This document shows, in pieces, positions 1 to 64,000 of a DNA stretch of 64,000 nucleotides (positions are counted from its first letter, which is position 1; the number at the start of each line of letters is the position of its first letter). Origin of the DNA: an uncultured Spirochaetota bacterium (GTDB lineage: Bacteria > Spirochaetota > Spirochaetia > SZUA-6 > Fen-1364); NCBI GenBank assembly GCA_963820525.1, contig CAWGAA010000001.1, forward strand, positions 1,408,001 to 1,472,000, in the 5' to 3' direction. Under the pieces are notes generated by a model. It searched no databases, was not told where the DNA came from, and worked only from the letters and a program-made list of their open reading frames with translations. The position numbers and the translations under genes are program-made.

Positions 1-1
1 C

Positions 2-1249
2 TCCTCGGAATACCGCCCCGGTGTGGTGCAGACAGACCTCGATGGGATCGAACGCCTGAGCATCTCTCTGCTGGCGGACATGACAGTACAAAACGGAGAA
101 GCCACCGGCATTCCGACCTGGATCGACTGTTTTACGGGCAAACCCGGGCGGCTTCAGAACACGTTCGGAATCGGCTTCGTGGCCAGAAATCTGGAAGCCG
201 CCCTTCTCCTTCTCAAATATGGAGGCACGCGCGCAAACGAACATTACCGGCGGCTGGGCATTGAAATACTGGACTTCTGGGCTTCAAAGAGCGGAAAGGG
301 GCTCTCTCACACGGAGTACGATCCCGTCTCGCGGACCTGGATTGATGCCGGAGTGGAAAACGGCGCCACTTTCGTGTTCTTGCGTGACCAGTCGGAGTCG
401 CACCGTTCATGTCTCCAAGCCTGGTCCATTGAGCGGGCGGGGGGCGATGTTCACCCGCAGTGGTATTCATGGGCGCGAAGCTTTGGCGACTGGCTCCTTG
501 CGAAGCAGAACCCTGATGGCTCGTTCTACCGTGCCTATCGTCTCGATGGAACCCCGACTTCGCGTTCGACCGTGGATTGCGCGCACGTCATACCCTTTCT
601 CTTGGAGCTCGATCAGGCCAGCGGGACGACGACCTTCACGAGTGCGGCTTTGAGGGCAGCCGAGTACCTCTGGACGAACGTCCACAGGCATCGAGATTTC
701 ATCGGGGGGACCCTCGACAACCCCACCTGCTATGACAAGGAAGGATCCGCGCTTGCATTCGAAGCCTACCTGGCTCTTTTCGAGGCGACGGGCGAAAGGA
801 AATGGCTCGCAGCCGCAGAAACCGCCGCCCGAGTGTGCGAAACATGGATTTTCCAGTGGAATCTTCCGATGCCGTCCGACGATGAAAAGCGGTTTTTCGC
901 AGCCGGGCGCACGACAGTAGGGTTTCAGCTCATAACCACTGGCTTCTCCGCGTTCGACATGTACCTTACCCGCCACGTGCGGGAGTATGCCCGTTTGGCC
1001 AAGTACACGCGAGACAGGCATTATCTGGAAGTCGCCGACATGCTGCTGCACAACACCAAATGCACAATCCAGCTGCAAAGCGAATATGGGTACGCCCGGC
1101 CGGGTTTTCAGATCGAGCACTGGTCCATGGGACGCGGGCGCGGATATGGCATCAATTCCGGCTGGCTCCCGTGGGTGACAACGAGCCACCTGCTCTCGAT
1201 CGATGCGGCGAGGAGGGAATTCCCCCCAAGTTACAGCCAGCGCTCGTAA
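2..1249 (+). CDS. C-terminal part of a hypothetical protein, probably (alpha/alpha)6 six-hairpin glycosidase-like; 5'-truncated by the window edge
   Basis: Frame is open from the window start. Trp/Tyr-rich helical repeats (WLLAKQNPDGSFYR, YLALFEATGERKWLAAA) are typical of six-hairpin folds. Function cannot be assigned. Confidence 0.6.
   Translation, partial: SSEYRPGVVQTDLDGIERLSISLLADMTVQNGEATGIPTWIDCFTGKPGRLQNTFGIGFVARNLEAALLLLKYGGTRANEHYRRLGIEILDFWASKSGKGLSHTEYDPVSRTWIDAGVENGATFVFLRDQSESHRSCLQAWSIERAGGDVHPQWYSWARSFGDWLLAKQNPDGSFYRAYRLDGTPTSRSTVDCAHVIPFLLELDQASGTTTFTSAALRAAEYLWTNVHRHRDFIGGTLDNPTCYDKEGSALAFEAYLALFEATGERKWLAAAETAARVCETWIFQWNLPMPSDDEKRFFAAGRTTVGFQLITTGFSAFDMYLTRHVREYARLAKYTRDRHYLEVADMLLHNTKCTIQLQSEYGYARPGFQIEHWSMGRGRGYGINSGWLPWVTTSHLLSIDAARREFPPSYSQRS
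1168..1221 (+). repeat. Copy 1 of a 54-bp direct repeat (3' end of the first CDS, PWVTTSHLLSIDAARRE)
   Basis: 48/54 nt identical to 14342-14395, counted by hand. Confidence 0.9.
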
Positions 1250-1370
1250 GGAATGTCGGCGCCCCTAGCCCTGACGTATGCACATGACACCTTGGAGGCG
1301 CTCCAGGTCACCCGCGGGTGAAATCAGGGTGCCTTTCTTGCGTGTATGCTCCAAAGACGGGACAAGGGAT

Positions 1371-2287
1371 ATGCGTGTACGGACGATCATGTGCGCGATC
1401 GCCACTGTATGCGGCATCGGTTGTGTTTCCTCACCTCCCGCGGGGCTGCCCGACTTCATGGAATCCAGGGATGTGCCCGCCGGCATGGGCGTACTGTGCG
1501 TCTATCGGCCGGCACAACACTTCGGCAGCGTCAATCCCATGCCCATTTTTCGGGAGCAGGATCTCGCGGCTGAATTGTCGAGCGGTACCTGCATAGAGCT
1601 CGCCGTATACCCCGGCAACAGGACAATCAGGGCTTCGCTCATGGGCGCGAAAAGCCCGGTCGTCGACGGAGCGCTCACGTTGGTCGTACGGGGCCGTCGA
1701 ACGGGATCGCCCCCGGTACCGGAGCGCCCATCGCCCCAAATGTTCCCAAAAAAATCAACCAGCTTCTAGGGGCTGGCGTCTCCGTCCGACTCATCGTTAT
1801 TCTTCCGGAGAGAGACGTCACGTATCACGGACCCGCGTTCGAGATGGCCATGGCCGCGTGGCAGAAGAAAATGGCCGCGGAAATCGTGGCCATGGATACC
1901 GGCACGATCTTGAGCACGTACGCGGACGCGGCGGGCTTTTCCGTCGTCAATCGCGAGAGCTTCAAGGAGATCCTCGGAGAGTTCGAGCTGCAGGGCTCGG
2001 AGGCGTTCGACGAGAAGGAGACGGCGAAGATCGGACGCATGGTGGGCGCCAATTACATGCTGCTCATATCGTTCTCCCGTTCCCACATTGCCGGCGACCG
2101 TTTCCGGGACGTGCGGACGAACAAGTTGATCGACATGGAGCGCAACACCATCCTTGCGCTCGACGAGATCGCCTAGGAATTCGCGGTCGACGCCATAACT
2201 CAGAATGCCAGGCTTCTGGAAAGCCGCCTCAATGGAAGGCGGTTCATCGTCGATACGTACACGGGACGCTCGTCGTACGCGGAGTAG
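1371..2287 (+). pseudogene. Lipoprotein with a DUF2846-like N-terminal domain and a CsgG/FlgO-like C-terminal domain, disrupted
   Basis: Signal peptide with GIGC lipobox and VLCVYRP motif. A frameshift near 1680 leads into the frame encoding VVNRESFKEILGEFELQG..AKIGRMVGANY. An in-frame TAG at 2174-2176 is followed by 36 more protein-like codons to 2287. Confidence 0.55.
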
Positions 2288-2413
2288 GACAGGCGGAAGC
2301 GCCTTTGGGAGAGGAGCACAACGACCTGGTTTCAGGATGATTTTTAATGAGGCAATGCGCTGCGTTGCGGAACCGCTATCGGCCCGGGTTCATGCAAATT
2401 CCCAGACGTAGAA

Positions 2414-2625
2414 ATGCCGATCGAAAACAAAAAGGCGTTCCAGCCTAACGCGGACCTGAAGGCGCCGACTCCGCTTGTGGATGAGGTGAAGACGCTGACA
2501 GGAGCGAGCTCTACGGTCTTTCAACGCATGAACGATGCCGGCGATATGCTGCGGATCGCTACCAACGTTGTGGCAAACGGCGGGAAAAGGGCCATTGGAA
2601 CCTACATTCCCGCTATCGATCCCTC
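2414..2625 (+). pseudogene. Fragment of a Cache sensor domain of the MCP type
   Basis: LVDEVKTLTGASSTVFQRMNDAGDMLRIATNV..GKRAIGTYIPA is a recognisable Cache_3/Cache_2 segment, with no TM or signalling domain attached. Confidence 0.7.
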
Positions 2626-2860
2626 GAGCCCATTTCTCGAGGTAAACAGGTCGCCGGCAAGCAGCAGCCCATCCTGTTGGTGATTGTAGACGACATGGCC
2701 GGGAGAGTGACCGGGTGTAAAATATGCAGTCATCTCGCTTTCAATCCCTCGAGCGGAGGAGCGGAAAGCTCCGAGAGCAAAGATTCCTTGTCTTTGAAGC
2801 ATAGATAGATCGCCGTGTGCGAGCAGCCGGACTCCAAGGCGATCCGCCGCATGGTGACTC
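2623..2860 (-). pseudogene. Fragment of an MBL-fold metallo-hydrolase
   Basis: FTPGHSPGHVVY..LLLAGDLF motif is present; the HxHxDH motif and both termini are missing. Confidence 0.65.
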
Positions 2861-2986
2861 CATCAAATCCGAAAACGGCGAACAGCCGCGCAGCCGCCTT
2901 CAGAATCGTACGTCGTGTCTCCAGGCCGCTCGGCCGCCGATAGCCCCGCCGGTTTGCAGCCGATGTCTTGTCGACCTTTTTTCTCC

Positions 2987-3865
2987 CTACGCCTGACCGG
3001 CGTGGAGACCCAGGTTCCCGGCGATTATGCGATCCAGGAAGCGCTTGGACATCAGGTGCTGTGACGCCCAGATCATCGGGTTGGCCGCGGTGAGGGAGTA
3101 GCGGACCCGGGGTTTTCCCGCGCTCAGGGCTTCAAGGACGAGCCTGCCGACACGCTCGGGCCGCGCCCCCCTCCGTCCCGAGGACACCATCGAGTCCCTC
3201 AGGCGGATCAGCGGTTTCAGGTACAGAGACCGCGCGTAGGCCGATAGGTCGATCGCGTTGGCTTTGTCCTAGATGGCGGTTGCCACGCTTCCCGGATCGA
3301 TCACGATCACGTCGACGCCGTACGGCATGCACTCGCGGCGCAGGCTGTCCGACAATCCCTCCAGTCCGTGCTTGGCAGCCGCGTAAGCTCCCAGAAAAGG
3401 CATGGCCAGCTTTCCCGCTATGGAGCTGATGTTGACGATGCGCGCGGGCCCGTCCGCTTCCCCGCCGCGCGGGCGCAGCAGCGGGAAAAAGGCCTGGGTG
3501 ACGGTGAGCACGCTCACCAGATTCACCTCGAGCTGCCTGCGAAATTCGGAAACGGGCAGCTCCAGAAGCGGACCGGGCACGGCAATCCCCGCATTGTTCA
3601 CCAGGCCGAAAAGCCTTCCGCCGTCGAGCGCCTCCCGTGTTACCGCCGCCGCTCTCTCCACGGCTACGGCGTCCGTCACGTCGAAGATCAGGGGAGTGAA
3701 GGCGCCGCCCAGCTCTCTGGAAAGCCTTTCCGCGTCTCCGGGCTTGCGTACGCTGCCGAAGACCCGGTAGCCGTGCGACGCGAGCACTCGCGCCGTCCCG
3801 TTTCCGATCCCGCTGGAGACTCCCGTGACCACGACGGCCCGCCCGCTCCGATTTCCTGGATCCAT
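2987..3865 (-). pseudogene. SDR-family oxidoreductase interrupted by one in-frame TAG (3269-3271)
   Basis: TGVSSGIG, NNAG and YAAAK motifs. The frame reads ..GSVATAI*DKANAID..KPRVRY.., with TAG where Trp (TGG) is expected. Confidence 0.8.
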
Positions 3866-3940
3866 TGGTTTTCCTCTCGAGATGGAATGTAGGCAAAAAC
3901 GCGGCGGGGAGCCATCCCGAATGGGAGCGTGATCGGTCGG

Positions 3941-4932
3941 CTACTGCTTGAGCACTTCCTCCCACGTCGTCACGGGCCAGGCGGTCCTGAACAGCTCCGC
4001 GATCGCGGGCTTCGCCTTCTCTCGAATGGCGGCAGCGTCGGGAGCGGTCACCGTCATGCCCTGGGACTCGAGCTGCGCGAGCAGCTCTCCCTCGCCGGTC
4101 TTGATCTTCTGGGTTGCCCACTCGCAGGCCTTGCCCATGACGCTCATGACCCGGCTGCGGTCCGACGAGGACAGTTGTTTATAGGAGTCCCCGTTCATCA
4201 TCACCCATCCTATCGCCACGAGGTGGTTGGTGATGCTCAGGTGCGACTGCACCTCGGACAGCTTGAAGGACACCACCTGGGGAAGGTGCCCCTCGGAGGC
4301 TTCCGCCCTGCCGTCCTTCAGGGCCTGGTAGAGCTCCGTCAATGGGACCGGCACGGGCTGCGTACCGAGGGACTGCCACACTGCGATCCATGTCTGGACG
4401 ACGGGCAGGCGGAGCTTCAAGCCCATGAGATCCTCGGGACCCCTGATCGGCTTGTTGGACGTCGTCTGCCGAAGCCCGCGATACACGGTGCCCATGTCGA
4501 CCATGTTTCCGTTGGCCAGCACGAGGTCACTTCGCTTTCTTGCCCAGAGGGACCTTTCCAGACCCGCACGAAGTGCTCGTAATCCTTGATGACGTAGGGG
4601 GCGTTGAAGAAGAAATACTGCGGGGAGAAGACCTCCAGGGGGCGGCCGCCGGTGAGCTGGATGTCGACGACGCCCTGCGAGCACTGGATGTTGACGTCCT
4701 CTTCCGACGCCGCTCCGGCGATGAGGAGCACGGAGATCCGCCCGTCGGTCTCTTCCTCGATCATGGATTTGAACTTTTCCGCAGCATCGACGAGGATGTG
4801 GCCGGCTTTGAAGGGAGACGCCACCCTCAGCACGACACGCTCCTGGGCTCCTTCGGCAAAGCACAGGGAGCCCGAAAGTATGAGCAACGCCACGGCGAGC
4901 ATCCATACGCGTCGAATCGTGGATACTTTCAT
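3941..4932 (-). CDS. dctP: TRAP transporter solute-binding protein (DctP family), frameshifted near 4530-4550
   Basis: Signal peptide; motifs FFFNAPY, DLMGLKLR and ELYQALKDG. N- and C-halves lie in different frames (likely assembly indels). No dctQ/dctM adjacent. Confidence 0.8.
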
Positions 4933-4982
4933 ACCATCCTCCTTCGTTCGGCCGCTCCTTGGAGGGACCGACACAAACCGGT

Positions 4983-5012
4983 ATACTATGACGTAAGACG
5001 TCTGTTGTCAAG
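4983..5012 (-). promoter_or_regulatory. Sigma70 promoter of dctP with an operator in the spacer
   Basis: Minus strand reads TTGACA-17 nt (ACAGACGTCTTACGTCA)-TAGTAT. Confidence 0.8.
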
Positions 5013-5103
5013 AGAATCCCGCCTGTATGGCGCCGCGCCGCGGAGTTGGGGCGCGGCGGTTCCACCTCGTATCGCCGGCGTTCCCGAAAGGCACTTCTTT
5101 TTC

Positions 5104-5133
5104 CTTGACACCTGACGTCTTACGTCTTAGAAT
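5104..5133 (+). promoter_or_regulatory. Sigma70 promoter of the M24-tctCBA operon with an operator in the spacer, probably leaderless
   Basis: TTGACA-17 nt (CCTGACGTCTTACGTCT)-TAGAAT; the ATG lies 6 nt downstream of the -10. Confidence 0.8.
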
Positions 5134-5139
5134 GAGGCC

Positions 5140-6243
5140 ATGAACCTCCTTGAAGAAATCAGGGAGAAAAAGGGGCGGCTGCGCGCCCTCATGCGGGAGC
5201 AGAAGCTCGACGCCGTCTACCTCAAGCGCCAACCCAACTTCGCCTGGCTCACCGCGGGCGGTTCGAACGTGGTGGGCATCACGCTCGAGCTGGGCGTCGC
5301 CGGCCTCCTTCTCACCGCCGAGCGCGAGTACGTGGTTTGCAACAATATCGAGGCGCCCCGCATTTGCAAGGAAGAGCGCCTGGAGTGGCAGGGCTACGAG
5401 ATCCGGCAGTTCCCCTGGTACGAAGAGTGCGAGCGTGAAACCATCGCGTCCCTGGCGGGCGGGGGAAAGATAGGCGCCGATCACGCATTGCCGGACACCG
5501 TGGACATCAGCCTCATGATCAACCCCCTGCGCTACGCTCTCACGCCAGCGGAGGTGGAACGTTACCGCCGGATGGGGCAGCTCACCGCACGGGCTATCGA
5601 GGAGACGGCGCTCTCCGTGCGGCCGGGCGACCGTGAATGCGCAATCGTCGGCCGCCTTGCGGCCAGGCTGTGGGAGAACAGCCTGGATTACATCACGGTA
5701 TTCTGCGCCGCCGACGAGCGCATCGACATGTTCCGTCACCCCATTCCCACGGAGAACCGGGTTCGAAAGCGCGTAATGCTCTGTGTGAACTCCCGATTCC
5801 ACGGGCTCATTGTCTCCCTCACCCGCTTTGTCAGCTTCGGCCCGATCACGCCCGAGCTTCGCCGCCGCTACGACTCGAACGTCCTCATCGACTGCACCCT
5901 GATGGCCCACACCGTGCCCGGAAAGCCTGTGGTGGAGGCCTTCCGCAAGGGCGTGGAAGCGTATGCCCGGGAGGGATTCCCGGAGGAGTACAAGCTCCAC
6001 CACCAGGGAGGAGCCATCGGCTACCTGGGTCGTGATTATAAGGTCGATTTCCGCACGCAGGAGATCGTGCGCGATAACCAGGCGTTTGCCTGGAACCCGT
6101 CGATAACCGGATCGAAGAGCGAGGATACGATGATCGCCAGGGCGGAGGGGCCGCTGATCGTCTCCCCGCCCATTGTGTTTCCAAGCGTGAAACGGGAAGT
6201 AGCCGGCCGTATATTCATGCGGCCGGATATCCTGGAGCTGTAA
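5140..6243 (+). CDS. M24 (aminopeptidase P/creatinase) family hydrolase with degenerate metal ligands
   Basis: Creatinase-like N-domain (NFAWLTAG) and pita-bread domain motifs FRHP, SLTR, HHQGG, WNPS and KSEDT. Confidence 0.8.
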
Positions 6244-6286
6244 AACGGTTCCGCAATCAGTTGGTTCTGTGAGGAGGCGTATGAAT

Positions 6287-7267
6287 ATGGAAAAGAAGGT
6301 CGTTCTGCTTCTCGCGCTTTTAGCCGCCGTCGGGGGCATTGCTGCCTTCGCCGAAGGCAAAGGGGAGGAGGTGTACCCCTCGCGGGAAATCGAGCTCATG
6401 GTACCCTGGTCGATCGGGGGCAGCACGGACGTGGTGTTCAGAACCTTCCAGATGGTGCTGCCGAAATACCTCAAGGCTCCGGTGATCGTGGTCAACCGCC
6501 CCGGCGGGGGAGCGGTTCCCGGATACGCCGAGGCGATGACCAAGAAGCCTGATGGATACTACATCGTGGCGTGGGCGACGGCCGCCATCACGAAGGTCCA
6601 CATGAGCGAGTGCCCCTACGACGCGAACACTTTCGTGCCGGTCATCAACCTGGTCGACGCGCCCTGCTGGGTGCTTGTTCCCGCCAACTCTCCCTACCAG
6701 ACCCTGGCGGACCTCCTGGCCGACGCGAAGAAGAGGCCCGGACAGGTGAACATGGGCAACGCAGGGGCGGGCGGGGGAACCCACATGATCATCCTGGCGT
6801 TCGAGAAGAAAGCGGGCGTCACGTTCAACCACGTTCCCTTCGCCGGAGGCGGCCCCATGGTGGTTGCGGCCGTGGGAGGCCACGTCGACGCGGTGGTCGG
6901 AAGCCCGCCGGAGGGCGTGCCCCAGCTCGAGAGCGGCCAGCTTCGCGGGCTCGCCGTGTTCGCCAAGCAGCGCCTGAATCAGTTCCCCAAAGTGCCCACG
7001 GCGGCCGAACAGGGCGTCGATTTCTCCCTGGGCCAGTGGCGAGGCATCGCGGCGATCAAGGGAACGGATCCCAAGAAGATCAAGTACCTTCATGACGTGT
7101 TCCACGCCTGCATGCAGGACGAGGACTTCAAGGCGCTGGCGAAGACCGCGGGCATCATGGTGAACTACATGGGAACCGAGGACTTCACCAAGTTCGTCGC
7201 GGAGCAGGACAAGCTCTACGAGGAGATCGTCAAGAGCAACAAGCTCGGAGACCGCTACAAGTACTGA
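6287..7267 (+). CDS. tctC: Tripartite tricarboxylate transporter substrate-binding protein (TctC/Bug)
   Basis: [33 protein letters not shown] and VPT motifs; RBS GAGGAGG. Confidence 0.9.
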
Positions 7268-7296
7268 AGTCCCACCGCAGACAGAAAACTTTCACG

Positions 7297-7327
7297 CGCC
7301 GCGCGCGCAGTCTCTTCGCGCGCGGCG
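7297..7327 (+). terminator. Intergenic stem-loop after tctC (mRNA-stabilising or attenuating)
   Basis: Perfect 11-bp stem CGCCGCGCGCG / CGCGCGCGGCG with a 9-nt loop and no U tract. Confidence 0.6.
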
Positions 7328-7346
7328 TAGAGGGAGAGTGAGAGGT

Positions 7347-7817
7347 ATGGGAACAAGCGATATCGTTTTCGGGGGACTCTTCGGGCTTTTGTCGATCGTA
7401 CTCTTCGCGCTGACCCTCGGCTTTCCGACGCTCACTGTGGCGCTGTCTCCCACGGTGTTTCCGAGGTTCGTGAGCACAGGCATGTTCCTTTTTTCCGCGA
7501 TCCTGACCGTTCAGGGGATCCGTAAACGGGCCAAGGCGGCGAGGCGCATGGATGCGGAAAAGGTTCGCCTGCGGATGGATTGGCCTTTCGTCCTTCGATT
7601 CATCCTGCTCGCCGCCGACTCCCTGCTGTACCTCGTTCTGCTGGAGCCAATCGGATACATCCTGACAACCCCGCCGTGCATCGCCGCGGCAATGCTCGTC
7701 TTCGGGGAGCGGCGCTGGCTTCGGATCGTGCTCGCTTCCGTGGCCGGCACGGCGATCATGTACGCGGTGTTTCGCATGCTCTTCCGGGTGCCTCTGCCCC
7801 GCTCGCCCCTTTGGTGA
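7347..7817 (+). CDS. tctB: Tripartite tricarboxylate transporter small permease
   Basis: Four TM segments, SPTVFP motif and C-terminal VPLP; lies between tctC and tctA. Confidence 0.85.
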   Translation: MGTSDIVFGGLFGLLSIVLFALTLGFPTLTVALSPTVFPRFVSTGMFLFSAILTVQGIRKRAKAARRMDAEKVRLRMDWPFVLRFILLAADSLLYLVLLEPIGYILTTPPCIAAAMLVFGERRWLRIVLASVAGTAIMYAVFRMLFRVPLPRSPLW

Positions 7818-7830
7818 AAGGGAGATTCAT

Positions 7831-9315
7831 ATGGATGCGATTCTCCAGGCGTTCGCGTACGTATTCGCGCCCCAGCATTTCCTGTTCCTGGTCATCGGGA
7901 CCGCCGCCGGCATCCTGGTGGGGGCGATCCCCGGCCTAAGCGGATCGACGGGTATCGTTCTCGTGCTTCCCTTCCTTCCCTCCATGGCGCCCGCGGACGC
8001 GCTTCTCATCATGAGCGGCATCTTCTGCGGCTCGATGTTCGGGGGCTCGATCGCTTCCATTCTGATCTCCACGCCGGGAACGCCCTCCGCCGCGGCCACC
8101 GTGCTCGACGGCTACCCCATGGGACAGAGAGGAGAGGCGGGCAAGGCCATCGGGATCGCGCTGGTCGCCTCCACCATAGGGGGGACGATCTCCGCGCTGA
8201 GCATGATCTTCATCTCCTGGCCTCTGGCGACGGTGGCCCTGCAGTTCGGGCCGGAGGAGTACTTCGCCCTGATGGTCTTCGGCCTGACCATCATCGCGAG
8301 CGTTTCCGGGGATTCCCTGGTCAAAGGGCTTGTCTCGGGATTTTTCGGGCTCGCGGTCGGCCTCATCGGCATGGATGAGGTATCCGGCTACTCCCGACTG
8401 TCCTTCAACATGCCCAGCCTGATGGCGGGTCTTCCGATGCTTCCCGTTCTGGTGGGGGTCTTCGCGATCTCCCAGGTTTTCATTGAGCTTCAGCGGATCG
8501 GCGCGAAGGTGGTGCGCTTCAAGCAGAAGATCGCGAGGGTCCTTCCCACCTGGAAGGAGTTCACGCACCTCCTGCCGGTGATCCTGCCGTCTTCGTTCAT
8601 AGGAGTGTTCATTGGTGTGGTTCCGGGAACGGGAGGCTCCATCGCCTCCTGGATCGCCTACAATGAGACCAAGCGGTTCTCCAAGGACCCCGACAGCTTC
8701 GGCAAGGGGAACCCCCGCGGCATCGCGGCGCCGGAAGCGGCGAACAACGGGACCACGGGCGGGGCCATGGTGCCGATGCTCACCCTGGGGATTCCAGGAG
8801 ACGTGATCACCGCCGTGATGCTGGGCGCTCTGGTGCTCATTGGCGTGCGGCCGGGACCGCTCCTCTTCGCCCAACACCCCGACATCATCAACTCCCTGTA
8901 CGTCGGGTTCGTCATGGCCCAGCTCATCATGTTCGCTCTGGGGGTCCTCACGGTGAGGATCTGGCCGAAGGTGCTTTCGGCACCCTCCCAGGTGCTTTTC
9001 CCTCTGATTCTGGCCACCTGCTTCATCGGCACCTTTTCCTCGAACAACAGCATCTTCGACATGTTCGTGGCGCTGGCGTTCGGAGTGATCGGCTTTTTCG
9101 TACACAAGTTCGGATTCTCCTCGGCGGCTCTCATCCTGGGGGTCATCCTCGGGCCTCTTGCGGAGCGCGAGCTGGGCACGGCCCTCATTATCTCGCACGG
9201 GAACTGGGGGGCGCTTTTCCGCTCGCCCCTGGCCCTGGTCTTCCACGGCCTTTCGGTTTTGTCGGTGGCGTATGCGCTCGTGCGGCAGTATAAACGGAAG
9301 CCCGTGAAGGGCTGA
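7831..9315 (+). CDS. tctA: Tripartite tricarboxylate transporter large permease
   Basis: GAIPGL, STPGTPSAAATVLDGYPM, APEAANN and LTLGIPG motifs. Confidence 0.95.
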   Translation: MDAILQAFAYVFAPQHFLFLVIGTAAGILVGAIPGLSGSTGIVLVLPFLPSMAPADALLIMSGIFCGSMFGGSIASILISTPGTPSAAATVLDGYPMGQRGEAGKAIGIALVASTIGGTISALSMIFISWPLATVALQFGPEEYFALMVFGLTIIASVSGDSLVKGLVSGFFGLAVGLIGMDEVSGYSRLSFNMPSLMAGLPMLPVLVGVFAISQVFIELQRIGAKVVRFKQKIARVLPTWKEFTHLLPVILPSSFIGVFIGVVPGTGGSIASWIAYNETKRFSKDPDSFGKGNPRGIAAPEAANNGTTGGAMVPMLTLGIPGDVITAVMLGALVLIGVRPGPLLFAQHPDIINSLYVGFVMAQLIMFALGVLTVRIWPKVLSAPSQVLFPLILATCFIGTFSSNNSIFDMFVALAFGVIGFFVHKFGFSSAALILGVILGPLAERELGTALIISHGNWGALFRSPLALVFHGLSVLSVAYALVRQYKRKPVKG

Positions 9316-9327
9316 GGGAGTTTCGAG

Positions 9328-10371
9328 ATGGAGTTTGGAATCGGCATCGTGGGGACCGGGCTCATTGCCGACATGCAGGCGCGTGCCATAGTGGAGGCGG
9401 CCGGCGTGCGGCTGGTGTCAGTGCTCAGCCGCACCCAGGATCGGGCCGCCGCCTTCGCGGCCAGGAACCGCTGCGCGCCGTACTGGGACATGTCCGCGTT
9501 CCTGCGCGATCCCAAGCTGGACATCGTCTCCATCTGCACGCCGCCGAGCCTCCACCGCGAACCCGCCCTGCGGGCCATCGAGGCGGGCAAGCACGTGATG
9601 GTGGAGAAGCCGCTGGAGATCACGCTGGCGGGCTGTGATGCCATCATCGAGGCCGCGGAGCGCAAGGGCGTGCGCGCGGGGTGCATCTTCCAGTCCCGCT
9701 TCCACGAGGCCGCGCGTGTTCTCAAGCGCGCGGTGGAAGAGAGGAGGTTCGGCCGGCTGGTGCTGGGTGAGGCCAGCGTGAAGTGGTACAGGTCCCAGAC
9801 CTACTACGACGAGGGCGGGTGGAAGAGCAGAAAGACCTTCGAGGCCGGAGCCGCCATGAACCAGGCCATCCACGCCATCGACCTATTGTTGTGGTACATG
9901 GGTCCCGTGCGCAGCGTGTTCGCCTTCGCCGATACCCTCGGTCACGAGCAGCTGGAGGTCGAGGATACCGCGGTCGCCGCCCTGAGGTTCGCCGACGGAA
10001 GCTTCGGGGCGATTCAGGCTTCCACGGCCGTGTCGCCGGGATTCAAGAAGAGGATCGAGATCTGCGGAACCGCGGGCTCGGCGATCCTCGAGGAGGAGGA
10101 CCTGAAGTTCTGGCAGTTCGATCCGCCGCGGCCCGAGGACGAGCAGATCCGCGCAGCGTACGGGCGGAAGACGCGGACGGGCGGGGGCGCCGCGGATCCC
10201 GCCGCCATTGGAACCCACGGGCATCGGGCGCAGTTCGAGGAGTTCGCATCGGCGCTGAGCGGAAACCTGCCGCTCACGGTGGACGCGGCGGAGGCGCGCA
10301 AATCCGTGGCAATCATACTGGCGATGTACAAGAGCGCGCGGACGGGCAAACCCGTCGATCCGAGGGGATGA
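9328..10371 (+). CDS. Gfo/Idh/MocA family oxidoreductase
   Basis: GIVGTG, AGKHVMVEKP and NQAIHAID motifs. Confidence 0.9.
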   Translation: MEFGIGIVGTGLIADMQARAIVEAAGVRLVSVLSRTQDRAAAFAARNRCAPYWDMSAFLRDPKLDIVSICTPPSLHREPALRAIEAGKHVMVEKPLEITLAGCDAIIEAAERKGVRAGCIFQSRFHEAARVLKRAVEERRFGRLVLGEASVKWYRSQTYYDEGGWKSRKTFEAGAAMNQAIHAIDLLLWYMGPVRSVFAFADTLGHEQLEVEDTAVAALRFADGSFGAIQASTAVSPGFKKRIEICGTAGSAILEEEDLKFWQFDPPRPEDEQIRAAYGRKTRTGGGAADPAAIGTHGHRAQFEEFASALSGNLPLTVDAAEARKSVAIILAMYKSARTGKPVDPRG

Positions 10372-10411
10372 TCCCGAATATGGCCGGGATGACGGCGCGC
10401 CCGCGTTCGCT

Positions 10412-11113
10412 TTACGGTTTCCCGGATCCGATCGAGACCGTGCGCTTGTAGCTGGCCTCCATATGCGCGCGCATGGCGCGAAACGCCATTTCAGGATTTT
10501 TCTCCCGGATCGCCTTGAGGATCTGGGAATGCTCCCTGAACGCCTTTCGGTGATCCTCGATTGTGCGGGGGGCGTAGCGGAGAGTCTTGACGATGGCTTC
10601 CACGATGACGGGCATGATTCTCATGATGACGGGGTTCCTTGTCGCCCTTGCGATGCTCCCGTGAAACTCCAGCTCGACGTCCACCCAGCGCTCGTCCCGG
10701 GTCATGATGCCCGCCATCTTCTCCAAAAGCGCCTCCAGTCTCTCCACGTCGCCCTTGACCGCGCGCTCGGCGGCCAGGCGGGCCACCTCCGGCTCCAGGA
10801 TTCGTCGCGCCTCCATGAGGGACAGCGGCAGATCGCGCTCCGGGAGAAAGTCCAGCCCGAGGGGATCGTTGGCGACCCCGGGATTCTTCATGACGAAGGT
10901 TCCCTTGCCCCGTACGATCTCCACGATATTCTGGGAGACGAGGCTCTTGACCGCCTCCCGGACGGTCGGCCTGCTCACTCCAAAGAGTTCGGCGAGCTGC
11001 ATCTCATTGGGCAGCTTATCCCCGGCCTTCAGCTTCTGGCCTCGGATCAACGCCTTGATGTGGTTGGCGGCTTCGCGCGAGAGGTGACTCTGAGTGGTGA
11101 GTTTCTTGTACAT
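10412..11113 (-). CDS. GntR-family (FadR subfamily) transcriptional regulator
   Basis: GDKLPNE..LAELFGVSRPTVREA winged HTH plus an FCD domain (FHGSIA..NP, EH..I). Confidence 0.95.
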   Translation of the reverse strand: MYKKLTTQSHLSREAANHIKALIRGQKLKAGDKLPNEMQLAELFGVSRPTVREAVKSLVSQNIVEIVRGKGTFVMKNPGVANDPLGLDFLPERDLPLSLMEARRILEPEVARLAAERAVKGDVERLEALLEKMAGIMTRDERWVDVELEFHGSIARATRNPVIMRIMPVIVEAIVKTLRYAPRTIEDHRKAFREHSQILKAIREKNPEMAFRAMRAHMEASYKRTVSIGSGKP

Positions 11114-11186
11114 GGTGCTACCCTACCGGGGGCCTTTCCGGCGGCCGGGCCGCCCATATTTCCGCCGCTGTCCACGGCGGCCAGGT

Positions 11187-11214
11187 TTGACAACAGACGA
11201 CAAACGAGTATGAT
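11187..11214 (+). promoter_or_regulatory. Sigma70 promoter of kdgK-eda with a degenerate copy of the operator
   Basis: TTGACA-16 nt-TATGAT; the first 13 nt (TTGACAACAGACG) are identical to the dctP promoter. Confidence 0.7.
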
Positions 11215-11269
11215 AGGACGCCAGTCCCATGACGGCTGATCTTCCCTTCACTGAATATGGAGGTTAAAC

Positions 11270-12400
11270 ATGGACGATCTAAAAATCAAGAAGGTAGAGG
11301 ACTGCCGCTATGACGGGGTTTCCCTGGGCGAGGTGATGATGCGGATCGATCCGGGAGACGTGCCGACGGCGCGGGCGCGCAGCGCCCGCATCTGGCACGG
11401 AGGCGGGGAGACCAATGTGGCCGAGGGGTTGTCCTCCTGCTTCGGGCTGCGGACCGCCGTGGTGACGGCCCTCGTCGACGACGGCGTTGGGCGAAACATC
11501 GAGTGCCAGCTCCGGGAGGCCGGGGTCGACACCTCGCACATCATCTGGTATGCCACGAAGGGCTCCGGCAAGCTCGTCACCGACGGCAAGGGCACTCTCC
11601 ACAATGGCATCAACTTCACCTGGAAGGGCAAGGGGGTTCTGCCGTCGATCACCGAGTACTACCGCGCACACACCCCGATCCGTGAGATCGAACCCGGGGA
11701 CGTGGACTGGAAGGGTCTCTTCGCGCAGGGGGTTCGCTGGTTCAATACCGGGGGAATCTACAACTGCATCTCGCCGTCCTCCACGCTCGTCGCGCGGGAG
11801 GCGCTGAAAGCGGCGAAGGATGCGGGCACCGTCACCGCCTACGATCTGAACTACCGCTCGAAGGTCGAGCCGAACAAGGAAAAGGCGCGGGAGAACAATC
11901 GCGGAGTGGTTCCGTTCGTCGATTTCCTGGCGGGCAACCAGAGTGACTTCGAGGACTCTCTCGGCGAGGAATGCAGGAAAGTGGGAAAGGATCAACCCTT
12001 CGAGCATTGGCTGGATGCGTACTCCGAGATGCTGCGGCGGGTGGCCAAGAAATACCCCAACCTCAAGCTGATAGGAACCCAGCTGCGCGCGGCGTTGAGC
12101 GCGGACAGGATCAACTGGGGCGCCGTGCTCTACGACCCTTCCGAAGACAAGATCCACCTGGCGGCGGTCCGCGAAGGGGTGGAGATAATGGACAGGACGG
12201 GCGGCGGGGATTCGTTCGCCTCCGGCGTTGCGGCCGCCCTGATGAAGGGGAAATCCCTCGCCGACGCGGTGCAGTGGGGCGCCGCACACGGCATCTGCGT
12301 GCAGGAAACGCCGGGAGACGTCTCTCTGGTGAGGCAGGGGGACGTGGAGGCGGAGGTCGCCCGCGCGCTGAAGGGCGGCGGTGTGAGCGCCCTTCGGTAG
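11270..12400 (+). CDS. kdgK: PfkB-family sugar kinase, 2-keto-3-deoxygluconate kinase-like
   Basis: GEVMMR, GGGETNVA, YDLNYR and DRTGGGDSFASG motifs; adjacent to an Eda-like aldolase. Confidence 0.8.
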   Translation: MDDLKIKKVEDCRYDGVSLGEVMMRIDPGDVPTARARSARIWHGGGETNVAEGLSSCFGLRTAVVTALVDDGVGRNIECQLREAGVDTSHIIWYATKGSGKLVTDGKGTLHNGINFTWKGKGVLPSITEYYRAHTPIREIEPGDVDWKGLFAQGVRWFNTGGIYNCISPSSTLVAREALKAAKDAGTVTAYDLNYRSKVEPNKEKARENNRGVVPFVDFLAGNQSDFEDSLGEECRKVGKDQPFEHWLDAYSEMLRRVAKKYPNLKLIGTQLRAALSADRINWGAVLYDPSEDKIHLAAVREGVEIMDRTGGGDSFASGVAAALMKGKSLADAVQWGAAHGICVQETPGDVSLVRQGDVEAEVARALKGGGVSALR

Positions 12401-12428
12401 GCGGAGCGGAGTCGAGAGGAGAAAAACC

Positions 12429-13193
12429 ATGGCGGGATACAGAAGGGACCGGAAGCGGGTGGATGCCGCGATGCGGAAGAGCGGAGTGTGCGTCGTGATG
12501 AACAAGAACCACGTCACGAAGCCCGAGCACCTCGTGACGACAATGCAGGCAGTATACGAGGCCGGGTACGTTGCGGAATGCACTTTCCGCATTGACGCGG
12601 CCCTCATCCGTGAGGCGATGCAAGAGCTTACGAAAATCCGTGACAGGATGAGCGGCGAGCGGCCGTTCGTTCTCGGCGTTGGAAGCGTGATCAACCCCCG
12701 GGAGCTTGAGTCTGCCATCGATATGGGCTTCGACATGATCGTAGCGCCGGCGAACGTGATGGGGGGATGCGGAACCGGGGCGGATTTCGTGCGAATCGGG
12801 CACAAGGCCGGGGTATTCTGCGCACCCGCGGTGTTCACCCCGACGGAGCTCAACTACTTCATCGAAAGGGACGACGGCCTGGAGCCCGACGCGATCAAGA
12901 TCTTCCCCGCGGGCTCCCACGGGCCGAAGGGCGTGGCGGACCTCCTGGCTCCGTTCGTTCGCGACAGGCACAAGGGACGCATCGTCATGCCCACGGGCGC
13001 GGTCGACTTCGTCACCGGTCCCCAGTACATCAAGGCAATATCCGAGCGCGGCTATTTCCCCGTGCTGGGAATGTCGGCTCCTCTGAAGCTGGTGGAGACG
13101 GAGAAAAAACCCGGGGACGCAGACGTGGTGCGGAGATCCCTGGAGGATTTCACCAAGAAGCTGGCGGCGGCGAAGGCCGAGCTGGGCATGTAG
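12429..13193 (+). CDS. eda: KDPG/KHG aldolase-like protein (divergent)
   Basis: ECTFR, GVGSV, FTPTE, KIFPA (Schiff-base Lys) and MPTG motifs. Confidence 0.7.
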   Translation: MAGYRRDRKRVDAAMRKSGVCVVMNKNHVTKPEHLVTTMQAVYEAGYVAECTFRIDAALIREAMQELTKIRDRMSGERPFVLGVGSVINPRELESAIDMGFDMIVAPANVMGGCGTGADFVRIGHKAGVFCAPAVFTPTELNYFIERDDGLEPDAIKIFPAGSHGPKGVADLLAPFVRDRHKGRIVMPTGAVDFVTGPQYIKAISERGYFPVLGMSAPLKLVETEKKPGDADVVRRSLEDFTKKLAAAKAELGM

Positions 13194-13202
13194 ATACGGA
13201 AA

Positions 13203-13228
13203 CGGGGAGGCGGCCGTCTGCCTCTCCG
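13203..13228. terminator. Hairpin between convergent genes
   Basis: CGGGGAGGCGG-ccgt-CTGCCTCTCCG stem (with G-U pairs) between the two stop codons. Confidence 0.55.
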
Positions 13229-13239
13229 CGGCTTCAATT

Positions 13240-14214
13240 TCAACGCGCGAGCACGCTCGGATTCACGCAGGACAAGGGCGGTTTACCCGAAAGCACCAGC
13301 ACCGCGTTTCGCGCGGTGGAGCGCTGAAGCTCCGCTTGAGATTCCTCGCTGTACCACGCCATGTGATCGGTCAACACCACATTTGTCAGCTTGAAAAGCG
13401 CGCAATTCTTCTTCGGGGGTTCGGGCTCGTAGACATCGATGCCCACAGCCGCGATCTGGCCCGTCTCGAGCGCGGTGACCAGCGCGTCGGGATCCACAAC
13501 CTTGCCGCGGGAGGTGTTGACCAGAATCGCGGTGGGCTTCATCCGTGCGAACTGGCCCGGTCCGATCATGTGGAGGGTCTGATCGTTGAGGGGCGCGTGC
13601 ACGGATATGAAATCCGCCTGGGCGCACAACTCGTCCAGCTCCACGCGGCGAACCCCGTGCGCCGCCGCCTCCGCGTCCGTGACGTAGGGATCGAAGATCA
13701 ACACCTCCGCAAGGCCGAACCCGCTTACTTTGCGGCGAAGCGTCCGGGGAATCGCCCCGAAGCCGACAAGGCCCAAAGTCTTTCCCGCGATGCGGTGGAC
13801 CGGCTCCTTGGACCCGATGTCCCACAGGCCGCTTCGCACCTGGCGGTCACGGCTCGCCGTGCGGCGGACGCAGCTCAACAGAAGCGCGAGGGCGTGATCG
13901 GAAACCTCCTCGTTGCAGTACCCACGGACATTGCACACCGGGATCCCCCTCTCGGTCGCCGCGGGGACGTTCACGTTGTCCACGCCGACGCCGTAGCGGG
14001 AGATGACCTTGCAGCGGCTCATCGCGGCTATCGCCTCTTTGCCAACGGGCGCCATCCGCGTGATGACCCCGTCGGCTTCGCGGCACGCCTCCGCCACGTC
14101 GGCTTCGGTCTTGCATTCGCTGAGGATGAGCTCGACTTCCCCCAGCGCGGCAAGCTCCTTGCGCTCCGGCTCATACGTCGCGTAGCCAAGATCGGTGACT
14201 ACAATCCGCAGCAT
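13240..14214 (-). CDS. D-isomer-specific 2-hydroxyacid dehydrogenase (SerA/CtBP-like)
   Basis: RYGVGVDN, GLVGFGAI, VNTSRG, DVYEPEP and DHMAWYS motifs. Confidence 0.9.
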   Translation of the reverse strand: MLRIVVTDLGYATYEPERKELAALGEVELILSECKTEADVAEACREADGVITRMAPVGKEAIAAMSRCKVISRYGVGVDNVNVPAATERGIPVCNVRGYCNEEVSDHALALLLSCVRRTASRDRQVRSGLWDIGSKEPVHRIAGKTLGLVGFGAIPRTLRRKVSGFGLAEVLIFDPYVTDAEAAAHGVRRVELDELCAQADFISVHAPLNDQTLHMIGPGQFARMKPTAILVNTSRGKVVDPDALVTALETGQIAAVGIDVYEPEPPKKNCALFKLTNVVLTDHMAWYSEESQAELQRSTARNAVLVLSGKPPLSCVNPSVLAR

Positions 14215-14309
14215 GTCGGCACCCTCTCTCCGCGCCGCTTGCAGGCGCATCGCCCGGCTTAAGCGGCGGCTGGAATCCTTGCGCGCCTCTCTATCGCTCT
14301 TTCTTCTAT

Positions 14310-14330
14310 GATGTCAGATATCTGACGTCT
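14310..14330. promoter_or_regulatory. Putative GntR operator upstream of the dehydrogenase
   Basis: GATGTCA-GATATCT-GACGTCT: three tandem heptamers containing the perfect palindrome GTCAGATATCTGAC (14313-14326). Confidence 0.65.
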
Positions 14331-14341
14331 CGAATAGAGGG

Positions 14342-14395
14342 CCCATGGGTGACCACGAGCCACCTGCTTTCCATTGATGCGGCCAGGAGGGAATT
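14342..14395 (+). repeat. Copy 2 of the 54-bp direct repeat; orphan 3' gene fragment (frame closes at TGA 14433-14435)
   Basis: Encodes the same PWVTTSHLLSIDAARRE peptide; all 6 mismatches versus 1168-1221 are synonymous third positions. Confidence 0.9.
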
Positions 14396-14524
14396 ACCCC
14401 AAATCGCGGCTCGAGGGCGGCGCCCCCGCCGGTGAGACAAATCCGATGAAGCGCATCCCCAGCCCTCCAATGAAGCAAGCACACCGTTGTGCAGCGCGAG
14501 CCGCCGGGCGAGGCGCAGCATCCG

Positions 14525-14553
14525 TTGTGCGATGGAAAATCATCGACTATAAT
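14525..14553 (+). promoter_or_regulatory. Sigma70 promoter of the gene at 14602
   Basis: TTGTGC-17 nt-TATAAT, followed by an AAGGAG RBS before ATG 14602. Confidence 0.65.
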
Positions 14554-14601
14554 GAAAGGCGCTATCGACTCACCGCCGTTCTTATCCGGAAAGGAGTGCC
14601 G

Positions 14602-15270
14602 ATGCAGCCCATAAGCTTCAACCTCGCCGACCTGGGACTGGGACAGTGGATTGTCATCGGCTTGAGCGTTCTGGTGGGAGTCTGGTTCGTCGCGGGAATC
14701 GCGGTCAACAGGAGAGTGGGGCGAAGGGCGAGCGCCTGGCTCGCCTCAGGCCTGGATGGGTACACGTGCGGCCAGCCGAGCTGGGTGGACCTGGCCACCG
14801 CCGCGGTAGTGACGAAAGCCGCGCGTCCGGCACTTCCCCTGGAAAGGATTGAGGCGATTTTAGCATTGGAGAGGAGAGAGAACCTTCCTCTCTGGCTTTT
14901 CCAGCACGCGGCTGGAAAACGGGACAGCGTGATCCTGCGCGCGAATCTGAAGAAAAAGCCGGTTTTCGAGGCGCATCTGATTCCTTCAAGTGAATATGCG
15001 CAGATTGCCGCGTATAGTCACCGCGAGCCGCCGCTTCAGAGGGGTGAAGATCGAGATGGATTCACGCTATTCGTCGGCGGAGATGCGAGCGCGCCGGCCA
15101 TCCAGGCCCTTGAAGCGCTCAAGGAGCGTTTCAAAGGATCGCTCATCAGGGTGAGCGTGCGCGGCGAAAGCCCGCACCTGCTTTTGCACGTGAGGCTCGT
15201 CGCGCTGCGCGATGCCTCACCGGCTGTCGCGTTGGCACTGGACGAGATAGCCCGAAAGAGTCAAGCGTAG
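14602..15270 (+). CDS. Single-pass membrane protein resembling CCDC47/PAT1 (DUF1682)
   Basis: N-terminal TM followed by G-x3-N-R..A-x-W and ERIEAILALERRENLPLWLF..KRDSV. Resemblance to CCDC47 was judged by eye. Confidence 0.55.
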   Translation: MQPISFNLADLGLGQWIVIGLSVLVGVWFVAGIAVNRRVGRRASAWLASGLDGYTCGQPSWVDLATAAVVTKAARPALPLERIEAILALERRENLPLWLFQHAAGKRDSVILRANLKKKPVFEAHLIPSSEYAQIAAYSHREPPLQRGEDRDGFTLFVGGDASAPAIQALEALKERFKGSLIRVSVRGESPHLLLHVRLVALRDASPAVALALDEIARKSQA

Positions 15271-15297
15271 AAGGTGCTCGCGGCAGCGGGCGGGCCG

Positions 15298-16275
15298 TTA
15301 TCCGAACAGAAGCCCGGCGGTGCGCTCCAGCATGGGGATGCCCCTGATCTCCGTTTCGAACAGCGGGAGGACTGCCCGCACCCTTTCGTCGAAGAGGCTG
15401 TCGATCTGCTTCATGTACTCTTCCTGCATGGCGACCCTGTTCTTCACGAAATCGGGGATGCCGGCGCCCAGGTCCGTGCGGTCGATCTTCATGTTGACGA
15501 TCACTCCGCCCACGGGGATCCCGAAATCCTTGAACCAGTTGATGAAACGGGTCACCACTGCGATGGGCAGGGCTTCCGGCAGGGTGATGAAAAAGAACGA
15601 GGTGAGCGCTTCGTCCGTGAGGAGCTTCTTCGCGTTGCCCATCCTCTCCCGCAGGCTCACCAGGTATTCCATCAGGGGATCCTTCTCCTTCTTCTTCCTG
15701 CTGTAGGAGAGAAGGTCCTTCAGGCTCATGGCCTCCTCGCGGCTCTTGACCATCTTGTTGACCCACATGGCGTAGACTCCCGACATTCCAAGGAGCCGCC
15801 GGGCATTGGCGGTGGGAGCCGTGTCGAACACATAGGCCTCGTACTTGTCCTCGAACATGAGGTCGATCATGTTCTCGAACATGGCCGACTCCTCGAACGA
15901 AGGGTTCATGGTCGCGGACTCGACGAACTCGTCGGCCTTGGTCTTGAGCTCGGCGTACTTGAGGAACCACTCGATCTTCTCCCGTATCTCCTTTTTGGAT
16001 TTTTCTATCGTGTCGTGCGTGTCGATTTCATAGGCGGACAGGTTGGGATGGCCCGGTATCTGCGTGGGTTTGCCGAACACGTCGAGGTCGAGCATGCCCG
16101 ACAGCGAGTGCACGGGGTTCGTGGAGGCGAGCAGGGTCCTCTTGCCCTGCTGTGCGCACCACAGGGCCGCGGCGCCGGCGAGCACGGTCTTCCCCACCCC
16201 TCCCTTGCCGCCGAAAAACAGGTACTTCAATCCCTTATTTGCAGCCAGGTACTGGCGCATGGTTTTTCCCGTCAT
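15298..16275 (-). CDS. ArsA/Get3/TRC40-family ATPase, subunit B (switch I Asp replaced by Asn)
   Basis: GGKGGVGKT, STNPVHSLS, DTAPTAN and IVN motifs. ATG at 16275 overlaps the upstream stop (ATGA) and has a GGAGG RBS. Confidence 0.9.
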   Translation of the reverse strand: MTGKTMRQYLAANKGLKYLFFGGKGGVGKTVLAGAAALWCAQQGKRTLLASTNPVHSLSGMLDLDVFGKPTQIPGHPNLSAYEIDTHDTIEKSKKEIREKIEWFLKYAELKTKADEFVESATMNPSFEESAMFENMIDLMFEDKYEAYVFDTAPTANARRLLGMSGVYAMWVNKMVKSREEAMSLKDLLSYSRKKKEKDPLMEYLVSLRERMGNAKKLLTDEALTSFFFITLPEALPIAVVTRFINWFKDFGIPVGGVIVNMKIDRTDLGAGIPDFVKNRVAMQEEYMKQIDSLFDERVRAVLPLFETEIRGIPMLERTAGLLFG

Positions 16276-17251
16276 TGCTTGCCTCCGAACAGCGTTTCCG
16301 CCATCTTCTCGATCATCGGCAGCCCCGTGATGTCCCGCTCGAACTCCGGCACCTGGGCGAGGACTTCCCGACCGAACATCAAGTCTATCTGCTCCAAGTG
16401 GCCCTTCTGCATCCGCAGGCGGTTTCTCAGGTACACCGGGATATCCTGGTTGGCCAGCTCCCGCGGGATCACCCGGTTGACGATGTACCCCGACAGCGGA
16501 ACGTTGTATTTTGCGAACATCCCCGCGGCCTTCTTGGTGTCGATGATGATCATCTCCTCGGGAATGAGGACAAAGAAGAAAGCGGTCTTCTGCTTGTCGG
16601 TGAGGATGCCGGACGACATGTTGATCCGGCGCTTGATGAACTGGAGCTCTTTCAGGATCTGGTCCTCCTCGCTTTCCTTTTCCCGCTTCATTACCGCGGC
16701 AACCTGGGAATACTCCTTCATCTCCGCGCGCAATGCGGTAATCTTGTCTATCCACTCGTCGTAGACCGACGCCATGCTGAGGTAGTACAGGGCGTGCCCC
16801 AGGGGCACGAGGTCGTAGATGTAGTAGTCGTATTGGCCGCCCACAACGATGTCGACCACCGCATCGAAGATGGCGCTTTCCTCCATGGCGGGCTCGGCGG
16901 CCGCGGCCTGGATATAGTTCTCGATGTCTTCGGGGACCTTGTCCAGGCCGTACATGTCGAGGATCTTCTTTCTGATCTCATCCTGGTAGTCCTTAATGCG
17001 CTTGTCCGCGTCGATCTCCTGCGCATAGAGGTTGGGGATGATCTCCACGGGCCCTTTCCGAAGATGTCCTTCTGGAAGATGTCGGAGAGGCTCGCCTGCG
17101 GATCCACGGAGAATACCAGCACCTTTTTGCCCTGCTTGGCCAGCCAGTATGCGGTGGTGGCGCTGAAGGTGGTCTTGCCCAGCCCGCCCTTGCCGCCGAA
17201 CATGAGGTAACGGCGGTCGGGGTAGGTTTCAAAGAATTTGCGCAGCGACAT
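16272..17251 (-). CDS. ArsA/Get3/TRC40-family ATPase, subunit A; 1-nt frameshift at ~17050
   Basis: GGKGGLGKTT, SVDPQASLSD, DLVPLGH and IVNRV motifs. Adding one base to the G3 run at 17049-17051 restores ..FGKGPVEIIPNL.. Confidence 0.9.
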
Positions 17252-17272
17252 CGTGATGACTCCTGCAGCTTT

Positions 17273-17566
17273 TCAGGCCAATGCGTCGGTGAGGTCTTTC
17301 TCCCTCAGCATGCGCCGCTTCCAGGTGGAAATCTGGGGCACCACGTAAGGCAGGAGGCGCAGACTGTAGTATGGGGGAAGGATGGGAACGCCCAGCAGGT
17401 CTCCCATGGTGATGAGGATGAATAGATGCTCCATGCTGCCGCGGGTCTTGAGGGCGAAGCGGGCCATGTCGTGCCCGGCCATGCCGTACAGCACGTTCTT
17501 GACCCCCTCCATCAGCTTGCCCTTCTTTTTTTCTTCAGGCTTCTCCTGCGATTTCTCTTCCGGCAT
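17273..17566 (-). CDS. Small CstA-associated protein, paralog 2 (97 aa)
   Basis: AAGGAG RBS; core LFILITMGDLLGVPILPPYYSLRLLPY is shared with the neighbouring paralog. Confidence 0.85.
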   Translation of the reverse strand: MPEEKSQEKPEEKKKGKLMEGVKNVLYGMAGHDMARFALKTRGSMEHLFILITMGDLLGVPILPPYYSLRLLPYVVPQISTWKRRMLREKDLTDALA

Positions 17567-17580
17567 GGTCACTCCTTATT

Positions 17581-17913
17581 CTATGTTATTTCCTGGTCGC
17601 ACAGATCCGTCAGATCCCGCGGGCGTGAGAGGCTGGTCCGCCAGTCTTCGAGGCGGAACGCAACGTAGGGCAAAAGCCGCAGCGTGTAGTACGACGGGAG
17701 CACCGGAACGCCCAGGAGGTCTCCAAAAACGAGCAGGATGAAGAGCTTCTCCCTCTGCCCCCGTTCCTTCTGGACGTCGCGCACCATCTCCCAGATCGTG
17801 GCGCCGTAGAGCATCTGCCAAACGGTGCGGACCGCTTTTTTCAGAAGAGAGCGGAGGCTCCGCAGCCTCCGCCCCCGTCGATCCGTCTTTCCCTCCCTCT
17901 CCCCCTGTCTCAC
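17581..17913 (-). CDS. Small CstA-associated protein, paralog 1 (start uncertain: GTG 17913 overlapping the cstA stop, or ATG 17814)
   Basis: Core LFILLVFGDLLGVPVLPSYYTLRLLPY..W...RDLTD matches paralog 2. Confidence 0.8.
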   Translation of the reverse strand: MRQGEREGKTDRRGRRLRSLRSLLKKAVRTVWQMLYGATIWEMVRDVQKERGQREKLFILLVFGDLLGVPVLPSYYTLRLLPYVAFRLEDWRTSLSRPRDLTDLCDQEIT

Positions 17914-19679
17914 GCGGGCTTCACGGAGGCTGACGCCTGCGCGCGATATTTCCTGAAAACCTTCAAGGCATCCCAGGCCAGGATGAGGCTCGCGGCGATC
18001 AGCACGAGGCACACGGCGCCGATGATGATGTTCGCCGCCATCACCTGACCCACGGCCTGCTTCTGCGCCGCCGCCAGCGCAGCAGCCTTCGGCAGGTTCA
18101 TGAACAGGGCCTCATAGGCCTTGTAGAGCAGGGCGCCGATGGTGGTGATGAACATGAAAACGAATGGCCAGAGCGTCCACTGGTATTTCTTGCCCTTCGA
18201 CATGAGCCATATGGTTGCCAGGAGGAGCGCAAGGGAAGCCATGAGCTGGTTGGCGGCTCCGAACACGACCCAGATCTGCAGGAAAGGCACGATCCAGATC
18301 AAAACGAGCGTCAGAACCAGTGCGAGCAGCGTTCCGACGTGCGCGTTCTTGAGCAGGGGAATCCTGTCTCCCAGCGCCTCGGCGCTGGCCACCCTCATGA
18401 ACCGCGCAACCAGGTACATGATTGTCAGAGCCATGATCGTGAGGAATACCGAGCCATAGGCGGTTCCGAAGCCGGCGCCCAGGATCTTGTCCAGCCCCCA
18501 CTGGTTCATGAAAGCCGACAGGCCCTTGGAGAACACCGCAGCCGCCGCGCCGGCGTTTTTGTAGCCCTGGAAGCTTCCGAATGCCACGGTCGCGGTGAGG
18601 AAGGCAATGATGGCGAAGAACATCTCGAAGAACATCGCCCCGCCGCCCACGAACAGGGCGTCGCTCTCCTTCTCGATCTGGCGCGCCGTTCCCGATGAGG
18701 ACACAAGGCTGTGCCAGCCGGAAACGGCCCCGCAGGCGATGGTGACGAAGAGGATGGGCCACAGGGGCCCCAGCCCGGGCACGGTGAAGGAGGTGAACGC
18801 GGGGAAATCCCCCATGCCCGGCCTCCAGATGAACAGCCCGATCAGGCCGCCGAGCACGCCCAGGGAGACGATCCAGAAGGACACGTAGTTGATGGGTTGG
18901 GCCCAGCGCCAGATGGGAAGCACGGCGCCAAAGTAGCAGATGACGATGACCATCAGGCTTCCGAGGAGCTTGGCCTGCGTGACGGAGAGGAAGACCCCCG
19001 GCCCGGTGGGAAGCTCCTTCGTGATGCCGAAGAGCCCCGTAAAGAAGGTCTTGACACCAGGCAGCGTCCCGACCCAGATGGCCACGAATGCCAGGACCAC
19101 CGTGATGACGGTGGTAAACAGGATGTCGACTTTCCACCGATAGGTCATCTGCCCGGCCAGCAATCCCACAATGATCACGAGGATAACCCCCAGGGGCACG
19201 GCGGGATTGATCAAGAGGCCGAAGCCCACCTGGGTGCCGAAGGCCCCCATGATCAGGAGCAGGTAGAAATAAATGAACATGATCAGGATTCCCCGGGAGC
19301 GCGGCGAGATGAGCTTGTAGCTGAGCGCCCCAAAGCTCTGCCCTTCTTCCCGGAGGCCAAGGATGATGCTGCTGTAGTCCTGAACCCAGCCAATGAAGAA
19401 AGTCCCGAAGATCACCCACAAAAGCGCAGGCACCCATCCCCACAGGACCGCCGTGATGGGCCCGATGATCGGTCCCAGGGCCGCGATGGACTTGAACTGG
19501 TAGCCGAAAAGGACATTGCGGTTGGCCGGCGTGAAGTCGACCCCGTCCATGAACATCTTCGCGGGTGTCGCCTTCTTGTCGTCCGGCTTGATGACCCTCC
19601 TGTCTATCGACTTCGCGTAGACAAAGTACCCGATGGCGATGAACGCCAATCCACATGCCAGGATCACCAATGCATTCAT
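17910..19679 (-). CDS. cstA: Carbon starvation protein A family transporter
   Basis: TPA..DGVDF, FKSIAALGPIIGP, WGWVPALLW, LFVTIACGAVSGWHSL and FGAANQL motifs; many TM helices; AAGGAGG RBS. Confidence 0.92.
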   Translation of the reverse strand: MNALVILACGLAFIAIGYFVYAKSIDRRVIKPDDKKATPAKMFMDGVDFTPANRNVLFGYQFKSIAALGPIIGPITAVLWGWVPALLWVIFGTFFIGWVQDYSSIILGLREEGQSFGALSYKLISPRSRGILIMFIYFYLLLIMGAFGTQVGFGLLINPAVPLGVILVIIVGLLAGQMTYRWKVDILFTTVITVVLAFVAIWVGTLPGVKTFFTGLFGITKELPTGPGVFLSVTQAKLLGSLMVIVICYFGAVLPIWRWAQPINYVSFWIVSLGVLGGLIGLFIWRPGMGDFPAFTSFTVPGLGPLWPILFVTIACGAVSGWHSLVSSSGTARQIEKESDALFVGGGAMFFEMFFAIIAFLTATVAFGSFQGYKNAGAAAAVFSKGLSAFMNQWGLDKILGAGFGTAYGSVFLTIMALTIMYLVARFMRVASAEALGDRIPLLKNAHVGTLLALVLTLVLIWIVPFLQIWVVFGAANQLMASLALLLATIWLMSKGKKYQWTLWPFVFMFITTIGALLYKAYEALFMNLPKAAALAAAQKQAVGQVMAANIIIGAVCLVLIAASLILAWDALKVFRKYRAQASASVKPA

Positions 19680-19907
19680 GATGCCCTCCTTTTTCCCATG
19701 TACTTCACGTATCGATGGCCAGGAACTATGCTTAAGCGGAGTATGTAGGGGATCTTCTTTTGAGGTTTTCACCTCCTGAAGTTTTGCTTGGGGGAACTCT
19801 ATCCCCATGTCAAGAAATGTGTATGATAATTCGTTTGTCGGGGAATAGTACCCCGGCTCCGGCCGTATTGCAAGTGCATTTTCTCGAGCAGGATACAGGA
19901 GCCATCA

Positions 19908-20504
19908 ATGAAAGAATCCTTGATCCTCCTTCTCACCGCGCTTCTCTTCGCGACCCTCTTCAATCTCCTGTGCATCCTGCGCCGGGAGGGAATCTCCCGG
20001 CGTTTTCTCCTGGAAACGGCTGCGATCACGATCGTTTTCGGGCTCCTGCCGATGTTCGGCGTGGCTCTTCACCCCATTGCGTTTCTAGCGATTCTCTACG
20101 TGCTCACGATGCGCGTGCGGCTTTTCATCGATTTGGGCAGCACCCTGGCGCGCCGGGGAAACCTCACCGCCGCAGGCAGGGCTTTTTCCCTTGCCGGGCG
20201 GCTCTGGCCCGACCCCGCCGGGGTTTTGATGGTGCGCCTCAATCAAGGGGCGTGCGCCCTTCAGCGCCAAGCTCCCGAAGAAGCGATTCCCCTGCTCCAG
20301 GGAGTGCTCGAGGCAGCCGAATCGGCGCGGCTTGGCATCAAGTACCGCTCCGCCTGTCATTACAACCTGGGCATCGCCTTCTGGCGGAAAGGCATGAGAC
20401 CGGAGGCCGAGCGGGAGCTGGAAGCGGTCCAGGATCTGTGGCCGGCCTCCACGTATGCTCGTAAGGCGGAAAAAACCCTGGAGAGGCTCCGCGAGGGCGG
20501 ATAA
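19908..20504 (+). CDS. Membrane-anchored tetratricopeptide repeat protein
   Basis: About 3 hydrophobic N-terminal segments followed by TPR-like helices (LGSTLARRG..A, HYNLGIAF..A). Confidence 0.75.
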   Translation: MKESLILLLTALLFATLFNLLCILRREGISRRFLLETAAITIVFGLLPMFGVALHPIAFLAILYVLTMRVRLFIDLGSTLARRGNLTAAGRAFSLAGRLWPDPAGVLMVRLNQGACALQRQAPEEAIPLLQGVLEAAESARLGIKYRSACHYNLGIAFWRKGMRPEAERELEAVQDLWPASTYARKAEKTLERLREGG

Positions 20505-20555
20505 GACCGGTCTGACCGGAAAGGCGCGCGAATGGAGCGCCGAAAGGGGAGAATC

Positions 20556-21071
20556 ATGTCAACTTCAGTTCTTGTGGCTTATGCCACGCGCTACGGCTCG
20601 ACGCAGGAAGTTGCAGGGGCAGTCGCGGAGAGGCTGCGAGAAAGCGGACTGGAGGCGGATATTCAGCCCCTGCGAAAAGTACGGGCCCTCGAAGGATACC
20701 GCGCGGTCGTGCTGGGGGCGCCGCTTTTCATGTTCCATTGGCACAAGGACGCACTCGCTTTCCTGTCTCGGCACCGGGAAGCCCTCACGAGGCGGCCGGT
20801 GGCCATTTTCGCGCTCGGCCCATTCCATGATGACGAGAAGGAGTGGCATGAAGTACGCGCACAGCTCGACAAAGAGCTTGCGAAGTTCCCCTGGCTTTCC
20901 CCAGTCGCTCATGAAGTATTTGGTGGAAAGTTCGATCCGGCGAGACTCCACTTCCCCTTGAATCTTCTGCCTGCCCTTAAAAAGATGCCGCAAAGCGATA
21001 TACGGGATTGGGCGGCGATTAAAACCTGGGCAGCCAATCTGGCCGCGACGCTTCAGCCTGATGCGCCATAG
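20556..21071 (+). CDS. Flavodoxin domain protein (HemG/Flavodoxin_5-like)
   Basis: VAYATRYGSTQEVA, FGGK and DIRDW motifs. Confidence 0.85.
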   Translation: MSTSVLVAYATRYGSTQEVAGAVAERLRESGLEADIQPLRKVRALEGYRAVVLGAPLFMFHWHKDALAFLSRHREALTRRPVAIFALGPFHDDEKEWHEVRAQLDKELAKFPWLSPVAHEVFGGKFDPARLHFPLNLLPALKKMPQSDIRDWAAIKTWAANLAATLQPDAP

Positions 21072-21177
21072 AGTCCGAGCGCGCGGCAATGCCCAGTCAT
21101 GCGTAACGGTCATTCAGGGAGGGTTTGACGCCCCCGACCGCGAAGAGATCAGCGGCCAGGGCTGACTGGCCGGCAGA

Positions 21178-22104
21178 CTATTTCAGGTAGTCGGATACCT
21201 TGTATTCCACGCTCGCTGTCAGTGAAGCGGGAGAAAGATCGCTCACGAGCTTGTAGCTCATCTGCCCGTTCAAGCGCTGAACATCCCAATTCGGACAGAA
21301 TATGCTCGAGTCGCGCTCGTCGAGCTTCACCCTGTCGACCTCCCATCCCCTGTCGAACGGATAGAGGGGATTTGACTCGATATCGTAGAGCAGATCGATG
21401 CGCTTGAGATCCTGGAAGATAAAATCCGTGGAGATCGTCGGATCCAACGGGTGCCAGTATTTTTCGTCGTCGAAGAACTCGACCCACTCGTGGTGATAAT
21501 AGTTACCGTTGTCTCCAAGGATCGCGCCGGAGATAGTCCTCGCCGCTATCCCCGCCGCCCGGCAGAGAGCGACGAAAAGCCGGGAATGGTTCACGCAAAT
21601 GCCATATCCCCTCGCCAGGGTGGCCGAGGCAGTGTCGTAATGCATCCCGCGGTACGTCTTGAATTGGATCTGCCGAACCACGAAGAGGAGGATACTGCGG
21701 GCTTTTTCATCTCCCCCCGTGCGGCCCCCGGCGATTTCATTCGATTTTGAGACGATGGCGGGATTGTCGGAATCGATCAGGCGGTCGGGAGAGGTCCATC
21801 TCTTCATGTCGATGATGTCCTGGATGCGGGTGCTGGAGTTCGTCTTCGTGATTGTGAGCCCGATCTTGACCCGACCTCGAATCTCTTGAGCGGGTATCTC
21901 AAACCATGCCCCACCGCTGTCGTCACTGCGCATCTCCGGAGTGTAATTCTTTGAATCTATCGATACCACGACGTCATTCCCGTTCGCCAGAAGCCTGCCG
22001 ATCGGAATGAGCAGCCTGCTATCATCCGCGGAGGCACACTCTGGGGAAAGGACGGCAACGAGGAATAAGAGCACGACGGGGATGATCTTTCTGATCCGAT
22101 GCAT
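21178..22104 (-). CDS. Secreted transglutaminase-like domain protein
   Basis: Signal peptide; catalytic triad motifs GICVNHS..CRAAGIAAR, HEWVE and WHPLDPT. Confidence 0.85.
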   Translation of the reverse strand: MHRIRKIIPVVLLFLVAVLSPECASADDSRLLIPIGRLLANGNDVVVSIDSKNYTPEMRSDDSGGAWFEIPAQEIRGRVKIGLTITKTNSSTRIQDIIDMKRWTSPDRLIDSDNPAIVSKSNEIAGGRTGGDEKARSILLFVVRQIQFKTYRGMHYDTASATLARGYGICVNHSRLFVALCRAAGIAARTISGAILGDNGNYYHHEWVEFFDDEKYWHPLDPTISTDFIFQDLKRIDLLYDIESNPLYPFDRGWEVDRVKLDERDSSIFCPNWDVQRLNGQMSYKLVSDLSPASLTASVEYKVSDYLK

Positions 22105-22118
22105 CGTATTGCTCTTTC

Positions 22119-22481
22119 CTATTTCGAGTGCTGCAAAGAAAGCTCGGTGTGTCCGATCAGGAAGGTGTCGCCCTCTTTCAGGGGAACGTACTTCCCCGGA
22201 GGGATGGGCTTTCCCCAGAGGTGGGTTCCGTTCGTACTGCGCAAATCCTTTATGAGGTAATCGTTCTTCACCCTGCGGATGACCGCATGTCTGCGGGAGA
22301 CCAGGGGATCCTCGAGCACTATGGAATTCGTCGGGTCCCGACCGATGAAGATCCGGCGCACGATCGGGATGCGGCCGCCCTGGAAAACGACGTACATCGA
22401 TTCGCGCACCTTCGACAGTTGCCTGCCCACGGTGCTCTCGGAGTTGAGTGTCTTGCTGGAATCTTCGGCGTCTCGCGACAC
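22119..22481 (-). CDS. Stand-alone FHA domain protein
   Basis: IGR, VSRRHA and DLRSTNGT motifs; GTG start at 22481 with an AGGGG RBS (start approximate). Confidence 0.85.
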   Translation of the reverse strand: MSRDAEDSSKTLNSESTVGRQLSKVRESMYVVFQGGRIPIVRRIFIGRDPTNSIVLEDPLVSRRHAVIRRVKNDYLIKDLRSTNGTHLWGKPIPPGKYVPLKEGDTFLIGHTELSLQHSK

Positions 22482-22726
22482 TCGGCCCCTCTGCAGACTC
22501 GCCCGCTCGGCGCCCCTCGGCGTGAGCACCGACCTATGGGGCGTGGCGTCCGCACGAGCAGTATATTCCTCGTCCTACGGGCCATCAATCGTCAGGACGG
22601 GGCGCTGAGGCGCTTTCCTGAGGCGCCGCCACATTCCGGTCGCCTGCTCGGCGGCCTTCCAGTCGCCCATTATTGCGAACCTTGTCAAACGCGGCGGGGC
22701 CGGGGTACGCTGTCGTCGAGGCGGAC

Positions 22727-22935
22727 GTGATCCACCTGTTTTTCGTTTTCTACCTGCTTGCTCTCGTTGCCGGCACGGCCGCGTGGTCGAGGGCGCCGGC
22801 ACGAAGAAGATCGCCGGCACGATCTCCATTTCACAGAAGACCGTCGAGAATCACGTGTACAACATCTACCAGAAGCTGAAGGTGAGAAACAGGGTCCAGC
22901 TTTTCCAGCTCATAAAAGCCAACACGCTCGAATAG
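22727..22935 (+). pseudogene. Internally deleted membrane-bound LuxR-type regulator
   Basis: First TM (VIHLFFVFYLLALVAG) is joined out of frame to the HTH KKIAGTISISQKTVENHVYNIYQKLKVRNRVQL (stop at 22935). Confidence 0.75.
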
Positions 22936-23049
22936 CGGCATTCGGCGCGTCTCCCGCCCGGCGTCTTGAGTAGTTTTCCTTAGAAGAATCCCGTCCCCGA
23001 TGCGCGGTTTGAGGGATTTTCCCCATGGCGTCCGCGGATCTCCGCCTCT

Positions 23050-23517
23050 ATGGTGTGCTGGCGAGGAGGAATCGATGAAAACGCGCCAGAAGGTTCGCTC
23101 CTTCAGGCAGGCGGGGTGAAAGGAATCGATCTGTTCTATCAGACGAAAAACGGCATTTCGGTCACCGACATGCCCGGGCTCATCGCGTATGTCTCGGTCA
23201 TAGCTGTTTTCTTCGTCCTGGCCCTCACGGTCGGCAGGCGGGCCGGATGTCACACGATCTGCTGGATGTCTCCCTTCATGGTGATCGGCCGCTCTATCAG
23301 AAACGCTTTTGGCTGGCCGTCGCTGCGGCTTCTCGGGAACAGGCAGAGGTGCGCCGGATGCGGAAAGTGCAGCAGGGAATGCCCCATGAGCATCGACATG
23401 ATGGAGCGCGTGCAGGAGGAGCGGCTGGAAACCCGGGACTGCATCTTCTGCGGCTCCTGCGTCGACGCGCGCCCCCGGCACGTGATCCGCTACTCGTTCA
23501 GCGCGGGAAAGCAGTAG
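23050..23517 (+). pseudogene. C-terminal remnant of a membrane 4Fe-4S binding protein
   Basis: GRRAGCHTICW and CAGCGKCSRECP motifs. The second cluster motif CIFCGSCVDARP has Cys replaced by Arg, and the N-terminal half is missing. Confidence 0.7.
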
Positions 23518-23525
23518 TGGCGCCG

Positions 23526-24557
23526 CTACGCCTCGCGGAACGCCTGAAAAGATTCCAGGGCGTTGCCATCGAAGTCGAACAGGGAAAGGTAGTCCCAATC
23601 CTGCTCGCCGGTGGGCTTTCTCTTCCAACTCCTGGATGAAAACCACTCCGGCGCCCAGTAGAAGACACCCGTGCCCCTCCCACGGGCTGCGCCCTTCACG
23701 ATACCGATGAGGTCCCGCAGGTAGAGGTGCTGCCCCAGAGGGGTCGGCACGTAGCCCTCCAGGACCCACTTCGGGTCCCTCACCCTTCCCGAGCCGTCGC
23801 TGTACTCCAGCGTGAAGGGGTACGCGCACTCCACCACGACGATGTCTTTTCCGTACCTGACGGCGAGGTCATCGAGATTTGCCTTCAGGGCTCCCAGAGT
23901 TCCATGCCAGAGGGGATAGAAGGAAAGACCCAGCACGTCGAACTCGACACCGCGCGATGAAAGCTTGTCGAGAAAATATCTGCTGCCCTCGTTGTCCCCG
24001 CCCCTGTCGATGTGGATCATAACCTCGGAGTTTTTAACCGCGGCGACCCCCGCCTTGATCAGGACAGCGAGCCTGTCCCATTGAGCCTCCGTGTCGAAGG
24101 CGCCGTCCACCTTGCCGTCGTCCCAGAGCATCCCATGGATGATCTCGTTTCCCACCTGCACCATATCGGGAGACGTCTTCTGCAGCGCCAGATCGCGGAG
24201 GAAGCCCTTAGTGAAATCATGGACGGCGGTTTCGAGCTGGGTGAAAGAGAAGGTTCTCCATGCCTTCGGCTTGGTCTGCTTGGCGGGATCCGCCCACCAA
24301 TCTGAATAGTGAAAATCGAGCAGAAGGCCGAAACCCAGCTCCTTGATCCGCCGGGCCATCTCGAGGGTCTTTTCCCTGCCGCAGTATCCGTCGGTCGGAT
24401 CGTTCCACACCCTCAAGCGCATGAAGTCGAACCCATTATCCCTGAAGATCCTCAGGCAGTCCTTTTTCAGGCCGCCCTCGCGAAACTCACCGCCGTGATC
24501 CTCGATCATGGGAATGAAGGATACGTCGGCGCCTTTCAAAAATCCGCCCGTCGCCAT
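23526..24557 (-). CDS. GH53 endo-1,4-beta-galactanase, no signal peptide
   Basis: KGADVS, LLDFHYSDWWADPAKQ, VQVGNE (acid/base), VVECAY (nucleophile) and GVFYW motifs; GAGGAG RBS. Confidence 0.92.
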   Translation of the reverse strand: MATGGFLKGADVSFIPMIEDHGGEFREGGLKKDCLRIFRDNGFDFMRLRVWNDPTDGYCGREKTLEMARRIKELGFGLLLDFHYSDWWADPAKQTKPKAWRTFSFTQLETAVHDFTKGFLRDLALQKTSPDMVQVGNEIIHGMLWDDGKVDGAFDTEAQWDRLAVLIKAGVAAVKNSEVMIHIDRGGDNEGSRYFLDKLSSRGVEFDVLGLSFYPLWHGTLGALKANLDDLAVRYGKDIVVVECAYPFTLEYSDGSGRVRDPKWVLEGYVPTPLGQHLYLRDLIGIVKGAARGRGTGVFYWAPEWFSSRSWKRKPTGEQDWDYLSLFDFDGNALESFQAFREA

Positions 24558-24637
24558 GGTGCATCTCCTCACTTTCGCAAACATCATCTTACACCACCGC
24601 TCTTCGGCGGAGCCAGCCGGAAGCAGCCCCCTCAGGC

Positions 24638-24712
24638 AGCACGATATTGCTACTTATGAAACAGAAAAAACACAATTGTACCAAAAATAGCAGCTTTATC
24701 GGGTTTGCCGGC
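24638..24712 (+). promoter_or_regulatory. Copy 1 of a 75-bp AT-rich regulatory box (putative AraC-type sites) abutting the -35 of the GH65 promoter
   Basis: 55/75 ungapped identity to 29144-29218; ends in a TTTGCC -35 with TACGCT 17 nt downstream. Confidence 0.75.
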
Positions 24713-24784
24713 GCGCCGGCAATCCATACGCTCCTGTCCATGGAGCAGCGACACGCGTCGCTTGCGGCAGACGGTATGGAGACT

Positions 24785-27310
24785 ATGACTGACACGAAAT
24801 GGACGATCGAGCTGGATCAATCCGATTTCCAGGGCTGCCGAGGCGCCGAGAAAAAACGGGCGGGCAGAAACCACCTGCTTCTCATTGCCAACGGCTATGT
24901 CGGTGTTCGGGGATGCCTGACCGAGCTCTTCGAGGCGAAAGAGGATTCCTCCATTCACTGCCTCGGCATCTACGACCAGGCGGACCACGACAATCCGAAA
25001 CCGGGTTCATGGAAAGAAATCGTCAATCTCCCGGATTTCATGTCGGCCGACATCACATTCGAGTCCGAGCGGGTCTTCCTGAACCCGGACAAGAGCAACG
25101 TCTGTGAATTCAGGATATGGCTGGACTTGCAGCACGCCATCCTGCACCTGCAATACGTCTGGAAATCCAGCACGGGCAATCGCCTGCGGGTGGATCTCAG
25201 CCGCTTCTGCTCTTTTCACGACAAAAACCTCGTCTTCAACCGCGTGCAGCTGGCAAGCCTTGATGCCGACGCGGCCCTCGAATACTCTCCCTCGATCGCC
25301 GCCGACGTCTACGACTCCCACGGCGCCCACCTCCGGGATTTTTGCATGGGCGAGCATGAGGGAGGCTGCTTCTTCACGGCGAAGACGCTCCAGCACGACT
25401 ACGAGGTTGCCATCAGCTCCAACCACGAGCTTTCCACCGCCGCCGAGAGGCGGATCACGAGAGGTGAAAAGGCGATTTCCCAAAGCTTCAGCTGCCGGCT
25501 CGCCAAGGGGAAACCCCTCACCGTGACGAGCCGGCACGCGCTTTTCACCAGCCGCGACTCGGTCGATCCCCTGGCGGACGCCCTTTCCAGCTCATCCGAC
25601 TATGACTCGGAGCTTGGCAGACACATCGCGGAAATGGAGCGGCATTGGCAGGCGGCCAACGTGGAGATCGATGTGGACAAAGTCTATATCAATGACCACA
25701 TGAAAAAGAGAATAGAGAGAATCGCTGAAGAGAAGGTGAGAAGCGAGCTCCGCCATGGATTGATTCCTGATGGTGAGAGAGAGAAGAGAGTGAACGAAGA
25801 AGTGCAGCGGGAGATCCACGGCCTGGAGAACTCGGATCTCTACCTGAGATACTGCCTGTATATCGTAATCGTTTCCGTTCCAAGAGACCTCGATTATGCA
25901 TCCATCCCATCCCGCTCCCTCTCCTCCTCCACGTACAAGGGGGCGATCTTCTGGGAAGTGGATACGTACGCGTTCCCCTTCTACGCCTCCGTGTTCCCGG
26001 CCTACGCCAGGAACCTGCTCCTCTATCGCTTCAAGACGCTCGAATACGCGCTGAAGAAAGCGTCGGACCTCGGCTTCCAGGGGGCCTTCTACGCGTGGGA
26101 ATCCCTGGATACGGGAGAAGAGGCCACCCGGGAGTTCGTCTGGGAGGACATCCACAGCGGGCGCATGATGAGGAACCACTTCGGAGACCGGCAATGGCAC
26201 ATCTCCGGAGACGTCATCTACGCCGTATGGCTCTACTACACGCTCACGGGGGACTGGGATTTCATCGAGCGCAACGGCGCCGAGATGATTTTTCTTACCG
26301 CGCGATTCGTGGGATCTTTGGTATACTACCGGCCGTCGAAGGATCGCTACGAGATCCTCCACACCTGCTGCCCCGACGAGTATCACGAGGAGGTGGACAA
26401 CAATGCCTTTACGAACCGGATCCTGCGCTTCGTTCTGGAGAAGGCCGTCGAGCTCGTCGCGCTGATGGAAAGCGCAAATCCGGAAAGGCTTCGGGAGATC
26501 AGGCTTACACGGCGGATCTCGGACGATGAGATCTCCTTCTGGAGGCAGGTGATAGAGAAGCTGTATATCACGGAACCGGATCCTCGAACGAGGGTGATCG
26601 AGCAGCACGACGGCTATTTCAAGCTCGAGGACATTTGCCTGGATGAGTTTCGGAGCAGGATCATGGGCGATGAGTATCCCGGCTACCCCATCGGGCCGGC
26701 CGTCCATACGCAGATAGTCAAACAGGCCGATGTTGTTCAGCTTCTGGCGATGTTTAAAAACGAGTACCACCCCATCGTGCGGCTTGCAAGCTTCGACTAC
26801 TACGACGCTCGCACCGAGCACGGCTCAAGCGACAGCCCTAATGCGTACGCAATCGTGGCGGCGCAGGTCGGGCGCATCGATCGGGCCATCTCCTATTTCC
26901 TGCGCTCGGCGCGGATCGACCTCGAATCCACAAACCCCTCCTCCAAGGCCAACTTCAAGCTCGGCGGGGTGCACATCGCCTCAAGCGGCGCCACGTGGCA
27001 GATCGTCCATTACGGATTCGCCGGCTTCCAGGCGGAGAAACGGACGATCAGCTTCAACCCCGTCATCCCGCCGTGTTGGAAGCGCCTCCGCTACTCCTTC
27101 ACCCACCTGGGCCAGAGGATCACAGTCGCCATCGACGGACGCGCGATCACGGTCAGCTCAGCCCAGGAGAACGACCTGGTGCTCACCGTCAAAGTGAACG
27201 ACGCCAGAGCGGCCACCCTGGAGCCTTCACGAGAGGTCAGGCGCGACTATAAAAAGATGGGAAACCACTACTTCACATACGCGAAGGCCTCCTCGGCGTA
27301 CATGAAATGA
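24785..27310 (+). CDS. GH65 glycoside phosphorylase/hydrolase (atypical)
   Basis: IANGYVGVRG, YKGAIFW, WHISGDV, PDEYHE..NNAFTN, KQADV and HGSS motifs. Alternative start at 24740. Confidence 0.9.
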   Translation: MTDTKWTIELDQSDFQGCRGAEKKRAGRNHLLLIANGYVGVRGCLTELFEAKEDSSIHCLGIYDQADHDNPKPGSWKEIVNLPDFMSADITFESERVFLNPDKSNVCEFRIWLDLQHAILHLQYVWKSSTGNRLRVDLSRFCSFHDKNLVFNRVQLASLDADAALEYSPSIAADVYDSHGAHLRDFCMGEHEGGCFFTAKTLQHDYEVAISSNHELSTAAERRITRGEKAISQSFSCRLAKGKPLTVTSRHALFTSRDSVDPLADALSSSSDYDSELGRHIAEMERHWQAANVEIDVDKVYINDHMKKRIERIAEEKVRSELRHGLIPDGEREKRVNEEVQREIHGLENSDLYLRYCLYIVIVSVPRDLDYASIPSRSLSSSTYKGAIFWEVDTYAFPFYASVFPAYARNLLLYRFKTLEYALKKASDLGFQGAFYAWESLDTGEEATREFVWEDIHSGRMMRNHFGDRQWHISGDVIYAVWLYYTLTGDWDFIERNGAEMIFLTARFVGSLVYYRPSKDRYEILHTCCPDEYHEEVDNNAFTNRILRFVLEKAVELVALMESANPERLREIRLTRRISDDEISFWRQVIEKLYITEPDPRTRVIEQHDGYFKLEDICLDEFRSRIMGDEYPGYPIGPAVHTQIVKQADVVQLLAMFKNEYHPIVRLASFDYYDARTEHGSSDSPNAYAIVAAQVGRIDRAISYFLRSARIDLESTNPSSKANFKLGGVHIASSGATWQIVHYGFAGFQAEKRTISFNPVIPPCWKRLRYSFTHLGQRITVAIDGRAITVSSAQENDLVLTVKVNDARAATLEPSREVRRDYKKMGNHYFTYAKASSAYMK

Positions 27311-28221
27311 GCGTATACGACATCGCGTTCGTCGGTCACGTCTGCTGGGACGAGATCGTGCCGTTCAGCGGAGAGGCGCGCGTCTCACCGGGGAGCGCCG
27401 TGCTCCAGGGCGCAATTGCGGCCGCGCGCGTGGGAATGAAGACCGCCGTCATCACGAAACGGGCGCCGGGAGACGACGAGGTGGTTCAGGAGCTTGCCGG
27501 AGCCGGCGTCGCGGTCTTCGCTGCCGATGCCGCCCAGACGAGCCGGATGCGCGTGCTCCACCCCAGCGCCAATCCCGATGAAAGGAAGATGGTGCTCCTG
27601 AAAAGCGCCGGCCCCTTCTCCGCAGCGGAAACCCCCGCGGTGGATGCGGTCTGGATGCACCTTGCCGGCATCTCGGATCAGGAGTTCAGCCTCCCGTTTA
27701 TCGAGGCAATGAAGGGCAGGGGATACGATCTCTCTATAGATCTCCAGAGCGTGGTGCGCCAGGTGGACCCCGCCACGAAAGAAGTCTGCTTTGCGGGAAG
27801 CTCGGCGGCTCGGCGAATCGTGTCGCGCATGGAGCAGGTGAAGCTGGACGGCGTGGAAGCCGAGGTGCTCACGGGTCTTGCCGACGTACGCGCCGCGTGC
27901 CGGCTCATCCTGTGCTGGGGATGCCCCGAGGTGATGGCGACAACCTCCCAGGGAGTGCTCGTGAACCGGCAGGGACGAGAGCTTTGGGAGCCCTTCACCA
28001 ACAGGTCAATCGTTGGACGGACGGGAAGGGGAGATACCGTGTTCGCCGCCTATCTGGCACGGAGATTCACGCATTCTCCTGAAGAGGCGCTGAAGTTCGC
28101 GGCAAGCCTTGTATCGATCAAGATGGAGACTCCCGGGCCCTTCCGGGGCACCGTCATGGACGTTGAAAAAAGAATGCGGCAAGACGGGCGGACGGCGATG
28201 AGCGCGCGGCAGAGCCGTTGA
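27307..28221 (+). CDS. PfkB/ribokinase-family carbohydrate kinase
   Basis: GHVCWD at the N-terminus and GRTGRGDT at the C-terminus; ATGA overlap with GH65. Confidence 0.8.
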   Translation: MSVYDIAFVGHVCWDEIVPFSGEARVSPGSAVLQGAIAAARVGMKTAVITKRAPGDDEVVQELAGAGVAVFAADAAQTSRMRVLHPSANPDERKMVLLKSAGPFSAAETPAVDAVWMHLAGISDQEFSLPFIEAMKGRGYDLSIDLQSVVRQVDPATKEVCFAGSSAARRIVSRMEQVKLDGVEAEVLTGLADVRAACRLILCWGCPEVMATTSQGVLVNRQGRELWEPFTNRSIVGRTGRGDTVFAAYLARRFTHSPEEALKFAASLVSIKMETPGPFRGTVMDVEKRMRQDGRTAMSARQSR

Positions 28222-28262
28222 AGGCTGGGGCCGGCGGCGCGCCGCGCGAATCATGCCCGCGG

Positions 28263-29132
28263 CTAGTATCCCCTCTTTCGGAAGGTATTCGGCGTGACCC
28301 CGATCAGCTTCTGAAACGCCTTGCAGAAGTAGTTCACGTCCTTGTACCCGCAGCGCCAGGCCACCTCCTTGATCATCAGGCTCTCCGAGAGAAGTATCTC
28401 GCAGGCCTTGTTGATGCGCAGGTGCTCGAGGTAGTCGTGAGGAGACATGTCGACCGCCTCCTTGAACAGCCTGCTGAAGTGGTAGCGGCTGTACCCTACG
28501 GCGCTGGCGATATCGCTCACCTGGATTGCATGGTCGTAGTTCTGCCTGCAGAAATCCTTGGCTTTCTCTATGAAGGCGGGCTCCACGGCTCCCTGGAACC
28601 TGGGCTGCATCTCCATGAGCAGGTCCATGGCGAACTCGTACGCGAGACAGGACAGGGTATAGGGTGAATGGGTGTCGAGGTGGGATGCAAGGTTGTGGAT
28701 CTGCAGGAAGACCTTGAAGAGGGGGGAGGTGTCTCGAATGCTCACCATGGGCACGCACTTCTCCTCGATGGAGTGGAAGACCCGAAGGACTTCGGCCCCC
28801 GCGAGGCAGACGTAGATAAAGCGCCATTCCCGGGATTCCTCGGGCAGGAAGTAGCGATGATTGTGGGGGATGTGCAGCAGCATGGCCTTGCCCTTGTCCA
28901 CCTTGTACTGGCTGTTCTCGTACTGGAGCATTCCCCAGCCGGAGATGGTGTACTGGAACAGGGCGATGCCGCGATCTCCCCTTTTCATGCCGTCCCAATC
29001 GTAGCTTCTCTCGGTCTCGATCCCGTAGCCGCAGCTCACGACAAGGGAGTGCAGCGGATACTCCTCTTTCTTTGGAAGGACGCGGAAATCCCGTACGGGA
29101 AGGCTCTCGATCTTCTTCCAAACCGACTCCAC
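28263..29132 (-). CDS. AraC-family transcriptional regulator
   Basis: Cupin-like N-domain plus a double HTH (IASAVGYSRYHFSRLFK, EVAWRCGY..YFCKAF..GVTP). Confidence 0.95.
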   Translation of the reverse strand: MESVWKKIESLPVRDFRVLPKKEEYPLHSLVVSCGYGIETERSYDWDGMKRGDRGIALFQYTISGWGMLQYENSQYKVDKGKAMLLHIPHNHRYFLPEESREWRFIYVCLAGAEVLRVFHSIEEKCVPMVSIRDTSPLFKVFLQIHNLASHLDTHSPYTLSCLAYEFAMDLLMEMQPRFQGAVEPAFIEKAKDFCRQNYDHAIQVSDIASAVGYSRYHFSRLFKEAVDMSPHDYLEHLRINKACEILLSESLMIKEVAWRCGYKDVNYFCKAFQKLIGVTPNTFRKRGY

Positions 29133-29143
29133 GGCTCGAGGAT

Positions 29144-29218
29144 AGCACGAATTTGCTATGAATGAAACACGAAAAACACAAATGTCCGCGAAATAGCAAA
29201 TTTGTGTGATTTACAGGC
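29144..29218 (+). promoter_or_regulatory. Copy 2 of the 75-bp regulatory box, upstream of the ABC operon and overlapping the araC promoter
   Basis: 55/75 identity to 24638-24712; contains the inverted repeat TAGCA-6 nt-TGCTA and a TAGCAAATTTGT site next to the -35. Confidence 0.75.
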
Positions 29219-29354
29219 AGGGGAATCGGAAGAAAATGGCATGCGTGTATCCTGTTGAGGCTCGCAGTCCGGAGAGCGTCGTTTGAAAAACAGGGCGTTC
29301 AGGCTATCCTAAGCACTGTTAGTGCTTTTTGACATCTTCAAAGGGGGAAGGTTT

Positions 29355-30617
29355 ATGAAGATAAGGACATGCGTTTTTCTGCTTCTCGCCGTCCTGCTTG
29401 TGTCCGCCAACTCATTTGCCTCGGGCCAGGGAGAGGCGAAGGGCCAGAAGGTCACCGTGTCGATTCTCGCGGGTCAGTCCACCACCGACGCGGGAATAGA
29501 GGATATGATCGACAAGGCCATGGCGGTCAAGTATCCCAACATCACGCTGCAGTGGGAAACCGTGGACTGGGGCAAGGATTTCCAGCCCAAGATGCAGCAG
29601 TACATCCAGTCCGGCCTGCCCGACATCATGGTTGGCAAGGCCCAGGACATTGCCACCTACGGCTCGATGGGCAAGCTTGCCGACCTGACGGGAAAGCCGT
29701 ACCTGACCAGGGTGCTGGACGCGGCCATTCCCGGCGTCACCATCAAGGGCAAGACGTACGGCCTGGTCTACAACGCGTTTTGCCAGGGCGTGTACTACAA
29801 CAGGAAGCTCTTCAACGACAACGGCATCAAGGTCCCCACTACTCTCACCGAGCTTCAGACCGTCATCAACAAGTTCAAGGCGCTGGGCATCACACCCTTC
29901 GCCACCCACTTTGTGGACACCTGGAGCATCGGAAACATCACGATGCAGTTCGCCATCAACGACGTGTTCAACAAGACCCCGGACTGGGGAGACCAGCTTC
30001 GCGCGGGAAAGGCGTCCTTCGCCAAGTCCGCCGCGTACAGGAACGTCTACGGCTACAACAAGCTCATCTACGATAATACGTGGAAGGGCGAGACCTTCTC
30101 CCTGGCCCAGACCGACTGCGACGCGCGGCTGGTGCAGGGCAAGGCGGCCATGAAGGTCTCCGGCTCGTGGTCCATCCAGAACTTCCTCAACGTGGACCCT
30201 GACTTCGATTTCGGCGTGTTCCCCTTCCCCAACCAGACCGGGGATGCCAAGCTCATCTTCGAGCCCAACATGACATGGATGAAGAGCGCGACCACGAAGA
30301 ACTCCGACGCCGTCGACGCGGTGTTCGACGTCATCACGAGCGACAAGGCGCTGGCCCTCGAGATCTACAACTTCACGAAGACCGCCTCCATGCTCAAGGG
30401 CGTGAGCCCCACCTTCAAGAACCCCAGCCAGAAGGATATTGACAAGTACGCCGCAGCCGGTATGATGATCGACGCCAACATCGGCAACAACCAGCTGAAA
30501 TGGGGCGGCTTTCAGGAGGAGAACGCCAAGGACATCGCGATGTGGCTCCAGGGCAAGGCGAGCCTCGATGACGCTCTTTCGGCCTCCGACGACAGAAGGG
30601 CAGCGAGCAAGCCGTAA
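29355..30617 (+). CDS. Carbohydrate ABC transporter substrate-binding protein
   Basis: Signal peptide, GVYYNRKLF and GKAAM..GSW motifs; precedes two permeases. Confidence 0.9.
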   Translation: MKIRTCVFLLLAVLLVSANSFASGQGEAKGQKVTVSILAGQSTTDAGIEDMIDKAMAVKYPNITLQWETVDWGKDFQPKMQQYIQSGLPDIMVGKAQDIATYGSMGKLADLTGKPYLTRVLDAAIPGVTIKGKTYGLVYNAFCQGVYYNRKLFNDNGIKVPTTLTELQTVINKFKALGITPFATHFVDTWSIGNITMQFAINDVFNKTPDWGDQLRAGKASFAKSAAYRNVYGYNKLIYDNTWKGETFSLAQTDCDARLVQGKAAMKVSGSWSIQNFLNVDPDFDFGVFPFPNQTGDAKLIFEPNMTWMKSATTKNSDAVDAVFDVITSDKALALEIYNFTKTASMLKGVSPTFKNPSQKDIDKYAAAGMMIDANIGNNQLKWGGFQEENAKDIAMWLQGKASLDDALSASDDRRAASKP

Positions 30618-30652
30618 GGGCCTCGCGCCGACGAGCTGGAGAATCGAAAAAT

Positions 30653-30690
30653 GCAGGGGGATGAGGCCTCTCGTTCCCCTGCTTTTTCTT
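30653..30690 (+). terminator. Intrinsic terminator/attenuator after the SBP gene
   Basis: GCAGGGGGATGAG-gcct-CTCGTTCCCCTGC stem followed by TTTTTCTT. Confidence 0.7.
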
Positions 30691-30707
30691 GAGCGGAGAC
30701 TGAAGCC

Positions 30708-31589
30708 ATGTATCAAAAATCGATCAAGCGCACGGAGCTTCTCCAGTACACTTCATTGGTCCTGCCGGGGCTCATCGTATTCACCGTCGGCCTGATCGTC
30801 CCCATGATTCTCGCCTTCGGCTACTCTCTCACGAGCTGGAATGGGATGAGCGCGGAGAAGCCCTTCGTGGGATTGCGCAACTACATCGGCCTGTTCACGG
30901 ACAAGCTCGCCCGCGATGCATGGCTCTTCACCATCAAGTTCACTCTCACCAACACGATAATTCAGAATGTCTTCGCCCTGGCATTTGCCGTCGCTTTGGA
31001 CAGCGCCATCAAGTGGAAAAAGCTCTACAGGACCGTGTTCTTCATGCCGTGCCTCATCAGCTCCGTCATCGTGGGTTTCATCTGGCTTCGCATGTTCTCG
31101 ACCTTCCTTCCCGCACTCAACAATCTCCTTGGCCTGGACATCAATTTCCTGCTCTTCGGCTCGAGCGATACCGTTCTTTCAGGGCTCCTGATCGCCAACA
31201 ACTGGCAGTGGATAGGCTACTGGATGCTTATCTACCTGGCGGGGCTTCAATCGGTGCCGACCGAGCTGTACGAATCCGCCACCATCGACGGGGCGTCCCC
31301 ATTCGAGAAGTTCCGGCATGTAACGGCCCCCCTTCTCATCCCTGCCTTCACGATATGCTTTGTCGGAATAACGGTCGGGTCCCTGAAGGTCTACGAGCTC
31401 CTCGTCTCTTCGACCGGAGGCGGGCCCGGACGCGCCTCCACCTCTATCATCTATAACATCTATCTCACCGCCATCAGCGGACGGCAGTACGGGTACGGGT
31501 GCGCCATGTCGATCACCCTTGTCGCAGCGCTCCTGCTGGTGGCCCTCGTCCAGCTCAGGTTCTTCCGAAAGAGAGAGGTCCAGTTCTGA
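30708..31589 (+). CDS. Carbohydrate ABC transporter permease (MalF-like)
   Basis: YLAGLQSVPTELYESATIDGA (EAA loop). Confidence 0.92.
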   Translation: MYQKSIKRTELLQYTSLVLPGLIVFTVGLIVPMILAFGYSLTSWNGMSAEKPFVGLRNYIGLFTDKLARDAWLFTIKFTLTNTIIQNVFALAFAVALDSAIKWKKLYRTVFFMPCLISSVIVGFIWLRMFSTFLPALNNLLGLDINFLLFGSSDTVLSGLLIANNWQWIGYWMLIYLAGLQSVPTELYESATIDGASPFEKFRHVTAPLLIPAFTICFVGITVGSLKVYELLVSSTGGGPGRASTSIIYNIYLTAISGRQYGYGCAMSITLVAALLLVALVQLRFFRKREVQF

Positions 31590-32431
31590 TGACCACGACG
31601 ATACGCAAGCGCTCGCCCGCCACGCTCCTCACGCAGGCCCTGATGACGATCATCGCGATAGTTTTCGCGGCGCCCATCCTGATCATCGTCAACTACTCAT
31701 TCAAGACGACCAGGGAGCTGTACCTCAGCAATCCCCTCGCCCTGCCGCAGAGCTTCAATAGTGAGAATTATCTGAGCGCGTACAGAAAGCTCGACCTGGG
31801 CGTGACCTATTTCAATACCGTGCTCTATACCGTAGTGTCGGTCGCCCTACTGGCTCTGCTCTGCGGGGCGGCCGCCTGGGCCATTGCCAGATGCAAGGCC
31901 AGGTTCTTCAAGTTCGCCTATGGCTATTTCCTCCTGGGAATCCTCATCCCCTTCCAGGCGCTCTTCCTCCCCATCTACATAATCGGGTTTCGCACGGGCC
32001 TCACGAACACCCGCGTCGGGATCATCCTCATGTATATCGCCACGGGAATCTCCTTCGGGATATTCCTCATGACGAGCTTCATGTCCACTGTCCCGCTGGA
32101 ATTGGAGGAAGCCTCGCGGATAGACGGCTGCTCGATATACAGGACGTATTTTTCGATTGTCATGCCGCTCCTCAGACCCGCCATTGCCACCCTTACGATA
32201 ATGACCTCCTTCCTGACGTGGAACGACTATCTCATGGCCAACCTCTTTCTGAGCAACAAGAGCCTCAAGACCTTGACCGTAGCCATGCAGGCCCTGTTTT
32301 CACAACGCACCACGGATTACACCACCGCCATGGCCGCCGTAATCCTTTCAGCCTTGCCCGTGATGATCCTGTTCATTGCGATGCAGAGATACTTCATCAA
32401 GGGAATGACGGTGGGCGCGCTCAAGGGGTAG
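31589..32431 (+). CDS. Carbohydrate ABC transporter permease (MalG-like)
   Basis: VPLELEEASRIDG, WNDY and C-terminal GALKG motifs. Confidence 0.92.
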   Translation: MTTTIRKRSPATLLTQALMTIIAIVFAAPILIIVNYSFKTTRELYLSNPLALPQSFNSENYLSAYRKLDLGVTYFNTVLYTVVSVALLALLCGAAAWAIARCKARFFKFAYGYFLLGILIPFQALFLPIYIIGFRTGLTNTRVGIILMYIATGISFGIFLMTSFMSTVPLELEEASRIDGCSIYRTYFSIVMPLLRPAIATLTIMTSFLTWNDYLMANLFLSNKSLKTLTVAMQALFSQRTTDYTTAMAAVILSALPVMILFIAMQRYFIKGMTVGALKG

Positions 32432-32532
32432 CTGTCACGCTTGAATGCGACGCCCATACCGGAGTAGATTCCGATCTTAAGCCTTCCGCGCCGTCAAACG
32501 GCAAAACAGGACGCCGGCAAGAGGAGATCGGA

Positions 32533-34641
32533 ATGGAAAACCTTGGACCCGCAAGCGCGAAGCTTCCCCGGATGTGGCACGGCGGGGACTATAATCCCGA
32601 CCAGTGGCTTCACGACCCCGGGGTGATTTCCGAAGACATCCGCATGATGAAGCTTTGCGGATGCAATGTCATGAGCGTCGGCATCTTCGCCTGGGCCGCC
32701 CTGGAGCCCGAGGAGGGGCGGTACAGCTTCGATTGGCTGGACAGCGTCATAGGCAGGCTCCACGAGAACGGGATCTTCATAATCCTGGCCACCCCCTCCG
32801 GAGCGCGGCCGGCATGGCTGACTGAGAAATACCCGGAGGTGCTGCGCGTCGAGCCCGATATGAAGCGGAGAATGTTCGGCGGGAGACACAATCATTGCTT
32901 CACCTCGCCCGTATACCGCGAGAAAGTGGCAGCAATCAATGAGAGGCTTTCCGAGCGCTATGCCCGGCACCCGGGAGTGCTTCTGTGGCACCTGTCCAAC
33001 GAATACGGCGGGGAATGTCACTGCGATCTCTGCCAGGAAGCCTTTCGGGAGTGGCTGAAAAAAAAATACAAAAATGATCTGGCCGCTCTGAACCATGCGT
33101 GGTGGACGGCGTTCTGGAGCCATACCTTCTCGGACTGGCGGCAGATCCACTCCCCATCGCCAATCGGTGAAAGGGGGATCCACGGGCTCAACCTGGACTG
33201 GAAGCGCTTTGTCACGCACCAGACAACGGATTTCATTAAGGCCGAGATCGCGGCGCTCAGGCGCTCCGCGCCGGAGCTCCCGGTGACGACAAACCTCATG
33301 GGCACCTACGAAGGCCTTGATTACTGGAAGCTCGTACCGCACCTGGACGTGGTGTCCTGGGACAACTACCCGCAGTGGCACGGCACGGGCCCCGTGAACC
33401 ACCCCTGGGGCAGGTGGGACGTCGAGGGAAGGGACTGGAGGCTCGCTTCGGATGCGGGGTTCGTGCACGATCTCAACCGAAGCTTCAAGGCCGGAAAGCC
33501 TTTTCTGCTCATGGAAAGCTCTCCCAGCGTGATGAGCTGGACTCCCGTTTTGAAGCTCAAGCGGCCCGGAATGCACCTGGCAAGCTCGCTTCAGGCGGTG
33601 GCGCACGGTTCCGACTCCGTGCTCTATTTCCAATGGAGGAAGGGACGCGGCGGCCTGGAGAAGTTCCATGGCGCGGTTGTAGACCACGTCGCGCACGAGC
33701 ACACCAGGGTCTTTTCAGATGTGGCGGAAGCCGGGAAGGTCCTCTCCAGGCTGGATGACGTGCTCGGGACGCGGGTCCCCGTCGAGGTTGCCATCATCTT
33801 CGACTGGGAGAACCGGTGGGCAATCGACGACGCCAAGGGGCCGCTCAACGACGGGCGCAAGCTCTACGAGCGAACATGCAAGGACCATTACTACCCCTTC
33901 TGGTCCATGGGGATCGCGGCTGACGTGATCGACGAAGATCACGATTTCTCCCCCTACAGGCTGATCGTCGCGCCGATGCTCTACCTCCTGAAGGAGGGGG
34001 TGGCCGAGCGCCTCGAAGGTTTTGTCCAGGGAGGCGGCACCCTCGTTACGACATACTTGAGCGGGATCGTGGACTCGAACGACCTCTGCTTCATGGGCGG
34101 GTTTCCCGGTCCGCTTCGAAAGATTCTCGGCATCTGGTCAGAAGAGATCGATGCCCTGTACTCGGTGGAGAGGCGTTCAATCGCCATGAGTGCGGGCAAC
34201 TCACTCGGCATGAAAGGGAGCTACGAGGCGCGCGACCTCTGCGACATCGTGCACCTGGAGGGCGCCGAGGCGCTCGCCTGCTACCAGGAAGACTTCTATA
34301 AAGAATTGCCTGCCCTCACCGTGAACAGCTTCGGCGGCGGCCAGGCATACTATATGGCTTCGCGAAACGACGATAAGTTCCTGGCTGATTTCTATGCAAG
34401 CCTTTCGAAGAAGCTGGGGCTCTCGACAGCCCTCCCCCTGCCCCTGCCCGAGGGAGTGTCGGCACGGCTGCGCCGTGACGACAGAAACGAGTTTCTCTTC
34501 CTGATCAACTTCAAGCCCGAAGCACTGCGCGTGCGGCTGGGACGGGAAGAATGGGTTGACGCAGTGAGCGGTGAACGGGCTTCGCGGGCCATTGAGCTTG
34601 GCGTGTATGGGAGCCGGATACTGAGACGGCGCGTGCAGTAG
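32533..34641 (+). CDS. GH42 beta-galactosidase
   Basis: GGDYNPDQW, WHLSNEY, CHCDLC, LLMES and EKFHGA motifs; GAGGAG RBS. Confidence 0.95.
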   Translation: MENLGPASAKLPRMWHGGDYNPDQWLHDPGVISEDIRMMKLCGCNVMSVGIFAWAALEPEEGRYSFDWLDSVIGRLHENGIFIILATPSGARPAWLTEKYPEVLRVEPDMKRRMFGGRHNHCFTSPVYREKVAAINERLSERYARHPGVLLWHLSNEYGGECHCDLCQEAFREWLKKKYKNDLAALNHAWWTAFWSHTFSDWRQIHSPSPIGERGIHGLNLDWKRFVTHQTTDFIKAEIAALRRSAPELPVTTNLMGTYEGLDYWKLVPHLDVVSWDNYPQWHGTGPVNHPWGRWDVEGRDWRLASDAGFVHDLNRSFKAGKPFLLMESSPSVMSWTPVLKLKRPGMHLASSLQAVAHGSDSVLYFQWRKGRGGLEKFHGAVVDHVAHEHTRVFSDVAEAGKVLSRLDDVLGTRVPVEVAIIFDWENRWAIDDAKGPLNDGRKLYERTCKDHYYPFWSMGIAADVIDEDHDFSPYRLIVAPMLYLLKEGVAERLEGFVQGGGTLVTTYLSGIVDSNDLCFMGGFPGPLRKILGIWSEEIDALYSVERRSIAMSAGNSLGMKGSYEARDLCDIVHLEGAEALACYQEDFYKELPALTVNSFGGGQAYYMASRNDDKFLADFYASLSKKLGLSTALPLPLPEGVSARLRRDDRNEFLFLINFKPEALRVRLGREEWVDAVSGERASRAIELGVYGSRILRRRVQ

Positions 34642-34693
34642 GCCGCCGCGGCGGCTTGGTGAGCCGCTGACCGGGTGCTCCGGCGGGCATCCC

Positions 34694-36073
34694 TCACATT
34701 GCAGCGTTCGAGTCCGAAAGCGGGAACCCGTTCTCCCTGGCCACCCGGGAATACCATCGGCCGGAATCCTTCACGATCCGTTTCTGGGTGGGGTAATCCA
34801 CGTAGGTGATTCCGAAGCGCTTGGTAAACCCGAAGCCCCATTCGAAGTTGTCCATGAAGGACCAGAGGAAGTAGCCTCTCACGTCGGCGCCGTCCGCAAT
34901 AGCCTGCCGGACCGCGGCCGCATGACGGGCAACATAGCGCTGACGGACAGGATCTCTCACAACACCGCCCTTGTCCGGCTTGTCGGGAAAAGCTGTGCCG
35001 TTTTCTGTGACGTACATGAAAGCGGGCCGGTACTCCCGGCTCACGCGCAATAGGATTCGGTAGAGGCTTTCGGGAGCTATCTCCCAGTTCTCGAAGTCGG
35101 CCCTGGGAACAAAGGGCCAGTTCACCTGCTTCGCCCCAAGGAATCCGTGGCCGGGGGCGGAATCGTGGGCGATGACGCGCCGGGTGTAGTAGTTCACACC
35201 CAGGAAGTCGATGGGCACGGCCATCGTTTTCAAGTCTCCGGCCTCGATGCGCGGCGCATTTGCCCCGTACCACTCAAGCATGTCCTCGGGGTAGCGGCCG
35301 GCGAAAACGGGATCGAGGAACCAGCGGTTGAAAGCGCCGTCGTGGCGTTTGGCGGCCGCGATGTCTTTCGCTTCAGCGCTTGCGGGCTCCACCCACTCCA
35401 GGTTGTGAACGATCCCCACGGAGGCTCCGGGGCAGTTGGCACGGATCACGGGCACAGCCTTGCCATGGGAAAGGAGAATTCCGTGCGCGGCGGCCAGCGC
35501 GGTCTTCAGGTCCTTGAGGCCGGGGGCATGGGCTCCCCAGAGATGACCGACAAACGCGACAACCCAGGGCTCGTTGTGCGTCATCCAGTCCTTCACCCGG
35601 TCTGCCAGGCGCCTGGTGACTATGTCGCTGTAGCGCACGAATGCGTCGATGGTTTTCCTGTTCGTCCAGCCGCCGATGTCCTGGAGGGTTTGGGGCAGGT
35701 CCCAATGGAAGAGGGTGGCAAACGGCCTGATTCCCCGCTCGAGCATGGCATCGATGAGCCTGTCGTAGAAATCCAGGCCGCGCTCGTTCTCCGCACCCGT
35801 TCCGTCGGGAACCACGCGCGGCCAGGAGATGGAGAAGCGATAGCTTGAAAGGCCCATCTCCCGCATGAGATCGAAGTCGGACTGGAAAAGATGGTAGTGG
35901 TCGCAGGCCACCTTCCCGTTCTCGCCGTCCGCCGTTTTTCCGGGAGTGGAGGCGAAGCGGTCCCAGACGGACTCGCCCTTGCCGTCCTCGTCCCAGGCGC
36001 CCTCGATCTGGTAGGCGCTGGTCGCGGTGCCCCAGATGAATCCCTTCGGAAAGCTCACGAATTCCTGGCCCAT
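34694..36073 (-). CDS. GH1 beta-glucosidase
   Basis: FIWGTATSAYQIEG, HNEP, VTENG and WSFMDNFEW motifs. Confidence 0.95.
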   Translation of the reverse strand: MGQEFVSFPKGFIWGTATSAYQIEGAWDEDGKGESVWDRFASTPGKTADGENGKVACDHYHLFQSDFDLMREMGLSSYRFSISWPRVVPDGTGAENERGLDFYDRLIDAMLERGIRPFATLFHWDLPQTLQDIGGWTNRKTIDAFVRYSDIVTRRLADRVKDWMTHNEPWVVAFVGHLWGAHAPGLKDLKTALAAAHGILLSHGKAVPVIRANCPGASVGIVHNLEWVEPASAEAKDIAAAKRHDGAFNRWFLDPVFAGRYPEDMLEWYGANAPRIEAGDLKTMAVPIDFLGVNYYTRRVIAHDSAPGHGFLGAKQVNWPFVPRADFENWEIAPESLYRILLRVSREYRPAFMYVTENGTAFPDKPDKGGVVRDPVRQRYVARHAAAVRQAIADGADVRGYFLWSFMDNFEWGFGFTKRFGITYVDYPTQKRIVKDSGRWYSRVARENGFPLSDSNAAM

Positions 36074-36203
36074 TGAAAACCTCCGATGTTGCGGCGCCAG
36101 GGGGCGGCCCATCAGGCGGCCGCTTTTATGGGTCGTCGGGCGGCCTCATGGGACGCACGCCCGGGCAGTCCCGGCCCCGCCGAGCCGGCCCGTCCGGCAG
36201 CCC

Positions 36204-37049
36204 TCAGCCTTTCAACGCCCCCGCCGTCACGCCGGCCATTATCCTCTTGGAGAAAAAGAAGTACAGCACCAGGGGGACGACGGCCACCAGCGTCATGCAG
36301 GCGAACTGGATTGCGTAGTCCGAGCGGTAGAGGCCCTGGAACTTGATGATGGAAAAGGGAAGGGTGCGAAGATCGTCCGTGGCAAGATAGGTGTAGGCCA
36401 TGATGAACTCGTTCCAGTTTCCCAGGAAGGTCATCACGAAGACGGTGACCGTCGCCGGAGCCGCCATGGGGGCAACAACGCTCCACAGGATCCGGGGCCA
36501 GGAGGCCCCGTCCATGAAGGCGGACTCCTCCATGGATCGGGGGAGCGTTCGAAGCTGGCCGATGTAGACCAGGGCATTGAAGCTCAAGGTGAACGCGATG
36601 TACGGGATGATGAGCCCGAGGTGCGTGTCGATCAGCTTGAAGTAGTTGAACCAGATGAAGTTGGGAAGGAGCGTCGTGTGGATGGGCACCACCATCCCCA
36701 TCGTGATGGCCGCGAGCGCGAGGGGCCGCAGCTTGAATCTCATCCTTGTGACGGCGTAGGCGAGGCAGAAGGAGAGGAATGTGGAGACGAGGACCGAGCA
36801 CGAAACGACGATGGCGCTGTTGGCGAAGTACCGCGGGATCCTCCCGTCCACCCATGCCCGGACATAGTTGTTCCACTGCGGATTGGTGGGGATCTTGATC
36901 AGCTCCGGGCCGAAAAGGTCGCCCGACTTGAGGATGGAGTAGTCGAACACCCACAAAAGGGGAAAGATCTGCAGAAAGGCGAGCACGGCGAGAAAGATGA
37001 AGAGGATCGTTTTGCCTGCGAGCCTGATATCCGGCCTCCTATTGAACAT
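36204..37049 (-). CDS. Carbohydrate ABC transporter permease (MalG-like)
   Basis: LPRSMEESAFMDGA, WNEF and AGALKG motifs. Confidence 0.92.
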   Translation of the reverse strand: MFNRRPDIRLAGKTILFIFLAVLAFLQIFPLLWVFDYSILKSGDLFGPELIKIPTNPQWNNYVRAWVDGRIPRYFANSAIVVSCSVLVSTFLSFCLAYAVTRMRFKLRPLALAAITMGMVVPIHTTLLPNFIWFNYFKLIDTHLGLIIPYIAFTLSFNALVYIGQLRTLPRSMEESAFMDGASWPRILWSVVAPMAAPATVTVFVMTFLGNWNEFIMAYTYLATDDLRTLPFSIIKFQGLYRSDYAIQFACMTLVAVVPLVLYFFFSKRIMAGVTAGALKG

Positions 37050-37941
37050 CGTCGTTTCCCGCGAGCAGGCGCTGCACCAGCAGGGTGAGCCCGACGGCCA
37101 CGACGACAAAGAGGACGGACAGCGCATTGCCGTACCCGTACTCGCTGGCTATGAACGCCTTCTGGTAGAGGTAGACGGAGACGAACTGGGTAATCTGCCC
37201 CGGCCCCCCCGCCGTCGAGAGGAAGATCATCTCCATCTGCCTCATTGAGGAGATGACGTCGATCACGAGGACGGCCGAGATCACGGGAAGCATGTAGGGG
37301 ATGATGATTCGCGTATATGCGGCAAACCACCCCGCCCCATCCACGCGGGCCGCCTCCTCGATCTCCTTGGGCACGGTCATGAGGCCGGTGTAGTAGAACA
37401 GGAGCGCCCAGCCGAAGCCCTGCCAGATGATGATCCAGATCACGGCTCCAAGGGCCGTGCGGGGATTCGACAGCCACGAAACGGCGATGCCCTTCAGGCC
37501 CACCGCGCCCAGCAGCTTGTTGAGGATCCCGTAGGTGGGATTGAAGATGTTGACCCAGAGACTCGTGATGACGACCAGAGAGAGGACGGCGGGAACAAAG
37601 TAGATCGTGCGGAAGATCCGGGAGAAGCGCTCGGAGATGTGGGCCAGGATGGCGGCCAGGCCGAATGCCGCGGGGTTCTGGATGAAGATCGTGACCACCA
37701 TGAGGATGAGCGCGTTCAACAGGGAGCGCCAGAACACAGCGTCCCCGGTTATGATGTCGACGTAGTTCTGCAGGCCGACGATATTGAAAGCTCCGAACCC
37801 CGCCCAGTCGGTGAGGCTGAAGTACACGGAGAAGCCGATGGGCACGACCAGAGAGAAGACCATGACCGCGAGGGCCGGCGCCACCAGAGCCGCGACGACC
37901 TTTCTGTTTCCGAACAACGCCCTCACCTCACGGACCTCCAT
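37039..37941 (-). CDS. Carbohydrate ABC transporter permease (MalF-like)
   Basis: VPKEIEEAARVDGA motif; start may be the GTG at 37926. Confidence 0.9.
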   Translation of the reverse strand: MEVREVRALFGNRKVVAALVAPALAVMVFSLVVPIGFSVYFSLTDWAGFGAFNIVGLQNYVDIITGDAVFWRSLLNALILMVVTIFIQNPAAFGLAAILAHISERFSRIFRTIYFVPAVLSLVVITSLWVNIFNPTYGILNKLLGAVGLKGIAVSWLSNPRTALGAVIWIIIWQGFGWALLFYYTGLMTVPKEIEEAARVDGAGWFAAYTRIIIPYMLPVISAVLVIDVISSMRQMEMIFLSTAGGPGQITQFVSVYLYQKAFIASEYGYGNALSVLFVVVAVGLTLLVQRLLAGNDDVQ

Positions 37942-37949
37942 ATTCCAGC

Positions 37950-37978
37950 AAAAGGGGGCGCCGCCAGGGACGCCCCCT
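37950..37978 (-). terminator. Hairpin with U-tract after the SBP gene
   Basis: AGGGGGCG / CGCCCCCT stem with a short T run on the minus strand. Confidence 0.55.
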
Positions 37979-37999
37979 CGAGAAAGGGAATCCTGTCCC

Positions 38000-39268
38000 C
38001 TACTTCTTCAACGCCGCCTTTGCGGCGGAAGCGTCGAGCTTCTTGCAGAACTCTTCCGGCGTGATGAGCACCGAGCAGAGCTCGCGGATGAAGTTCTGGT
38101 GGTCTTCCTTGAACTGCGGGGTGGACAGATCGAGCCCCGCGGTGCCGCTGGTCCGCTTGGCATCAGCGGCGATCGAGAGAAGGGTCTTGGCCACGGGCGT
38201 GTCGGATGCACGCGGCTCCACCTTCTGCGCGGGGAAAGCGGCTTGCTTCTCCCAGGCCAGCGCGGGGAAGCGCTGGGCATAGAAGCTCAAGTACTTCAGG
38301 CCGATAGCCTTGTTCTTGGAGGCGGCGCTCACCACGTAGTTGCCGCCGAACCATGCCACCAGGTCGTCGATCTTCCCCTTGCCGTTCTTCAGCACGGGAA
38401 GCTTGAAGGCGTCGACATTGTTCTTGAAGTCGTCGGAGAAACTGGCGTCCGTGGCGAGACCCACTTCCCACGAGCCCATAAGGTACATGGCGGCCCTGCC
38501 CTGGCCGAAGAGGTTTCGGGAAGCGCCGTAGTCGGAGACCATCAGGTCTTCCTGGAACAGGCCGGACTGCACGAACTTCTGAAGCTGCCGCGCCCCCTCG
38601 ACGAAGTCGGGATCCGTGAATTTGGCTTTCCTGTCCAGCGCTTTCTGGACGCGGGAGAAGTCACCGCTCACCCTCTCGGCGAACGCGTCGAAGGTGATGG
38701 AAAGCGGCCAGGCATCCTTACCGTCGGTGACCATGGGGATGATCCCCTGGGCCTTGAACTTGGGCGCCAGGGCCTCCAGATCCTCGATGGTGGTGGGGAC
38801 CGAGGTCACTCCGGCGTCCGCGAACAGCTTCTTGTTGTAGTAGATGACCCAGAGGTCTCCTGAAACGGGGATGCCGTAGAGCTTGCCGTTGTACATGTTG
38901 CTCTCGAGGGCTCCCGCCATATAGCCGTACTTGTCGAACTCCGCCTTGGAGAGCGGCTGAACGAACCCCCCGTCCACGAGGGGCTTCAGCAGCGTGGTGA
39001 AGCTCCAGTACTTGAATACGTCGGGAAGCTGCTTTGCCGTGGCGTAGATCTTGATCTTCTGCTGGTAGGGCTGGTCGGGGTAGCTTTCCGTGACGATCTC
39101 CACACCGGGGTTTGCGGCCTTGAACTCCGCGTTGATCTGCTCGACCACAGCCCCCCAGGTGGTTGTCCGGTCCGCAAGGTTGTCTCCCATTTTCAGGGTG
39201 ACCTTTCCTTGAGCCCACAGGCCCGCCGCGAGGCAGAGGGCGAGCAGGACGATGGCGACTCTCTTCAT
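38000..39268 (-). CDS. Carbohydrate ABC transporter substrate-binding protein
   Basis: AAGGAGG RBS, signal peptide, GKLYGIP..IYYNKKLF and GRAAMYLMGSW motifs. Confidence 0.9.
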   Translation of the reverse strand: MKRVAIVLLALCLAAGLWAQGKVTLKMGDNLADRTTTWGAVVEQINAEFKAANPGVEIVTESYPDQPYQQKIKIYATAKQLPDVFKYWSFTTLLKPLVDGGFVQPLSKAEFDKYGYMAGALESNMYNGKLYGIPVSGDLWVIYYNKKLFADAGVTSVPTTIEDLEALAPKFKAQGIIPMVTDGKDAWPLSITFDAFAERVSGDFSRVQKALDRKAKFTDPDFVEGARQLQKFVQSGLFQEDLMVSDYGASRNLFGQGRAAMYLMGSWEVGLATDASFSDDFKNNVDAFKLPVLKNGKGKIDDLVAWFGGNYVVSAASKNKAIGLKYLSFYAQRFPALAWEKQAAFPAQKVEPRASDTPVAKTLLSIAADAKRTSGTAGLDLSTPQFKEDHQNFIRELCSVLITPEEFCKKLDASAAKAALKK

Positions 39269-39394
39269 GGTTTCCTCCTTCTTTGAGTGAATATCAATCG
39301 CCTTCGAGTATCCCACGGCTTCCCCCTGCCGTGAATGATCGAGATTCCGATAGTTTGACGAATTTACCGAAAAACGCCGTTTCGACCGTCCCGC

Positions 39395-40623
39395 TTACGT
39401 CGCGCCCTCGACTCCGGGCCGGCAGGAGGCATCGGCCTCCGCGGTCCATACGCTGGGGCTCGTGCCGGTGAGCTTCTTGAACACGCGGCTGAAGTGCTCC
39501 ACGTTGGGGTATCCCACCCGCTCCCCGATCTCGTAAACCTTCAGGCCGGTCTGCCGGAGCAGGCGCTTGGCCTCCTCCACGCGCACAAAGGCGACGTACC
39601 CCGTCAGCGTCTCCCCCGTCTCCCGGGCGAACTCCCAGCTTAAGTGATTCTTCGAGACTCCCGCCCTTTCGGCCACCTCGGCCAGGGACAGCTCGGGGTC
39701 CGCGAACCGCTCGCGGATGAACCGCTTTGCCGCCACGATTATCCTCGACTCGACGCCGCGGGAAGCGACGGCGCTCTTGTAAGCGCCGGGCACACCCTCA
39801 AGGCCACCGCGGGCGTCGCCGATGGAGCAGGAGGCCCGTACGGAGAGGTAGCGCTCGATTCCGTCCTTCGCGTCCGCGCAGAAGAGGCGGGCCTGCTCTT
39901 CCCCCCCGAGAAGAGGACCGCGACGTGGCCCGGCCGGACGGGGACGACCTCGCCGGAGCCCCGTTTGGCGAGGATCTGCGCGAGGGACCTCTCCACCATG
40001 GAATCGAAGCGGGAAAGCTCCTCCTCTTCATAGCGCCGCGCCACGTCCTCGAAGTCCCTGATCCAGAATGCGCAGACGAACACGGGGGGCGCGAGGGAGA
40101 TTCCGAGGCCGGCGATCGCATCCCATGATTCCGGCCCGATCGGCTGGACCAGGAGGTCCCGCAGGACCTGGCGGCGGAGAACCTCCACCTGCTTCCGCTC
40201 CACGATTGCCGAGCTTCGCTCCCTCGATTCCTCGATGCCCAGGGCGGTCTTTCTGAGCAGCGCCAGAAGGGATTCCCCGTCCATCTCGGTTTTCAGCACG
40301 TAGTCGGCCGCCCCCAGGGTGAACGCGGTCCGCACGAGGTGGAACTCGTCATAGGCGGAGAGGATCAGCACGGCCGGGGCTTCGCCGGGGTGGACGCCCT
40401 CCCCCGCAGCCATCCGGCGCAGGAACTCGATGCCGTCCATCACGGGCATGGAGATGTCCAGAAGAACGATGTCGATCTCCGGATGCGCATCCAGCGCCTC
40501 CAAGGCCTCGCGGCCGTTTCCCGCCTCGAAGCGGAAGCTGAAGCCTTCCCTTTCCCAGTCCCGCAGGCTGGCGATGGAGAGGCGCACGAACGGCTCGTCG
40601 TCCACGACCAGGACGCTATGCAC
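39395..40623 (-). CDS. YesN-like response regulator (REC + AraC HTH), frameshifted at the C7 run 39901-39907
   Basis: VVDDE and DISMPVMDG in one frame, AraC HTH in another. One extra base in the run gives ..LFSGGEEQARLFC.. and a continuous ORF. Confidence 0.85.
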
Positions 40624-42466
40624 CCCCGTTCCCTTCCCTCCTCACCACCGGAAGGAGGAACCGAACGAGGGTGTAGCGGCCCCGCTCGCTTTCCACCTCC
40701 AGGCCGAATGACTCCCCGAAGTTCAGCCGGATCCGCCTCCTCACATTGGCAAGGCCTATGTGATGGAGTCGGCTCCCTTTCTCCGAATTCTCCGAGGGCT
40801 CCTCCAGGGCGGACAGGACCTTCTCGGCTTCTATGCCCACCCCATCGTCCTTCACCTCCAGCACGAGCCGCCGATCCTTCGCGGCCACCAGCCCGGGCTC
40901 GGGGAGCGCCAGGGGCGCAGCCCCCGGAGCCTCCTCCAGGCGTGCGGAGATGCGGATCGTCCCTCGGCGCCCGGCGGCCGAGATTCCGTGGAGGATGGCG
41001 TTCTCCACGATGGGCTGGAGGATCATGCGCAGGACCAGGAGGCCGCGGGTGCGCTCCTCGACGTCGTACTCCACGTCGAAGTGCTCTCCGAAGCGGACCT
41101 TCATGATGCCGACGTAGCTTTCCACGTTGGAGAGCTCGGCGGCCAGCTCCGCCATGGGGCCGGCGCTCGCGTAGCTGTCCGCGAGCACGCGCATCAGGGC
41201 ATGGGTCATGTCCCCGATGGCGTGCGCCTTGGCCGCCCGCGCCATGAGGCGGATGGAGTTCAGCGTGTTGGAGACGAAGTGCGGGTTGATCTGGAAGCGC
41301 AGCGCCTCAAGCTCGGATTTCATCCTTTCGCGGTCCCGCCGCTCGCGCTCCAGGGTCAGGGTGCGGATTTCTTCCACCATGCGGTTGAAGCTCTCCGTGA
41401 GGACGGCCAGCTCCTCGATCCCGGCCGCCGACGGCACCCGAACGCCGTAGTTTCCTCCGCCCACCAGATGCATGCTGCGGGTCACCTCCCGGATGGGATT
41501 CGCGATTCGCGAGAGGAATATCCCGGCATACACGATGAAGAGCACGGTGAGGAGCGCCAGGGCGGGATAGATGTACCACCTGTAGGAGGTGATGCTGCCC
41601 ATGATCGCCGCGCGGTCCGCCAGAAGCGCGATGGTCCAACCCGTGGACTCCATGAGGAGGGAGCTTGCCATCCATGACCGCCCGCCTGCGCGAATCTGCC
41701 GGAACGCCGCGCTCCCCTCCTCCTTTCCCCCAGCCGCCAGAAGCGATGCCAGGGCGGAGAGGCTTTCGCCGTCCGATGCGGGGATGCTGGAGAGCAGGGG
41801 GTGGCCGTCCCTTCCGAAAATCACCACGTCTCCGCCGCTTTCGGAGACGGGGCGGGACACGAGTCGATCGAAGTAGGGCACGCGGAACATCACCAGCACC
41901 GCGTCGAGCTCCGTGTCGTAGTCCTGCGGGGACGTGCAGACCGCGACGGAGAGCATGAACTTCTCTCCGACGTTTCCCGCCACTCCCGTGAGGCTGTCGA
42001 CGAGCAGGACCTTTCCGGGATTCTTCTTCGCCTCAGAGTACACGGATCGGTCGATGGCTCTCACGAACCTGATGTTGGGGTAGTTGCGGTAGTAGTACGC
42101 CCCGCCGTTTCGCATGTAGAGGATCACGGCCCCGATCCGGTTGGAGTAGGTGAAGAAGCTCACCAGCTTGTCGTCGAGGCCATTGGCGGCGAGGAGGCGG
42201 TCCCCGGGGCTGCGGGCTCGAGAATAGGCGTCGGCAAGGGAGCGAAGCTGCAGGTCGTGGAAGAGCGCCGAGGCGAGGATGGAAACCTCGTCCGTCTCGC
42301 CCCTGATGTTCTGTGCCACCTGGTCGACCACGGCCTCGGTCTGGCGGGAGACGGTGGAAACGAGCGCGGAAAGGTACATACGGGAGAGCACTACCAGGAC
42401 CACCAGGCCGGGAAGGAATACCAGGAGGAGGAACGCAATGTTGAACCTTCTGCGGATGGAGACCAC
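40616..42466 (-). CDS. YesM-like sensor histidine kinase
   Basis: Two TMs, HAMP domain, LRFQINPHF, LQPIVENAILHG and DDGVG motifs. Confidence 0.93.
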   Translation of the reverse strand: MVSIRRRFNIAFLLLVFLPGLVVLVVLSRMYLSALVSTVSRQTEAVVDQVAQNIRGETDEVSILASALFHDLQLRSLADAYSRARSPGDRLLAANGLDDKLVSFFTYSNRIGAVILYMRNGGAYYYRNYPNIRFVRAIDRSVYSEAKKNPGKVLLVDSLTGVAGNVGEKFMLSVAVCTSPQDYDTELDAVLVMFRVPYFDRLVSRPVSESGGDVVIFGRDGHPLLSSIPASDGESLSALASLLAAGGKEEGSAAFRQIRAGGRSWMASSLLMESTGWTIALLADRAAIMGSITSYRWYIYPALALLTVLFIVYAGIFLSRIANPIREVTRSMHLVGGGNYGVRVPSAAGIEELAVLTESFNRMVEEIRTLTLERERRDRERMKSELEALRFQINPHFVSNTLNSIRLMARAAKAHAIGDMTHALMRVLADSYASAGPMAELAAELSNVESYVGIMKVRFGEHFDVEYDVEERTRGLLVLRMILQPIVENAILHGISAAGRRGTIRISARLEEAPGAAPLALPEPGLVAAKDRRLVLEVKDDGVGIEAEKVLSALEEPSENSEKGSRLHHIGLANVRRRIRLNFGESFGLEVESERGRYTLVRFLLPVVRREGNGGA

Positions 42467-42493
42467 GAGCGGCAGTATATCATGGGTTGACCG

Positions 42494-43654
42494 TCAACGG
42501 CCTATGGCTTTCCTCTTCTTCTCCAGATACGCGAGGTAGTCGGAATAGGAGATATTGGGCGGCGCCAGGTGGTCGAGATGGGGGACGTATCCCCCCGCGT
42601 CCATGAGGGGCTTGATCCGCTCCAGCTCACGGTCGATCGAGGATCCCCCGGCGGCAATGGCTTCCTTGTTGATCCCGCCCCTGAGGAGGAGCTCTTTTCC
42701 GAACTTCCTCCTCCACCCGAGGTGATCGGCCCCCGCGTTCACCTCCAGGGGGAACATGATGTTCACCCCCGCCTCCAGCCACAGGGGGATGAGCGCTTCC
42801 GGGTTTCCATCGCAGTCCACTATGGACAGGGCGCAGCCCCGCTTCCTTGCTTCGTCCATGACCTTCATGTAGGCGGGGAGGAAGAAGCGCCGGAAAAGCT
42901 CGGGACCGACGAAAGGGCCGTTCTTGGATGCCATGTCCTCCCACCAGCTCACGTAATCCAGGGGGATGTCCGCGGGGAGCCGGGAGATCTGGCCCGCGCA
43001 CAGCTCGGCCCAGAAATCAGTCATTTCCTCAACAAGGGCCGGATCGTCGTAGAAACAGAGCGAGAGATTCTCGAACCCCATCCAGTTGCGAAGCTGGCCG
43101 TAGAACCCGGACATGCCCGCCGTGATCATCCGCCCTTCCCCGGCCGCGCGGCGGATGCGCTCCAGCTCCGTGTCTGAAAAGAAGCGCGTCGGGTCTTCGC
43201 GCCGGTAGCGGGCGGCGAGCTTCCGCCAGTCTTCGCGGCTTTCAACGGGGAACCTGATGAAGCGGGGGATGGAGCTTTCATCCACGTCGCTCAAGTACCG
43301 CTCGGACACGATGCCCCCCTGGTCCCTCATCACGGTGCGATCCCCCTCCTTCGAGATGACCTCCTCGGGAAAGCCGGGATTGATCTGCAGGCGCAGCTGG
43401 AGCTCTTCGCCCGAGGAATCGAATCCGAAGAACTCCTCCAGCTTCTTGTTGAACATATCCAGGGCGTCCTTCTCCCCGAAATGCTCGTGATCCTGATACC
43501 ACCAGTCGGTGAGGCTCCGAGGCAGGCCCTCCTTCAGCCACCGCCTGATCGTCTGTGGCCAGAAGCCGAACTCCAGGTCGGGGACGCGGTCAACGCGCTC
43601 GCCCCGAAAGAACAGGTAATACCTTTCCGTAACGACGTGGTTCGCGCTCCTCAT
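42494..43654 (-). CDS. Uroporphyrinogen decarboxylase (URO-D/MtaA) superfamily protein of unknown substrate
   Basis: LRNWMGFENL, WEDMASKNGP, VDCDGN, FPLEV and YVPHLDH motifs; lacks the HemE N-terminal signature. Confidence 0.8.
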   Translation of the reverse strand: MRSANHVVTERYYLFFRGERVDRVPDLEFGFWPQTIRRWLKEGLPRSLTDWWYQDHEHFGEKDALDMFNKKLEEFFGFDSSGEELQLRLQINPGFPEEVISKEGDRTVMRDQGGIVSERYLSDVDESSIPRFIRFPVESREDWRKLAARYRREDPTRFFSDTELERIRRAAGEGRMITAGMSGFYGQLRNWMGFENLSLCFYDDPALVEEMTDFWAELCAGQISRLPADIPLDYVSWWEDMASKNGPFVGPELFRRFFLPAYMKVMDEARKRGCALSIVDCDGNPEALIPLWLEAGVNIMFPLEVNAGADHLGWRRKFGKELLLRGGINKEAIAAGGSSIDRELERIKPLMDAGGYVPHLDHLAPPNISYSDYLAYLEKKRKAIGR

Positions 43655-43740
43655 GGCCCCATGTTCGCACGAACTCTCCCCTCGCGCCAAGGCGAAAGCC
43701 GCGGGGGGTCGCCCGGCCGCGGCCGCCCGGGCAGCTTCGA

Positions 43741-43769
43741 TTGACAGGGCCCCGGAGCGGCACTACTCT
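43741..43769 (+). promoter_or_regulatory. Sigma70 promoter of the aldolase-kinase operon
   Basis: TTGACA-17 nt-TACTCT; ATG lies 9 nt downstream. Confidence 0.7.
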
Positions 43770-43778
43770 CTTGGGGCC

Positions 43779-44705
43779 ATGAATGCCGTACGCTCAGACA
43801 TGATCGTCCGCGCGGCCCGAGAGGCCGCGATAGTCGTTCCCTCGTTCAACGTCCCCCATCTTCCGATGGTGGAGCCGATCGTCAAAGCCGTCAGCGACGA
43901 GGAGTCCTTCGCTTTCATCGCGGTGGCCCGCATCGAATGGATGAAGCTGCAGAGCAAGAGCCTCGAAGCCGTGGCCGAGGAGTATGCGAGGCACAGGGAT
44001 GCCGGCCACGTTCGCCTTCACCTTGACCACGTCCCGGTCATCGACGAGGACAACCAGACCGTCGACTATCGCCGGATCATAGAGCGGGCGCTGGGGGCGG
44101 GCTACGATTCCGTCATGGTGGACGGCTCGCGCCTGAGCTTTGCCCAAAACGTCGCGGCCACCCGCTCCATCGTCGAGCTCTGCCACCGGACCAGGATCCC
44201 TGTGGAGGCGGAGCTCGGGTCGGTATTCGGCCATGAGGCCGGCCCTCAGCTTCCCTACGACGAGATCTTCCGCCTGAAGAAGGGGTTTACGGACGTGGAG
44301 GAGACGCGGGCTTTCGTGCGCGAGTCCGGCTGCGATTGGCTTTCCGTTGCGTTCGGCAGCATCCACGGGGCCGTATCCGAGGCGCTGCGAAACCAGCCGA
44401 AGGTGCCCGCGCGGCTTGACCTCGACCACCTGCGCCTGCTCGCCGAGGCGGCACGGATCCCGCTGGTCCTGCACGGCGGCTCCGCAATCCCCAAGGAATA
44501 TATCCGGGGCGCCATTGGCCTGGGGGTGGCGAAGGTCAACGTCGGCGCGGAGATCCGCCAGGCATACGAGAGCGCCCTCAAGCAGAGCGGATCCGTGCCG
44601 CCGGCCCAGGACAGGGTCTACGACGCGGTGAGGCGGATCATCAGGGACGTATTCGAGGTGAGCGGCAGCGCCAAGAAGCTGACGGGGCGCCCTCCCTCCC
44701 CATGA
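43779..44705 (+). CDS. Class II ketose-bisphosphate aldolase
   Basis: LHLDH, SVMVDGS, VEAELG, GSIHG, LVLHGGS and KVNV motifs. Confidence 0.9.
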   Translation: MNAVRSDMIVRAAREAAIVVPSFNVPHLPMVEPIVKAVSDEESFAFIAVARIEWMKLQSKSLEAVAEEYARHRDAGHVRLHLDHVPVIDEDNQTVDYRRIIERALGAGYDSVMVDGSRLSFAQNVAATRSIVELCHRTRIPVEAELGSVFGHEAGPQLPYDEIFRLKKGFTDVEETRAFVRESGCDWLSVAFGSIHGAVSEALRNQPKVPARLDLDHLRLLAEAARIPLVLHGGSAIPKEYIRGAIGLGVAKVNVGAEIRQAYESALKQSGSVPPAQDRVYDAVRRIIRDVFEVSGSAKKLTGRPPSP

Positions 44706-46252
44706 GCCTTCTGGGGATCGACATCGGGACCACCGGATGCAAGGCCGTGGTCTTCTCCCCTGACGGAAGGCGGCTTTCCTCATCGTACTCGGAATACCAC
44801 ATCGCTCACCCCGGAAGCGGCTGCGCAGAGCTCGACAGCGCATCGGTCTGGAGCAATGTCTGCCGAACAATCCGGGAGGCTGCTTCCCAGTGCCCCCGGG
44901 GGGATCCCATCACCGCACTTTCGATCGCGTCCATGGGAGAAGCCGTGGTGCCCGTAAGCGTTGACCGCCGCATCCTCGGCCCCTCCCTCCTGAACATCGA
45001 CGCGCGCGGAAACTCATATCTCCCACAGCTTCGAGAACGGATTTCGGACCTGGAGCTGTACCGGATCAACGGAAACTCGTGGGGCGCCCAGTACAGCGTC
45101 ACCAAGCTCATGTGGATGAAGAAGCACGACACCGCGCTGTATGCATCAACAGCGAAATTTCTCCACTGGGCGGGCTTCGCGGCCTTCATGATGGGATGCG
45201 AGCCTTTCGTCGACTATTCGCTTGCAAACAGAAGCCTGCTCTTCGACATCAACAGGCTGGATTGGTCCGATGAGCTTCTGGCGGTCAGCGGGATAGATCG
45301 CGAGAAGCTCCCCCCCTGCGTTGCCCCCGGAACCGAGGTGGGCACGGTCGGGCGCGGTATTGCAGGCGAGCTCGGCCTGCCCGAGGGAGCGAGGATCGTG
45401 AGCGGAGCTCATGACCAATGCGCCAACTCCCTGGGCTGCGGTGCGATCTCGGAGGGCACGGGGATGTTCGGCATGGGCACGTTCTCCACCATCGCCCCGA
45501 CATACACGGAGAGGAAGGACGCGAGAGCCATGGTGCGCTTCGGGTTGAACACGGAGCACCATGCCATTCCCGGCCATTTCATCACCTTCATCTTCCACAT
45601 GGGAGGCGCCGCCGTGAAGTGGTACCGGGACACCCTCGCTTCGGCGGAGGCGGCCGCCGCCCGAGCCGGCGGGCTGGACGCCTACCCGCCCCTGTTCGCG
45701 GAGCTTCCGGCGGGTCCCGCTTCGGTATTCGTTCTGCCGCATTTCGCCCCTATGGGCCCCTCCGACTTCAGAGACGATTCCAGCGGCGTCATCCTCGGGC
45801 TGGGACTGAAGACGAGCCGCGCCGACATCCTCAAAGGCGTGCTCGAGGCCAACCTCTTCGCGTTGAAGGAAAGCGTCGAGGTTCTTCCCTTCCTGGGCAT
45901 CCCCCTTCGCACTCTCCGCGCCGTCGGGGGAGGCTCGCGCTCCGACGCGGCGGTGCAGCTCTCCGCCGACATCCTGGGCATCCCGCATGAAAGACCCGAC
46001 GTCACCGAGGCCGGGGCGCTTGGCGCCGCGCTGCTCGCCGGAAAGGCGGAGGGGGTGTACTCCTCGTATGCGGAAGCGGCTGAGACAGCCGTGCGGCTGA
46101 CGGGAAGGTTCGAGCCGGACCAGGACGCGGCCGCGGCGTACCGCGAGCGCTACGCGAGATATAAAGACTACAAGGAGAAGCTCCTGGCGCTGACGAGAGA
46201 CTGGGAGTCGTACAAGGCTGGAACACGGGGTGATGCGGGGCCCGAGGGCTAG
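44702..46252 (+). CDS. FGGY-family carbohydrate kinase (xylulokinase-like)
   Basis: LGIDIGTTGCKA, GAHDQ, GGGSRS and ALGAA motifs. Confidence 0.9.
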   Translation: MSLLGIDIGTTGCKAVVFSPDGRRLSSSYSEYHIAHPGSGCAELDSASVWSNVCRTIREAASQCPRGDPITALSIASMGEAVVPVSVDRRILGPSLLNIDARGNSYLPQLRERISDLELYRINGNSWGAQYSVTKLMWMKKHDTALYASTAKFLHWAGFAAFMMGCEPFVDYSLANRSLLFDINRLDWSDELLAVSGIDREKLPPCVAPGTEVGTVGRGIAGELGLPEGARIVSGAHDQCANSLGCGAISEGTGMFGMGTFSTIAPTYTERKDARAMVRFGLNTEHHAIPGHFITFIFHMGGAAVKWYRDTLASAEAAAARAGGLDAYPPLFAELPAGPASVFVLPHFAPMGPSDFRDDSSGVILGLGLKTSRADILKGVLEANLFALKESVEVLPFLGIPLRTLRAVGGGSRSDAAVQLSADILGIPHERPDVTEAGALGAALLAGKAEGVYSSYAEAAETAVRLTGRFEPDQDAAAAYRERYARYKDYKEKLLALTRDWESYKAGTRGDAGPEG

Positions 46253-48722
46253 AGCCTGCCTCGAAGCAGGCCGAGCAGGTCCGCCTCGTTGAATGGCTTG
46301 GAGAGAAAGGAATCCATTCCCACTTCGAGGCAGCGGCCCCTGTCTCCGCCCATCGCGTAGCCGGTCAATGCGATGATGGGAAGACAGCGCACCCGAGGGT
46401 CGGGGTGCGACCTGATTGCCCGCGCGCACTCGATCCCGTCCATGCCCGGCATCTGGACGTCCATGAGGATCATGGCGGGAAGCTCCCCGCGCAGGAGCTC
46501 AAGCACTTCATGGCCATTGAAGGCGGGAAGAACCCGGAATCCTTCTTTCTCCAGAACGCTCTGGATGAAAAGGAGGTTGATCGCATTGTCCTCGGCGACG
46601 ATGAGCGTCCCTCCCCCCGGCATTCCGTCGGAGGCCGCTGTGCTCAGGGCGGGCGCTTCCCTCGCTTCGGGCGCCGCGCGCGCGATCCGGGCGGGGATCC
46701 GCACGGTGAACACGGACCCCGAGCCCACCTCGCTGTGCACGCTCACGGTTCCGCGCAACACGTCGATGAGGCGTTTGACGATGCTCAGGCCCAGCCCCGC
46801 TCCCTCGTGGCGCTTCGAGTAGGAGCTGTCGAGCCGGCGGAAGCGCTCGAAAATGAGGTCACAAGCGTCCCGCGGTATCCCGATCCCCGTATCGCGCACC
46901 TCGAAGACCAGGAGGACCCGGCTCTCGTCCACAAAAAGCGTGCCCGCCGTGAGCTTGACGCTCCCGCGTTCCGTGAACTTCACGGCATTGCCGATCAGGT
47001 TGACGAGGATCTGGCTCACCATCTGCGGGTCGGTCTCCACGCAGTCGGGAAGCTCGTCGAGGAAGGAAGTGAGGGCGATCGACTTCTCGGCGGCCGCAAC
47101 CTCGAGGGCGTCGAGAATGCCGGCGCACAGCCTCTTCACGTCCACAACCTCGAAGCGCGGCTTTCTCACCCCGGACTCAAGCATCTCCAGGTCGAGGATA
47201 TCGTTCACGATTCCCAGGAGGAGCGTTCCTGATTCATTCAGGTGCTGGACGTACACGCGCTGGATGTTGCTCAAGTGAGTCTGCGAGAGCAGCGAAGCCA
47301 TCCCGAGAATCCCCGTGAGAGGGTCCTGATCTCATGGCTCATATTCGAGAGAAAGGCGCTCTTGATCTCGAGGGCTTTTTCGGCGGCCTCCTTCGCCTTC
47401 TCCGAGGCGGCCCGGGCGGCTCGCGTTTCCTCCTCGGCCCGTATCGCTTTCGAGACGTCGCGCGCGTTGGCCAGGATCCCGCCGATCTCGGGGTCGGCGA
47501 GGAGGTTGACGCAGCCGGCCTCGATGTCCACCCATCCCCCCTTCTTCACCCTCTGGCGGAAGCGCAGGGTGATGGAAGAGCCCGGCCTTTTTATGATCGA
47601 CGCGATCGCCTCGCTCACGCGGCGGCGGTCGTCGGGATGGATGAGAGCCAAAGCGGACATCGAGGCGATCTCGACGGGCCGGAAACCGGTGAGACGCTCC
47701 GCCGCGGGGCTGACGAATTGCGGCTTGCCGTCAGGCCCCAGGATGAGCAGAGGATCGATCATCGAATCGATGATGAGCTTCAACCGCCGCTCGCTCGCCT
47801 TGAGGGATGTCTCCGCCCGAGCGCGCCTGGCATAGGCTGAGGAGAGGATGAGCGAAACGGAGGCGAGGAAGGTCGCGAAGAGCTGGAAGATGAGGACCCG
47901 CTCCTCGACTGATGGGGAGAGGGGAACGAGGCCTCCGCTTCCCCGCACCATGCCGATGACTCCTATGAAGCTCATCAGCAGGGAGACGACGGCGGAGAAG
48001 AAGGGTCCCGACCGCATTCCCGCCCAGAGGAATACGGGGTAGGAGACGAACAGCAGCACGATCGCCGGGAAGATCTCACGAGGCCGGGAGAAAAATGAAA
48101 GGCTCGCGGTGGCCGCGGAAACCGCTATCATGATGAGGATCTCGGCCCGACGGGATGCGGGAAGCCTTGCCCATTCAGCCTTCCCTGCCGAGAGTGAAAA
48201 GAAAAAGGGCAGGATCAGGATGGAAGAGACCGAGCCGGGGCTCGCCAGGGCGATCCAGCGGCGCAGGAACGACGCGAGGCCGCCGGCGCCGGCCGCGGCC
48301 TGGGGGAGAGCGCAGAGGGGATACACGATCAGAGCGGGAAGCAGGAGCACGACCAGCACGTGTTCGACGCGCTCCATGTCGACCTTCCCGCAGACGCGCC
48401 GAAGGAGCAGCGCCCCTCCCGCGCCTTCGACCACGGCGCGCGCCGCCCAGAGCGCGCTCGCGGAAAGGGCGGATCCTTCCAGGCCCGCCGCGCTCGCGAG
48501 CTGGGCCGCGAAAGCCGCGGGGATCAGGATGAGCCATTCCCGCATCGGGCGCAAGCACAGCGCGGCGAGCAGGAGAGCAGCCTGGGGCCAGAAAATGAAA
48601 AGCGAGTCGGAGGAGACTTCGAAGAGCAAGCCGATGCGGGCGGCGGCGTAATAGGCGCCCGCGAAGGCAAAAAGCTCGCCGAGGAGACGGAGGAATGGCC
48701 GGCCGCTGGGAGGAATCTTCAT
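46249..48722 (-). CDS. Hybrid sensor kinase (MASE1-PAS-HisKA-HATPase-REC), frameshifted at ~47322
   Basis: FLSNMSHEIRT ends one frame. One more base in the G3 run at 47321-47323 restores SHEIRTPLTGILGM. NLIGNAVKFT, DTGIG and MDVQMPGMDG follow. Confidence 0.88.
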
Positions 48723-48794
48723 GTCGAACTTGCTCGCTCACTTGAAGATAGCACGCAAAAGCGCGCTTTCCAGCGGTCCGGCCGGACGCCCCGC

Positions 48795-50456
48795 CTACTG
48801 GCCCTGGTCGCCCTCCTCCCCCTGATCTCCCTCTTCGAGCTTCTTTTTCTTCTTCGGTACGTTCGGCGCGGGGGAGCCTCCGGGCTGGCCCTGCCTGTCC
48901 TGGTTGAAGCTGCGCGCGTCACCAGCGGGCGTCCTGTTGGGGCGGGCCTGGTCTTGAGAGGCCGCGGGGGCCGCCTCGCCGTTCTGGTTCTGGATGCGCT
49001 TGGGAGCCTGTGCCGGCGCCGTGGGCTTTGCAGCTTCTCCCGCATCACGCGCCGCGGGGCCGACGAACGGGGTGCCGCGCGGAGTTGCGGATTGGGGCGC
49101 CACCCGGGCCCCCGGCTGCCGCGTAACGACTGTTCGCCCGCCCTCCTGGACCGGAGGCTGGGAAACGCGCACGCGGGCGGCGTCGGGGCGCGCCAGAACG
49201 CTTTCCCTTTGGGGAGCGACGGACGCCGTCATGCCGCCTATGGGGACGTTGGCTATCCGCTCCCTTGGGACTTGGACCGCCGCACGGTCCACTGGCTGGG
49301 AGCTCGCGAATGCGCCCTGAGGCACAGCCGTCACGGCCCCGGAGACGCCGCGGTTGACGTAGGCGACGCGGCCCACGTTGACGCTCCCGACGTTGACGTT
49401 GCGCACATGCCCGACGTTGATGTTGCGCACGTAGGATGAGCTTGCGTGGTACCCCGGAACGTACACTTCACGCGGCCCCAGGGGGAACCAGCCGATTCCG
49501 AAAGAGTCGCCGGAGAAGAACACGACGAGCGCGGGCGCGTAGACGGGGTGGAGGACGATCGAGCCCGGCACCCACACCCATATTCCCGTCACGTAGGCCC
49601 AGCGGCCGTAATGAAATGGCGCGAATCCCCACGGCTCGTCCGCGATCCAGGTCCATCCCCAGGGATCCTGCCAGGCCCAATGCCCGTAGTGATACGGGGC
49701 CCATCCCGCGCGGACTCCCGACGGGACCCAGACCGTTCCATAGCGGGGCACCACGCGCCATGTTCCGTACCAATCGAGGTCCTCGCAGCCGACCAGCTCG
49801 CGCGACACGTAGCGAACCGAGACGATGCTGTCCTCCTTGCGATCCCGCGCCAGGGCCCAGGCGTCCCAGTCGTCCCGGCCGGGAGCGGACTGGATTTCGT
49901 AGGTGGGAGAGCCGGCGCCTGTCACGACGACGGCCTGGTTTCGGTTCACCGCCACGAGGTCGGAGTCCACGGCCACTTCCAGCCTGCCGCTGCGGGCAAT
50001 GGCGGTCGTGTCTCCGCTGTCGCCGACGTCGATTCGATAGGAGCCAGGGACGACGAGCGTGACGCTCGCGTTGGGAGTGTCCACCTCGAAGACCTGGCCC
50101 GCGTCCAGGCGGCGCAACCGGATGTTGAGGGACCCCTGGGTGAGGCTGATCTGGGCGGTCTGGTCGTCCAGGGTCGCAAAGGAGAACTCGGTCATCGACG
50201 CCAGGCGAACGGCCGTCGAGCCGATGTGGACCTCGGCCATGGAATCCTGATCGGTCCACAGGTAGTCTCCCGTCGACAAGGGATAGTTCAGCGTGGCGGG
50301 AGCCCACTCATCGAGTGAGCCGGGTCGGAACGAGACCGTCCCGCTGATGAAGTTCAATCTCCCCACGCGCGCCGGCGGATCAGCCCAGATGCTTGACCCG
50401 CAGAGGAGAAAACCAGCAAGAAGAATTGCCAGGAGGTAAATCCTTTTCATGTTCAT
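48795..50456 (-). CDS. Secreted FecR-like/DUF6600-like protein with a low-complexity tail
   Basis: Signal peptide, DPPARVGRL and WAPYHYGHW..WGFAPFHYGRW motifs; GGAGG RBS. Confidence 0.8.
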   Translation of the reverse strand: MNMKRIYLLAILLAGFLLCGSSIWADPPARVGRLNFISGTVSFRPGSLDEWAPATLNYPLSTGDYLWTDQDSMAEVHIGSTAVRLASMTEFSFATLDDQTAQISLTQGSLNIRLRRLDAGQVFEVDTPNASVTLVVPGSYRIDVGDSGDTTAIARSGRLEVAVDSDLVAVNRNQAVVVTGAGSPTYEIQSAPGRDDWDAWALARDRKEDSIVSVRYVSRELVGCEDLDWYGTWRVVPRYGTVWVPSGVRAGWAPYHYGHWAWQDPWGWTWIADEPWGFAPFHYGRWAYVTGIWVWVPGSIVLHPVYAPALVVFFSGDSFGIGWFPLGPREVYVPGYHASSSYVRNINVGHVRNVNVGSVNVGRVAYVNRGVSGAVTAVPQGAFASSQPVDRAAVQVPRERIANVPIGGMTASVAPQRESVLARPDAARVRVSQPPVQEGGRTVVTRQPGARVAPQSATPRGTPFVGPAARDAGEAAKPTAPAQAPKRIQNQNGEAAPAASQDQARPNRTPAGDARSFNQDRQGQPGGSPAPNVPKKKKKLEEGDQGEEGDQGQ

Positions 50457-50729
50457 ATGCCCTCCATGAAATATAAAACAATCTAACAGAAAAATTGACA
50501 CCAAAACAGTGGGGATTTCAGGATTAATAAGGAAGAAAAGGAATAATCTTTTGTTATGAGGTCCAGAAACAGCGCCCCGAGGCGGATCGTACCGGAGGGC
50601 ATTCCCTGGGTTGATTTTTTGTCCGCTCCATTGCACAAATAGCCGAGCAGAAGGAGAACGTATGAATAGCCTCAGTGTCGCGCATCGCGCTGCGGGTCTC
50701 AGCGGCCGAGCTCTCCGGCGGGAGGGACC

Positions 50730-52598
50730 ATGAGAATAAGATCCAAGCTGTTTCTCGTGATCTTCATCATGATCGCCGCATTCGTGGGCTCGATCGCGCT
50801 CTACTTCATCGTGCTCTCGCCCATCTCCCGGATGCAAGCCGAGCAGCAGATCCTCACAGACGTTCGAACCGCTTTTCTGGAGGAGGAGATCGCCGTCAAC
50901 GGGCTTTCCACCTCTCCGTTTCTGGCCCAGATGGAGGCGGTCAAGGCTGCCCTGAAAAAGACCTCGGAGGTGCTCCAACGGCTGGACTCCCTCACCGTGC
51001 TTCCCGGGGTCAATCAGTCCATCCGCGACGCGCTGGACACGATCCAGAGGCTTCGAGCCCTCCACGAGGAGAACCTCGCCGTCTCCTTCACGATAACGGC
51101 GCAGCGCGTCGAGCAGGACGCGCGGCAGATGTACGGCGCCGCCGGCGCCGGGGAGCTGGAAGGGGCCAACCTCTTCGACATCTCCTTCACGGCCAACGAG
51201 AAGAGGGCGCGGAAGGACACCACCGCCATCCTCGCCTTCGCTCATATATCGCTTCTCATCGGAAACCTCGGCACCCTCTCCTCGGGCCTCGACAGCGCCG
51301 TCCATGTCATCGAGGACCAGTACGCCGTGATCGCCAAGGAAGTCGGCGCGGTCCAGGCGCGCAGCACGATCATATCCGTGGCCAGCATCGCGCTGCTCGT
51401 GGCGGCGACGCTCCTCTTCGCTTTCCTGCTCACCAACGGCATCGCGCGCTCCATCGCCGCCATCGAGGGGAACATCGCCGCGATGATGAGAGGCGATCTC
51501 ACGCGCATGTTCGAAGTAAAGAGCCGCGACGAGGTGGGAACGCTCTCCGGCAACTTGAACCGCTTCATCTCCTCCCTGAAGGAATCGATGACCAGCGTGC
51601 AGGCGGTCTCATCCGAGAATGCCCGCATGAAGGACAGCCTGATGGTGACGACCGAGCAGACCTCCGCCTCGGCAACCGAAATGAGCGCCAACGCCGCATC
51701 CATCGACAGGCAGATTTCCACCCTGGACGAGAACCTCGCCTCCACGGGAGCGGCCGTCTCCAACATCGCGGACGGAATCGAGACCTTGAACCGGCAGATC
51801 GTGGAGCAGATGGCGATGGTGGAGGAGTCCACGGCCTCCGTGACGGAGATGATCGCCTCCATCGACAATATCGCGCGGATCGCCGACGCCCGGCGCGGCG
51901 CGACGGAAAAGCTGGTGAGCACCGTGACGGCCGGCGGCAAGAAGATGGGCACGACGATAGACGTGGTGAATCAGATCAACTCCAGCGTGGGAAGCATCCG
52001 CAACATCACCGGGATCATCCACGGCATCTCCGCCCAGACGAACCTCCTGGCCATGAACGCGGCCATCGAAGCGGCGCACGCGGGGGATGCGGGGCGGGGT
52101 TTTTCCGTGGTTGCCGACGAGATCAGAAAGCTCGCCGAGGCGTCGTCGTCCAACTCGAAGGAGATCGGAAAGATCCTCAAGGTGATCGTGGGCAGGATCC
52201 AGGACGCGATGTCCTCCGGCGAGGCGATGAACCTCGCCTTCGAGGAGATCGACCACGAGGTGCACAGCCTTTCCTCGTCGCTCGCCGAGATCTTCTCCAG
52301 CATGGGAGAGCTTCGAACGGGCGGAGACCAGATCCTCAAGGCGATGACGGTGCTGCAGGAGGTGTCCGCCAACGTGAAGGGAGGAGCGAACACGATCACG
52401 GACAACTCCGCCAGGATCCGCGGCTCGATGGAGTCGGTGCAGAGGATCTCCTCCGAGGTCCGCGGCGGGATCACTGAAATCTCGGTCGGGATCAGGGAGA
52501 TTTCGACGGCTGTGCAGAACGTGCTGGGCATCGTGGAACGCCTTGCGAGCCTTACCGACACCCTCAACGGCGAGCTTTCCAAGTTCCGCACGCAGTAG
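50730..52598 (+). CDS. Methyl-accepting chemotaxis protein
   Basis: Two TMs, HAMP domain and [35 protein letters not shown]. Confidence 0.95.
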
Positions 52599-52607
52599 AG
52601 GGAGAGA

Positions 52608-54044
52608 ATGGCTGAAAGCCGACCCCCGGCCCCGTCGGATCGACCGAGCAAGTGGGCTGTCTTCGCCATCGTGGCGATCGGGGTTTTCATGGGCACCCTC
52701 GACGCCTCCATCGTCAACATCAGCCTGCCCTCAATCGCCCGCGACTTTCACGTTCCGCTGAACGGCGCCATCGAATGGGTGGTGATCGCCTACCTCGTCT
52801 CCACGGCGGCATTCCTCCTCAGCTCCGGCCGGCTCGCCGACATGGTGGGTCGAAAGCCGATATGGATGGCGGGCCTAGTGATCTTCACGGCAAGCTCGGC
52901 GCTGTGCGGGGCCGCCTCCTCGCTGGCAATGCTCAACGCGGCACGCGCCCTGCAGGGCGTTGGAGGGGCGCTCCTGTTCTCCACGAGCCCCGCTCTGCTC
53001 ACGGCGGCCTTTCCGCCGGCCGAGCGCGGCCGGGCTCTCGGGCTGAACGCGGTGGTCGTGGCCCTGGGCACGAGCATCGGCCCCACCGTGGGGGGGATCA
53101 TCACGGCATCCCTCTCATGGCGCTGGATATTTACCATCAACGTGCCGATCGGAGCTCTCGGAATCATCCTCACCACCCACATTCTGCGGGAGAGGCCTGA
53201 AACGCGCCCGGCCCGCTTCGACCCCCTGGGCGCCGTCCTCCTGGCTGTCGGCCTGGCCTTCGTCATCGCCGCGCTTTCCTTCGGCACCGAGCTGGGTTTC
53301 CTCTCTCCCTTCATCCTGAGCGCCGGCGCCGTCGGGCTCGCCGCCCTGGCCGTCCTTCCGCTTGTCGAGAAGCGCGTTGCCCATCCTATAATCGATCTGT
53401 CCCTGCTTTCGGACCGCGTATTCCTTTCCGCCAATCTCAGCCTGGTGTTGAGCTTCCTCTCGCTGTTCGCCGTGAGCTTCATCATGCCCTTCTACCTGGA
53501 GCAGCTTCGAGGGTTCCCCACACAGACGGCGGGGCTCCTCCTCACGCCCCTGCCCCTCACCATCGCCCTTTTCGCTCCGATAAGCGGCTGGATCGCGGAC
53601 CGGACGGGAAACACGCGATGGCTTGCTTCCTCGCGATTGCTCGTGGCGTGCATCGGGCTCGTGCTGGTGGGGATGCTGAAGGCCGACAGCACTCCGGCGG
53701 ATATCGTCCTGCGCCTGTTCGTCGTCGGGCTCGGCCAGGCCCTTTTTCAATCGCCGAACAACAGCGCGCTTCTCGGCTCGGCGCCGCCTCATGCGCGCGG
53801 AGTCGCCTCGGGTTTCCTTGCGACGGGACGGGTGATCGGGCAGAGCCTCAGCGTTGCGATCGCGGGAGCGGTGTTCACGACAATGGGGGGAGCTGTGGCC
53901 GGCCTAGCCCTTCAATCCGACGCAGGCGACACCGCGGCGCTCCAGGGAGTGTTTCTTTCCGGCTTTCGATCCGCCCTATTTCTGTGCGCGGGAATCGCCG
54001 TGATCGGGGCGTTCGCTTCGCTCATCCGAGGGAAAGAGGCATAG
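52608..54044 (+). CDS. MFS transporter, DHA2 (EmrB/QacA) family
   Basis: LDASIVNISLP, GRLADMVGRK, GPTVGG and WRWIFTINVPIG motifs; about 14 TMs. Confidence 0.92.
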   Translation: MAESRPPAPSDRPSKWAVFAIVAIGVFMGTLDASIVNISLPSIARDFHVPLNGAIEWVVIAYLVSTAAFLLSSGRLADMVGRKPIWMAGLVIFTASSALCGAASSLAMLNAARALQGVGGALLFSTSPALLTAAFPPAERGRALGLNAVVVALGTSIGPTVGGIITASLSWRWIFTINVPIGALGIILTTHILRERPETRPARFDPLGAVLLAVGLAFVIAALSFGTELGFLSPFILSAGAVGLAALAVLPLVEKRVAHPIIDLSLLSDRVFLSANLSLVLSFLSLFAVSFIMPFYLEQLRGFPTQTAGLLLTPLPLTIALFAPISGWIADRTGNTRWLASSRLLVACIGLVLVGMLKADSTPADIVLRLFVVGLGQALFQSPNNSALLGSAPPHARGVASGFLATGRVIGQSLSVAIAGAVFTTMGGAVAGLALQSDAGDTAALQGVFLSGFRSALFLCAGIAVIGAFASLIRGKEA

Positions 54045-54110
54045 GGCGGCCCCATCAGGCCGTGCTCAAGCCCGCCGCCAAGCGCCCGACGCCGGGCGTC
54101 GAGGCCGCGC

Positions 54111-54620
54111 TCAGCTTATCCTGTAGAGGTAGACGTCCCCCCGCATCCTTTCGGCGCGTATCGAGGGGAAACGCCAGTGATGGGAAACAACCCGGGCTCC
54201 GGGGGCGAGCTCCCTCTTCAGCTTGGCCTCCAGCCGCCCCATGACGAATCCGACCTGGAACGTGGTGACGAGGTGGTAGGGCGAGAGGTCGGCGCGCCAG
54301 AAGCTTCCCCAGTGGATGAACGCCTTTCCCCAGAGGCCGGCCTGGCGGATGTTCTTTCGGGAGATGAAGACCAGGATGGGATTGATCTCGTAGCCATGCG
54401 CCTCGGCTCCCTTCTGGGCAAGCGCGATCACCACCCTGCCGTCTCCCGAGCCGAGGTCCGCCGCCTTTTCCCCGGGGGACACTCCGGCGAGCTCCGCCAT
54501 GACGAGCGTCGTGTCGGGGGTGCTCGGGTCGTAGATGGCTCCGCGCCCGAGGGGAAAAAAGACGAAGAAGACGAGATAGATGACCACAATGACAAAAGCG
54601 AGCCAGATTATCGTTGCCAT
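54111..54620 (-). CDS. Membrane-anchored class I SAM-dependent methyltransferase
   Basis: N-terminal [10 protein letters not shown] and GYEINP motifs. Confidence 0.85.
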
Positions 54621-54655
54621 CGAACACCCATCTTACCAGGATTTGGAGGTGAACG

Positions 54656-55621
54656 CTACCGAGGGATTTTTATCCGCCCGTTCTCGATGAGCCATTGGAG
54701 GGATTCCCCCACTGCTTCCAGCGAGCCGTAGCGGGGCTGGTAATCGAGAGCCCGCCGCGCCTTCTCAATGCTGCAGCAGGGGCTGTGGGCGATGTGATCC
54801 CACGTTGCGGCCGCGTCCTCAGGCGATACGCCCGAACGCCATGAGTCCCACGGCAGATACGACAATTCCGCCTCCCGGCCGAACCAGCGCGCCACGCTTT
54901 CGGCGTAGCCGCGCAGCGTAACGGCTGCGGCGGAGGTGACGTGGAAGCTTTCGCCGATCGCTTGCGCCCTGTTTTCCATGGCGCGGCAGAAGGCCTGGGC
55001 CACGTCGTCGGCGTGCACGTGATGGACGGTCTCCAGCCCCAGGTTGGGGAGGGCGAGCTTTCTCCCGCCGGCAAGAGCCTCGAACACGGCCGGATTGAAA
55101 TTGCCCGCGGGGTTCAGGGGAACCCAGCCGCGGCCCACAATGTGGCCGGGATGAAGGATGGTGGCGGGAAACCCCGTGGCCCTGGCCGTGGCGAGCAGCC
55201 ACGCCTCGATGGCCGCCTTCTGGATTCCATACTCGCCGAAGGGCCTTCTCGGAGCAGCCTCCGTGGTGGGGACAACGGTGCCGGGTCCGTGGACCCAGAT
55301 CGTTCCGCAGAAAAGGTACTGGCCGACTTTTCCCGACAGCGCCTCCACGATCTGCCGTACGCTCGCCACGGTGAAGCACACCAGATCGATCACCGCATCA
55401 CCGCCAAGCGACACAATCCTCCCGCCGAACGTCCCCGCGGCCTCCTCGGGCAGCCGGTCGGATTTCAGGCGCTTCACGTATCTCCAGATTCCCGTGTCGA
55501 AATAGGGCTCCCGTTCGCCCCTGCTGAGGCAGACGACTTCATGGCCCGCCTCCACAAGACGCGGGACCAGATACGTCCCGATGTGCCCCGTAGCCCCAAT
55601 AACGATGATCTTCATTTTCAC
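54656..55621 (-). CDS. NAD-dependent epimerase/dehydratase family protein
   Basis: GATGHIG, YGIQK and VHADDVA motifs. Confidence 0.9.
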   Translation of the reverse strand: MKMKIIVIGATGHIGTYLVPRLVEAGHEVVCLSRGEREPYFDTGIWRYVKRLKSDRLPEEAAGTFGGRIVSLGGDAVIDLVCFTVASVRQIVEALSGKVGQYLFCGTIWVHGPGTVVPTTEAAPRRPFGEYGIQKAAIEAWLLATARATGFPATILHPGHIVGRGWVPLNPAGNFNPAVFEALAGGRKLALPNLGLETVHHVHADDVAQAFCRAMENRAQAIGESFHVTSAAAVTLRGYAESVARWFGREAELSYLPWDSWRSGVSPEDAAATWDHIAHSPCCSIEKARRALDYQPRYGSLEAVGESLQWLIENGRIKIPR

Positions 55622-55674
55622 GAGCCCATGGATCGGTCCGCCGGGGGATTGCGGCGCGACCGTCCGATGTTCGA

Positions 55675-55899
55675 TTACCTTTTTGCCTTGCGCGCGGGGG
55701 TCTTCTTCGCGGTCTTCACCTTCTTGACTTTCCCCGCGCTCTTGGGAAGGTTCCCCGACCCTATCCTTTTCGCCTCGTCGCGGGTGAAGAACTTGCGGGT
55801 TCCTTGCTTGGTGCCCACCTTCATCCGCCAGGAATACTGCCGAACCGTCGAAATGGAAAGCCCCGTCATTCTTGCAACATCGTTTACAGAAAGCTTCAT
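55675..55899 (-). CDS. Small basic protein: MerR/excisionase-like HTH with a histone-H1-like Lys/Ala tail
   Basis: LSVNDVARMTGLSISTVRQY..RKFFT plus GKVKKVKTAKKTPARKAKR; GAGGAGG RBS and its own promoter. Confidence 0.75.
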   Translation of the reverse strand: MKLSVNDVARMTGLSISTVRQYSWRMKVGTKQGTRKFFTRDEAKRIGSGNLPKSAGKVKKVKTAKKTPARKAKR

Positions 55900-55923
55900 C
55901 GAGCCCTCCTCATCTATAGAGAG

Positions 55924-55952
55924 AGAATATATGAATTATTGAATTGATACAA
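55924..55952 (-). promoter_or_regulatory. Sigma70 promoter of the small HTH gene
   Basis: Minus strand reads TTGTAT-17 nt (AT-rich)-TATTCT. Confidence 0.65.
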
Positions 55953-55982
55953 GGAATCAAGCTACGGGCGGACGACGAGGAA

Positions 55983-57185
55983 TCAGATGGGCACGTTTGT
56001 CGGCAGGAGAATCTCGTCCGAGATGAGCGGGATCCCCCCCTCGCCCTTCCGCGCTTCCATGGGGGCGTAGGTCCGCGGCTCCGGGCCGCGGTACAGGCTC
56101 TCCGGCCTGTAGATGCGGTTTCCGTGCTCCCTCTGCTCCAGGATATGAGCAAGCCACCCCGCCGTCCGGGCCATGGTGAACACGGGGGTGAAGAGGATCT
56201 TCGGTATCCCCAGAAGCGAATAGACGGCGCCGGAGAAGAAGTCAACGTTCGGGTAGACCGGCTTGTCGCCCATCTTCGCGCGGAACTGCTTCTCGATCTC
56301 CTTAAGGATTTCGTAGTAGCGCCCGTCTCCCTTCTTCTCCGAAAGCTCCCGCAGGAACTCCTCCATAATATAGGAGCGCGGATCCTTGACCTTGTATTCG
56401 CGGTGGCCCATGCCCATAATCTTCTTTTTCTCCGCAATCGCCTTGTCCAGCCACGCGCCCACGCGGTCCTTGCTGCCGATCTCCTCCACCATCTCCATCA
56501 CCTTCTCGTTTGCCCCTCCGTGGAGGAAGCCGAACAGGGCGCCGATGGCCGCCGAGATGCTGCAGTAGCAGGTTGACAGAGTGGAGGCCACGACGCGGGC
56601 CGTGAACGTCGAGGCGTTGAACTCGTGTTCGGCGTGGAGAACGAGGCACGTGTCCATGATGCGGCCCTCATACTCCTCGGGCTCCGTGCCGCGCATCATG
56701 GTGAGGAAGTTCGCCCCGTGGGACAGGTCCATGCGGGGGGGCACGTACTCCCTGCCTTCGCGGAACCTCTGGTAAGTTGCAACGACGCTCGCCGTCTGCA
56801 CAACCTGGTGGAGGGTCTGGCGGCAGTTGCAGGTGGCCGAGTGCCAGATCCTGTGCTCGACGTAGCTTGAAAGGTACGCGATGACGGACTGGAGCAGCTG
56901 CATCGGATGGGCGTTCGGCGGAAAGCCCCTGACGATCTCCCGGATGGCCGGTGCAATGTCCCTGCTGGCCCGCATGCGCGCCCGCCATTCGGCGAGCTGC
57001 CGCGCGGTGGGAAGCTCCTCGTAAAGGAGGAGGTACGTCACCTCTTCGTAGTCCGACTTGCGCGCAAGCTCCTCGATCGAGTAGCCCCGGTAGTACAGCT
57101 TTCCCTTCTGGCCGTCTATTCGGCAGATCGTCGTCTCGTCCGCGATGACCCCTTCAAGGCCTTTCGAGTAGGTTCCCTCCATCAT
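55983..57185 (-). CDS. gltA: Citrate synthase (short citrate/2-methylcitrate synthase type)
   Basis: GLEGV, LHAEHEFNASTF, LHGGANE, GMGHR.YK..DPR and YPNVDF motifs. Confidence 0.88.
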   Translation of the reverse strand: MMEGTYSKGLEGVIADETTICRIDGQKGKLYYRGYSIEELARKSDYEEVTYLLLYEELPTARQLAEWRARMRASRDIAPAIREIVRGFPPNAHPMQLLQSVIAYLSSYVEHRIWHSATCNCRQTLHQVVQTASVVATYQRFREGREYVPPRMDLSHGANFLTMMRGTEPEEYEGRIMDTCLVLHAEHEFNASTFTARVVASTLSTCYCSISAAIGALFGFLHGGANEKVMEMVEEIGSKDRVGAWLDKAIAEKKKIMGMGHREYKVKDPRSYIMEEFLRELSEKKGDGRYYEILKEIEKQFRAKMGDKPVYPNVDFFSGAVYSLLGIPKILFTPVFTMARTAGWLAHILEQREHGNRIYRPESLYRGPEPRTYAPMEARKGEGGIPLISDEILLPTNVPI

Positions 57186-57345
57186 ACGGTGCCTCCATTG
57201 TTCCGTCGCTGTCTCAAATGTACATATAACCGTGAAGCTGCGGCCCGAATGCGACGGCAGCGAGGAAACGCCGCGGGCTCACACGCTAGCGTTCTCCCTC
57301 CAGCAAGCGCGGCGGGCTTGCGCTCGGGACGGCAGGCGTTTGAAC

Positions 57346-58818
57346 CTACAGGGAGCGCCGCGGGCTCACGGCGGCCCGCTCAGCGCCCGCGGTGTTCTTG
57401 CGCTGGGGAGGCGCGTTTATCGGTCTTCCCCCCGCGGCGAGAGCCGCCTCCCGGACAACTTCGGGAAGGGAGGGATGGGCATGGACGATGCGCGCGATGT
57501 CCTCGCTCGCGCCGCCGAACGCCATGACGGCGACCGCCTCCGCTATCAGGTCCGAAGCAAAGGGCCCCACGATATGGACTCCCAGGAGCCTGTCCGTTTC
57601 GGCGTCCGCAAGCACCTTCACGAAGCCTTCCGGCTTGTCGAGAGCCAGGGCCCTCGCGTTGGCCCGAAAGACGAACGATCCGGAGACGAAGGGACGTCCC
57701 CCCTTCCGAAGCTCGTCCTCGGTCCGCCCCACGAACGCGGCCTCGGGCGAGGTGTACACCACCGATGGGATGGTGGCGTAATCCACCTGGCCCGCGAGAC
57801 CGGCGATGATTTCAGCCGCCGCGATCCCCTCGTCTTCCGCCTTGTGGGCGAGCATGGGGCCGTGAACGAGGTCCCCGATCGCGTAGATCCCCGCCACGCT
57901 GGTCTGGAGACGCTCATCCACCACGACGCGCCCGGCGGCGTCCCGCTGCACGCCGATCTGCTCCAGCCCGAGCCCCTCGGCGTACGGCTTCCTGCCCACG
58001 GCGACCAGCACTACGTCTCCCTCGAAGCTCATCTCTCCCCCCCGGGGATCACGCGCCATGAGGGTTACTCCGCTCTTGGCGGACCGGGCGCCGGAAACCG
58101 AGGTTGAGGTATGGATGACGAGCCCCTGGCGAACAAGAAGCCTCTGCAGGGTCTGCGAGACCTGGGAGTCCCAGCCAGGAAGAATCTGGGACATGAGCTC
58201 GATCACCGTCACCGCCGAGCCGAGCCTCCTCCAGACGCTTCCCATCTCAAGCCCGATGGCGCCGGCTCCGATTACCAGGAGCCTCTTGGGCACCGTCGGG
58301 AACGACAGCGCTTCGGTGGAGCTGACGATGCGCTTTCCGTCGAAGGGCAGGAAGGGAAGCTCCGTCGGAACGCTCCCCGTGGCGAGGATGAACGATGCCG
58401 CATCGAGTGTGGCGCCGGCTCCCTCTTCCACGGAGATCTCCACGCGCGTGGAGGAAAGGAGGCGGGCCGTCCCGTGAAACACCGCGATCCCGTTTTCCCG
58501 CATCAACAGGCTCACCCCATTGGTGAAGGTGCCGACGATCCCCTGCTTTCGTGTCATCATCGCGCCGAGGTCCAGGCCCACCGATCCGGCGCGGATGCCG
58601 TGGGGGGCAAGCCCTTCCCGCGCCGTGACGTACAGCTCGCTCGAGTCGAGGAGCGCCTTGGAGGGAATGCAGCCGATGTTGAGGCACGTGCCGCCGAGCG
58701 CGGCCTCCTTCTCCACGATGGCGGTCGACAGGCCGAGCTGCGCCGCGCGGATGGCCGCCACGTAGCCCCCGGGGCCGCTTCCGATGACAACCACGTCGAA
58801 CCGGTCGCTCTTCGGCAT
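57346..58818 (-). CDS. lpdA: Dihydrolipoyl dehydrogenase (E3)
   Basis: GSGPGGY, GGTCLNIGCIPSK and HAHPSLPE motifs. Confidence 0.96.
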   Translation of the reverse strand: MPKSDRFDVVVIGSGPGGYVAAIRAAQLGLSTAIVEKEAALGGTCLNIGCIPSKALLDSSELYVTAREGLAPHGIRAGSVGLDLGAMMTRKQGIVGTFTNGVSLLMRENGIAVFHGTARLLSSTRVEISVEEGAGATLDAASFILATGSVPTELPFLPFDGKRIVSSTEALSFPTVPKRLLVIGAGAIGLEMGSVWRRLGSAVTVIELMSQILPGWDSQVSQTLQRLLVRQGLVIHTSTSVSGARSAKSGVTLMARDPRGGEMSFEGDVVLVAVGRKPYAEGLGLEQIGVQRDAAGRVVVDERLQTSVAGIYAIGDLVHGPMLAHKAEDEGIAAAEIIAGLAGQVDYATIPSVVYTSPEAAFVGRTEDELRKGGRPFVSGSFVFRANARALALDKPEGFVKVLADAETDRLLGVHIVGPFASDLIAEAVAVMAFGGASEDIARIVHAHPSLPEVVREAALAAGGRPINAPPQRKNTAGAERAAVSPRRSL

Positions 58819-58821
58819 CGG

Positions 58822-60369
58822 CTACACCTCCAGGAGGAGACGGTCGGGATCTTCCACAAGCTCCTTCACGCGGCGAAGGAATGTCACCGCGTCCCGTCCG
58901 TCTATGAGCCTGTGGTCGTAGGTGAGCGCCACGTACATCATTGGCTTGATGACGATTCGCTCGTCACCCTTCGCCCTGTCTCCGGCCGCCATGGGCCGGC
59001 GCTGGATCGCGTGCATTCCCAGGATGGCCGTCTGCGGGTAGTTGGGAAGGGGCGTGGAAAGCAGTGAGCCGAACACCCCGCCGTTGGTGATCGTGAAGGT
59101 GCCCCCCGAAAGCTCATCGGGGAGGATCTTCCTTTCCCGCGCCCGCACCGCGATATCGGCCGTGATGGTTTCGAGCTCCGCGAGGCTCTTGTCGTCCGCG
59201 TCGCGGATGACGGGCACCAGGAGGCCGCGCTCGGTGGAGACGGCCACGCCGATATGGCAGGAATCGTTGTAGACCACCTCGTCTCCCTCGATCATCGCGT
59301 TGACCTCGGGAAGCTCCCTCAGCGCCAGGCAGCATGCCTTGACGAAGAACGACATGAAGCCGAGCTTCACCCCATGATCGCGCTCGAACTCATCGCGGTA
59401 GCGGCTTCGAAGGTCCATCACCTTCTCCATGTCGACCTCGTTGAAAGTGGTGAGGTAGGCCGTGTTCCGCTGGGCCTCCACAAGGCGCTCCGCGATGCGC
59501 TTCCTGATGGTAGAGAGGGGCACGCGCCTGCGGCCGGCTGCGCCCGGGGCCGCCTGCCTGCCCGCGGAGGGCGCTCTGGGCGCTGCCTGCCCGCCCGGAG
59601 CCTGCCGGCCCGTGGAAGGCGCGCCGGAAGCTTGGGACGCGGCGGATGGACCCGGGGCTTGGGGGCCGGCGGGCATTCCTGGGGCCGCTTGCGCGCCGGG
59701 GGCTTGGGGGCCGGCAGCTCTGTCTGCAGCTTCCCAGCCCAGCTCCTTGCTCCGGGGCGCCTGCCCGCCGGATACCCTGCCGCCGTTTCCGCCGGTGGCG
59801 CCGCGCCGCTTTCGGGCCGCGGCATTCACGGCGTCCTCCTTGGTGATGCGGCCGCCGCGGCCGGTGCCGGAGATCTCCTCGGCTGAGAGGCCGGCCTCTT
59901 CGGCGACGCGGCGGGCGGCAGGAGAGAGTGCGGGCTGCGCTTGCCCGAGGTCGGGCTCGGGCGCGGCGGGAGCGCGGCCTCCAGGGGGCTTTTGTTGCGG
60001 CGCGCGCTCTTGACGTGAGGGAACTTCGGGTACGCGCGCTTGAGGCGGCGGCACTTCAGGTGCGGGCTCCGGCGCGACGGCCGGAGCATCGGGGCGCGCT
60101 GGAGACGGCGGAGGGACGGAGACTCCCGCGCGGACATCCGTATCGATGAAACCGACCGACGCGCCGATCGCTATCTCGGTCCCTGCCGCCACATCGATGG
60201 AAAGGGCCCCCGAGGCGGGAGAGGGCACCGTCACGGTTGCCTTGTCGGTCTCGAGCTCGAAGAGGTCGCTGCCCTCCTCCACGTAGTCTCCCTGCGCCGA
60301 AAGCCAGGCGCTGAGGATACCCCGCGTCACCGACTCTCCGACTGATGGGACTTTAATCTCCTGCTTCAC
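58822..60369 (-). CDS. sucB: Dihydrolipoamide succinyltransferase (E2o)
   Basis: Lipoyl ETDK motif, E3-binding [22 protein letters not shown] and YDHRLIDG. Confidence 0.95.
59530..59720 (-). repeat. Degenerate tandem repeats in the SucB inner linker (GPQAPG/GRQAPG/QAAPG)
   Basis: The 17-mer GGGGCTTGGGGGCCGGC occurs exactly at 59654-59670 and 59699-59715, with further degenerate units nearby. Confidence 0.7.
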
Positions 60370-60380
60370 TTTCTCTCCCC

Positions 60381-63245
60381 TCAGGCGACGCTGTGCCTTC
60401 GGCGCCCCCTCGCGGCCGGCTCTTCCACGGCCGTCTCCTTCGCCGGACGCGCCTCCGGCAGCGCCGACGCCAGTATCTCGGCCTGCTCCCTCTGGTGCCG
60501 TGAATGGGACCCGGTGGCGGGGCTTGCGCTTTCCTCACGGCCGGTGTACTGGAGCTGGATGCCCTCGAAGAAGCGCTGGAAACGGTCCTTGACGAATACC
60601 CACGCCCCGCGGTTTCTCGGCTCCTCCTGAACCCATGCGACGCTTTCCACCCCGCGGCAGGAGTCGAGGATGCGGGCCAGGTCGTCCCGCGGGAACGGAT
60701 ACAGCTGCTCAAGCCGCACGATGGCGGTCTCGCCGCCCTTGATCTCATCCCGGCGGGCGGCGAGGTCGTAGTAGATCTTTCCGCTGCAGAAAAGCAGCCG
60801 ACGGGGATTCTCCGGCCGGCGCGGGTCGTCGAGCACCTCGCTGAACGACCCCTCGGAAAGCTCCTTCAGCGTCGAGACCGCCATGGGGTGGCGCAGCAGG
60901 CTCTTGGGCGTCATGACGATCAAGGGCTTCCTGAAGCTGCGCTTCACCTGCCGGCGCAGGAGGTGGAAGTATTGGGCGGGCGTGGAGCAGTTGACAACCT
61001 GCATGTTGTCGTCCGCGCACTGCATAAGGTAGCGCTCGAGATGGGCGCTGGAGTGCTCGGGCCCCTGGCCCTCGTAGCCGTGGGGCAGGAGCAGCACCAC
61101 CCCGCTCACCGTCCCCCACTTCGCCTCTCCGGCGGCCACGTAGTTGTCGATGATCACCTGCGCCCCGTTGGCGAAGTCCCCGAACTGCGCCTCCCACATC
61201 GCCAGGGCGTCCGGCATGCCCAGCGAGTAGCCGTACTCGAAGCCGAGGATGGAGTACTCGGTGAGAGGGCTGTCGTAGACGAGGAACTGGGACTGGCCGG
61301 GAGCCAGGTTGGCAAGCGGCGTATACGCCGAAGGGAGCGAGGTCTCCGTGTCCCACCAGATCAGATGCCTCTGGGAGAAGGTTCCCCGCGCGCTGTCCTG
61401 GCCGCTCAAGCGCACCGGTATTCCTTCCAGGGCAAGGGAGCCGAAGGCGAGCGCCTCGGCGAAGGCCCAATCCAGCGTTCCGTCCCTGGCCAGGCGCGCC
61501 GTCTTCTCGTCGAGGATCCGTTTCAGCTTGGCGTGGATGTGAAATCCCGGCGGCGGAGAAGTGATCTTTTCCGCGATCGTGCCGAGGGTCTCCTCGGAAG
61601 GCCCCGGGATCTTTTCTTCCCAGCGGTAGGTATTGGAGCTTTCCGGCCGGCTCCCGTTGCTTGCGCCGGCCGCCTGCGCCGCCCCTCCTGCCGAGGCAGG
61701 CGCTTGAACCGCCCGCGAGGCCTCGAGGGCGGAACGGAGGGAAGAGCGCCACTCGCGCCGCAGCTTTTCCGCGTCTTCCTTGCTCGCGATGCCCGCCTCC
61801 CGGCAGCGCTCCGCGTACAGCATGGCCTGGCTCTTCTTCTTCTCGATGATCTTGTACATGAGGGGGTGGGTGAAGGAGGGGTCGTCACCCTCGTTATGGC
61901 CGTACTTGCGGTAGCAGAAGATGTCGACCACCACGTCGCGCCCGAATGTCTGGCGGTAGCGAAGGGCGAGGTCCATCGTGTAGACCACGGCCTCCGGATC
62001 GTCGCCGTTCACGTGCAGGATGGGCACGGGAAGCATCTTTGCCACGTCGGTGGGGAAGAAGGTGGAGCGCGCGTCGCGCATGGATGTGGTGAACCCGATC
62101 TGGTTGTTGATGATGACGTGGATGGTGCCGCCGGTCTTGTACCCGCTCAGGGTGGAGAGGTTGAAGGTCTCCGCCACGACACCCTGGCCCGAGAAGGCCG
62201 CATCGCCGTGGAGGAGAATGGGCACGATGCGCTTCCTCTCCGTGTCCCCCTTCACCTTCTGGAGGGCGCGCGCCATCCCTTCCACGATGGGGTCCACGGA
62301 TTCGAGGTGGCTGGGATTGGCCACCAGGTTCACCCGCACCCGGCTGCCGTCGGGGCGGACATGATCCGTGATGTAGCCGAGGTGGTACTTCACGTCACCG
62401 CTTCCACCGTAGTCTCCCGGGGTCTCGTGGCCTTCGAACTCATTGAAAAGCTCGGCCAGGGGCTTGTTGAGGATCCGGTTGAGCACCGTGAGGCGGCCCC
62501 GATGGCTCATGCCCATGACGATCTGGCGGATGCCCAGCTCATGGGCGCTCTCCACGACGTGGTGCAGGGCGGGAATCACCACCTCGGCCCCTTCCAGCGA
62601 GAACCGCTTCTGCCCGATGAACGCCGTATGCATGAAATGCTCGAACTCTTCGGCGCGGATGAGATCTTCCAGGATCCCCTTCTTCTTCTGCGCATCGAAG
62701 GAGGGCTGGTTTCTGACCGCCTCCATACGCTGGATGAGCCACCGGCGGATCGGCTTGTTCTGGATATGGAGAAACTCCACCCCCACGGTGGAGCAGTAGG
62801 TCTCGCGCAGGGCCTTGACGATCTCGGAGAGCTTCATCCGGGACGGCTGCAGGGCGCGGCCGGCGGAGAACTCGGTCTCCAGGTCGGACTCGGACAGCCC
62901 GTACTCCTCCAGGGTGAGCTGCTCGTAGGTATGGGCGGGCTGGGCATAGTAGTTTCGCTGCTCCCCTTCGGCCGGAGAGAGCGGGTTCAGCCGCGCGTAC
63001 AGGTAGCCCACGTCGCGGTAGCCCCACACGAGGCTGTCCACCCGGCTCTGCTTGTACACGAGGTCCGAGGAGACAAGCCCGTCGCCGCCCGCCGTGGAAA
63101 CGCTCTCGACGAGGCGCCGCGCGCTTTCCTGGTCGCGGAAGAGCTCGGCCCACGAGGCATCCACGGAGTCCTTGTCGGTTTTCCAGGTCTCGTACAGCTC
63201 CTCGATGTACTGGAGATTCGCGGCCGAAAGCAAAGATCCATCCAT
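60381..63245 (-). CDS. sucA: 2-oxoglutarate dehydrogenase E1 component
   Basis: [36 protein letters not shown] and [13 protein letters not shown] motifs. Confidence 0.97.
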
Positions 63246-63249
63246 AATA

Positions 63250-64000
63250 TTATGCTGCCCCTCCCGAGCGCCTCTTCAAAGCCTCCGCCATCATGCCGGG
63301 AAGCTGGTCCGGCCTGTCTGCAACCGGGACGCCGGCCTGGCGAAGGGCGTTCACCTTCTCCTCGGCGCCCCCGCGGCCGCCGGAGATGATGGCCCCCGCA
63401 TGGCCCATCCTCTTTTCCGGCGGGGCCGTGCGGCCCGAGATGAACGCCACAACCGGCTTCTTCATCGATTCCGAAATGAACCGCGCCGCCCTCTCCTCGT
63501 CGTCCCCGCCGATCTCTCCGATCAGGACCACCCCCTCGGTTCCCGCGTCCTTCTCGAAAAGGGAAAGAAGCTCGACGAAGCCCGTTCCAATGACGGGGTC
63601 TCCCCCCACTCCGATGCACGTGGACTGGCCCATGCCCGCCCGTGTGAGGGCCCATACGACCTCGTAGGTAAGGGTGCCGCTTCGCGAGATGACCCCGATC
63701 CCTCCAGGCTTGTGGATGCGTCCCGGCATGATGCCCACCTTGCATTCTCCCGGCGTTATCAGCCCGGGGCAGTTGGATCCGATCAATCTGCATCCCCTCT
63801 GGGAAAGATACTCAACGGCGCCGATCATCTCCAACACGGGGATTCCCTCCGTGATGCAGATGATAAGCGGAATGCGCGCGTCCGCGGCCTCGCGCAGCGC
63901 CGCCGGCGCGAAACGGGCGGGAACGAAGACCACGGCGCAGTCGGCGCCGGTCTTTTCCCTGGCCGCGGCCACCGTATCGAACACGGGGAGCCCCTCGAGG
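63250..64000 (-). CDS. sucD: Succinyl-CoA synthetase alpha subunit (5' end outside the window)
   Basis: [22 protein letters not shown] and RMGHAGA motifs. Confidence 0.95.

Follow-up and report, generated by a model that had tools for sequence, protein, structure and literature searches.

What do two Get3/ArsA-class ATPases and two small proteins do beside the gene of a CstA-family permease? The locus that raises this question lies in a window of 64,000 nt (the whole stretch of DNA that was analysed) from an uncultured Spirochaetota bacterium, and a preliminary description had presented it as an undescribed system. That label does not stand, because cstA-cstX-arsA-homologue operons, including some with doubled ArsA and CstX, have already been reported from genome comparisons (Castillo and Saier 2010, Int J Microbiol 2010:187373, PMC2963123). 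The window locus is a member of this published module.

The locus and its relatives

Seven genes were confirmed, of which cstA, X1, X2, ATPase A and ATPase B follow one another on the minus strand as a five-gene core, flanked by a TPR membrane protein and by a membrane-anchored protein of predicted CCDC47-type fold:

17910..19679, minus strand: cstA, CstA-family permease, 589 aa (Pfam PF02554, 3e-113, 379.9 bits)
17581..17814, minus strand: X1, CstX-type small protein, paralogue 1, 77 aa from ATG 17814
17273..17572, minus strand: X2, CstX-type small protein, paralogue 2, 99 aa from GTG 17572
16272..17251, minus strand: ATPase A, Get3/ArsA class, about 326 aa if the frameshift is read through
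17048..17251 and 16272..17048, minus strand: N and C pieces of ATPase A, split by a one-base frameshift
15298..16275, minus strand: ATPase B, Get3/ArsA class, 325 aa (Pfam PF02374 and TIGR00345)
14602..15270, plus strand: mini-CCDC47-like protein, 222 aa, N-terminal membrane helix and alpha/beta domain
19908..20504, plus strand: TPR membrane protein, 198 aa (Pfam TPR_12, 1.3e-9)

The cstA start (ATG 19679) stands 6 nt past an AAGGAGG Shine-Dalgarno sequence, and for X2 the ATG at 17566 (97 aa, AGGAG ahead) is a more likely start than GTG 17572. The core junctions had been described as all overlapping or shorter than 25 nt, which is correct for X1-X2 (8 to 14 nt), X2-ATPase A (21 nt) and ATPase A-ATPase B (a 4-nt ATGA overlap, the start ATG of B lying over the stop of A), but not for cstA-X1, where 95 nt are counted to the first canonical X1 start (ATG 17814), or a 103-nt overlap results from the alternative start GTG 18012. 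Homology of X1 to its relatives runs about 18 codons upstream of ATG 17814, to about 17868, with no canonical start there. The TPR gene is divergent from cstA across a spacer of 228 nt, and the mini-CCDC47-like gene is convergent with that of ATPase B, with 27 nt between them.

ATPase A, previously taken as a single open gene, is not one open frame in this assembly, in which a one-base shift at about 17048-17052 leaves the two frames listed above. In 79/79 related loci the corresponding pieces form one uninterrupted frame. Near-identical contigs from three other runs (runs named X1, X3 and X4, of three studies) have one base more behind 17051; in one of these contigs, of 208 nt, this is the sole difference. 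Because the relatives are intact and contigs of three runs hold the missing base, the break is probably an assembly error. That the frameshift is real, and the module dead in this organism through a fresh pseudogene, is unlikely: the window sequence as given does contain the shift, and the genome, being in only four contigs, may be a long-read assembly, whose consensus can be right or wrong here, but the intact relatives and the restored frame speak against it, as do the remaining module genes, all of which are open.

Flanking DNA was sufficient for this comparison at 46 related loci; the complete five-gene core, in the order cstA-X1-X2-A-B, occurs at 43 of them, and CstA, at least one X and both ATPases occur together at 45. 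The synteny on which the preliminary description had staked its proposal is thus conserved, and the kept order and tight gene junctions mark the module as one unit. Relatives of X2 are encoded in at least 588 stretches of a species-representative genome collection, and clustering at 50% identity places X in 475 clusters. Compared with the window, median identity is highest for X2 (83%, 80 loci), followed by ATPase A (79-82%), ATPase B (74%), CstA (65%, 66 orthologues) and X1 (61%, 71 orthologues), X2 and ATPase A being the most constrained pair. The suggestion that two small proteins and two ATPases mean one adaptor per ATPase is weakened, since six loci (L039, L050, L058, L060, L068 and L076) have two ATPases with a single X.

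The earlier genome comparison listed 26 clusters of cstA with an arsA homologue, of which 24 also contain a CstX (about 90 aa), as well as a CstY from five archaea (about 210 aa, one transmembrane segment), two adjacent ArsA homologues in Pyrobaculum arsenaticum and Symbiobacterium thermophilum, and two CstX paralogues in two organisms (Castillo and Saier 2010). These operons, especially the ArsA "cluster 15" with two adjacent homologues, are the closest known system, sharing with the window the CstA permease, the small proteins (about 90 aa) that have a single hydrophobic segment, the ArsA homologues made of a single domain (about 330 aa), the arrangement in one operon without arsenic genes and, in some organisms, the doubling of ArsA and CstX; the X proteins and the 14602 protein are equated with CstX and CstY by their position, size and family tags. 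The CstA, CstX and ArsA-homologue trees match (Castillo and Saier 2010), which is weak evidence of contact for proteins that share one phylogeny. The TPR membrane protein goes beyond that work, as its text contains neither "TPR" nor "tetratricopeptide", and so does the assignment of the CCDC47-type fold; the available part of that text does not mention this fold, the Asp/Asn asymmetry of the ATPases or how large the family is (at least 588 stretches).

The paired ATPases and their small partners

Both ATPases belong to the ArsA/Get3 family, as had been proposed, with matches to Pfam PF02374 (1.7e-65 for ATPase B; 4.5e-43 and 7.4e-19 for the pieces of ATPase A) and to NCBIfam TIGR00345 (209.8 bits for ATPase B; 152.6 bits for the C piece of ATPase A). 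The counts of 0 Cys in ATPase A and 1 in ATPase B were also correct. Where archaeal Get3 has CDFC or CEFC, ATPase B reads IPDFV, the ATPase A orthologue of locus L004 IPEYL and, by eye, the window's own ATPase A piece IPVYL; therefore both lack the CxxC hinge, in agreement with the preliminary description. ATPase A keeps the switch-I Asp (SVDPQASL in 78/79) and has a divergent switch II (YDLVPLGHALYYL in 74/75). The P-loop of ATPase B is intact, its switch I reads STNPVHSL, with Asn replacing the catalytic Asp, in 73 of 74 true orthologues, and its switch II reads DTAPTANARRLL, without GH, in 70 orthologues, two more being one change off. With Asn at this position, the A/B pair would probably have one hydrolytic site.

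Among solved structures, Get3/TRC40 proteins of archaea and eukaryotes (3ug6, 3zq6, yeast Get3) give the best sequence matches, the nearest chains for the two ATPases being the archaeal 3ug6 and 3zq6 (E 4e-50 to 6e-56; about 4e-50 for ATPase B), which are described as tail-anchor-binding chaperones rather than transport energisers. Get3 is likewise single-domain with a helical subdomain after switch II, but it has a CxxC zinc hinge and forms a homodimer, whereas the window has two diverged paralogues, one of them (ATPase B) with Asn in place of the catalytic Asp; no receptor of the Get1/Get2 type was identified for the window module, whose strict tie to one transporter gene is not a feature of Get3. 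Judged by eye, the stretch of both ATPases that aligns with the Met-rich lid of archaeal Get3 is shorter and more charged. Another adjacent pair of Get3-like ATPases, BagA/BagB of Mycobacterium tuberculosis (Rv3679/Rv3680; names taken from NCBIfam), forms two different chains of one entry (PDB 6bs3) and is described as protecting against glycerol and nitric oxide stress; its similarity to the window ATPases is distant (E 4e-8 to 5e-6), and it is not known to be linked to cstA or CstX.

A classical ArsA role in arsenic or antimony resistance, suggested by the family name only (Pfam ArsA_ATPase, TIGR00345), is extremely improbable. The ATPases are single-domain, about 325 aa long and nearly devoid of Cys, they score 97 bits against the 650-bit cut-off of the ArsA equivalog TIGR04291, and the operon holds no arsenic gene. 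The statement that arsD, acr3 and arsB are missing from the window was right, the two-domain arsA, arsD, acr3 and ArsB-like gene of the genome all lying outside it; a canonical arsR-arsD-arsA (640 aa) operon with acr3 lies about 180 kb away (G000:C1:1234701-1242818), which argues against an arsenic role of the module. With the ArsA-ArsB arsenite pump the window pair shares the ATPase superfamily and the idea that a secondary carrier becomes ATP-driven when a soluble ATPase docks on it. However, the two homologous halves of ArsA lie in a single chain of about 580-640 aa, which has metalloid-binding cysteines and is partnered by ArsD and by ArsB or Acr3, while the window has two shorter chains, another carrier family and small adaptor proteins, in a genome that carries its true ArsA elsewhere.

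X1 and X2 are indeed paralogous (50% identical over 78 residues, E 1e-25). At E<=1e-3, X2 has relatives in 6011 clusters; identity among the best 120 is 79-95%, and every one of these is tagged PF25952.1. Its alignment holds 52 invariant columns among 34 sequences. X1 scores 38.6 bits against NCBIfam NF041419, under the 80-bit cut-off, and of the NCBIfam models "cory-CC-star" comes nearest to X. Every X has a hydrophobic helix, albeit a marginal one (Kyte-Doolittle 19-residue maximum 1.59 to 1.89; 1.89 in X1), which in X2 spans about 50-66 and leaves only about 33 residues to the end. The monomer model of X2 is poor (pLDDT 57, pTM 0.22, helices only), as would fit a protein that folds only on its partners.

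The flanking membrane proteins

The TPR protein combines about three N-terminal hydrophobic segments (hydropathy at 2-26, 32-70 and 56-77) with TPR repeats behind them, so its description as a TPR membrane protein is confirmed. Its gene is found in 41 of the 46 loci (in 23 it lies upstream of cstA in divergent orientation, in 18 it comes directly after ATPase B), at a median identity of 41% to the window. The 14602 protein was likewise well described as CCDC47-like, with a single hydrophobic helix at its N-terminus, a CCDC47-type fold by prediction, and an alpha/beta domain behind the helix that is probably cytoplasmic. Its gene is an optional accessory of the module, present in 17/46 loci and without a match in 3/5 further genomes, with a median identity of 29%. 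To eukaryotic CCDC47, of the PAT complex and multipass translocon, the protein has about 10% sequence identity; Pfam CCDC47 is matched by 1/21 members of its family (E 0.054), and the match spans CCDC47 residues 135-395 only, the C-terminal ribosome-binding coiled coil and the luminal domain are missing, and no Asterix-like partner is shown. Mycobacterial TtfA, by its entry title a membrane-anchored helper of a transporter, stands beside CCDC47 among the closest known systems.

An ATP-driven switch on CstA and its rivals

Our best guess, held tentatively, is that an ATP-driven switch serves the cytoplasmic face of CstA and drives or gates it. The switch would be an obligate heterodimer of the two SIMIBI ATPases, both of which should bind ATP, as their deviant Walker A is retained, with its single hydrolytic site in ATPase A, the only one with the switch-I Asp. 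X1 and X2 would be the couplers, each with one short, marginally hydrophobic helix flanked by amphipathic and basic ones, anchored at CstA or in the membrane and offering cytoplasmic helices to the dimer, whose ATP-dependent closing and opening would be passed to CstA much as ArsA makes ArsB an ATP-driven pump; the TPR and mini-CCDC47 proteins may be lineage-specific membrane-anchored scaffolds or assembly aids. What the sequences show are the gene identities, the kept order, the A/B motif asymmetry, the lack of arsenic hallmarks and the predicted fold of the 14602 protein, whereas the physical contacts, the heterodimer, the substrate and the direction of coupling are inferred. In favour of the switch stand the order kept in 43/46 loci, the tight junctions, the conservation gradient, the A/B motif asymmetry and the E. 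coli precedents of YbdD and btsT-yjiX-yjiA. The same idea, with the ArsA homologue energising CstA and CstX as linker, was proposed before (Castillo and Saier 2010), so the docking model of the preliminary description survives as the leading guess and not as a new one; no experiment on ATPases driving CstA in this module was found in the literature. Against the switch stand the archaeal Get3 chains as nearest solved relatives, with ArsA 1f48 at only about 1e-30, the CCDC47-type neighbour, which points to membrane-protein biogenesis, the marginal hydrophobic segment of X, whose anchoring is putative, and the conservation of X2, which tracks ATPase A more than CstA and is also compatible with an ATPase cofactor that has no contact with CstA.

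The main rival, possible though rather doubtful, is a dedicated membrane assembly machine in which the Get3-like A/B pair captures the CstX helix post-translationally and delivers it to the membrane, the mini-CCDC47 and perhaps the TPR protein helping to join CstX with the multipass CstA, so that the ATPases would act in biogenesis and not in the transport cycle. At about 90 aa, CstX would be too short for co-translational targeting, and the X2 helix, so near the end, would leave the ribosome around termination; Asn at the switch-I Asp makes yeast Get3 a substrate trap, and ATPase B has this Asn. The GET plus PAT-like model put forward earlier is favoured in part by the predicted CCDC47-type fold and the closeness of archaeal Get3 rather than ArsA, but it is not helped by the absent CxxC hinge, the optional nature of the CCDC47-like gene, the shorter and more charged lid region or the position of the X segment away from the extreme C-terminus, and an insertase role, general or dedicated, leaves the top conservation of X2 and ATPase A unexplained. 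A soluble regulatory or cofactor unit, in which CstX proteins are cytoplasmic partners of the ATPases, like ArsD for ArsA or the metal-binding partners of YjiA-type GTPases, and influence CstA expression or activity only indirectly, by sensing or delivering a metal, thiol or redox signal, would account for the way X2 conservation tracks ATPase A. It would suit the "cory-CC-star" model, the HEHHLHG ending of some X homologues, the N-terminal part of some X2 homologues that looks Trx-type by eye, and the Cys-Cys or Cys-Sec ends of small partners of CstA-family genes (YbdD, YjiX and a Campylobacter homologue; Haft 2022 preprint). We nevertheless regard it as quite improbable, given that Cys is absent from X2 in 78/80 loci and from X1 in 23/80, that the window X2 ends in ALA and X1 in EIT, that every X has the hydrophobic helix and that CstX was never found without CstA in the published comparison (Castillo and Saier 2010).

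For the switch, the E. coli relatives are instructive on both sides. The cstA-ybdD and btsT-yjiX-yjiA loci share the transporter family with the window, and btsT-yjiX-yjiA also the gene order of transporter, small protein and SIMIBI-class P-loop NTPase; YbdD, encoded beside cstA, is required for pyruvate uptake by CstA: deletion of cstA left 13% of the wild-type uptake, and loss of ybdD left 20% (Hwang 2018, PMC5847655). Yet YbdD and YjiX are DUF466 proteins (PF04328), a family not matched by X even at E<=10 nor anywhere in the organism's own genome, and YjiA is a G3E GTPase, unlike the ArsA/Get3 ATPases of the window. Because E. coli CstA and BtsT function as carriers without ATPases of this type, energisation is not intrinsic to the CstA family. 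In the present organism, whose genome has a single CstA-family gene at this one locus, the carrier, judged by its homology with E. coli CstA and BtsT, would probably take up pyruvate, another small carboxylate or peptides, and may be driven or gated by the ATPase pair.

Gene order of the module and its published precedent

The module is real and conserved, and it belongs to an operon type that has already been published. In the window it consists of five genes on the minus strand, flanked by one plus-strand gene on either side.

Genes of the module and its flanks, in window coordinates
19908-20504, plus strand: TPR protein, 198 aa, divergent from cstA
17910-19679, minus strand: cstA, 589 aa, Pfam CstA (PF02554) at E 3e-113
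17581-17814, minus strand: X1, small CstX-type protein, paralogue of X2
17273-17572, minus strand: X2, small CstX-type protein, paralogue of X1
16272-17251, minus strand: ATPase A, about 326 aa, PF02374
15298-16275, minus strand: ATPase B, 325 aa, PF02374
14602-15270, plus strand: the 14602 protein, 222 aa, convergent with ATPase B

The preliminary description depicted a tight operon with overlaps or gaps below 25 nt, which holds from X1 onward (8-14 nt between X1 and X2, 21 nt between X2 and ATPase A, and an ATGA overlap of the two ATPase genes) but not between cstA and X1, where 95 nt separate the cstA stop from the first canonical X1 start (ATG 17814). Similarity of X1 to its relatives extends about 18 codons 5' of this ATG, a stretch offering only CTG codons. 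The start of cstA is preceded by AAGGAGG 6 nt ahead of its ATG. A promoter and terminator scan turned up nothing resembling a promoter, and nothing resembling a terminator at a usable position. Between the cstA stop and X1, a G+C-rich hairpin of five pairs (17851-17863, minus strand) is followed by a T-rich run; as a consensus match only, it could tune the ratio of cstA to the downstream genes. The CstA assignment is secure (379.9 bits against a 27-bit cut-off, with profile positions 1-353 and 408-560 matched), and this cstA is the sole CstA-family gene of its genome, in which no DUF466 gene was found; a sequence search revealed no solved relative of CstA.

The same description considered the module undescribed, a view overtaken by Castillo and Saier (2010; PMC2963123), who report 26 clusters of CstA and ArsA homologues, 24 of them with the small protein CstX, and a further small protein, CstY, in five archaea. 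In their paper, a pair of ArsA homologues stands side by side in Pyrobaculum arsenaticum and in Symbiobacterium thermophilum, CstX occurs as two paralogues in P. arsenaticum and Thermococcus kodakarensis, and the trees of CstA, CstX and the ArsA homologues match; CstX is proposed there to link transport by CstA to the ATP hydrolysis of the ArsA homologue. Their operon type places cstA and an ArsA homologue in one operon, as the window places a PF02554 gene beside two PF02374 genes on the same strand, and in both the ArsA homologues are single-domain proteins (~330 aa in the 2010 type) with neither arsenic genes nor arsR alongside. Likened by description, X1 and X2 fit CstX (~90 aa, one hydrophobic segment, beside cstA) in size, position and segment. 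The term 'TPR' is absent from the text of that paper. It was the only one found in the open-access literature to link CstA with ArsA or Get3, and no later paper on the module was found there; 'carbon starvation' does not occur in the text of a 2019 survey of Get3-like proteins.

The paired ATPases

A feature overlooked in the preliminary description is that ATPase A is split over two frames, with its P-loop piece at 17048-17251 and the remainder at 16272-17048; the N piece ends ...GKGPW and the C piece starts VEIIPNLYAQEID. In all 79 related loci having both pieces, these are contiguous and in frame. When Logan contigs from four runs, which are contigs and not the raw reads of the source, were aligned to 16600-17500, those from three runs (three studies) carried one extra base behind 17051, with which the frame reads ...GKGPVEII...; a 208-nt contig bearing this base shows no other difference. 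The shift is probably a consensus or assembly error of the source genome (5.05 Mb in 4 contigs), and a genuine strain-specific mutation is less likely.

Both ATPases pass the cut-off of PF02374 and that of TIGR00345 (209.8 bits for B and 152.6 for the C piece of A, against 135). Their closest solved chains are the archaeal Get3 homologues 3ug6 and 3zq6 (E 4e-50 to 6e-56), followed by E. coli ArsA 1f48 (~1e-30), eukaryotic Get3 (1e-19 to 1e-28) and BagA/BagB 6bs3 (4e-8 to 5e-6). The deviant Walker A motif (GKGGxGKT) is retained in both, as GGKGGLGKTT in 78 of 79 ATPase A orthologues and, among the 78 best ATPase B matches, as GGKGGVGKTV in 71, with 6 others falling on A and showing its motif. 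The switch regions set the two subunits apart. ATPase A keeps the switch-I Asp (SVDPQASL, 78/79) and has an altered switch II (YDLVPLGHALYYL, 74/75), whereas ATPase B has Asn at the switch-I position (STNPVHSL in 73 of 74 true orthologues) and in switch II keeps DTAPT and loses GH (DTAPTANARRLL, 70 + 2). Unlike Get3 proper, in which every subunit bears the catalytic switch-I Asp, the module has it in A only. The two chains would form an obligate A/B heterodimer, probably with a single site that hydrolyses ATP. The CxxC hinge of Get3 (CDFC and CEFC in 3ug6 and 3zq6) is replaced by IPDFV in ATPase B of the window and by IPEYL in ATPase A of L004, a related locus; by eye, the window's own ATPase A piece reads IPVYL at this position, and in the alignment the lid region of the ATPases appears more charged than in 3ug6. 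Get3 proper binds the C-terminal transmembrane helix of its clients in a hydrophobic groove.

An arsenic role for these ATPases is improbable in the extreme. The metalloid site of ArsA requires three cysteines; ATPase A has none and ATPase B one, and 72 of 79 ATPase A C-pieces and 48 of the 79 best ATPase B matches (a few of which fall on ATPase A) are Cys-free. ArsA is a two-domain chain of ~580 aa, whereas the module ATPases have a single domain and reach 97.1 bits with the ArsA equivalog TIGR04291, against a cut-off of 650. The preliminary description saw none of the usual arsenic genes in the window, and the operon is devoid of them; those of the genome lie on the same contig (C1), outside the window and ~180 kb from the module, and an ArsB-like gene is present on another contig.

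Canonical arsenic locus on contig C1
1234701-1242818: arsR-arsD-arsA operon together with acr3
arsD: PF06953, 2e-28
arsA: 640 aa, two-domain; PF02374, 3.7e-147
acr3: ~5 kb beyond arsR-arsD-arsA; TIGR00832, 436.7 bits

Conservation, small proteins and flanking genes

X2 has 6011 homologue clusters (90% identity clusters, E<=1e-3), the best 120 of which are 79-95% identical to it and all carry PF25952.1 as a precomputed tag, a family mentioned in no paper found in the open-access literature; a profile search of all 50%-identity representatives placed 475 clusters in the X family. When one genome per species was scanned, at least 605 stretches matched, at least 588 of them encoding a relative of X2, and the best 80 loci of the latter were kept and searched with the window proteins by tblastn. 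Gene content was counted in the 46 loci where at least 4.5 kb of sequence was available upstream and at least 3.8 kb downstream. The synteny on which the preliminary description depended is borne out by these loci, for order and content are conserved and 43/46 have the full core of cstA, two X genes and ATPases A and B (45/46 if at least one X is accepted). A TPR gene is present in 41/46, divergent upstream of cstA in 23 and directly after ATPase B in 18, and a 14602-type gene in 17/46. Among five genomes without a neighbouring 14602-type match, a profile search located the gene elsewhere in two and nowhere in three; given this absence and its low frequency beside the core, we regard it as an optional accessory. 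Median identity to the window is 83% for X2, 79-82% for ATPase A, 74% for ATPase B, 65% for CstA, 61% for X1, 41% for the TPR protein and 29% for the 14602-type protein.

In the window's own phylum the X family is rare, with only 6 positive genomes in a sample of 301. In a midpoint-rooted tree with taxon names as labelled by submitters, the window CstA groups as sister with the CstA of a Spirochaetota-labelled MAG, and the pair is nested in Chloroflexota with support of 100/99; the module was probably acquired horizontally. Flanking synteny between the window and the closest loci is weak, and hence none of these comes from a genome closely related to that of the window.

X1 and X2, 50% identical across 78 residues (E 1e-25), each contain one short hydrophobic stretch with a central Asp, LFIL(I/L)..GDLLGVP(I/V)LP, after which come PYY.LRLLPYV and a basic helix. 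Their 19-residue hydropathy maxima (1.89 for X1 and 1.59 for X2) are marginal for a membrane helix, and the monomer model of X2 (pLDDT 57, pTM 0.22) was unusable for a fold search, being of low confidence and made of helices only. Both score below the 80-bit cut-off of NCBIfam NF041419, cory-CC-star (33.2 bits for X2 and 38.6 for X1), whose name refers to a Cys-Cys end; instead of this expected C-terminus, the X proteins have the tails ...DALA (X2) and ...QEIT (X1). That they act as a soluble cofactor or redox unit seems to us quite improbable.

Longer proteins homologous to X2 gave 39 matches. No CstA-X fusion is among those listed, an absence that weighs little, and three X-ArsA "fusions" (P0153, P0157 and P0144) were rejected as Rosetta-stone evidence because they are out-of-frame or intergenic read-throughs, artefacts of frameshifts or gene calling. 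In natural tandem X-X proteins, MAFFT aligned every single-domain sequence to the second half only. Two homologues, P0125 and P0128, have an N-terminal part of ~90-130 aa before the X2 domain that by eye is thioredoxin-like (...FPTV/FPTL...), and they are possibly truncated at the start; P0138, P0142 and relatives (~196-200 aa), a recurrent form of the family, have an extra N-terminal domain of ~110 aa and then a single X domain, and P0350 and P0411 match only that ~110-aa part.

A single X gene is present in 9/80 loci, six of which are uncut by a contig end (L039, L050, L058, L060, L068 and L076), and all six have two ATPases. Among loci with room, the TPR gene accompanies 41/44 with two X genes and 0/2 with one. 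Five of the six one-X loci form one clade in the CstA tree, from which L060 was left out, so that this pattern amounts to a single evolutionary event. Many X1 orthologues share the acidic tail DLTDLCDQEIT, which the TPR domain might clamp. In the TPR protein itself, about three hydrophobic segments joined by loops rich in Arg lie towards the N-terminus, and by the positive-inside rule we infer a cytoplasmic TPR domain. In the one-X locus L076, an ORF 3' of ATPase B was tried as a member of the 14602 family and proved unrelated (hhalign probability 0.2); its neighbours are radical-SAM genes.

The resemblance of the 14602 protein to CCDC47, put forward in the preliminary description, is upheld for the predicted fold and not for family membership. 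An AlphaFold2 model from an alignment with 20 orthologues (pLDDT 89.2, pTM 0.82) predicts one membrane helix and then a globular alpha/beta domain, as in CCDC47, and the top three Foldseek matches in the PDB, 7tm3_4 (9e-8), 9i78_4 (4.2e-7) and 6w6l_7 (4.6e-3), are chains from multipass or TMCO1/SND3 translocon entries; next comes mycobacterial TtfA 6t84 (5.8e-3), and all further rows have a probability below 0.25. In a PDB profile search 9i78_4 is named CCDC47, which 7tm3_4 and 6w6l_7 probably are as well, given the content of their entries. The match spans CCDC47 residues 135-395, that is, the membrane helix and globular domain. The function of CCDC47 in the PAT complex involves, besides an Asterix partner, a ribosome-binding coiled coil, the latter being reported in PMC7505659; this C-terminal element lies outside the match, and the 14602 protein ends with its globular domain. 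The Pfam family CCDC47 (PF07946) does not match the 14602 protein even at E<=10 and matches 1/21 members of its family, at E 0.054; the Atlas feature score for CCDC47 (0.80, rank 22) is a lead only. The 14602 protein matched no Pfam or NCBIfam family, nor did profile searching of the PDB bring a significant match, and its homologues (293 clusters) are all 'hypothetical', the named ones being from Chloroflexi; these sequence searches gave no support for equating it with archaeal CstY. No prokaryotic CCDC47 homologue is reported among the open-access matches listed, and no paper treating TtfA together with CCDC47 was found in that literature.

Possible mechanisms and their significance

The mechanism we favour, with confidence a little short of even, is the published idea of 2010 in a sharper form: an A/B ATPase switch with a single active site would be linked by CstX to CstA, so that uptake is driven or gated, and the accessory domains would all lie on the cytoplasmic face. 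Analogies from E. coli support such a coupling, since loss of YbdD cuts CstA-dependent pyruvate uptake almost as far as loss of CstA does (Hwang 2018; PMC5847655) and since btsT-yjiX-yjiA encodes a transporter, a small protein and a P-loop NTPase in the same order as the module.

The main alternative, which we consider less likely, is that the genes serve the dedicated post-translational targeting of CstX and its assembly with CstA, for which the kinship of the ATPases with Get3, the fold that the 14602 protein shares with CCDC47 and TtfA in prediction, and the shortness of the X proteins would speak. In its most elaborate form, which we consider unlikely, the module would be a prokaryotic assembly machine for one transporter, in which a one-active-site Get3-like heterodimer hands the hydrophobic hairpins of CstX to a mini-CCDC47 and to a TPR membrane receptor, which build CstX onto CstA. 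Energising or gating of CstA and its assembly with CstX can overlap.

The window itself is ordinary, being one more copy of the module, one gene of which probably carries an assembly error; the system still merits experiment. It links a Get3-like ATPase pair to one defined transporter and to a very small partner that hardly varies, which makes a clean genetic and biochemical test possible, and it is spread over hundreds of bacterial species and, according to the 2010 paper (PMC2963123), archaea too. Were the assembly machine to prove true, the module would represent an extant counterpart, in prokaryotes, of eukaryotic GET and PAT and a relative of both, and Get3 homologues of bacteria and archaea would have their first assigned role in the cell. 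If instead the ATPases drive or gate CstA, as we favour, this would be a second case, after the ArsAB type, in which a carrier is turned into a pump driven by ATP, and it would matter for the way energy-poor anaerobes scavenge nutrients.

Follow-up and report, generated by a model that had tools for sequence, protein, structure and literature searches.

A pair of adjacent genes in an operon with a CstA-family transporter gene encodes two ATPases of the Get3/ArsA family, one of which, subunit A, keeps the catalytic aspartate of switch I, whereas its partner, subunit B, carries asparagine at the same position. The best reading of these sequences, to which we assign a probability of roughly 0.65, is that A and B would form a heterodimer in which ATP is hydrolysed at one site and bound without hydrolysis at the other. 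The heterodimer reading draws on the ATGA overlap of the two genes, on the adjacency of A and B at every locus where this could be checked and on the matching subtrees of the two subunits. In textbooks, the dimers of Get3/ArsA ATPases are symmetric or pseudo-symmetric, and experimenters routinely exchange Asp for Asn to lock them in the ATP-bound state; here the exchange has been fixed by nature in one partner of a widespread pair. If the dimer does have a single engine, it would provide a natural system for asking what each dimer site contributes, and with it a first way into the coupling of CstA to ATP. The regulation of the CstA family is, to our knowledge, poorly understood.

The cst operon and the family membership of its two ATPases

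The window, a stretch of 64,000 nucleotides from an uncultured Spirochaetota bacterium (contig CAWGAA010000001.1, assembly GCA_963820525.1), carries on its minus strand, from 19808 to 15298, a compact five-gene operon with the order cstA-cstX2-cstX1-A-B. The first gene (17910..19808, minus strand, as are all features below) encodes the CstA-family transporter (PF02554, E 3e-113). Its stop codon is overlapped, in the sequence GTGA, by a GTG that is the likely start codon of cstX2 (17581..17913), the gene for a small protein of 110 aa paralogous to CstX1. CstX1 itself (17273..17566) is a small conserved protein of 97 aa whose start we take to be the ATG at 17566, preceded by AAGGAG. It is DUF7990-like, with an Atlas feature score of 0.96 against DUF7990 clusters, a weak match to NF041419 (33 bits against a cut-off of 80) and 58 invariant columns among 20 orthologues; both CstX proteins are weak matches, below cut-off, to the NCBIfam "cory-CC-star protein". 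The two ATPase genes complete the operon: A (16272..17251), 325 aa when intact and lying in two frames in the window, and B (15298..16275), an open reading frame whose 325-aa translation is the degenerate partner. The stop codon of A and the start codon of B share the ATGA at 16272..16275, as read directly from the sequence. A true, two-domain ArsA is encoded elsewhere in the same genome.

Profile scores assign both subunits to the family. B reaches 221.8 bits with PF02374 (cut-off 24.3) and 209.8 bits with TIGR00345 (cut-off 135), while the C-terminal fragment of A reaches 148.1 and 152.6 bits with the same two models and its N-terminal fragment 71.0 bits with PF02374. The intradimeric, or deviant, Walker A sequence GKGGxGK[ST] with its signature lysine is present in both A and B. 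The catalytic switch I aspartate ([ST][ST]DP in the family) is found in A, in the sequence SVDPQA, but not in B, which has STNPVH. Judged by sequence, B is a member of the TRC40/GET3/ArsA family without the catalytic residue.

Active-site motifs of A and B and their conservation

A sequence-only reading of this DNA had reported a KGGxGKT P-loop with signature lysine in both subunits, along with unusual switch motifs, and the translations reproduce each of these elements. The P-loop of B is GGKGGVGKT (16186..16212), with signature Lys24 and Walker Lys29. Its switch I is STNPVH (16108..16125), where Asn53, encoded by AAC at 16117-16119 (gtt on the plus strand), occupies the position of the catalytic aspartate, and its switch II is DTAPTAN (15805..15825), which departs from the canonical DTAPTGH by Gly to Ala and His to Asn. 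The placement of Asn53 follows from the alignment with solved archaeal Get3 structures, in which STNPVH pairs with STDPAH. Subunit A has the P-loop GGKGGLGKT (17171..17197; signature Lys21 and Walker Lys26), a switch I of SVDPQA (17093..17110) with Asp50 retained (GAT, 17102-17104) and a switch II of DLVPLGH (16794..16814) in which Asp, Pro, Gly and His are kept, although its two switch motifs lie in different frames here.

The consensus against which these motifs are read, given as STDPAH and DTAPTGH in the same sequence-only reading, fits the composition of the family. B was searched against 1.84 billion cluster representatives and the best 150 were aligned to the family profile. Among these 150 representatives the switch I position was D in 195, N in 23 and another residue in 4 of the 222 domain rows, with 21 of the 23 Asn-bearing rows belonging to B-type proteins; across 233 rows, position 6 of switch II was G in 184 and position 7 was H in 196. 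The consequence of the exchange is known from engineered proteins, for which we retain the yeast residue numbering (Get3 D57) of the cited papers. Hydrolysis by Get3 is described as depending on D57, its catalytic residue, and the D57N mutant as binding ATP without hydrolysing it, so that Get3 is trapped in the ATP-bound form (PMC12506534). In the account of ArsA, it is the switch I aspartates that hold the attacking water in place, and D46N/D364N is a nonhydrolyzing variant (PMC12415280).

The asparagine, or even the pair as a whole, could be an artefact of sequencing error or of decaying pseudogenes, a suspicion nourished by a frameshift in gene A of this assembly. An error at the codon would leave aspartate in the orthologues; instead, asparagine is present in every orthologue looked at, and in both of its synonymous codons. 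The three motifs of B are identical in 121 of 121 proteins (the query and the 120 homologues closest to it, none below 78% identity) and again in 93 further relatives, with the P-loop conserved in 93/93. Over 92 related loci, STNPVH occurs 90 times, its asparagine encoded by AAC in 69 cases, by AAT in 21 and by an Asp codon in none. Logan contigs of four public runs were compared with the stretch, and those of runs X1, X3 and X4 have the same AAC at 16117-16119 while differing from the window at the frameshift; moreover, the A gene is split at none of 79 orthologous loci. An artefact of either kind can hardly account for these observations. A fixed amino acid under changing synonymous codons is the signature of selection on Asn53, and the asparagine of B is, by this comparison, real and maintained by selection. 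Nor does B look like a decaying gene, given its strictly kept P-loop and an Asn261 near its C-terminus that is identical in 16 of 16 aligned sequences. At 73-83% identity across MAGs labelled Chloroflexota and Spirochaetota, the P-loop and overall sequence of B are under very strong constraint. Beside the Asn codon, the X1 and X4 contigs carry C>G at 16120, a synonymous Thr change.

The frameshift itself cuts A after 68 codons, leaving SVDPQA in this first part and DLVPLGH among the other 258 codons, which lie in a different frame. This split had been overlooked in the sequence-only reading. It maps to 17049..17054, a GGGCCC in the window that is short of one base between 17051 and 17052. An intact A protein of 325 aa (P0123) matches the residues of the N-terminal fragment, is 100% identical to the C-terminal fragment and reads ...FGKGPVEIIPNLY... 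across the break. The contigs of X1, X3 and X4, which come from three studies, have an extra A behind 17051 (plus strand) that restores ...GKGPVEII..., and the five X3 contigs listed otherwise agree with the window. Because the orthologous loci are unsplit, three runs carry the extra base and P0123 is intact, the base absent from the window's A is probably an assembly error. A strain-specific mutation is less likely; if the frameshift were real, the A/B pair would be broken in this organism. We also considered a programmed frameshift, as GGGCCCG fits the pattern X XXY YYZ, and rejected it because the orthologues are in frame and the three runs have the additional base; the slippery appearance of the heptamer is a product of the missing base.

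Substitution of the switch I aspartate extends to distant B-types. At 35-44% identity, these have the switch I/II combinations STNPIH/DTAPVAL, SLNPVH/DTAAVAN, SLNPDH/DTAAIGG and SLSTLH/DTASVVN, keeping the asparagine or dropping the switch I motif altogether (SLSTLH), and their P-loop is still GKGGVGKT. A-types at 39-45% identity keep Asp together with a D..P.GH switch II (STDPQA/DMPPFGH and STDPSH/DTAPIGH), and the switch II of another distant A-type is DMMPHGH. Across these relatives, the switch I asparagine emerges as a deep lineage trait of the B-types, in which the catalytic motifs erode further. A Gly to Ala exchange in switch II is found also within families that keep the aspartate (the DCAPTAE type), so that this change alone proves nothing. 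The pair is very widespread, with more than 8000 relatives scored per subunit, in MAGs labelled Chloroflexota and Spirochaetota. P0245, a B-type protein that has lost the Walker lysine and kept the signature lysine, was examined as possible support and set aside, as it forms a cluster by itself and all of its nearest relatives, at 62% identity, have normal P-loops.

Switch II of A is DLVPLGH in 118 of 120 proteins and DMVPLGH in the other 2, and FSVDPQA is found in 117 of the 120; of the three that lack it, two are truncated at the N-terminus, among them the window's own fragment. Over 92 related loci, SVDPQA occurs 88 times, with its aspartate encoded by GAC in 57 cases and by GAT in 31. The two active sites had been proposed to be degenerate in complementary ways, a description that goes too far: in A, no residue with a known part in catalysis is altered (the switch I Asp and the Asp, Gly and His of switch II all stand, as does the switch II Pro), and B alone departs from them. 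What the motifs describe is one consensus-like site (A) and one degenerate site (B), not two half-sites that complete each other. The switch II changes that A does show, from T, A and T to L, V and L, are conserved. We found no catalytic role for these three positions, and the changes may alter the communication of switch II with the helical subdomain.

Pairing of A and B and a possible division of labour

All loci were collected with B as the starting query, and among the 80 genome loci so obtained one A and one B are present in 79, the contig of the 80th beginning inside B. The gene order is cstA-X-X-A-B in 57 of the 80, including 49 with cstA-X2-X1-A-B and eight in which the small genes are labelled differently (seven) or cstA is in two pieces (one). 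Of the remainder, 21 are partial stretches in this order, one locus shows only B, and one has the deviating order CstA-X2-A-X1-B. B occurs in 5 of 31 related genomes, each time with an A-type match directly upstream (5/5). Similarly, A lies upstream of B at all 11 checkable B-type metagenome loci, L093 and L094 of a distant clade included, and seven of these 11 carry two adjacent CstX genes. A maximum-likelihood tree built from 327 alignment columns of 35 sequences resolves A-types and B-types with 100% bootstrap each and with parallel sub-clades; it is rooted at the midpoint only, and the sister relation of the two clades depends on that rooting. By gene order and tree alike, the two genes behave as a pair that is inherited together.

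A simpler arrangement is seen at nine CstX-linked loci with a single ATPase and one CstX gene each. The ATPase has Asp in eight of them and is ambiguous in the alignment in the ninth; in four of the nine, the 1.8 kb or more of sequence that follows contains no second ATPase gene, and the other five end too soon to tell. These patterns would fit the duplication of an ancestral homodimeric ATPase and its small partner, after which the copies became specialised halves. Among the best 150 cluster representatives no A-B fusion from this lineage was present, and P0299 and P0333, two-domain candidates with Asn in one half, were discarded as not close to B.

The pairing of the genes and their joint inheritance are compatible, too, with two separate homodimers in one pathway, with A2 as a normal ATPase and B2 as an ATP-locked clamp or holdase acting sequentially in a process linked to CstA. 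The solved Get3 relatives, archaeal Get3 included, are homodimers, and each CstX paralogue could serve one of the two. However, this arrangement sits poorly with genes that overlap at ATGA and lie strictly side by side, one A to one B, and a B2 dimer could never reset through hydrolysis. The conserved signature lysine of B would be catalytically useless in B2, whereas in an A/B dimer it would complete the A site. Taken together, two homodimers seem to us quite unlikely.

In the heterodimer that we favour, A and B would associate as an ATP-dependent sandwich of the intradimeric-Walker-A (Get3/ArsA) class, the overlapping genes supplying the two in roughly equal amounts and the interface holding two nucleotide sites. 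The sequence-only reading had proposed such a dimer as an obligate one, an interpretation that is partly supported, obligate assembly being conjecture. The first lysine of the deviant Walker A, the intradimeric lysine, is described as acting across the dimer (PMC10248533). The A site would comprise A's own P-loop, Asp50 and the Asp...Gly-His of switch II, together with Lys24 contributed by B, and should hydrolyse ATP. The B site, with its intact P-loop and Lys21 from A, should bind ATP; with Asn53 in place of the water-positioning aspartate and Ala-Asn in place of Gly-His, its hydrolysis would be very slow or nil, and the ATP it holds could serve as glue or sensor. The pair would most likely act on CstA through the two small CstX proteins, a link that we infer, as we do heterodimer formation and the division of labour between the sites.

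A "dead" B site is an extrapolation from engineered mutants, and other residues could rescue a natural asparagine site. Conceivably, then, both sites hydrolyse, with another residue, CstX or CstA compensating in B and the asparagine slowing or gating the reaction like a timer in a two-engined dimer. The constraint on B's P-loop and overall sequence would suit such an enzyme, and ArsA offers a precedent in that its two sites are competent yet unequal (PMC12415280). Against this stand the loss of hydrolysis on the equivalent Asp to Asn exchange in Get3 (PMC12506534) and ArsA (PMC12415280) and the further erosion of switch I and switch II in distant B-types, as if hydrolysis there were unselected. 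We regard two working sites as unlikely.

A more elaborate version of the heterodimer with one hydrolytic site would be a one-stroke motor, in which a permanently ATP-loaded B site reads the ATP level and the pair docks on CstA via the C-termini of CstX, making CstA, otherwise a proton-coupled carrier, ATP-gated or ATP-driven. The docking parts would be the basic, near-invariant C-terminal regions of both DUF7990-like CstX proteins. This version is doubtful, though conceivable, and the more general proposal in the sequence-only reading that the pair could couple CstA to the energy state of the cell is likewise speculation. If true, the one-stroke motor would parallel, in prokaryotes, the docking of Get3 on its Get1/2 receptor, turned here to the control of transport. 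A predicted complex of A, B, CstX2 and CstX1, in which CstX1 was scored, gave 0.00 against a mark of 0.32, with the fold of CstX1 itself uncertain, and so carries no weight in either direction.

Relation to known systems

The gene cluster has been known since 2010, when Castillo and Saier, using comparative genomics, described cstA together with cstX and a single-domain ArsA homologue of about 330 aa (PMC2963123). The operon in the window corresponds to that description of CstA/CstX-associated ArsA homologues, with single-domain proteins of this length beside cstA and cstX. The same paper mentions tandem ArsA pairs in two organisms and a duplicated CstX in a few, states of the D in the SXD motif of single-domain proteins that it "can be substituted only by N" and proposes that the ATPase energises CstA, with no experiments reported in the sections on this cluster (PMC2963123). 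A heterodimer, a dead site and a distinction between A and B types are absent from those sections, where the word "heterodimer" appears 0 times. Literature searches brought up no experimental work on the A/B pair and nothing beyond Castillo and Saier 2010, and no earlier paper on the Asp/Asn asymmetry of the pair was found.

The ArsA pseudodimer shares with the proposed A/B dimer two homologous halves, two unequal interface sites and a switch II that links the nucleotide site to substrate helices; in the closed, symmetric form, His149 and His453 of switch II are described as stacking across the interface, and the second Thr of switch II as contacting helix 6 (PMC12415280). ArsA differs, as presented there, in that a single fused chain of about 590 aa holds both halves, each with its Asp, and in having a Cys triad that binds the metalloid. 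B scores 97.1 bits with TIGR04291 (arsenical pump-driving ArsA) against a cut-off of 650, and the metalloid Cys triad is missing, A having 0 Cys and B one (residue 40). With 325 aa each, these cysteine counts and this score, A and B are, as far as sequence can tell, no arsenic pump ATPases.

The nearest solved structures are those of archaeal Get3 (3UG6 and 3ZQ6), to which B aligns over its full length, helical subdomain included, with no large gaps and an E of about 4e-50. Unlike B, archaeal Get3 has STDPAH and DTAPTGH. The CXXC zinc motif that is a trait of Get3 was sought in A and B and no C..C was found in either; Get3 targets tail-anchored proteins, whereas no tail-anchored client is known for A/B.

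The nearest published two-gene system of Get3-like ATPases is mycobacterial BagA/BagB (Rv3679/Rv3680; PDB 6BS3-6BS5), which resembles the A/B pair in having adjacent genes, and whose products interact, as we propose for A and B. BagA and BagB form a heterodimer. Their operon and phenotypes have been described (PMC10597346, PMC12216072). The kinship is nonetheless very distant, with 40.4 bits for the equivalog NF053622 against a cut-off of 400, 28.6 bits for NF053621 against 521 and an E of 2e-6 for the match of 6BS3_B, and BagA/BagB stand without a CstA context. Some ABC transporters likewise have one nucleotide site that hydrolyses ATP and a degenerate other that holds it, but the likeness is one of analogy only, as the fold is unrelated and the sites are built differently from both subunits. 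The engineered Get3 D57N and ArsA D46N/D364N proteins have the same substitution at the same position as Asn53 of B and are described as having ATP bound and the dimer closed, without hydrolysis (PMC12506534, PMC12415280). Those mutants are laboratory-made, with both sites changed, whereas the asparagine of B is natural and confined to one subunit, whose partner keeps the aspartate.

Integrity and distribution of the module

In the assembly, gene A (16272-17251, minus strand), which encodes the ATPase partner retaining the switch I Asp, is interrupted by a frameshift arising from a single missing base within positions 17049-17054 of the window. This frameshift is probably an assembly error, since gene A is in frame both on the contigs of three runs and at all 79 of the orthologous loci that could be checked. 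The distribution of the module is patchy: within the order, five genomes out of 31 (the present one included) harbor it, and yet B (15298-16275, minus strand), the partner with Asn in switch I, is 73-83% identical between metagenome-assembled genomes labelled Spirochaetota and those labelled Chloroflexota (loci L009-L088), a pattern that suggests horizontal spread of the module.

CstX proteins and flanking genes

The two small proteins encoded between cstA and A, CstX1 (17273-17566, minus strand) and CstX2 (17581-17913, minus strand), are paralogous to each other. The last approximately 70 residues of CstX1 are almost invariant, with 58 invariant columns across 20 sequences. No match to either protein was found among the Pfam profiles of a local copy, and CstX1 resembles DUF7990 (PF25952) with a score of 0.96 by Atlas features. 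At one related locus, an additional CstX-like gene (L095:9921-10272, minus strand) lies on the opposite strand approximately 3 kb downstream of B.

Converging on B is a 298-residue frame (14374-15270, plus strand) without a match in Pfam or NCBIfam, and further beyond B (10412-14250) are genes for a GntR/FCD regulator, a PfkB kinase, a KDPG-type aldolase and a D-2-hydroxyacid dehydrogenase. Beyond cstA, on the plus strand, are genes encoding a TPR protein (19908-20504) and a flavodoxin-domain protein (20532-21071).

Degenerate sites among ArsA-type relatives

Elsewhere, the same genome encodes a conventional two-domain ArsA (G000:C1:1234695-1236575) as a single 650-residue frame with three PF02374 matches. 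Among the homologs recovered with B, a lone B-type protein (P0245) carries the P-loop GKSSVGNT, in which the Walker Lys is lost and the signature Lys kept; its cluster is a singleton present on three contigs, and the P-loop is normal in the proteins most closely related to P0245, at 62% identity.

In one half of many two-domain representatives, D[LT]xPPG[LIV] replaces DTAPTGH. Two others, P0299 and P0333, are fused ArsA-like proteins with the switch I Asn confined to one half (SVNPAH, SINPSH). Because the B lineage is not close to either protein, half-dead pseudodimers seem to have had more than one origin.
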